Source: an uncultured bacterium (lineage in GTDB: Bacteria; Lernaellota; Lernaellaia; Lernaellales; Lernaellaceae). Taken from it: a stretch of 28,668 bases of DNA. Position numbers and translations under genes: made by a program. The notes under the pieces are model-generated. The model was not told where the DNA came from. It saw only the letters and a list, made by a program, of their open reading frames with translations, and searched no databases. The DNA lies in NCBI GenBank assembly GCA_964534375.1, contig CAZHPN010000064.1:1-28668 (forward strand). The letters are read 5' to 3'. Below, one piece after another: positions 1 through 28,668 of the stretch (positions are counted from its first letter, which is position 1; every line of letters begins with the position of its first letter).

Positions 1-1225
1 GCGCGTCGCTGCATTGCGCGCACGCCCAAAACACGTTCACGTCGTCGGGCTGGTTCGGAAAGTACTTGCTGTAGAGAATGAAGCCAAGAATCCAGGCGGA
101 ATCGACGACCGACATCGCGCCGCCGGTCCCGGACTTGTTGCCGGTCTTGGCTTCCATGAAGTCGTAAAACGTGCGGTCGCCCTTGATGGTGGGGAAGAAC
201 GAAACCCAGTTCGATTTTTCGATGTTCGAAAGAAACGCCGCCGGGTTGCCGAACTTGCGATCCTTGGCGGCGAGCTTCTCCCACAGCGTGAAGCAGCCGC
301 GGTCGAGCGTGTCGCGGTTGATCGGCGCGACCGTGTTCGTGTCGCCCACGGTCGCGTTTTGCGTCAGCGAGCCGCTGGTGAAAAACACAAGATCGTTGCG
401 GGTCAACTCGACGCGGTGATCGCCCTTCGCATTGCGCAGCGTGAGGCCCGTGACGACGGTCTCGCCCGCCTTGTCGACGAGGTCCATGTCGATGACCGTT
501 GTGCCGGTCTGGAACCGGACGCCCAGCGATTGCAGCCACACGAGCATCGGTTTGATGATCGAGTCGTACTCGTTGTATTCGGTGTGCAGGATGCCTGCAA
601 GGTGGGTGAGGCCGGGAGCATACATCATAAAGCGCGCCAGATACCGCTTTGCCTCGATGAGCGAATGGAAATCGCGAAACGCGAGCATCGTGCTCCAGCA
701 GCACCAGAAGATCGACTTGGTGAACTCCGGGCTGAACCAGTCGGCGATGGTCAAGCCTTCGAGCTTTTCCTCCGGCGTCAGGAGCAGTTCCGCCAGGCGC
801 TTATTGTCGTACAGCGACATGTAGGCGCCGGTGGAGTCATAAAGCCGCCCCTGCTTGTGCATCAGCCGAAAGTGGGAGTAGATCGGCTCCCGGACGTTCG
901 CGTAATACGTTTCGTCGAGGATCGTCATGCCCGGCGTTTGGAGCGACGGCACTTTGCCGCAAATGTACCAGAGACACTCCATCCGCGCTTCGAGTTCGCG
1001 TTCGCCGCGGCAGGTGAAGCCGTGCTCCGCGTCGCCGGCCCCGTCCATCGCGCCGCCGAGGAGCGGCAGCGACTCGTAGATCGTCACGTTGCCGGCGGGC
1101 ATATGCGCGTCGGTCACCAGGGAGATGGCCGCCGAAAGTCCGGCGATGCCGCCGCCAATGATGTGCGCGTGTTTCTTCTCGATGTCTGTCGGAGCCGGGG
1201 CGTTGATCCGGTCGTAATTTCTCAT
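1..1225 (-). CDS. ohyA: Oleate hydratase (myosin-cross-reactive antigen family), 3' end outside window
   Basis: Absent from the ORF track (no stop in window). Manual translation from ATG at 1225 (AAGGAG RBS): MRNYDRINAPAPTDIEKKHAHIIGGGIAGLSAAISLVTDAHMPAGNVTIYESLPLLGGAMDGAG...RGERELE...HTEYNEYDS. Shows the FAD GxGxxG motif and RGGREM-like and YNQY-like motifs of MCRA proteins. Confidence 0.9.
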   Translation of the reverse strand, partial: MRNYDRINAPAPTDIEKKHAHIIGGGIAGLSAAISLVTDAHMPAGNVTIYESLPLLGGAMDGAGDAEHGFTCRGERELEARMECLWYICGKVPSLQTPGMTILDETYYANVREPIYSHFRLMHKQGRLYDSTGAYMSLYDNKRLAELLLTPEEKLEGLTIADWFSPEFTKSIFWCCWSTMLAFRDFHSLIEAKRYLARFMMYAPGLTHLAGILHTEYNEYDSIIKPMLVWLQSLGVRFQTGTTVIDMDLVDKAGETVVTGLTLRNAKGDHRVELTRNDLVFFTSGSLTQNATVGDTNTVAPINRDTLDRGCFTLWEKLAAKDRKFGNPAAFLSNIEKSNWVSFFPTIKGDRTFYDFMEAKTGNKSGTGGAMSVVDSAWILGFILYSKYFPNQPDDVNVFWACAQCSDA

Positions 1226-1279
1226 GGCATCTCCTTTGCCGCGCCTCAACGGCGTGGCTCTTTGGCTCGCGTGTGTAAA

Positions 1280-1308
1280 ATATTGGACACATATGTTCAT
1301 TTTGTCAA
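1280..1308 (-). promoter_or_regulatory. sigma70-type promoter of ohyA with a TetR-like operator in the spacer
   Basis: Minus strand TTGACA (1308-1303), 17 bp, CAATAT (1285-1280). Inverted repeat TGGACA-N4-TGTTCA at 1284-1299 lies between them. Confidence 0.6.
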
Positions 1309-1321
1309 GCAGTAAATGACC

Positions 1322-1350
1322 TTGCGTGTTCTGTTTTGAACAGCTACATT
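1322..1350 (+). promoter_or_regulatory. sigma70-type promoter of tetR, probably giving a leaderless transcript
   Basis: TTGCGT (1322-1327), 17 bp, TACATT (1345-1350); ATG follows 6 nt later at 1357 with no Shine-Dalgarno. Confidence 0.5.
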
Positions 1351-1356
1351 CTTCAG

Positions 1357-1968
1357 ATGACGATTGCGCAGAATCAACTGCACCAAGCGGCGTTGCGGCT
1401 CTTTGCGGAAAAAGGCGTGACGCAGGTAACCGTGAGCGATCTTGCCGAGGCGGCCGGCGTGGCGCGCGGCACGGTCTACAACAACTTCAAGAGCATTGAG
1501 TCGCTCTTTGAAGACGTGGCGACGCAACTGACCACCGAAATGAGTATGCGCATGGCCGCGATCCCGAACCAGTCAACCGATCCCGCGCGGCGGCTGGCTA
1601 ACGGCATTCGCGTTTTCGTGCGCCGCGCCCACGAGGACCCGCCGTGGGGCCGCTTCCTCGTCCGTTTCGGTTCCACCACGCCGACTCTGCGCGGGCTTCT
1701 CGAAGGGGCGCCGACGAGTGACCTGAAGTCGGGCCTCGAACTCGGCCGGTTCCATTTGCGCGCCGACCAGCTCGCGACCGCTGTCGCCGTGATGTCCGGC
1801 AGCGTGCTCGCCGCCATCATGCTCGTGCTGGAAGGTCACCGAACCTGGCGCGATGCGGGAGCCGACACGGCCGAGCTGTTTCTACGGGCGCTCGGTATTC
1901 CCCCTGACGAGGCAAGGTCTCTCGCGACGAGCGAATTGCCTCGCCTGCCAGTGGGCGGCGACGACTGA
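1357..1968 (+). CDS. TetR/AcrR family transcriptional regulator, divergent from ohyA
   Basis: N-terminal HTH: LHQAALRLFAEKGVTQVTVSDLAEAAGVARGTVYNNF. Start moved from TTG 1336 to ATG 1357. Confidence 0.9.
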   Translation: MTIAQNQLHQAALRLFAEKGVTQVTVSDLAEAAGVARGTVYNNFKSIESLFEDVATQLTTEMSMRMAAIPNQSTDPARRLANGIRVFVRRAHEDPPWGRFLVRFGSTTPTLRGLLEGAPTSDLKSGLELGRFHLRADQLATAVAVMSGSVLAAIMLVLEGHRTWRDAGADTAELFLRALGIPPDEARSLATSELPRLPVGGDD

Positions 1969-2275
1969 ACGATCGAGAAAAGCATCGTCGCCCAGCGGCC
2001 GGCCCGAACGGGCGTGCGAGCGGATCGCCTTGGTTTCGGCGCTCTCCGGCGCGTGGTCGAGAAAATCGCGCCAGTTCGGCATGAGGTCCAGCAGCGGCTG
2101 GACGCGCGCCAAAAGGTCATCGCGGCCGGCGAGGTGCGGGCTCGCGCTGCTCCAGCGGTACGTGCAACGCCGGTGCGCCTCGGCGATGCCGCGATGCAGG
2201 CTGTCGGCCTCGCCGGGAACGGCGATGCGGTGCACGTGGTTCGGCATCAACCACCGCTCTTGCGATTCGTGCCAT
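1969..2275 (-). pseudogene. Internally deleted REP-associated tyrosine transposase (RAYT, IS200-like Y1) relic
   Basis: MARIARAVV start, then a frameshift into LMPNHVH (HUH motif)...EAHRRCT joined directly to YRWSSA...GRPLGDDAFL. The HHVTQRG block and the catalytic Tyr (YVELNP-type) block are missing; the C-terminus is truncated. Confidence 0.8.
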
Positions 2276-2314
2276 GGTTCTTTGTGCGCGATTCACTGGC
2301 GCCATTCAATAGTC

Positions 2315-2338
2315 AAGTATTATGTCCCCGGAATTCCC
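2315..2338 (+). repeat. REP-like end motif adjacent to the RAYT relic
   Basis: AAGTATTATGTCCCCGGAATTCCC resembles TGTCCCCGGAATT motifs I recall beside this RAYT group; only one copy in the window. Confidence 0.45.
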
Positions 2339-2376
2339 CTTTTGTCCTCAGATATCCGGAGTAATTCACGACGCGC

Positions 2377-2396
2377 ACGGCGAATGAATTTGCCGT
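2377..2396. repeat. Imperfect palindrome (REP-like hairpin or terminator of the toxin gene)
   Basis: ACGGCGAAT-GA-ATTTGCCGT, 8 of 9 Watson-Crick pairs. Confidence 0.4.
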
Positions 2397-2421
2397 ATCG
2401 CGGGCCGGACTCAAGAAAAAT

Positions 2422-2718
2422 CTATTCTCCGAACTCTTCGTGTTGCAACAGCCGATGCCCTTCCGTGATCATCAAGATCTCAAGTGTCGATTTCTTGACC
2501 CGGTAGGCGATCCGGTAGTTTTCCTCGACGAGTTCGCGAATGTCCGCACGCCCGAGTTCGGGCACAATACGCCCGCGATTGGGCAATCGACGCAGGGATT
2601 CGGCGCGGCGTTTGAGCTTGGCGGCGAATTGACGCGCGACGCGGGGATTATCGAGCGCGATGAAACGCGAAATTGCGATGAGATCGGCCAGAGCGCGCGG
2701 AGTCCAAAAAACTTTCAT
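2422..2718 (-). CDS. Type II toxin, RelE/ParE family
   Basis: 98 aa basic protein MKVFWTPRALADL...DNP...LPNRGRIVPEL...IRELV...YRIAYRV; overlaps the antitoxin stop (ATGA). Confidence 0.9.
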   Translation of the reverse strand: MKVFWTPRALADLIAISRFIALDNPRVARQFAAKLKRRAESLRRLPNRGRIVPELGRADIRELVEENYRIAYRVKKSTLEILMITEGHRLLQHEEFGE

Positions 2719-3017
2719 CGTGTCTTGGTTTTCTTGAGCGGGCCGAACTCCTTATCGAGTTCCCGGTCCACTTCATCGGAAGACAGGATCTCGCCGGCAT
2801 CCGACTGACGCAGTCCTTCTTTCAAGCCGGCGATGAATCGCGCCCGGCCCTGGATTCGGTCATATTCCTCCGCCGGTATCACCACGCCGACCGGCGTTCC
2901 ATTTTGCGTCACCAGGATTGGTCGTTTGTCTTCTTTCACGCGGCGAAAAAACCTGGATGCTTGTTTTTTGAATTCCCCGATCGGAATGACGTCTTCCGAA
3001 ATCAATATTTCTTTCAC
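2715..3017 (-). CDS. Type II antitoxin, Phd/YefM family
   Basis: VIPIGEFKKQASRFF...PILVTQNGTPVGVVIPAEEYD. GTG at 3017 has AAGGAG 6 nt upstream, so it is preferred to ATG 3065. Confidence 0.88.
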   Translation of the reverse strand: MKEILISEDVIPIGEFKKQASRFFRRVKEDKRPILVTQNGTPVGVVIPAEEYDRIQGRARFIAGLKEGLRQSDAGEILSSDEVDRELDKEFGPLKKTKTR

Positions 3018-3048
3018 GAGCGGCTCCTTATACGAAGCTGTTTTCCGC

Positions 3049-3081
3049 TCTGAATTTAGATCCATCGCGAACCAACGTCAA
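3049..3081 (-). promoter_or_regulatory. sigma70 promoter of the TA operon with an overlapping operator palindrome
   Basis: TTGACG (3081-3076), 17 bp, TAAATT (3058-3053). Imperfect palindrome TCTGAATTTAGA (3049-3060) covers the -10. Confidence 0.65.
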
Positions 3082-3188
3082 GTGGACAGTTGCTTCGATC
3101 ACAGGAGTTCCTTGTGTTTTTCCCTCGGATATTGGCAACATTTCACTACGCGGACGGCGAACCGATACGCCTTATCGCAGGCCGGGCC

Positions 3189-3317
3189 GGCCGATCGCTG
3201 CCGAAGGTTCGCGCCTGAACCGTTCACTGTTCACCGTTAGCCGACCAGCGGCCTTTCGCTGACGGCGGTTCGCGCCGGCACTGTTCACTGTTCATTGTTC
3301 ACTGTTAGCTGACCAGC
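3189..3317. repeat. Two tandem units (61 and 68 bp) containing CTGTTCA heptamers and the comM 3' end
   Basis: Unit pattern GGCC..TCGCTG.....GGTTCGCGCC....(CTGTTCA)n CYGTTAGCYGACCAGC; the units differ in length by one heptamer. Confidence 0.75.
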
Positions 3318-4825
3318 CGGTCGAGCGTGCGGTACTGCACCGCCTCGGCGATATGGGCCGAACGCACGTGCGGCGCGCCGTCGAGATCGGCAATCGTCCG
3401 CGCGACCTTGAGCACGCGCATCAGGCCGCGCGCCGAAAGCCCCAGCTTGTCGTGCAACGTTTCCAGCAGACGATGGCCGTCGGCGTCGGGCTCGGCGAAT
3501 TGCCACGTCAGGCGGCTGGTCATGTCGCCGTTGGTCTGCGCCGACGTGCCGGCGAGACGTTCCGCCGCCAGTCGCCGGGCCGCTTCGACGCGCGTGCGCA
3601 CGACCTCGGAGTTTTCGCCGCCGCCGGCGCGCATTTCGCGGTACGGCACGGCCGGCACCTCGACGTGCAGGTCGATGCGGTCGAGCAGCGGGCCGCTGAT
3701 GCGCTGGCGATAACGCACGACGGCCTGCGGCGAGCAGGTGCACTTGTGCGTGAGGTCGCCCAGGAAGCCGCAGGGGCAGGAATTCATCGCCGCGACGAGA
3801 ATGAACCGCGCCGGAAAGCGCGCGGTGTACGCGGCGCGGCTGATGACGACCTCGCCGTCTTCCAGCGGCTGGCGCAGCATCTCGAGCGCGCGCCGTTTGA
3901 ATTCCGGCAGTTCGTCGAGGAACAGCACGCCGTTGTGCGCCAGGCTGACCTGCCCCGGCCGCGGGGACGCGCCGCCGCCGATCAGCCCGACGTCGCTGGC
4001 GACGTGGTGCGGGTTGCAGAACGGCCGCTCGACCAGCAGGCCATGGCCGTTGAGCTTGCCCGCCACGCTGTACAGTTTGCTCGTCTCCATGATTTCCAGC
4101 GTATTCATCGGCGGCAGCAGCGTCGGCACGCGGCGGGCCAGCATCGTTTTGCCGGAGCCGGGGGGCCCGATGAGCAGGATGTTGTGCGCGCCGGCCGCCG
4201 CGATCTCCAGTGCGCGTTTGGCGTGCTGCTGGCCGCAGACATCGCCCAGGTCGACGTCTTCCCAATGGGCGAGCCGGCCGCGGATCGGCGTCGGCGGCGC
4301 GGGCTCGACCTTCGTTTCGCTGCGCAGCCAGGCGACGACCTCCGACAAATGATTGAAGCCGCGCGCCTCCAGGCCGTTGACCGCGGCCGCCTCCGCCACG
4401 TTTTTTGTCGGCGTGAGCAACCCTTCGAAGCCCGCATCCTTCAGATGAGAGGCGACCACCAGCGCGCCGGTCACGGGCTTGATCGACCCGTCGAGCCCCA
4501 ATTCGCCAATCATTCCGTGCGTTTTGGTGCGCAGCGTGGGCACCAACCCGTACGCCTGCATCAAGCCGATGGCGATCGGCAGGTCAAGCGCCGCGCTGTC
4601 TTTGCGCTTGTCGGCCGGGGCGAGATTGATGATCGTGCGCTTGCTTAGGCAGGAGTAGCCAGTGCTAGCCAGCGCCGAAAGCACCCGCTCTTCACTTTCG
4701 CGCACCACGCCGTCCGGCAAGCCGACGATTCGCAAGAAAGGCTGACCCCGGCCAGCGTGAACCTCGACGTTGACGGTGTACGCGTCCATCCCCAAAGTAG
4801 CGCTCGAAATAACTTGTCCCAACAT
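3305..4825 (-). CDS. comM: YifB/ComM family Mg-chelatase-like AAA+ ATPase (competence branch-migration helicase)
   Basis: IVGLPD, INLAPAD, LDLPIA, GELGLDG, Walker A GPPGSGKT, SLAHNGVLFLDELPEF, CPCG, ISGPLLDRID, LKVARTIADL. ATG 4825 with AGGAGG RBS. Confidence 0.95.
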   Translation of the reverse strand: MLGQVISSATLGMDAYTVNVEVHAGRGQPFLRIVGLPDGVVRESEERVLSALASTGYSCLSKRTIINLAPADKRKDSAALDLPIAIGLMQAYGLVPTLRTKTHGMIGELGLDGSIKPVTGALVVASHLKDAGFEGLLTPTKNVAEAAAVNGLEARGFNHLSEVVAWLRSETKVEPAPPTPIRGRLAHWEDVDLGDVCGQQHAKRALEIAAAGAHNILLIGPPGSGKTMLARRVPTLLPPMNTLEIMETSKLYSVAGKLNGHGLLVERPFCNPHHVASDVGLIGGGASPRPGQVSLAHNGVLFLDELPEFKRRALEMLRQPLEDGEVVISRAAYTARFPARFILVAAMNSCPCGFLGDLTHKCTCSPQAVVRYRQRISGPLLDRIDLHVEVPAVPYREMRAGGGENSEVVRTRVEAARRLAAERLAGTSAQTNGDMTSRLTWQFAEPDADGHRLLETLHDKLGLSARGLMRVLKVARTIADLDGAPHVRSAHIAEAVQYRTLDRLVS

Positions 4826-4849
4826 GTGCACCTCCTGCCGTTCTATAGC

Positions 4850-4864
4850 GCAAGTTCTGTGCCA
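4850..4864 (-). promoter_or_regulatory. sigma54 (RpoN) -24/-12 promoter of comM
   Basis: Minus strand TGGCAC-AGAAC-TTGC matches TGGCAC-N5-TTGC exactly, is oriented toward comM and lies about 25 bp before the ATG. Confidence 0.8.
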
Positions 4865-4892
4865 TTTTTTCAAAAATGGACAAATCCTTTAT

Positions 4893-4905
4893 TTTCAACA
4901 TGTTA
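4893..4905 (+). promoter_or_regulatory. Putative IHF site between the sigma54 promoter and the enhancer
   Basis: TTTCAACATGTTA versus WATCAANNNNTTR (one mismatch), within an AT-rich tract. Confidence 0.5.
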
Positions 4906-4936
4906 TAAAAAGTGACGTTTTTTGTCAGAACTGTCC

Positions 4937-4986
4937 GTGTTCGATTTCCGAACACGCGTGTTCGATTTTCGAACACCATCGAACAC
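4937..4986. promoter_or_regulatory. Tandem palindromes, putative enhancer-binding-protein UAS
   Basis: GTGTTCG-N5-CGAACAC at 4937-4955 and 4958-4976 (21-bp period) plus a half site TCGAACAC ending at 4986, about 110-130 bp upstream of the predicted start site. Confidence 0.65.
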
Positions 4987-5081
4987 TTGCGGACATTTTT
5001 TCGACTACGACATTCCTATTTCACTCGTTTTTGGATTGTTTTTTCATAAAACTTGGCGCCTCGATCAGATCCCGTCAAAAA

Positions 5082-6197
5082 TCACGGCGCCGGCGAGCGG
5101 TCGGGGGCTGGGTCGCGGGCACGTTGGCGCAGCAACAAGTAGGACAAAACGCCCTGCTGTTTGATCCCCGTCGGGAATAAATCGGCCGCGGCGCCCTCGC
5201 CGAAATAGATGTCGACCCGCCCCGGGCCTTTGATCGCCGCGCCCGTGTCGGCGTCGGCGGCCAGGTATTGCACGCGACGCGTTTCGGTCTGGCCGTCGGC
5301 GCGGCGGCTCGGCTCGGTAAACTCGATCAGCGCGATCAGGCCGGCGCTGTAATAATGCTTGTCGGTCGCGATCGAGCGTTTCGTCGTCAGCGGCAGGCGC
5401 GCCATGCCGCTCGGCGGCTCGTCGGCGACGCGGAAAAAGATATAGCGCGGGTTCGCGCGAAAATAGCCGGCCGCGTCCTGCGGATGACGCCGCAGGTACT
5501 CGCGCAACCCCAGATACCCGCCGGGCCGGGCCGACTCGGGCACTTGCCGCAAGATATCGGGCTCGACGGACACGTACTCGTAGCCGTTGTTGCCGTCGAA
5601 GAGCAGCGTGCGGCGCCGACCGTCGGGGTAGCTGACCAACGCGCCGCCCTGAATCTGCGCGTAATAAAATTCGACCGGGTCGTCCGTCCAGGCGACGGCC
5701 AACGCGTCGGCGTCGTACGCGCCGTCCATGATTTGCGCGCGGGTCGGCGCCGGCTGGCCGCCGGAGCGGCGGACGCGGCCGTTTTTCTCGACCAGATCGC
5801 GCGGTCGGCCGAGAATCGGCGTCTGGAACGTCGCGGTCCGCCGGTCGCTGACGCGCAGCAGCGGCGTATGATACGCGGTGAACAGCGCGTCGCGGGCGAC
5901 GGTGACGATCTCGAAGCGGCGCGCGAGTTCGCGGCCGAATTCCGGCTTGCCGTGCATTGCAAGGACGAGCCGGCGCAGTTCGCGGACCGTGGCGATGACG
6001 CGCGCCTTCGGGATCTGCCGCGCGCCGAGCTTTAATGATGCGGCGCCGATACCCTCGAGGTAGCGCTCCTGGCGGTCGAGCGCCAGCAGCAGCGACCGGG
6101 CGTCGCCGTCGTCGCGCGGCTCGCCGGCGGTTTGCGCCGCGGCGGCGGCCGCGAAAGACAGCACGACGGACAGCGTAAGCGTAACTAATGCTTTCAC
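5082..6197 (-). CDS. mltA: MltA-family lytic murein transglycosylase (3D domain)
   Basis: FTAYHTP, YAQIQGG, NPRYIFF, SIATD, DTGAAIKGPGRVDIYFGEG. A signal peptide follows GTG 6197; the ORF-track extension upstream runs through repeats. Confidence 0.88.
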   Translation of the reverse strand: MKALVTLTLSVVLSFAAAAAAQTAGEPRDDGDARSLLLALDRQERYLEGIGAASLKLGARQIPKARVIATVRELRRLVLAMHGKPEFGRELARRFEIVTVARDALFTAYHTPLLRVSDRRTATFQTPILGRPRDLVEKNGRVRRSGGQPAPTRAQIMDGAYDADALAVAWTDDPVEFYYAQIQGGALVSYPDGRRRTLLFDGNNGYEYVSVEPDILRQVPESARPGGYLGLREYLRRHPQDAAGYFRANPRYIFFRVADEPPSGMARLPLTTKRSIATDKHYYSAGLIALIEFTEPSRRADGQTETRRVQYLAADADTGAAIKGPGRVDIYFGEGAAADLFPTGIKQQGVLSYLLLRQRARDPAPDRSPAP

Positions 6198-6227
6198 GCG
6201 GGGATAATAGCGTAGATTGGGAAAGAA

Positions 6228-6311
6228 CGGGATTCGGGATTCGGGATTCGGGACTGGGGAGTGGGGATTGGGGATCGGGGCCGGAAATCCGCAATCCGCA
6301 ATCGGCAATCC
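6228..6311. repeat. Heptamer tandem array with inverted arms
   Basis: (CGGGATT)x3 CGGGACT GGGGAGT GGGGATT GGGGATC, then CGGAAAT CCGCAAT CCGCAAT CGGCAAT. Confidence 0.85.
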
Positions 6312-6375
6312 TCCTTCCGCCGTCTTTCGCCAACCGGCGGACGTGATATAGTCGGCCGGCACGGAGGAAGCGCGC

Positions 6376-6612
6376 ATGTCATTACGGATCGGGCCGGGCG
6401 AGTTGCTGGTCATCGCCATCTTGTTTTTGCTGTTCTTCGGGCCGGAGCGCTTCGGCCAGGCGGCGCGGCGCGCGGGCGAGGCCTTTCGCACGTACCGCAA
6501 GGCGCGGGAGACGATCAACCAGGTGAAGAACCCGGCCAACTGGGTGAAAGTGATCGACGTTCAGCCCGACAAGACCGAGCCGAAAAAGCCGTCCGCGGAC
6601 AAGCCAGCCTAA
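6376..6612 (+). CDS. tatA: Twin-arginine translocase TatA/TatB family subunit
   Basis: IGPGELLVIAILFLLFFGPERF transmembrane-hinge-amphipathic helix pattern, 78 aa, GGAGG RBS. Confidence 0.8.
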   Translation: MSLRIGPGELLVIAILFLLFFGPERFGQAARRAGEAFRTYRKARETINQVKNPANWVKVIDVQPDKTEPKKPSADKPA

Positions 6613-6622
6613 GGCCTCGCTG

Positions 6623-7573
6623 TTGAAATCCGCCGCGCCTCACGCCCCGCCGCCTAAGAAAAAACGCGGGAGAAAGCTGAAAAGGGCGCTGCTCGTCGTC
6701 GTCGTGCTGTACGCCGCGGCGTGGGCGTTCACCGTCTGGCTGCGCGGCGGTTTCGAGCGCCTCGGCCCGCCGATTCCGCGCGAATACACGGTCGCGCGGC
6801 AAGAGGGCTTCGACTATCTCGACGGCGGCGAGCCGCCGGACGACGTGCGCAAGCTGGATTTGCTGCTGCCGATCGGCCGGGCCGACGCGCCGGTCGTCGC
6901 CGTGCTGCACGGCGGCGCGTGGTCCGTGGGCTCGCGGCGCGATCCGCCGCCCCAGGGGCTCGCGCAGTGGCTGGCCGAGCGTGGCGCGATCGGCGCGCCG
7001 GTCGGCTACCGGCTGGTTCCCTCGGTGAAGGTCGAGGAGCAACCGGTGGACGTCGCCCGCGCGGTTTCCTGGCTGTATCGTCACGTTTCCGAATTCGGCG
7101 GCGACCCGCGGCGCATCTTCCTGCTCGGCCACAGCGCCGGCGCGCAGTTGGTTTCGCTGATCGCCTGCAACCGCCGCTACCTCGATGCGCTGAGCGTGCC
7201 CGGCCATGTCCCGGCCGGCGTCATCACGCTGGGCGGGCCGTTCGATCTGCGCGAGGGCCCCAAGGTCGCGCACCGGTTCGTCCGCCACATGACGTGGAAA
7301 GCGTTCGGCCCCGATCAAGACTTTCGCTGGACGATGTCGCCGCAGGCCTATGTGCGCCCCGGCCTGCCGCCGTTTCTGATCATCCGCGGCTACGGCGACC
7401 GCATCGTGACCGAACTGCAAACGACCGAGATGGCCGAAGCGATTCGCGCGACCGGCGGCGCCGTCGAAACCTTGACCGTCGACGGCCGGGAGCACGCCTC
7501 GGTGTTCGACCTCGCCCCCCGGCCCGGCGATCAGGCCGGGGCCGCAATTTTGGAATTCGTCAACCAGCATTGA
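6623..7573 (+). CDS. Alpha/beta hydrolase (HSL-like carboxylesterase) with N-terminal membrane anchor
   Basis: HGGAW oxyanion motif, GHSAG nucleophile elbow, GGDPRRIFL, candidate Asp (GDRIV) and His (EHAS). Start codon uncertain. Confidence 0.85.
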   Translation: MKSAAPHAPPPKKKRGRKLKRALLVVVVLYAAAWAFTVWLRGGFERLGPPIPREYTVARQEGFDYLDGGEPPDDVRKLDLLLPIGRADAPVVAVLHGGAWSVGSRRDPPPQGLAQWLAERGAIGAPVGYRLVPSVKVEEQPVDVARAVSWLYRHVSEFGGDPRRIFLLGHSAGAQLVSLIACNRRYLDALSVPGHVPAGVITLGGPFDLREGPKVAHRFVRHMTWKAFGPDQDFRWTMSPQAYVRPGLPPFLIIRGYGDRIVTELQTTEMAEAIRATGGAVETLTVDGREHASVFDLAPRPGDQAGAAILEFVNQH

Positions 7574-7711
7574 TCTCGCGGGCGATGCGGCCCCGGGAAA
7601 AGCTGAAAAAACTTGAGCGAGGCCGAGTGAACAATGCGCCAGCCGTGATTTGCATCCCTGCCGCTTTTGGCTAAGATGCCCTTTGTCACACCTATCGCGG
7701 CTGGAGGAAAG

Positions 7712-9649
7712 ATGGTCGGCAAGCCGTTCGTCCCCTACGTTCCCGCCGAACAATCGGTCGCTGAATTCACGGTCAAAGCCGTCGGCCTGGGCGTGATTTT
7801 GACCCTGGTGATGGCCGCGGCGAACACGTACCTCGGCCTGTACGCGGGCATGACGGTGTCGGCGTCGATCCCCGCCGCGGTGATTTCGATGGGCATTCTG
7901 CGCGGCATCTTGCGGCGCGGGACGATTCTCGAAAACAACATCGTGCAGACCATCGCCTCGGCCGGCCAGAGCGTGGCCGCCGGCGTCATTTTCACCATCC
8001 CGGCGATGGTGATCACCGGCGTCTGGCAGGATTTCCATTATTGGGAAACGACGCTGATCGCGTTGCTCGGCGGCGTGCTCGGCGTGCTGTTTATGATTCC
8101 GCTGCGGCGGGCGCTGATCGTGGAAGAAAAAGAACTCAAGTACCCCGAGGGCGTGGCCTGCGCCGAGGTGCTCGAAGTCGGCGAAAAGGGCGGCAGCGGC
8201 GTGTTCTACGTGATGCTCGGCATCGCGATCAGCGCGGTGTTCAAGTTCCTCGCGGAGGGCGTGAAGGTCTTCAAGGGGACGGTCGAGGGCGCGACGCGCC
8301 TCGGCTCGTCGGCGGCGTATTTCGGCGCCGACATCTCGCCGGCGCTGGCGGCGGTGGGCTACATTATCGGCTTCAACGTCTCGCTGCTGATTTTCATCGG
8401 CGGCGCGTTGGCGTGGGTGATCTTGATTCCGCTCAGCTATCTGCAAAGCGGCTTCCCGGCCGGCGGCGATTCCGTGCTCGACGTGATGATGGAAACGTGG
8501 AAGACGCAGGCGCGCTACGTCGGCGTCGGCTCGATGATCGTCGCCGGCATCTGGTCGATCGTCGGCGCGCGCCGCGGCATCCTGAAGGGCATCGAGGGCG
8601 CGATCGCCGGCTACCGCGGCATTTCCAGCGGCGGCGCGGGCGCGCAGCCGCGGACCGAGCGCGACCTCGGCATGGGCGCGATTCTGCCGCTGCTGCTCGG
8701 CGTCGCGGCGGCCATCTTCGCGTTGTACATGTACCTGACCGGCAGCGTGGGCGTGGGCGTCGTCGCCGGCGTGGCGATGATCATCGCGGCGTTCTTCTTC
8801 GTCGCGGTGTCCAGCTATATTTGCGGGCTGATCGGCAGCTCGAACAACCCCGTGTCGGGCATGACCATCAGCACGCTGCTCTTCGCGGCGGCGATGCTGC
8901 TGCTGTTCGGCATGACCGGCGCCAAGGGCATTCTCGCGGCGCTCGGCGTCGCGGGCGTCGTCTGCTGCGCGGCGTGCACCGCCGGCGACGTCAGCCAGGA
9001 TCTCAAGACCGGCTACCTCGTGGGCGCCACGCCGAAATATCAGCAAATCGGCATGATGATCGGCGCGGCCGTGCCGGCGTTCATCATCGCCCCGATTCTC
9101 ACGGTGCTGCACGCGAGCTACGGCATCGGCGTCGCGGTCAAGCCGGGCGTGAATTTCCTCAAGGCCCCGCAGGCCAACCTCTTCGCGAGCATCGCCAAAG
9201 CGATGTTCGGGCAGGGCCAGACGCTGCCGTGGAACATGGTGATCATCGGCATCGGCGTGGGCGTGGCGCTGATCGTCGTCGACGAAATCCTGCGGCGCAA
9301 AGGCAGCACGTTCCGCATGTACGTCATGCCCGTCGCGGTCGGCATCTACCTGCCGTGGTCGCTGTCCGTGCCGATCCTGCTCGGCGGCGTCGCGGCGGCG
9401 GTCGTGGCCAAAATGGTCGGCAAGGAGCGCGAAAAGGAAGCCGAGCAACGCGGCGTCCTGTTCGGCTCGGGCCTGATCGCCGGCGAATCGCTGATGGGCA
9501 TCGTCATCGCCGTGCTGATCTTCTCGCACATCGAGTTGCCCGCCGCACCGCTTTCCGACGCCGTGCAGACGGCGCTTTCGATCGTCGCGCTGCTCGGGCT
9601 GATCGGCGCGATGATGTGGCTGGTCGTGCGGAAGATCAAGCAAGACTGA
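7712..9649 (+). CDS. OPT family oligopeptide transporter
   Basis: AANTYLGLYAGMTVSASIPAAVISM, ENNIVQT, YPEGVACAEVL, GSSNNPVSG, QDLKTGYLVGATP, APQANL; many transmembrane helices. ATG 7712 with GGAGG. Confidence 0.93.
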   Translation: MVGKPFVPYVPAEQSVAEFTVKAVGLGVILTLVMAAANTYLGLYAGMTVSASIPAAVISMGILRGILRRGTILENNIVQTIASAGQSVAAGVIFTIPAMVITGVWQDFHYWETTLIALLGGVLGVLFMIPLRRALIVEEKELKYPEGVACAEVLEVGEKGGSGVFYVMLGIAISAVFKFLAEGVKVFKGTVEGATRLGSSAAYFGADISPALAAVGYIIGFNVSLLIFIGGALAWVILIPLSYLQSGFPAGGDSVLDVMMETWKTQARYVGVGSMIVAGIWSIVGARRGILKGIEGAIAGYRGISSGGAGAQPRTERDLGMGAILPLLLGVAAAIFALYMYLTGSVGVGVVAGVAMIIAAFFFVAVSSYICGLIGSSNNPVSGMTISTLLFAAAMLLLFGMTGAKGILAALGVAGVVCCAACTAGDVSQDLKTGYLVGATPKYQQIGMMIGAAVPAFIIAPILTVLHASYGIGVAVKPGVNFLKAPQANLFASIAKAMFGQGQTLPWNMVIIGIGVGVALIVVDEILRRKGSTFRMYVMPVAVGIYLPWSLSVPILLGGVAAAVVAKMVGKEREKEAEQRGVLFGSGLIAGESLMGIVIAVLIFSHIELPAAPLSDAVQTALSIVALLGLIGAMMWLVVRKIKQD

Positions 9650-9773
9650 CCCGATGTCCGCCGGCCGCGGCCGTTGCAGCGCTGATCGAAATGGCTTTTT
9701 TTGACAGGATCACCAGAGCCCGCCCCCGCGAAGGCGGGTGATCAACGGGATCAGTTGTCGCGTCAGATGATCG

Positions 9774-9822
9774 CTGTTCGTTGTCCACTGTTCACGGTTC
9801 GCTGTTCCCTGTTCCCTGTTCG
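9774..9822. repeat. CTGTTCN heptamer array (7 units) overlapping the DUF2079 gene 3' end
   Basis: CTGTTCG TTGTCCA CTGTTCA CGGTTCG CTGTTCC CTGTTCC CTGTTCG. Confidence 0.85.
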
Positions 9823-11525
9823 CTGGCCGGTTCGCCCGGCGCGTCGCGCCGATAAATGATCAGGCGGTCGGTTTGATAAATCGGATGGTACGGCAGGCCG
9901 CAGACGATGTCTTCTTCGCTTTCCCAACCTTGTTGTTCCAAATTGATCGGGCACAGTTTTCGGTCGTAGATCACGTAGTCGATGTAATTCGCGAACTCGG
10001 GCAGGTGCCGAATGCTGTAAACATACCGTCGATTCAGCAGATGGTTCATGATGCAGTCGTTGGCGGCCACGCCGGCGTCGGGCGGGATCAGGCGCGGCAG
10101 CAGCGTTTGCAGCAACGCGACGTCCGGATCGGCCGGCGCGGCGTGCGCCCGCAGGTAATTGGCTTCGGGCTTGCCGTAGAAAAAGACGGTCGCCGCCAGG
10201 ATGGCGAGGGCCAGACGGCGTTGCGCGGCGGCGCGGTCAACACGGAGCCGTTTCGCCAGAAACTCCTCGGCGCGCGGCAGGGCGCAGATCGCGCCGTAAT
10301 AGAGAAAAGGGATAATTTCGGAAACGTAGTGATGGACATAGGACATTTTCTGATTGCCGGCGGGCAGAACGAGTTCGGCGAAAAGAAACAGGATCGGCGC
10401 GGCGGCCGGCGGATAGACGAGCGGCAGAAACAGCGCCGGCGCCAGCACGCGCCAACTGAAATCGGCGACGTGCACGTTGAAGATGCCGCCCCAAAAAGCC
10501 CGCGGCCGCAATAGCGGCGAGAGCAGGATTTGCCACGTCGTCGGCCCCAAATGGCTGTACAGGCTGGCGTAGGTGTATTTGTAGTGCAGCAGGTGCGGCA
10601 GCGCTTTGAACTCCAACACCGCGACGGCGGCGGCGAACGCGGCCAAGGTCCAACCCCATTTTCTGTTGCGCGAATCGCAGACGGCGAGCGCGACGCCGAA
10701 CGCGGCGAGAGTGAGGGGGACGGTTTCCTTGCACGTCATGGCGAGCAACGCAAAGCCGAAGAACGGCCAAAAGCGGCCGCGTTCGAGATAGAGCAGTGCG
10801 GCGAAAAGCAGCGGAATGACGAAGGCCAGCGCGTGGTAGTCGAAATTCATGATGCCGTGCAACGGCACGTACGCGAGATACGACAACGGCACGACCCAGC
10901 GGTAACCGGCGTAATCGGTCTTGGCCATCGCGAGTTTCAGGAGGATCAGCGCCGCGAACGGCAAGACGACATTCTGCGCGACGACCAGCGCCAGCGGGCT
11001 GCGAAAGAGCGCGACCAGCGGCAGAAACACGAAATAAAACGGCTCGACGTGATCGTGAAAGAGGTTGATGTTGGCCTTGATCGAACTGAAGTAAAACTTT
11101 CCGTGCAGTGTGTTCCACAGGCTTTGGTACGGAATCCCGATGTCCGAAATGTCGGCGTACCAGTTGAGGTAACGCTGCGCGCCGATGGCCGTCCAGAGCG
11201 CTGCGTAAACGAGCGCGAAACAGCCGACGAGCAACGCCGGCCGGCGCGCCGCGATCGCGGTCAATTTGTCGAAGCACGCGAGGAACAGGCGATTCCCGAG
11301 GCTCGATAGCACGAGGTCTTTGCCGCCCAGCAGCCGCGCCGCGACGAACAGCGCGAGGGAAACCGGAAAGACGTCTGCTAATATTCCGAAGCGGCGGCCG
11401 AAAATCGTCAACCAGCCGCAGACGAAAATCGCTGCCGCGAAGAGCAGCGACAAATCGCCGCACGCGAGTAAAATCCGCGCGGCGAAGGTGCGCGCCGCGC
11501 TGTATTTTTGTTGCGGTAAAACCAA
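9792..11525 (-). CDS. DUF2079-family polytopic membrane protein (GT-C-like glycosyltransferase candidate)
   Basis: DIGIPYQSLWNTLHG, HDHVEP, LVVAQ, FDYHAL, CKE, YSHLG, HY motifs, and an IPPDAGVAA C-terminal domain; multiple transmembrane segments. Confidence 0.75.
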   Translation of the reverse strand: MVLPQQKYSAARTFAARILLACGDLSLLFAAAIFVCGWLTIFGRRFGILADVFPVSLALFVAARLLGGKDLVLSSLGNRLFLACFDKLTAIAARRPALLVGCFALVYAALWTAIGAQRYLNWYADISDIGIPYQSLWNTLHGKFYFSSIKANINLFHDHVEPFYFVFLPLVALFRSPLALVVAQNVVLPFAALILLKLAMAKTDYAGYRWVVPLSYLAYVPLHGIMNFDYHALAFVIPLLFAALLYLERGRFWPFFGFALLAMTCKETVPLTLAAFGVALAVCDSRNRKWGWTLAAFAAAVAVLEFKALPHLLHYKYTYASLYSHLGPTTWQILLSPLLRPRAFWGGIFNVHVADFSWRVLAPALFLPLVYPPAAAPILFLFAELVLPAGNQKMSYVHHYVSEIIPFLYYGAICALPRAEEFLAKRLRVDRAAAQRRLALAILAATVFFYGKPEANYLRAHAAPADPDVALLQTLLPRLIPPDAGVAANDCIMNHLLNRRYVYSIRHLPEFANYIDYVIYDRKLCPINLEQQGWESEEDIVCGLPYHPIYQTDRLIIYRRDAPGEPASEQGTGNSEP

Positions 11526-11613
11526 AGCGACTTTCTCCGTGGCGAAAACGTAGCACGAATTCGGCCGCGCCCGCCACAGCGTACGCCCGACCGACCGGCG
11601 GAGGGCGAGTCGG

Positions 11614-11655
11614 CCGTCAACTGTTCACTGTTCACTGCTCACTGTTCACTGCTCC
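11614..11655. repeat. CTGTTCA heptamer array (6 units)
   Basis: CCGTCAA CTGTTCA CTGTTCA CTGCTCA CTGTTCA CTGCTCC. Confidence 0.85.
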
Positions 11656-11680
11656 GGCCTTGCGCCCGGTCTCGCGATGT

Positions 11681-11710
11681 GAAAGTATACTGACCGGTCA
11701 GTCTAGTTTC
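11681..11710. promoter_or_regulatory. 30-bp palindromic operator over the heme-operon promoter
   Basis: GAAAGTATACTGACCGGTCAGTCTAGTTTC: perfect 14-bp core ACTGACCGGTCAGT and 13 of 15 pairs overall. It overlaps a -10-like TATACT (11686-11691) and abuts the RBS GGAGG. Confidence 0.75.
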
Positions 11711-11719
11711 GGAGGGCGC

Positions 11720-12541
11720 GTGCGCACGCTTTCAGAAATTCTCGGGTTCGTGGTCTTCGCGATGTACGGCGCTTCGAGCGCCGCGTATTTGCGTCATTTC
11801 TTTCAGCCGGACGCGGCCGTCGGCGCGTACAAGCGCACGCTGTTCCGCGCGACGCTGGCGCTCCACGCGGCATACCTCGCGGTCGGCTGGGCGGCAGCCG
11901 GCCACATGCCGCTCTACAACCGTTTCGCCATCCTTGCGGTCGTGGTGTTCGCCTATTCCTTAATCTATCTCGTCGTCGAAACGCGCACCGGCCAGGCCGA
12001 AGTCGGCGGGTTTATTCTCGCGCTGGCGACAATCTTCTTCGGCGTTTCGCTGTTCTCGTTCGGGCAGCCGGTCGAACTCGACGCCCGCTTCCAGGGTCCG
12101 ATGTTCGCCTTTCACATCTCGACGGTGATCCTGGCGTACTCGGCGCTGTTCCTTGGCTTTTTATTCGCCGGCCTTTATCTGCTGCTCTACTACGAAATCA
12201 AGGAACATCGCCTCGGGCGAATTTACCAGCGCCTGCCGCCTCTCGAATTGCTCGCGACGATGAGCAACCACGCCAACATTCTCGGCTTCGGTTTTTTGAC
12301 CGTCGGCATTGTCGCCGGCAGCCTGTGGGCCAAACAAGTTTGGGACCTTTATTTCGGCCTCGACCCGAAATTGATCGCTACGGCCGCCGTGTGGCTGATC
12401 TACGGCGCGGGCGTTTTGGCGGCGCGCCTGCCGGGCTGGTCGCGCAAACGCAGCGCCTATGTGTCGGTTCTCGGCTTCTTTACCCTCGTCTTTTCGTTCG
12501 TGCTGCTGCACTCCGTGGTCGTTTCGCAGCACAACTTCTGA
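11720..12541 (+). CDS. CcsA/HemX-like cytochrome c assembly family membrane protein
   Basis: About 8 transmembrane helices, conserved His (FHIS), RLPPLELL, degenerate WWD motif GSLWAKQVW...DPK, terminal HNF. GTG 11720 after GGAGG. Confidence 0.85.
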   Translation: MRTLSEILGFVVFAMYGASSAAYLRHFFQPDAAVGAYKRTLFRATLALHAAYLAVGWAAAGHMPLYNRFAILAVVVFAYSLIYLVVETRTGQAEVGGFILALATIFFGVSLFSFGQPVELDARFQGPMFAFHISTVILAYSALFLGFLFAGLYLLLYYEIKEHRLGRIYQRLPPLELLATMSNHANILGFGFLTVGIVAGSLWAKQVWDLYFGLDPKLIATAAVWLIYGAGVLAARLPGWSRKRSAYVSVLGFFTLVFSFVLLHSVVVSQHNF

Positions 12542-12549
12542 GGAACGCG

Positions 12550-13179
12550 ATGCCCCGCACGTATCCAGTGAATCTTCTGCTTGACGGCCGCAAGTGCGTG
12601 GTCGTCGGCGGCGGCGCAGTCGCGGCGCGCAAGGCCCGGTCGCTGTGCGACGCCGGCGGCCGCGTACTCGTCGTCGCGCCGGAGATCGACGACGACCTCG
12701 CCGCCATGGAGCGCGACGGGAGGCTGGCGATCGAACGCCGACCCTTCGCCGCGGCCGACCTAGCCGGGGCGTTCGTCGCCGTCGCCGCCACTGACGATCC
12801 GGCCGTCAACCGCGCCGCCTTTGCCGCGGCCCGCGCGGCCGGCGTGCTCGTCAACGTCGTCGATCGGCCCGAGATGTGCGACTTCTTCGTGCCGGCGTCG
12901 ATTGCGCGCGGCGAACTCCAAATTGCGATATCGACCGGCGGGACCGGCCCCGGCGCCGCGAAGATGATCCGCCGCGATTTGGAGTCGCGCCTGAGCGACG
13001 ATTACGCGGCGCTGGTCGAGATCGTCGCTGCATGCCGCGACGCGCTGTTTGTCAAGTTCCCCAAGAATCCGGCGCGCCGCCACGCGGCCATGCAGCGCGT
13101 CCTGGCGCTCGATTTGCTCGCGCTGATCCGGGCCGGCCGCGGGGCCGAGGCGCGGGCGGAGGCGCTGGCATGCATCTAG
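12550..13179 (+). CDS. Precorrin-2 dehydrogenase / sirohydrochlorin ferrochelatase (CysG N-terminal, SirC/Met8-like)
   Basis: YPVNLLLDGRKCVVVGGGAVAARK, ATDD, VNVVDRPEMCDFFVPA, IAISTGG. ATG 12550. Confidence 0.9.
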   Translation: MPRTYPVNLLLDGRKCVVVGGGAVAARKARSLCDAGGRVLVVAPEIDDDLAAMERDGRLAIERRPFAAADLAGAFVAVAATDDPAVNRAAFAAARAAGVLVNVVDRPEMCDFFVPASIARGELQIAISTGGTGPGAAKMIRRDLESRLSDDYAALVEIVAACRDALFVKFPKNPARRHAAMQRVLALDLLALIRAGRGAEARAEALACI

Positions 13180-14435
13180 CCTTGATCGGCGCGAATTATC
13201 GCAGCTCGTCGCTGAACATCCGCGAGTGCATGGCGATCGCGCCCGAGAAATTGGCCGGCGCCCTGGAGCGGCTGCGCCGGATCGACGGCGTCGAAGAGTG
13301 CCTGCTGCTTTCGACCTGCAATCGCACCGAGGCGGTCGTTTTTTTCGCGACAGGCGAGCTTGAGCCGGACCGCATCATTGCGTATTTGGCTCAGGAAAGC
13401 GGCCTCGACGAAGCGACGCTGCGCCCGGCCCTCTACGGGCACGTCAACGAGGCCGCGGTCGCACATTTGTTCGAGGTCGCGAGCGGCCTCGATTCGATGG
13501 TGCTTGGCGAAACGCAGATTCTCGGCCAGGTGAAAACCGCGTACTCCGCGGCGGTGGCGGCCGGCGCGACCGGGCCGCGGCTGAATCGGCTGATGCACAT
13601 TGCGTTTCGCGTCGCCAAGCGCATTCGCACGGAGACCGACATCGGCAAGGGCACGCTGTCGGTGAGCCAGGCGGCCTGCGATTTGGCGGCGAAGATTTTT
13701 TCCGATTTGCGCGCGCGCGCGGTGCTGCTGATCGGCGCCGGCGAGGTCGCGGAACTCGCCGCCCAGATTTTGCGCGAGCGCGGCGTGGCGCGGCTGACGA
13801 TCGCCAACCGCACGCGCGAACGGGCCGAGGCGCTGGCGGCGCAACTCGGCGGCGCCTCGATCGCGCCGTTCGAAAAGCTGCTCGACGCCGTGGCGCAGGC
13901 GGACATCGTCATCGCGAGCGTCGGCGCGCCGGAACCGATTTTGCGCACGGCCGACCTGCGGCCGCTGGTCGCGCGGCGGCGCAGCCCGCTGTTCATGATC
14001 GACCTCGCCGTGCCGCGCAACATCGAGCCCAGCGCGAACGATCTCGAAGGCGTGTTCGTTTACGACATCGACGAATTGGGCCGGCAGGTCGAGGCCAACC
14101 AGGCGCGGCGCGAGGCCGAGCGCGCCCGGTGCCGTGCAATGATCGAGGCGGGGACCGCGGCGTTTCGTGAGTGGTCGGCGCACTTCAAGGTTTCGCCGAC
14201 GATCAAGGAATTGCAGCAGCAACTGGAGGGCCTGCGGGCCGCGGAGATCGAGCGGCTGCGCGACAACCTTGAGCCCGCGCAATACGTGCTGGTCGAGGAC
14301 GCGACGCGCCGCTTGATGACGAAAATTCTGGCGCACCCGATTCTGCACGTGAAAGACGCGGCGAAAAGCGAGGACGCGGGCAAGGTCATCGCGTTCATTC
14401 GCGACATCCTCGGCCTGCACGGGGACGAACGATGA
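13170..14435 (+). CDS. hemA: Glutamyl-tRNA reductase
   Basis: LSTCNRTE, HLFEVASGLDSMVLGETQILGQVK, IGAGE, DLAVPRNIE. ATG 13170. Confidence 0.96.
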   Translation: MHLALIGANYRSSSLNIRECMAIAPEKLAGALERLRRIDGVEECLLLSTCNRTEAVVFFATGELEPDRIIAYLAQESGLDEATLRPALYGHVNEAAVAHLFEVASGLDSMVLGETQILGQVKTAYSAAVAAGATGPRLNRLMHIAFRVAKRIRTETDIGKGTLSVSQAACDLAAKIFSDLRARAVLLIGAGEVAELAAQILRERGVARLTIANRTRERAEALAAQLGGASIAPFEKLLDAVAQADIVIASVGAPEPILRTADLRPLVARRRSPLFMIDLAVPRNIEPSANDLEGVFVYDIDELGRQVEANQARREAERARCRAMIEAGTAAFREWSAHFKVSPTIKELQQQLEGLRAAEIERLRDNLEPAQYVLVEDATRRLMTKILAHPILHVKDAAKSEDAGKVIAFIRDILGLHGDER

Positions 14436-15379
14436 GCGGCGCGATTCGCCTCGGCACGCGCGGCAGCAAACTCGCCCTGTGGCAAACGAATTTCGTCGCC
14501 GCAGAACTGCGCAAACGCCATCCGGATTTGCAAGTCGAATTGCGCATCATTACGACCGCCGGCGACAAGCTCGCCGATCGCGCGCTGACGAAGATCGACG
14601 ACCAGGGCCTGTTCACCAAGGAAATCGAAAAGGCGCTGCTGGCGGGCGAGATCGACGCCGCAGTGCACAGCTTAAAGGATTTGCCGACGATTATCCCCGC
14701 GGGCCTGCGCCTCGGCGCGGTGCTTCCGCGCAACGATCCGCGTGATGCTCTCGTGGCGCGCGCGGCCGGCTCGCTGAAGGAATTGCCTGATGGGGCGCGT
14801 GTCGGCACAGGCAGCCCGCGGCGCGCGGCGCAACTGTTGGCGCTGCGGCCCGATCTGCAATGCGTCGGCATCCGCGGCAACGTCGACACGCGGCTGCGCA
14901 AGCTCGACGAAAGCCGCGATTACGACGCGATCGTCATGGCCGCCGCGGGGCTCGCACGCCTTGGTTTGAGCGGCCGCGTCGCCGAATTTTTCCCCAGCGC
15001 GCAGATGCTGCCCGCGCCGGGGCAGGGCGCGATGGCGGCCGAGTGCCGCGACGGCGACGACGCCACGCTCGCGCTCGTCGCGCCGCTCAACGACGCCGAC
15101 ACGGAAATTGCCGTGCGCGCCGAACGGGAATTCTTGCGCGTTCTCGAAGGCGGCTGCCGCGTGCCGATCGGCGCTTTCGGCGAAATCGACGGCGGCACGC
15201 TGCGCCTTGCGGGCGTCGTCGCGGCGCTCGACGGCCGGCGGTTGCTGCGGCAAAGCGGCGCCGGACCGAAGGCCGATCCGGAGCGCGTCGGCGCGGAACT
15301 CGCCGCGGCCGTGCGGCGCGCCGACGCGGACGGCCTGCTGGCGGAAATTTTCGCCCGCGCGCGCGAGGGTTTCGCATGA
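14432..15379 (+). CDS. hemC: Hydroxymethylbilane synthase (porphobilinogen deaminase)
   Basis: GTRGSKLALWQ, GLFTKEIE, AVHSLKDLP, RGNVDTRLRKL, LEGGCRVPIG. Confidence 0.97.
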   Translation: MSGAIRLGTRGSKLALWQTNFVAAELRKRHPDLQVELRIITTAGDKLADRALTKIDDQGLFTKEIEKALLAGEIDAAVHSLKDLPTIIPAGLRLGAVLPRNDPRDALVARAAGSLKELPDGARVGTGSPRRAAQLLALRPDLQCVGIRGNVDTRLRKLDESRDYDAIVMAAAGLARLGLSGRVAEFFPSAQMLPAPGQGAMAAECRDGDDATLALVAPLNDADTEIAVRAEREFLRVLEGGCRVPIGAFGEIDGGTLRLAGVVAALDGRRLLRQSGAGPKADPERVGAELAAAVRRADADGLLAEIFARAREGFA

Positions 15380-15942
15380 CCGGCAAAGACGCCCGGCGCG
15401 AACAAATCCTCACGGCGGCGATCCGCCTCTTCGCCGAGCGCGAATATCACAATGTCCAAATGGACGAAATCGCGGTGAGCGCCGCGGTCGCCAAGGGCAC
15501 GCTCTACAACCATTTTCACTCGAAGGACGCGCTGTACTTCGAGGCGATCCGCTCGCGCCTCGACCGGCTGATCGGCCTGTTGCAGCAGGCGTATCCGGGC
15601 CGCCGCGAGCCGTGGCGCAACCTGCGCAGCTTCCTGCTGCACTGGCAGGCGTTCATGGTGCGCGAGGCGCAATTTTTCTGCCTGTGGCGCGAGGCGCTGT
15701 GCCGCAATCACCGCCCCGAAATCGTGGAAATGCACGAACGGCTGCGGGCGATCTTGCGCGAGATTCTCGAACAGGGCGTCAAGGCGCGGGCCTTTCGCCG
15801 CGTCGATCCGGACGACACGGCGACGATGATTCTCGGCCTGCTCGATCATCGCGCGGCGGCGCTGATCAAGGCGGGCCGGTCGGGCCGCGACCCGGCGCCG
15901 ATTCTCGATTTGCTCCGCCGCGGGCTGGAGGTCGCGAAATGA
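15376..15942 (+). CDS. TetR/AcrR family regulator embedded in the heme operon
   Basis: ATG 15376 overlaps the hemC stop; RREQILTAAIRLFAEREYHNVQMDEIAVSAAVAKGTLYNHFHSKDAL HTH; its stop overlaps the cobA start. Confidence 0.9.
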   Translation: MTGKDARREQILTAAIRLFAEREYHNVQMDEIAVSAAVAKGTLYNHFHSKDALYFEAIRSRLDRLIGLLQQAYPGRREPWRNLRSFLLHWQAFMVREAQFFCLWREALCRNHRPEIVEMHERLRAILREILEQGVKARAFRRVDPDDTATMILGLLDHRAAALIKAGRSGRDPAPILDLLRRGLEVAK

Positions 15943-17465
15943 CGCCGACGGGAAGCGTGTGGCTGGTGGGCGCGGGGCCGGGCGATCCGGGCCTGTTCAC
16001 GTTGCGCGGCCGCGAGTTGCTCGGGCGGGCCGCGGCGGTCGTGTTCGATCACCTGGCGAACCCGTCGCTGCTGGATTTCGCCGCGCCGGGCGCCGAACTG
16101 ATTTACGTCGGCAAGCAGGCCGGGCGGCATTCGCTCAAGCAAGACGAAATCAACGAACTGCTGGTGCGCCTCGCGGGCGAGGGCAAAAACGTTTGCCGCC
16201 TGAAGGGCGGCGATCCGTTCATCTTCGGGCGCGGCGGCGAGGAAGCGCTGGCGCTCGCCGAGCACGGCGTGCCGTTCGAAATCGTGCCGGGCATCAGCGC
16301 CGCGAGCGCCGTGCCGGCCTACGCGGGCGTGCCGGTCACGCATCGCGGCTTCGCGGCCTGCTTCGGCGCGGTCACCGGCCACGAGGACCCGACCAAGGAA
16401 ACGTCCGACCTCGATTGGCCCTCGCTCGCCGCGTGGCAGGGCACGCTCGTGTTTTTCATGGGCGTGAAAAATCTCGCGGAAAATCTGGGGCAATTGATCG
16501 CGCACGGCCTCGCGCCGGACACCCCGGCGGCGCTCATCCGCAACGGCACGCTGCCGAGCCAGCGCACCATCGTCGGCGCGGCGAGCGATCTGGCGGCGAA
16601 GGCCGCGGCGGCCGGTTTCGCGCCGCCCGCGCTGCTCGTCGTGGGCAAGGTTGTGGCCCTGCGCGACCGCATCAACTGGTTCGAAACGCGGCCGCTCTTC
16701 GGCCGCAAGGTGGTCGTGACTCGCGCGCGCCAGCAGGCGAGCGAGATGTCGGCGCGGCTCGCCGCGCTGGGCGCGGACGTGATCGAAATGCCGGCCATCC
16801 GCATTGCGCCGCCGGCGGACGCGGCGCCGCTCGACGCCGCCGCGGCGCGGCTGGCGAGCTACGACTGGGTCGTGCTGACCAGCGTCAACGGCGTCGATGC
16901 GCTGTTCGCGGCGATGGGGCGCGCGGGCAAAGACGCGCGGTCGTTCGGCGCGGCGCGCGTGTGCGCGATTGGGCCAGCGACCGCCGAGCGGCTGGCGCTG
17001 CATGGCATTTGCGCGGACCTCGTGCCCGAAAAATTCGTCGCCGAAGAACTGCTCGCGGAATTGCTGCGCCGCAACGAAGCGGCGGGCAAAAAGTTCCTGC
17101 TGGCCCGCGCCGATATCGCCCGGCCGATGCTGCGCGACGAACTGCAAAAGGCCGGCGCAACGGTTGAGGAAGTCGAGGCGTACCGCACCCTCGCCGAAGC
17201 GCCCGACCCGGCGCGGCGCGACGACGCGGCCGGCGCCGAAATTGTGACATTCGCCAGTTCCGGCGCCGTTCGCAATTTCGCCGCGGCCCTGGGGCCCGAG
17301 CGCCTGGCGCGGCTGCGCGAACGCGCGCGCCTCGTCTCGATCGGCCCCGTCACCTCGCAAACGATGAACGAACTCGGCCTGCCGGTCGCCGCCGAAGCGG
17401 CGCGGAGCACGATCCCCGCGTTGGTCGACGCGGTCGTCAACACAGCCAAGGAAATGCAACGATGA
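15939..17465 (+). CDS. cobA: Fused uroporphyrinogen-III C-methyltransferase / uroporphyrinogen-III synthase (CobA-HemD)
   Basis: VWLVGAGPGDPGL, RLKGGDPFIFGRGGEE, VPVTHR; then PLFGRKVVVTRAR, LTSVNGV, AIGPATA, TFASS, SIGPVTS. Confidence 0.95.
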   Translation: MTPTGSVWLVGAGPGDPGLFTLRGRELLGRAAAVVFDHLANPSLLDFAAPGAELIYVGKQAGRHSLKQDEINELLVRLAGEGKNVCRLKGGDPFIFGRGGEEALALAEHGVPFEIVPGISAASAVPAYAGVPVTHRGFAACFGAVTGHEDPTKETSDLDWPSLAAWQGTLVFFMGVKNLAENLGQLIAHGLAPDTPAALIRNGTLPSQRTIVGAASDLAAKAAAAGFAPPALLVVGKVVALRDRINWFETRPLFGRKVVVTRARQQASEMSARLAALGADVIEMPAIRIAPPADAAPLDAAAARLASYDWVVLTSVNGVDALFAAMGRAGKDARSFGAARVCAIGPATAERLALHGICADLVPEKFVAEELLAELLRRNEAAGKKFLLARADIARPMLRDELQKAGATVEEVEAYRTLAEAPDPARRDDAAGAEIVTFASSGAVRNFAAALGPERLARLRERARLVSIGPVTSQTMNELGLPVAAEAARSTIPALVDAVVNTAKEMQR

Positions 17466-18658
17466 TCGGCATCAGCAAACTTTATTGCGGAACGGTGGAG
17501 CCCTCGGACGCGCTGCGCTACGGCCGGCGCGCGAAGGATTTGCCGTCGCACCTGCTGCAATTTTCGGCGGACAAAAAACCCGTCGTCGTCTGGAATTGCA
17601 CGCGCCGCTGCAACCTGCGCTGCGTGCACTGCTATAGCCAAAGCGAAGACCGCGACTACGAGGACGAACTGACCACGGCCGAGGCGCGTACGATGATCGA
17701 CGACCTCGCCGCGTTCGGCGCGCCGGTGCTGCTTTTTTCCGGCGGCGAGCCAACGGTGCGCAAGGATTTGCTCGAACTCGTGCGCTACGCGGTGGGCAAA
17801 GGACTGCGCGCGGTCATCTCGACGAACGGCACGCTGATCGACGATGCAAAGGCCGCGGCGTTTGCGGAAATCGGGTTGTCCTATGTCGGCATCAGCCTCG
17901 ACGGCCTGCGCGAAGTGCACGACAAATTCCGCGGCATGCCGGGCGCGTACGATCGCGCACTGCGGGGCCTCAACGCCTCGCGCAACGCCGGGTTGAAAGT
18001 CGGGCTGCGCTTCACGATCAACCGCCGCAACGTCGGCGAGATTCCGGCGATCTTCGATCTGGTCGAGCAGGAAAAAGTGCCGCGCATCTGCTTCTATCAT
18101 TTAGTGTACAGCGGCCGCGGCAGCGCGCTGATCGAGGAAGATTTGGATCACGCGGGCGCGCGCGAGGTGGTCAACCTGATCATCGACCGCACGCAGCGCC
18201 TGCACAACCAGGGCAATCCGGTGGAAGTGCTGACCGTCGACAACCATGCCGACGGCGTTTTCCTTTATCAGCGCCTGCAACGCGAGAATCCGGTGCGGGC
18301 CGCGCAGGTGCTGGAACTGCTGCAATTCAACGAGGGCAACAGCAGCGGCGCGGGCATCGGCTGCGTTTCGTGGAACGGCGACGTGCACCCCGATCAGTTC
18401 TGGCGGCAGCGGGTGCTCGGCAATGTGCGGCGGCAGCCGTTCTCGCGCATCTGGACCGATCCCGACAACGAATTTCTCATGAAACTCAAGCAAAAAGGCC
18501 GCTTCGTGACGGGCCGCTGCGGCAAGTGCCGCTGGCTCGCGATCTGCGGCGGCAACTTTCGCGCGCGCGCCGAGGCGGCGACCGGCGACATCTGGGCGCC
18601 CGACCCGGCGTGCTATCTGACCGACGCGGAAATCGGCCTGGAAGAAAAAGATGGATGA
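17462..18658 (+). CDS. ahbC: 12,18-didecarboxysiroheme deacetylase, radical SAM (NirJ1-like)
   Basis: MIGISKLYCGTVEPSDALRYGR N-terminus, CNLRCVHC, TVDNHADG, VHPDQF, C-terminal SPASM cysteines. Confidence 0.93.
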   Translation: MIGISKLYCGTVEPSDALRYGRRAKDLPSHLLQFSADKKPVVVWNCTRRCNLRCVHCYSQSEDRDYEDELTTAEARTMIDDLAAFGAPVLLFSGGEPTVRKDLLELVRYAVGKGLRAVISTNGTLIDDAKAAAFAEIGLSYVGISLDGLREVHDKFRGMPGAYDRALRGLNASRNAGLKVGLRFTINRRNVGEIPAIFDLVEQEKVPRICFYHLVYSGRGSALIEEDLDHAGAREVVNLIIDRTQRLHNQGNPVEVLTVDNHADGVFLYQRLQRENPVRAAQVLELLQFNEGNSSGAGIGCVSWNGDVHPDQFWRQRVLGNVRRQPFSRIWTDPDNEFLMKLKQKGRFVTGRCGKCRWLAICGGNFRARAEAATGDIWAPDPACYLTDAEIGLEEKDG

Positions 18659-19097
18659 TCTCGACGCCCGCTTGCTGGCGATGATTCAGCGCGATTTTCC
18701 GCTGGAGCCGCGGCCGTTCGCCGTGCTCGCCGAGCGGCTGGGCGCCAGCGAACCCGAGATCATGGCGCGTCTCGCGGCCCTGCGCGAAGGCAAAATCATT
18801 CGCGGCATTCGGGCAATGTTCGAGGCACGGCAGCTCGGTTACGTGAGCGCGCTGGCGGCGGCGACGGTTGACCGCGAGCGGTTCGACGAAGTGGCGGCGA
18901 ATATCAATATTCTGCCGGGCGTCACCCACAATTACGAACGCGACCACGAGTACAATTTGTGGTTCACGCTGATCGCCCGCGACGAGCCGACGTTGCGCGC
19001 GCAACTGGCGCGGATCGCGGCGTTGCCGGGCGTGCGCGATTTGCAGACATTGCCCGCCGAAAAAACCTATAAGTTGCGCGTGGAGTTTTCGGCATGA
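18651..19097 (+). CDS. ahbA: Siroheme decarboxylase alpha subunit (Lrp/AsnC-like)
   Basis: IQRDFPLEPRPF, LGYVSAL, PGVTHNYERDHEYNLWFT. Confidence 0.92.
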   Translation: MDDLDARLLAMIQRDFPLEPRPFAVLAERLGASEPEIMARLAALREGKIIRGIRAMFEARQLGYVSALAAATVDRERFDEVAANINILPGVTHNYERDHEYNLWFTLIARDEPTLRAQLARIAALPGVRDLQTLPAEKTYKLRVEFSA

Positions 19098-19597
19098 ATG
19101 TGGACCAACGCGTCATCCGCGCCGTGCGGGCGTTGCAATGCGATCTGCCGCTGGTCGAGCGGCCGTTTGCAGCGCTCGCGGCCGAGCACGGTTTGACGGA
19201 AGACGAGCTGCTGGCGATTGCGCGGCGGCTGAAAGAAGAAAAGACGATTCGCCGTTACGGCGCGGCCGTCAGCCATCACCGGCTCGGCTACGCGGCGAAC
19301 GGCATGTCGGTCTGGCGCGTTCCGGCCGAGCGGCTCGACGAGGTCGGGGCGGCGCTTGCCGCGCGCGCCGAGGTCAGCCACTGTTATGCGCGGCCGACGT
19401 TTCCGGGGTTTCCGTACAACTTGTACGCGATGATTCACAGCAAGGACCGCGCGGCGGTCGAGGCGGTCGCGGCGCAGGCCGCGGCGGCCACGGGCGTCGC
19501 CGAATATCACATTTTGTACTCGGTTCGCGAATTGAAAAAATCAAGCATGCGCTATTTTACGGAGGACGAAAATGCCGTTTCCGATCCATCGGCCTAG
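19094..19597 (+). CDS. ahbB: Siroheme decarboxylase beta subunit
   Basis: [51 protein letters not shown]. Confidence 0.92.
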
Positions 19598-20546
19598 GCG
19601 ATTGCGCCGCACCGACGCCGTGCGCCGCCTCGTGCGCGAGACTTCGCTGGCGCCCGACGATTTCATTCTGCCGCTGTTCGTGCGGCCCGGAAAAGACACG
19701 GCGGAGCCGGTCACGTCGATGCCCGGCGTGTGCCGCTTGTCGGTCGATCGCCTCGTCGCCAAGTGCCGCGACGCGGCGCACATGGGCCTCGGCGGCGTCA
19801 TCCTGTTCGGCCTGCCCGAAACGAAAGACGCGAGGGGCACGAGCGGCTACGCGCCCGACGGCATCGTGCAGACGGCGATCCGCGCAATCAAAGATGCGAC
19901 GCCGGACCTGGTCGTCGTCACCGACGTATGCCTCTGCGAATACACCGATCACGGCCACTGCGGCGTCATCAAAAACGGCGGGGTAGACAACGACGCGACG
20001 CTGCCGCTGCTCGCCGAAATGGCGCTGTCGCACGCGCGCGCCGGGGCCGACATGGTCGCGCCGTCGGACATGATGGACGGCCGCGTCGGGACGATCCGCG
20101 ACGCGCTCGACGACGACGGCTTCGACGATTTGCCGATCATGGCCTACTCGGCGAAATACGCGTCGGGTTTCTACGGGCCGTTCCGCGAGGCCGCCGACTC
20201 GGCGCCGTCGTTCGGCGACCGCCGCTCGTATCAGATGGACCCGGCGAATGTCCGCGAGGCCCTGCACGAAATCGAACTGGACCTCGAAGAGGGCGCCGAT
20301 ATCGTGATGGTCAAGCCGGCGCTGGCGTATCTCGACGTGATCCGCGCCGCGCGCGAGGTCTTCGACGCGCCGCTGGCCGCGTACAACGTCAGCGGCGAAT
20401 ACGCGATGGTCAAAGCGGCCGGGTCGATGGGCTGGATCGACGAGCCGCGCGTGATGATGGAAATTCTCTTCGCCATCAAGCGCGCCGGGGCCGATATTAT
20501 ATTGACGTACTTCGCCGAAGCCGCCGCGGCGTTGCTGGCGCCGTGA
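19572..20546 (+). CDS. hemB: Porphobilinogen synthase (Zn-type ALA dehydratase)
   Basis: [51 protein letters not shown]. Confidence 0.97.
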
Positions 20547-20556
20547 AAGGACGCGC

Positions 20557-21621
20557 ATGCGCGAACATCTGCCGCGCCTGATCGCCTGGGAAACGACCCG
20601 CTCGTGCCTGCTCAACTGCCGGCACTGCCGCGCCGCCGCGACGAGCGCGAAATATCCCAACGAACTGACGACCGAGCAGGGCCGCAAGCTGCTGGAGAGC
20701 ATCCGCACGCTCGGCCAATCAATTGTGATATTGACCGGCGGCGAGCCGATGCTGCGCGAAGACATCTACGATCTGGCGCGCTACGGCTCCGATCTCGGCC
20801 TGCGGATGGTCATGGCGCCCTGCGGCGCGATGGTTACCGCCGAAGCCGCCAAGCGCCTGCTGGCCGCGGGCATTCAGCGGATCAGCCTGAGCCTCGACGG
20901 GCCCGACGCGCCGACACACGACGGCCTGCGCAACGTGCCCGGCTCGTTCGAACAGGCGCTGGCGGCGGCGCGCATCGCGCGGGAAGCGGGCCTGAAATTT
21001 CAGATCAATACAACGGTAAGCAAGCTCAATTTCGCGATGCTGCCGCAAATTCTCGCCCTCGCGGCCGAGCTTGGCGCCGAGGCGTTTCACCCGTTCTTGC
21101 TGGTGCCGACGGGTCGCGGCAAAGAGATGGCCGATCTCGAATTGCCGCCCGAGGAATACGAGCGCGCGCTGCACTGGATTTACGAGCAACGCGGCGTTGC
21201 GCCGTTGGTGTTCAAGCCGACCTGCGCGCCGCATTACTACCGCATTTTGCGGCAGCGCGAGCATGCGGCGGGCCGCGCCGTGCGGCCCGAAACGCACGGC
21301 CTCGATGCGATGACCAAAGGCTGCCTGGGCGGGCAGGGGTTCGCGTTCGTCAGCCACGTCGGCAAGGTGCAAATCTGCGGCTTTCTCGACGAAGAGGCGG
21401 GCGATTTGCAGACGAACGGCATGGATTTCGCGGCGATCTGGCGCGATTCGCCGCTGTTCGCGAAAATGCGCGACCAGGGCGCCTACAAAGGCCGTTGCGG
21501 CGTTTGCGAATATCACAATGTTTGCGGCGGCTGCCGCGCGCGGGCGTTTGCGATGACGGGAGACTTTATGGCCGAAGAACCTTTTTGCGTTTATCAGCCG
21601 CGTGAACGCGAGGGCGAGTAG
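20557..21621 (+). CDS. ahbD: AdoMet-dependent heme b synthase, radical SAM (NirJ2-like)
   Basis: [63 protein letters not shown]. Confidence 0.9.
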
Positions 21622-21658
21622 TCAGTAGTCCGAAGCCAGAAGCCGCAAGCCAGAAGTC
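21617..21658. repeat. Heptamer array between ahbD and hemL
   Basis: AGTAGTC AGTAGTC CGAAGCC AGAAGCC GCAAGCC AGAAGTC. Confidence 0.75.
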
Positions 21659-21686
21659 GGGGGAAAAGCAATTACGGGGGAAGTTT

Positions 21687-22982
21687 ATGAATAATGAACG
21701 CAGCCACGAATTATTTGCCCGCGCCCAGCGGACCCTGGTCGGCGGCGTCAACTCGCCCGTGCGCGCATTTCGGTCGGTCGGCGGCAACCCGGTGTACATG
21801 ACGGCCGGCGAGGGCGCGTGGATGACCGACGCGGACGGCAATCGCTATCTCGATTACGTCGGCTCGTGGGGCCCGCTGATCGTCGGCCATTCGCACCCGG
21901 CCGTGGTCGCGGCGCTGCACGAGGCGATCGCGCGCGGGACCAGCTTCGGCACGTGCAGCGCGCCCGAGGTCGAACTGGCGGAAAAGGTCAAAGAATTTTT
22001 CCCGTCGCTCGAAAAAATCCGCTTCGTCAACTCGGGCACCGAGGCGACGATGGGCGCGATCCGCCTGGCGCGCGGCGCGACCGGTTGCGACAAAATCGTC
22101 AAATTCGCGGGCTGCTATCACGGCCACGGCGACGCGTTTCTGGTGAAGGCCGGCAGCGGCGCGCTGACCTTCGGGGCGCCGGACAGCGCGGGCGTGCCGG
22201 CCAGCGTCGCGCAGGAAACGCTCACCGCGCGGTTCAACGATTTGCCGAATGTCGCCGAATTGTTCGACAACAACGCCGGCCGTATCGCCGCCGTGATCGT
22301 CGAGCCGGTCGTCGGCAACATGGGCGTTGTGCCGCCGGCGCCGGACTTTCTCGCGGGCCTGCGGCAATTGTGCGACGCGCACGGCGCGCTGCTGATTTTC
22401 GACGAAGTGATGACGGGCTTCCGCGTCGCGCGCGGCGGCGCGCAGGCGCTTTACGGCGTGCGGCCCGACCTGACGACGCTCGGCAAAATCATCGGCGGCG
22501 GCCTGCCCGTCGGCGCGTTCGGCGGGCTCGCGAAAATCATGGACCTGCTCAGCCCGCTCGGGCCCGTCTACCAGGCCGGCACGCTCTCGGGCAACCCGCT
22601 CGCAATGGCTGCCGGCCTGGCGACGCTCAAGCTGTTGACGCCTGATCTCTACGCGGCGCTCGAAGCGAAATCCGCGCGCCTCGCCGACGGTCTGGCCCGC
22701 GCCGCCGCGGCGGCCGGCGTCGCCGCGCAGGTCAATCGCGTCGGCTCGATGTTGACGCTGTTCTTCACCGACCGCGCGGTCACCGATCTCGAATCGGCCC
22801 AAACGACCGACACGAAACGCTTCGCGGCGTTTTTCCGGGAGATGCTCGACGCCGGCGTTTACCTGCCGCCGTCGAATTATGAGGCGTGGTTCGTCAGCGC
22901 CGCGCATTCGGATGACGATATCGAGGTGACGATTCGGGCGGCGGAAAGGGCGTTGCGCGGGGTTTATCAAGCCCAGTTGTAG
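21687..22982 (+). CDS. hemL: Glutamate-1-semialdehyde 2,1-aminomutase
   Basis: [55 protein letters not shown]. Confidence 0.97.
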
Positions 22983-23230
22983 GCTGCGCAGACTTCATTG
23001 CCGAAACTCTTGACTCCCGCGGCCGGTATGGTTTAGATATTTTCACCACGAGCGTATTGTGCGCTGGTTTTGCGGCATGGCAAGTGTGCGAAAAAACTAC
23101 GGTTGTTGAGGGCGCGAAGGAACGGGCGGCGCGGCAATGAACCGGCGGGCCGTTTTCCGGGTCTTTGCAGTGAGTTTGGCGCGAGTTCGTTCAAACAAAT
23201 CACGAGTCAAACGAATCGGGAGGAACGACG

Positions 23231-24187
23231 ATGATTAATTATTTGCGAGGCCGAAAGTGGCGCGCTGTGTGCGCGGTTTTGACGGCCGTATTTTTGCTTA
23301 CCTGGCTAGCCGCGGTCGCGACGGCGGACCAGCCGAAAAAGCGGCCGCCGAACGCGGCCGAGATTCAGCAGCAGCACGTGCAGCAACAACAGCAAATGCA
23401 GGTTCAGCATTTGCAGGCGCAACAACAGCTTCAGCGCCAGCACCAACAAGAACAGCACGACTTGCAATTAAAGCAATTGCAGGAGCGACAACAGTTGTCG
23501 CAAAGGCAGCTCAAACAGCGGGCGCAAAATCCGACGCCGCAGCAACTGCAGCAGCAGCACAACGAACAGGTGGATTTGCAAAACCAGCATCGCATGCAGC
23601 TGCAGGACCAGTCGCAAAGGCACTGGCAGCAGCAGCAGGATCAACAGCGCCAGCAGGACCGCCAACGGTGGGATCTGGAGCGCGACCATGTGCGCGACTG
23701 GCAGCACGAACGCGATTACGACCGCGATCGCTTCATTCACGAGGCGCACGAGCGGTGGGAATGGGCGCGCCTCGCCGAGGCGGGCGCGTTGCTCGTGGCT
23801 TTTTCGTTCCTGCAGCCGCAGCCGGGCGCGTGGTATGGCCCGGGCCTGGTTTGGGACCCGGTGTTCCACGTGTGGGAACTCGCGACGCCCGGCGCCATGT
23901 TCGGCATGAACGTGTTCGCGCCGCAGCCCGGCCCGTACAACCTCGTGGTGACGCACATGACATACGTCGGCGGGTGCCCCGGCGGCGGCTACTCGCCCGT
24001 GTCGATCACCGTTAACGGCGAGCCCGTCGTCACCAATTATGATGTCGCCGAGAATTTCGACGGCGTGCACACCTGGGTGACCGAGGATTTCCCCGTTTAC
24101 CTGTGGCCCGGCGAAAATCACATCGAGTGGGTCGCCGGACCGCTGTGCTCGCCGTACTGGATTCAGAACGTGCAAATATACCGGTAG
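23231..24187 (+). CDS. Hypothetical secreted protein: Gln-rich coiled coil plus C-terminal beta-sandwich-like domain
   Basis: GGAGG RBS, signal-peptide-like N-terminus (AVATA-D), a Q-rich stretch of about 100 aa, then an aromatic/beta-rich domain (SITVNG, PGENHIEW). Confidence 0.75.
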   Translation: MINYLRGRKWRAVCAVLTAVFLLTWLAAVATADQPKKRPPNAAEIQQQHVQQQQQMQVQHLQAQQQLQRQHQQEQHDLQLKQLQERQQLSQRQLKQRAQNPTPQQLQQQHNEQVDLQNQHRMQLQDQSQRHWQQQQDQQRQQDRQRWDLERDHVRDWQHERDYDRDRFIHEAHERWEWARLAEAGALLVAFSFLQPQPGAWYGPGLVWDPVFHVWELATPGAMFGMNVFAPQPGPYNLVVTHMTYVGGCPGGGYSPVSITVNGEPVVTNYDVAENFDGVHTWVTEDFPVYLWPGENHIEWVAGPLCSPYWIQNVQIYR

Positions 24188-24211
24188 GCTGCGTCACGCG
24201 AAGCGCGTGAC
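24184..24211 (+). repeat. GTAG-type REP-like hairpin
   Basis: GTAGGCTGC followed by GTCACGCG-AAG-CGCGTGAC. Confidence 0.5.
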
Positions 24212-24234
24212 AGGACTGCGCGGCGGAGCCGCGG

Positions 24235-24283
24235 GGCTGGGAGGCTGAAAGGCTGGAAGGCCCGGAAGACTGAGGGGCTGAGA
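24235..24283. repeat. Octamer array GGCTGRRA
   Basis: GGCTGGGA GGCTGAAA GGCTGGAA GGCCCGGAA GACTGAGG GGCTGAGA. Confidence 0.7.
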
Positions 24284-24308
24284 GGCCACGTCGTCTCTCA
24301 GCCCTTTT
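24274..24308 (+). terminator. Rho-independent terminator between convergent genes
   Basis: GGGCTGAGAG...CTCTCAGCCC stem followed by TTTT. Confidence 0.6.
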
Positions 24309-24310
24309 AC

Positions 24311-25906
24311 TTATCCGCCGGTGTATGCCGCGTCTTGTTCGATCTTCGCCAGCGTCCAATCGAAGTCGCCGCCGGCCACATGCGAGCCGCAGAATTCACA
24401 GACGCCGCTCATTGAAACTTTCAGCGGCGCGCCGCAACTCGGACAACTGCGGGTAGCCGGTTCCCCGGCGGCGCCGGCGGCCTTGTCTTTGAAGCCGGAC
24501 TTGCGAATGAAGGTCCAGTATTCGGTGAAGCGACGCGGCCGCTTCCGATCGCCTTCGAGCAATTTGCCCTTGTCGTCGATCGTGTAGTCGAGCATCGACG
24601 CCCAGATCCGCGCCGTGATCAGATCGAAATACGGATCGCGGGCCACGCGCACGATTTCGATCTTTTCGATCTGCACGTTTTCCAGCTTGTTGGCGCAGCC
24701 GTTGTCGAGATATCGCTGAATCCAGAACAGATGGGTCTGGAACAAGCGGTCGGTCTCGAAGGCGCGCGCCTCCTCCCACGACCGGTCGGACCACGCTTTT
24801 TGCAATGCGAGAAACGCTTCGGCGACGCGCGCCTGAAATTTATCCCAATTGAAATCGGGGTACGCCGCGGCAAATTTTTCGCGCTCGTTCGCCAGTTCCG
24901 GATCGAAAATCGTCGGCCGCCGCACGCCGGTTTCGGCGCCGCCGAGTTCGAGCCGGACCTCGAGCCGCGGCAGTTTCTCATGCTCGGTCAGATTCGCCAG
25001 CCGCCACGCGAACTCGCCCGGTTTGACGACGACGCCGCAATACGCGCACGCGCCGCTGGCGTCGATCTTGACCGGGCTGCCGCACGACGGGCAGTTGAGC
25101 GACCGCGTGAACTCCGGACCTTTCGATTTCACGCCCGCCTTCCGGCGGAAGGTCAGCGACGTGCGCGTCCACCAGGCGAGTCCGTCGCGGACGCCCGCCG
25201 GACGTTCGATATAATTGGTTTCCGCGCCGACCTCGATCTCCCAACTGTCGCCCGCTTGGCGCGCGTCGGCGATCTCGGACGAACCGACGATCACGCCCTC
25301 GACGACCCGCTCCGCCTGCCGCTCGGCGCGCAACGCGTCGAGCAAGTCCGCGGGCAAATACGGCTGCAGCGTCTCCGGATCGCCGCCGGCGCCGCGCGCT
25401 TCCTCGTAACGCGCGTAGATCATCTGCACGAAATCGAGGAAGAGAATATCGCTGAAATTCGGATCTTCGGCGCGCAAGCGCGCGAGCGCTGCGCGGACCC
25501 CGCCGCGGTCGGCCGCGGTCGGGTGAACAGGCGGCGTCCATTGCGGCAACGCGGCGGCGTCCGACCGGCCGCGCGCCACGAAGTAGTAAACGACGCCGGC
25601 GACGACCACCGCCAGAAGCGGCAGGCCGATCGCCGGGTACCGGAAACACAAATCGAGCAAATCGAGCACGAGGCGGATGACGAACATGATCGAGCCCGCG
25701 TCGCTGCCGCCGTCGCCGGAATGTCCGCCGCTCGCATGTCCGCCGCTGTAGGACTGGCCGCCGCCGACGCGCGCCCACGCGTCCGCCCCGACGAGCGCCG
25801 CGATTCCGACCGCCAGGACGATGAACGCCGATTTCCCCACGCCCGCGCCCAGTCGCATCTGTCGCAATCGCGTGCGCAACCATTCGCCGATTCGGTTCAT
25901 TATCAT
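24311..25906 (-). CDS. Tim44-like domain / zinc-ribbon membrane protein, paralogue 2
   Basis: Signal peptide, ARVGGG Gly-rich tract, transmembrane segment, DPNFS..F Tim44-like module with CPSCG..CAYCG, then a second module (PDFNWDKF, LQKAW, FTEYWTFIR) with CPSCG..CEFCG. Start at ATG 25906 (or 25900), just after the upstream stop. Confidence 0.8.
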   Translation of the reverse strand: MIMNRIGEWLRTRLRQMRLGAGVGKSAFIVLAVGIAALVGADAWARVGGGQSYSGGHASGGHSGDGGSDAGSIMFVIRLVLDLLDLCFRYPAIGLPLLAVVVAGVVYYFVARGRSDAAALPQWTPPVHPTAADRGGVRAALARLRAEDPNFSDILFLDFVQMIYARYEEARGAGGDPETLQPYLPADLLDALRAERQAERVVEGVIVGSSEIADARQAGDSWEIEVGAETNYIERPAGVRDGLAWWTRTSLTFRRKAGVKSKGPEFTRSLNCPSCGSPVKIDASGACAYCGVVVKPGEFAWRLANLTEHEKLPRLEVRLELGGAETGVRRPTIFDPELANEREKFAAAYPDFNWDKFQARVAEAFLALQKAWSDRSWEEARAFETDRLFQTHLFWIQRYLDNGCANKLENVQIEKIEIVRVARDPYFDLITARIWASMLDYTIDDKGKLLEGDRKRPRRFTEYWTFIRKSGFKDKAAGAAGEPATRSCPSCGAPLKVSMSGVCEFCGSHVAGGDFDWTLAKIEQDAAYTGG

Positions 25907-25908
25907 AT

Positions 25909-27468
25909 TTACCCGCCGCTGTAGGCTTCGTCCTGTTCGATCTTCGCGAGCGTCCAATCGAAGTCGCCGCCCGCGACGTGCGAGCCGCAAAATTCGCAGA
26001 CCCCGCTCATTGAGATTTTCAACGGCGCGCCGCAACTCGGGCAGCCGCGCGTCGCCGGCTCGCCCGCGGCGTCGGCCGCCTTCGGTTTGAACCCCGACTT
26101 GCGAAGGAAGGTCCAGTATTCGGTGAAACGCCGCTGCGTGTGGCGGTCGCCGCCGAGCATCTTGCCTTGCGCATCCACGGTGTAGTCGATCATCGACGCG
26201 TACAAGCGAACGGTGATCATGTCGAAATACGGATCGCGCGCGACCCGGGCGACCTCCATTTTCTCAAGTTGAATGTTCTCGAGTTTGTTGACGGCGCCGT
26301 TGTCGAGGTAGCGCTGAATCCAGAACAAGTGCGTCTGGAACAGGCGGTCGGTCTCGAAGGCGCGTGCGGCCTCCCAATTCCGCTCGGTCCAGGCTTTCTG
26401 GATTGCGAAGAACGACTCCCAAACCCGCGCCTGGAACTTGTCCCACGAGAAATCGGGATACGCCGCGACGAACGCCTCGCGCTCCGTCGCGAGATCCGGG
26501 TCGAACACGGTCGGCAAATCCGTGCCGGCCTCGGCGCCGCCCACGTCGAGTTCGATGTTTACCCGCGGCGACTTGTCCAGTTCCTCGAGGCTCGCCAGCT
26601 TCCAGGCGAATTCGCCGGGTTTGACGACCTTGCCGCAGTAGGCGCACGCGCCGCTGGCGTCGATTTTCACCGGGCTGCCGCACGACGGACAATTGAGCGA
26701 GCGCGTGAACTCGGGCCCGCGCGAATGAACGCTTTTCTTCCGCGCGAACGTCATCGTCGTGCGCGTCCACCACGGCTCGCCGTCTTTTGCACCCGCCGGC
26801 CGCTCGGTGTAATTCGTCTCCAGCGCCGCGTCGATTTCCCAATCGTCCGCGTTCTGGCGCACGTCCGCGATTTCGGATGTCCCGACGATCACGCCCTCGA
26901 CCACGTGCTCAGCCTGCCGCCCGGCGCGTAGCGCGTCCAGCAATTCTTCGGGCAAGTACGGCTGGAGCGCGTCGGGGTCGCCGGCGGCGCCGCGCGCTTC
27001 CTGATATCGCGCGTAGATCATCTGGACGAAATCCAGAAAGAGAATTTCGCTGAAGTTGGGGTCTTCCGTTTGCAATTCGCGCAACAGAGCGCGGACGCGG
27101 CTCCAATCATCCGCCGACCGCACGGGCGGCTCCGTCGCGGCCCCCATCCTCAACAGGCCGCGGCGCCGTAAGATGATGACGACAATGACGATCGCGACGA
27201 TCAGCACGACGACGAACGCAGCGCCGCAACCGCATCCGCCGGACCCGCAACCCGTCCCTGCGCCAGGGGTGATGTGGCCGCTGGGATGAAAGCTGTTGGA
27301 GTGACTGCCGCTGCTGGAATGGCCGCCGCCGCTCGAATGTCCGCCGCCGTACGAGTGGCCGCCGCCGGCGCGGCCCCAGGCGTCCGCGGCGACGAACAAC
27401 CCGACCGTGACGATGAGAATGGCGCACAAGGTTCCGAGGGTGATCTGCCGGCGCGAGCTATGCATCAT
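25909..27468 (-). CDS. Tim44-like domain / zinc-ribbon membrane protein, paralogue 1
   Basis: Same architecture and long identical peptide blocks with the downstream gene. ATG 27468 with GAGG upstream. Confidence 0.8.
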   Translation of the reverse strand: MMHSSRRQITLGTLCAILIVTVGLFVAADAWGRAGGGHSYGGGHSSGGGHSSSGSHSNSFHPSGHITPGAGTGCGSGGCGCGAAFVVVLIVAIVIVVIILRRRGLLRMGAATEPPVRSADDWSRVRALLRELQTEDPNFSEILFLDFVQMIYARYQEARGAAGDPDALQPYLPEELLDALRAGRQAEHVVEGVIVGTSEIADVRQNADDWEIDAALETNYTERPAGAKDGEPWWTRTTMTFARKKSVHSRGPEFTRSLNCPSCGSPVKIDASGACAYCGKVVKPGEFAWKLASLEELDKSPRVNIELDVGGAEAGTDLPTVFDPDLATEREAFVAAYPDFSWDKFQARVWESFFAIQKAWTERNWEAARAFETDRLFQTHLFWIQRYLDNGAVNKLENIQLEKMEVARVARDPYFDMITVRLYASMIDYTVDAQGKMLGGDRHTQRRFTEYWTFLRKSGFKPKAADAAGEPATRGCPSCGAPLKISMSGVCEFCGSHVAGGDFDWTLAKIEQDEAYSGG

Positions 27469-27638
27469 TCGCCTCGTCGATCGGTTTTCGTGATTGTTTG
27501 ATCCAGCAAAAAAGATACGCGACCGGTCGGCAACGGTCAAACCCGGCAAGACGGCTTGTGAGCCGGCTCCTCACGGCGGGCGGCGCCGCATTCATGCTCC
27601 GCGGCCAGCGAACCGTCAGGAGCGAAATCGCGCGCACT

Positions 27639-27680
27639 TGGGCGGAGCGGGGCTCGAACCCGCGGCCTTCGGTGTGTAAG
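27639..27680 (-). pseudogene. 3' half of tRNA-Val(TAC), att-site duplication
   Basis: Minus strand CTTACAC ACCGA AGGCC GCGGG TTCGAGC CCCGC TCCGCCC A: anticodon loop, 3' stem, variable loop, T arm and acceptor strand. The upstream sequence lacks the D arm and the 5' acceptor strand. Confidence 0.88.
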
Positions 27681-27706
27681 TTGGGTTTTCAAGCACCGCA
27701 TGATCC

Positions 27707-27719
27707 TAAGTAATTGATT
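27707..27719 (-). promoter_or_regulatory. IHF site in the att arm
   Basis: Minus strand AATCAATTACTTA matches WATCAANNNNTTR exactly, about 27 bp from the crossover. Confidence 0.65.
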
Positions 27720-28156
27720 ATATTAGATTTGAAGTTTTGTCAATATGTCTGATTTTGCTGGTTTTTGCCTTCCTGTGGCCAGAACTGGCCGAAAAACAAA
27801 TGGGATTATTTCGACGCCTCGCCGGACGACGACGACAACAACACGATACCGGGTCAAGGTTCGTTCGGGCGAATGGCGGTGGTTACAGAGTCGCGACCGG
27901 TCGTTCAATCGGGACCGAAGCGGACGTCGTGTGACGTAGATTCTTGGAACCGCCGAAGAGTTCACCGACCGCAAGGGATCGGACAACGAGCGATTCATGA
28001 CCCGCACGCGCTTTGTTGTCGCCTTTGCTTAAATTGAGAGGCTCTGTCGGCAGATCACGGCCCATGCCCTCGACCGACGAGGTGACGGTGAGGTATCGTT
28101 CTCCTTGGTCCTCGGGCGTGCGCTAATTCGCGTGGAACCCGTGGCGGAGAGAAGTC

Positions 28157-28668
28157 GTGCCGAGTCGCAAGCACACAATCGCTCTGGAACTCGGGCCAAT
28201 TCGAGAGGCCGTCGAGACGTTGCGGCGCCGGTCGAGCCTTAGTCGCGAACATCCAGATGGTTGCTCAATTTACCCCATAGCTCCGGGCTCGATGGTGAAG
28301 TATTTCGCTCCGTTGCGGTTGAAGAAGGGGTGGACGATACGGGGATTCATTTTCGGCCACTTTATGGGCCACACAATGTTGCCGTTCGGACTTCCCCGAA
28401 ACGTCAAGCTGCCAAGCCCGGATCGTCGCCTACTGACCCCGGATGCCGCGTGGAAAGGTCTGTCACGCCTCGGGGCTTTGAAAGACTACATGGCGATTGT
28501 CGAGGGCGACGGGAGCGCGGCGAGCTATCTCCTGGCCTCGATTCTCTCTCGCGAAATTGCGCAGATCGGGGCGTTCTGGCACGGCCTGCACTGGCGAACG
28601 CACGTTCTCTTGGAAAGTGATCCGTGGAAGGCAGGGCCATTCGTTCCCTATTCGGATTGGCCGATGTC
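28157..28668 (+). CDS. Hypothetical protein, 3' end outside window
   Basis: Absent from the ORF track. GTG 28157 with GGAG RBS, open for 170 codons: MPSRKHTIALEL...LRLKKGWTIRGF...EGDGSAASYLLASILSREIAQIGAFWHGLHWRTH. Confidence 0.65.
   Translation, partial: MPSRKHTIALELGPIREAVETLRRRSSLSREHPDGCSIYPIAPGSMVKYFAPLRLKKGWTIRGFIFGHFMGHTMLPFGLPRNVKLPSPDRRLLTPDAAWKGLSRLGALKDYMAIVEGDGSAASYLLASILSREIAQIGAFWHGLHWRTHVLLESDPWKAGPFVPYSDWPM

Follow-up and report, generated by a model that had tools for sequence, protein, structure and literature searches.

The locus described here raises the question of what controls a heme-synthesis operon that carries the gene of a TetR-family regulator in its midst. To our knowledge, the control of heme synthesis is almost unknown in bacteria outside model Firmicutes, Actinobacteria and Proteobacteria. 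The window, a stretch of 28,668 nucleotides from an uncultured wetland bacterium of Candidatus Lernaellota, contains a twelve-gene heme-synthesis cluster on the plus strand, as identified with Pfam and NCBIfam. The first gene, which begins with GTG and is preceded by GGAGG at 11711-11715, encodes a HemX/CcsB-like membrane protein (11720-12541; PF01578, 4.9e-29; TIGR03144 below cutoff). It is followed by a sirC-like gene for a precorrin-2 dehydrogenase/sirohydrochlorin ferrochelatase N-terminal module (12550-13179; PF13241, PF14824), by hemA for glutamyl-tRNA reductase (13176-14435; PF05201, PF01488, PF00745) and by hemC for porphobilinogen deaminase (14432-15379; PF01379, 6.9e-83). Downstream of the TetR gene lie a cobA-hemD fusion for uroporphyrinogen-III methyltransferase and synthase (15939-17465; PF00590, PF02602), ahbC for 12,18-didecarboxysiroheme deacetylase (17462-18658; TIGR04546, 704.6 bits against a cutoff of 650), genes for AhbA-like and AhbB-like siroheme decarboxylase subunits (18651-19097 and 19094-19597; both PF22451 and PF17805), hemB for porphobilinogen synthase (19572-20546; PF00490, 3.1e-151), a gene for an AhbD-like heme b synthase of the radical SAM type (20557-21621; TIGR04545, 488 bits, just below the cutoff of 500) and, as the last gene of the cluster, hemL for glutamate-1-semialdehyde aminomutase (21687-22982; TIGR00713, 616 bits against a cutoff of 527). 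The neighbors of the regulator are thus all biosynthetic, and hrtBA is absent from the Pfam and NCBIfam annotation.

The regulator itself (15376-15942, plus strand) is a protein of 188 amino acids with a TetR_N domain at residues 11-56 (PF00440, 1.2e-16) and a TetR_C_24 domain (3.8e-9). Its AF2 model (pLDDT 92.9) has nine helices arranged in the all-helical two-domain fold of TetR/AcrR proteins, and the Foldseek matches shown are TetR-family regulators throughout. A scan of the contig collection with this single protein returned distant TetRs only, and a protein atlas search returned generic TetR clusters. As originally predicted, the gene is coupled to hemC and to cobA-hemD by ATGA overlaps, at 15376-15379 and 15939-15942, respectively; the stop codon at 15940-15942 overlaps the cobA-hemD start, and there is no covalent fusion to HemD. 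We consider it likely that this TetR is dedicated to the heme trunk operon, which it would repress, along with its own gene, via a 14-bp palindrome. In the mechanism that we infer, the twelve packed genes from hemX-like to hemL would most likely form one transcript starting at about 11690-11700, and a TetR dimer on the palindrome, which overlaps the putative -10 element and would overlap the transcription start, would block initiation. As translation of the TetR gene is coupled to that of its operon neighbors, the level of repressor would track operon output, a form of negative autoregulation. The set point would be shifted by a metabolite, most likely from the pathway, that binds in the C-terminal domain.

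The candidate operator core, ACTGACCGGTCAGT at 11689-11702, is an exact 14-bp palindrome 17 nt before the first gene; with up to 2 mismatches allowed, it is the window's sole match (0.05 expected). It lies within an imperfect 30-bp palindrome at 11681-11710, in which 13/15 positions pair; in other leaders, conservation is restricted to the 14-bp core. A putative promoter can be discerned by eye at 11660-11691 on the plus strand, with TTGCGC at 11660-11665, a 17-nt spacer ending in TGA, and AAGTAT at 11683-11688, and an alternative putative -10 element, TATACT at 11686-11691, overlaps the palindrome core. The original prediction of a 30-bp palindrome covering a -10-like box stands as regards the palindrome and the overlap with TATACT, but the box is a reading by eye, since a consensus scanner called no sigma-70 promoter at the window box at its threshold. 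A distance of about 3 nt separates the -10 element from the start of the box at the heme leaders or other box-bearing loci L155, C100, G008 and L179, where a good TTGAC(A/T) -35 element lies upstream; the geometry in the window appears to resemble that of these clearer promoters. A position at or just after the -10 element is where a repressor would block initiation. Heptamer repeats are also found near the promoter, at 11620-11654; they are not peculiar to the hemX promoter, as TRF counts 593 period-7 arrays genome-wide.

A palindrome in a leader could also be a chance match or an RNA-level hairpin rather than a protein operator. The palindrome can indeed form a short leader hairpin, but its fold is no better than that of shuffled sequences (z = -0.8; 42/200 fold as well), the leader has no Rfam match, and across box-bearing lineages of very different G+C it is the sequence itself that is conserved, not the potential to pair. 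Chance is further opposed by the number of exact ACTGACNNGTCAGT sites in the genome, 4 against 0.23 expected, all of them within promoter regions. We regard both origins as extremely unlikely and hold that the palindrome at the operon promoter is very probably the docking site of the embedded TetR.

The main evidence for this assignment comes from comparison with other genomes. In all 17 further loci that contain a close TetR relative (the window excluded), its gene directly follows hemC. Loci with such a relative after hemC occur in genomes G008, G031 and G291, in eight loci from metagenomes (L082-L087, L093 and L155), among them the scan's six top TetR matches, and in eleven Ignavibacteria loci, where TetR is fused to HemD. 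The HemX-like gene comes first in 16/16 operons with a leader available; G291 has hemX outermost, its leader cut off by the contig end. With at most one mismatch allowed in the 12 half-site positions, an ACTGAC-NN-GTCAGT box is present upstream of the hemX-like first gene in 13 of the 16 leaders, at a chance expectation of ~4-6e-4 per 300-nt leader. The same box, ACTGACCAGTCAGT, is found in 8/11 leaders of the Ignavibacteria TetR::HemD operons, and the three leaders without a box (L171-L173) have at least three mismatches. Not one box with ≤1 mismatch occurs in the 94,219 bases of seven TetR-less heme loci of the same phylum and five other control loci, and the hemC contigs of 12 TetR-less genomes contain no match to the degenerate consensus. 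The difference between 13/16 and 0/7 gives p = 4.9e-4 in a Fisher test, in which related genomes are not independent. By these counts, the pairing of embedded TetR and box recurs in several distant bacterial groups, at least five lineages. The predicted co-occurrence of TetR orthologues and leader motif is thereby seen across genomes, and the counts and the synteny, evidence of a purely comparative kind, lend good support to the proposed operator and autoregulation. Consistent with a conserved box, the helix-turn-helix residues K40, G41, T42, Y44, F47, S49 and K50 are invariant or nearly so among 31 family members.

The regulator was originally tied to a siroheme-dependent (Ahb) operon. A specific tie of this kind is not supported, as G031, G291 and the Ignavibacteria have this TetR and this box in operons that lack ahb genes and carry hemD, hemB and hemL or hemE and hemN instead. 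Judged by gene content, the regulator goes with the common trunk (hemX-hemA-hemC-hemD) and not with the Ahb branch. A repressor and a 14-bp box conserved from Candidatus Lernaellota to Ignavibacteria, in operons of both the siroheme and the classical routes, would amount to a testable trunk switch.

The box is not private to the heme TetR but, as far as sequence comparison goes, is common to a wider FadR/PfmR-like TetR clade. In the metagenome scan, exact ACTGACNNGTCAGT turns up at 11 non-heme TetR loci, in most cases beside the locus's own TetR gene, and in this genome the box precedes two other TetR operons, on contigs C100/C136 and C328. Because the box is shared, motif searches alone over-assign regulons in this clade. 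This is illustrated by another exact box in the genome (G000 C100:3054-3067), likewise placed 17 nt ahead of a start codon. A HemL-like aminotransferase gene follows it, which suggested a second target of the heme TetR; this assignment was rejected because a separate TetR gene belongs to the operon. A split FGGY kinase gene links C100 to C136, and the operon ends in the TetR gene C136:1378-2010. Metagenome locus L130 mirrors this arrangement with box, aminotransferase (74% identical), FGGY kinase, aldolase II and TetR, and in five TetR-less relatives the aminotransferase gene has no box. Also rejected were near-matches on C48 and C4, which lie inside coding frames, and sites on C42, which differ in the half-site and lie ahead of a TolC-like gene.

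Since the two other TetR operons share the box, another paralogue could occupy the heme box and cross-talk is possible. Taken further, the box in the heme leader might be read mainly by the C136 or C328 paralogue, with the embedded TetR acting elsewhere or having lost DNA binding. Such a role would suit a box that is clade-wide, a 14-mer that heads the aldolase, aminotransferase, FGGY kinase and TetR (C136) operon in identical form, and the two 20-bp palindromes with the same half-sites that C328 carries before its own TetR gene. It does not explain why the box tracks the embedded TetR in at least five lineages, nor why loci without this TetR lack it. Moreover, no orthologue of the C328 TetR is found at E <= 1e-15 in three genomes with the heme box, G031, G239 and G184, and the window TetR retains every invariant helix-turn-helix residue of its family. 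We therefore judge it very unlikely that a paralogue is the main reader of the heme box, and favor the embedded TetR.

The best solved relatives of the window TetR are FadR/YsiA of Bacillus and PfmR (TTHB023) of Thermus thermophilus (PDB 1vi0, 3whb, 5gpa and 3vpr), with profile matches of E = 2.6e-28 to 4.5e-25 (1vi0: E = 2.6e-28 over 191 profile positions) and Foldseek TM scores of 0.79-0.84 (3whb: TM 0.84, rmsd 2.1). The palindromic boxes of these regulators cover the transcription start, as the window box is proposed to do; in the available text of PMC7022988, PfmR sites overlie mapped +1 sites, a precedent for the proposed mechanism, and a TGAC/GTCA half-site like that of the window box is present both in the PfmR consensus and in the SbtR box TGACYrnnyRGTCA. 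In contrast, FadR and PfmR are only 20-27% identical to the window TetR, their half-sites are spaced differently, and they control fatty-acid and phenylacetate genes in response to acyl-CoAs, whereas the target in the window is a tetrapyrrole operon.

The nature of the ligand is a separate question. Ligands of TetR proteins usually release the repressor, which would make the end product heme an illogical inducer. All six residues listed earlier as possible heme ligands (H89, C102, C109, H112, H120 and H158) are present in the protein. Only H89, which falls within helix 79-96 of the AF2 model, read as a pocket helix, is conserved (28/31 family members), and C102, C109, H112, H120 and H158 are not conserved among the 31 members, which weakens the idea of His/Cys heme ligation. 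Kinship with HrtR has likewise given way to kinship with FadR/YsiA and PfmR, HrtR being absent from the best 60 of 223 PDB sequence matches and from the Foldseek matches shown. HrtR of Lactococcus lactis and FhtR of Enterococcus faecalis, as described in the available text of PMC7858072, are TetR repressors of heme homeostasis that, as here, have 14-nt promoter palindromes, and the hrtR gene sits in the operon that HrtR controls, like the TetR gene of the window. They differ from the window system in that they control hrtBA heme efflux in heme-importing organisms and are released by heme, and the window has no hrtBA. A sensor of the HrtR/FhtR type that binds heme via the listed His and Cys residues, with heme as co-repressor, would provide end-product feedback, the simplest logic for a biosynthetic operon, and HrtR and FhtR show that TetRs are able to bind heme. 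Besides the poor conservation of five of the six residues and the distance from HrtR, two further points speak against it: release by heme is the opposite of what is needed here, and the nearest solved relatives bind acyl-CoA. We find such a heme sensor doubtful.

The neighborhood of the gene points, tentatively, in another direction. As a possibility to which we give a modest chance, the TetR may sense flux through the hemC/hemD step, responding to hydroxymethylbilane, uroporphyrinogen III or a closely related derivative, whether by binding the compound in its pocket or by touching HemD; the unfused repressor would then pair non-covalently with the enzyme, a device that the Ignavibacteria proteins combine in a single chain. 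This reading fits the facts that TetR always adjoins hemD, has been fused to HemD at least twice, and has a conserved pocket-helix residue in H89. If it is true, several phyla would share a conserved transcriptional switch for tetrapyrrole synthesis that is coupled to an enzyme.

A literature search found no description of a heme-operon TetR, of this TetR-box pairing or of a TetR::HemD fusion regulator. Reviews of heme control, in their available text, name Fur-like, two-component, Spx and HemX controls and no TetR (PMC10991733). Among the systems described there, PerR on hemAXCDBL, HrrSA and the control of GtrR by HemX resemble the window system in their controlled unit, an operon of early heme genes with one for a HemX-like protein, but they employ a Fur-like regulator, a two-component system and a membrane protein rather than a TetR (PMC10991733). 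For the fused relatives, a precedent is NnaR of actinobacteria, which joins a HemD-like domain to a DNA-binding domain; in the available text of PMC6277429, however, its output domain is of the OmpR type, it serves nitrate/nitrite assimilation outside heme operons, and its HemD domain is reported to be inactive.

After a few unfused orthologues, the TetR domains nearest to that of the window are those of the Ignavibacteria TetR::HemD proteins, which share the slot after hemC, the HemX-like first gene and the box. The window differs in having a separate 188-aa TetR, ATGA-coupled to cobA-hemD, and the Ahb route downstream instead of hemE and hemN. The series of split and fused forms offers a natural experiment in the merging of an enzyme with its regulator. 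Pointing to a functional link, TetR-HemD fusions make up 11/13 of the long relatives tested and, in the tree, nest among unfused forms as two distinct clades with good support.

Twelve plus-strand genes at 11720–22982 of the window, joined throughout by overlaps or by gaps of at most 65 nt, encode the complete pathway that leads from glutamyl-tRNA through the siroheme branch to haem b. Pfam and NCBIfam matches give the order hemX/CcsB-like membrane protein, sirC-like module, hemA, hemC, TetR, cobA-hemD fusion, ahbC, ahbA, ahbB, hemB, ahbD and hemL; the NCBIfam match of ahbD, at 488 bits, is slightly below the cutoff of 500. The TetR gene (15376–15942, plus strand, 188 aa) overlaps the preceding hemC by an ATGA and the following cobA-hemD by another, confirming that it is ATGA-coupled between the two, as the original prediction had it. 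A DUF2079 membrane protein is encoded divergently upstream of the operon (9792–11525, minus strand). A second TetR-like match in the window, at 1369–1665, is 35% identical to residues 8–110 of the haem TetR.

The palindrome noticed earlier in the operon leader is also present. Its core, ACTGACCGGTCAGT, is exact at 11689–11702 and is the sole match in the window at up to two mismatches, and the 30-bp outer palindrome has 13 of its 15 positions paired. GGAGG lies shortly after the core, whose end is separated from the GTG start by 17 nt. We read the window promoter, putatively, as TTGCGC-N17-AAGTAT or TATACT; a promoter scanner made no call at the window's box. Where a good -35 is visible (metagenome locus L155, contig C100 of the window's own genome G000, genome G008 and locus L179), the box starts about 3 nt downstream of the -10 and would thus cover the transcription start. 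Tandem heptamer arrays occur in the window at 11620–11654, 3279–3306, 6228–6311 and 9771–9825 (units ACTGTTC, CGGGATT, AATCCGC and TCGCTGT). Period 7 is the commonest tandem period (593 arrays in the 6.3-Mb genome, TRF); units such as CGGGATT, AAGGAAA and CAGTGAA recur, and the heptamer arrays inspected are intergenic and near promoters.

We compared the leaders upstream of the hemX-like gene in 16 TetR-bearing operons, allowing at most one mismatch in the 12 half-site positions. The box ACTGAC-NN-GTCAGT is found in 13 of them: the window and L155 have the same 14-mer, G008 and genome G031 have ACCGACCAGTCAGT, metagenome locus L087 has ACTGGCTGGTCAGT and eight Ignavibacteria leaders have ACTGACCAGTCAGT. 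Twelve TetR-less control loci (94,219 bases) contain no box, and a single 300-nt leader would contain a box by chance with a probability of about 5e-4. That the motif and the TetR should occur together in different genomes had been set beforehand as the test, and the extent of this co-occurrence across lineages argues strongly that the box is a candidate operator through which the embedded TetR would autoregulate the operon, as predicted. A TetR repressor acting on a promoter palindrome and controlling its own expression is a textbook mechanism class. The three remaining leaders, L171, L172 and L173, lack the box (3–4 mismatches). Those of L171 and L172, from Ignavibacteria, have a looser element instead, TGACTA(c/a)(t/c)CGGTC, about 60–70 nt upstream of hemX, possibly an operator that has diverged and whose half-sites lie further apart.

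Exact ACTGACNNGTCAGT also occurs in 11 further metagenome loci, fetched solely because they encode more distant TetRs (24–33% identity), and there it mostly lies directly before that TetR or its operon. G000 has four exact box sites against 0.23 expected: one in the haem leader, one on C100 and two before the TetR of contig C328. Judged from sequence, the box is not private to the haem TetR, one box type being common to three paralogous TetR operons in G000; cross-regulation is therefore possible, and the regulon is not definable from motif matches alone. Even so, the embedded TetR is still proposed to pair with the haem box, because of the cross-lineage co-occurrence and because a C328-type orthologue is absent from G031, G239 and G184. 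A reading of the C100 box as another target of the haem TetR was rejected, as the operon downstream of this box encodes a TetR of its own. This operon (class II aldolase, HemL-like class III aminotransferase, FGGY kinase, TetR) spans C100 (1–3070, L027) and C136 (1–2010, L199), with a HAD hydrolase divergent from it; the aminotransferase falls below the hemL cutoffs. Metagenome locus L130 keeps both operon and box, with an aminotransferase of 74% identity. At C328:2085–2845 (L195), two perfect 20-bp palindromes, TAGACTGACGCGTCAGTCTA or near it, lie downstream of a TTGACG -35 and ahead of a 228-aa TetR, spaced by 21 nt, and have haem-box half-sites with a GC centre. At C42:8437–8482 (L003, 1469–1514), two TTACTnnCCGGnnAGTAA-type palindromes, probably serving an efflux TetR as operator, follow TTGACA and precede a TolC-like outer-membrane gene.

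The regulator had been tied specifically to the siroheme (Ahb) route, and this is not supported. In another small phylum two of ten genomes are positive, and these two, G031 and G291, have hemX-hemA-hemC-tetR-hemD-hemB-hemL without ahb genes. All 11 loci encoding a TetR-HemD fusion read hemX-hemA-hemC-tetR::hemD, followed in one by hemE and hemN. Since TetR-bearing operons of other lineages include some without ahb, the regulator is, on gene content, part of the common haem trunk and not of the Ahb branch. The fusion was recognized in 11 of 13 longer relatives tested. These 11 consist of TetR_N, TetR_C_24 and HEM4 and come from Ignavibacteria assemblies; the fusion occurs in 11 of 151 sampled Ignavibacteria genomes. 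Of the TetR matches in a metagenome scan, the six best (L082–L087) and two that are partial (L093, L155) were all located either between hemC and cobA or, at a contig end, behind hemC. An all-against-all HMMER search returned only 4 representatives at E <= 1e-30. In the maximum-likelihood tree the fused forms make up two starred clades that are separate from each other and interspersed among unfused ones; rows P0002 and P0004–P0019 represent unfused forms by protein sequence alone. The window TetR is an unfused representative, from a phylum new to the group, of a haem-trunk TetR subfamily that is undescribed in the papers searched. A literature search for TetR in haem or tetrapyrrole operons found nothing relevant among the papers listed, and the word "TetR" is absent, by whole-word count, from three reviews (PMC10991733, PMC13564367, PMC7242693); the regulators tabulated in PMC10991733 are HemX, HrrSA, DtxR, PerR, SpxA1 and others.

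The earlier observation is confirmed and its interpretation partly supported: the case for operator and autoregulation is strong, and Ahb specificity and haem sensing by His/Cys residues are unsupported. All six His/Cys positions proposed in the ligand-binding domain are correct, but only H89 is kept, in 28 of the 31 members compared, whether unfused or fused; the other five proposed ligands vary among the 31, which argues against such sensing. H89 is predicted to lie within helix 79–96 (pLDDT 92.9 in the structure model). Among the matches listed, FadR/YsiA, a Clostridium FadR-like protein and PfmR are the solved proteins closest to the TetR in profile and in fold, and HrtR is absent. HrtR and FhtR are repressors released by haem, according to PMC7858072. 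Release of this type here would mean that haem induces its own synthesis. The signal could be either an inducing precursor or intermediate, or an end product acting to enhance DNA binding. Such enhancement by an end product is unusual for the TetR family, with DesT and FabR as precedents. The recurrence of the HemD fusion suggests that the signal may come from the hemC/hemD step.

Genome G000 comprises 6.3 Mb in 381 contigs at 64% G+C, the window being contig C64. The closest named relative of the TetR is from Candidatus Alcyoniella australis, phylum Candidatus Lernaellota, and sequencing runs containing window DNA are labelled wetland or peat metagenomes, none of them recorded as RNA. Among 17 genomes of the phylum, hemC is present in 14 and the TetR with the hemX-like gene only in G000 and G008, the latter with the window's twelve-gene order. 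In seven genomes without the TetR, the genes run sirC-hemA-hemC-cobA-hemD(-hemB-hemL), in whole or in part; in TetR-less loci where both genes are present, hemC is followed directly by cobA or hemD. The haem operon type with hemX, tetR and ahb is patchy in the phylum, as in G000 versus the same-family genomes G001–G007, and the window hemC is 34–38% identical to those of same-family genomes versus 48–54% to another family; patchiness and identities together suggest that the whole haem operon was transferred or replaced. In two related genomes the hemC match has one in-frame TGA each (G010 C83:4054–4983 and G011 C27:13819–14748; L069 and L070).
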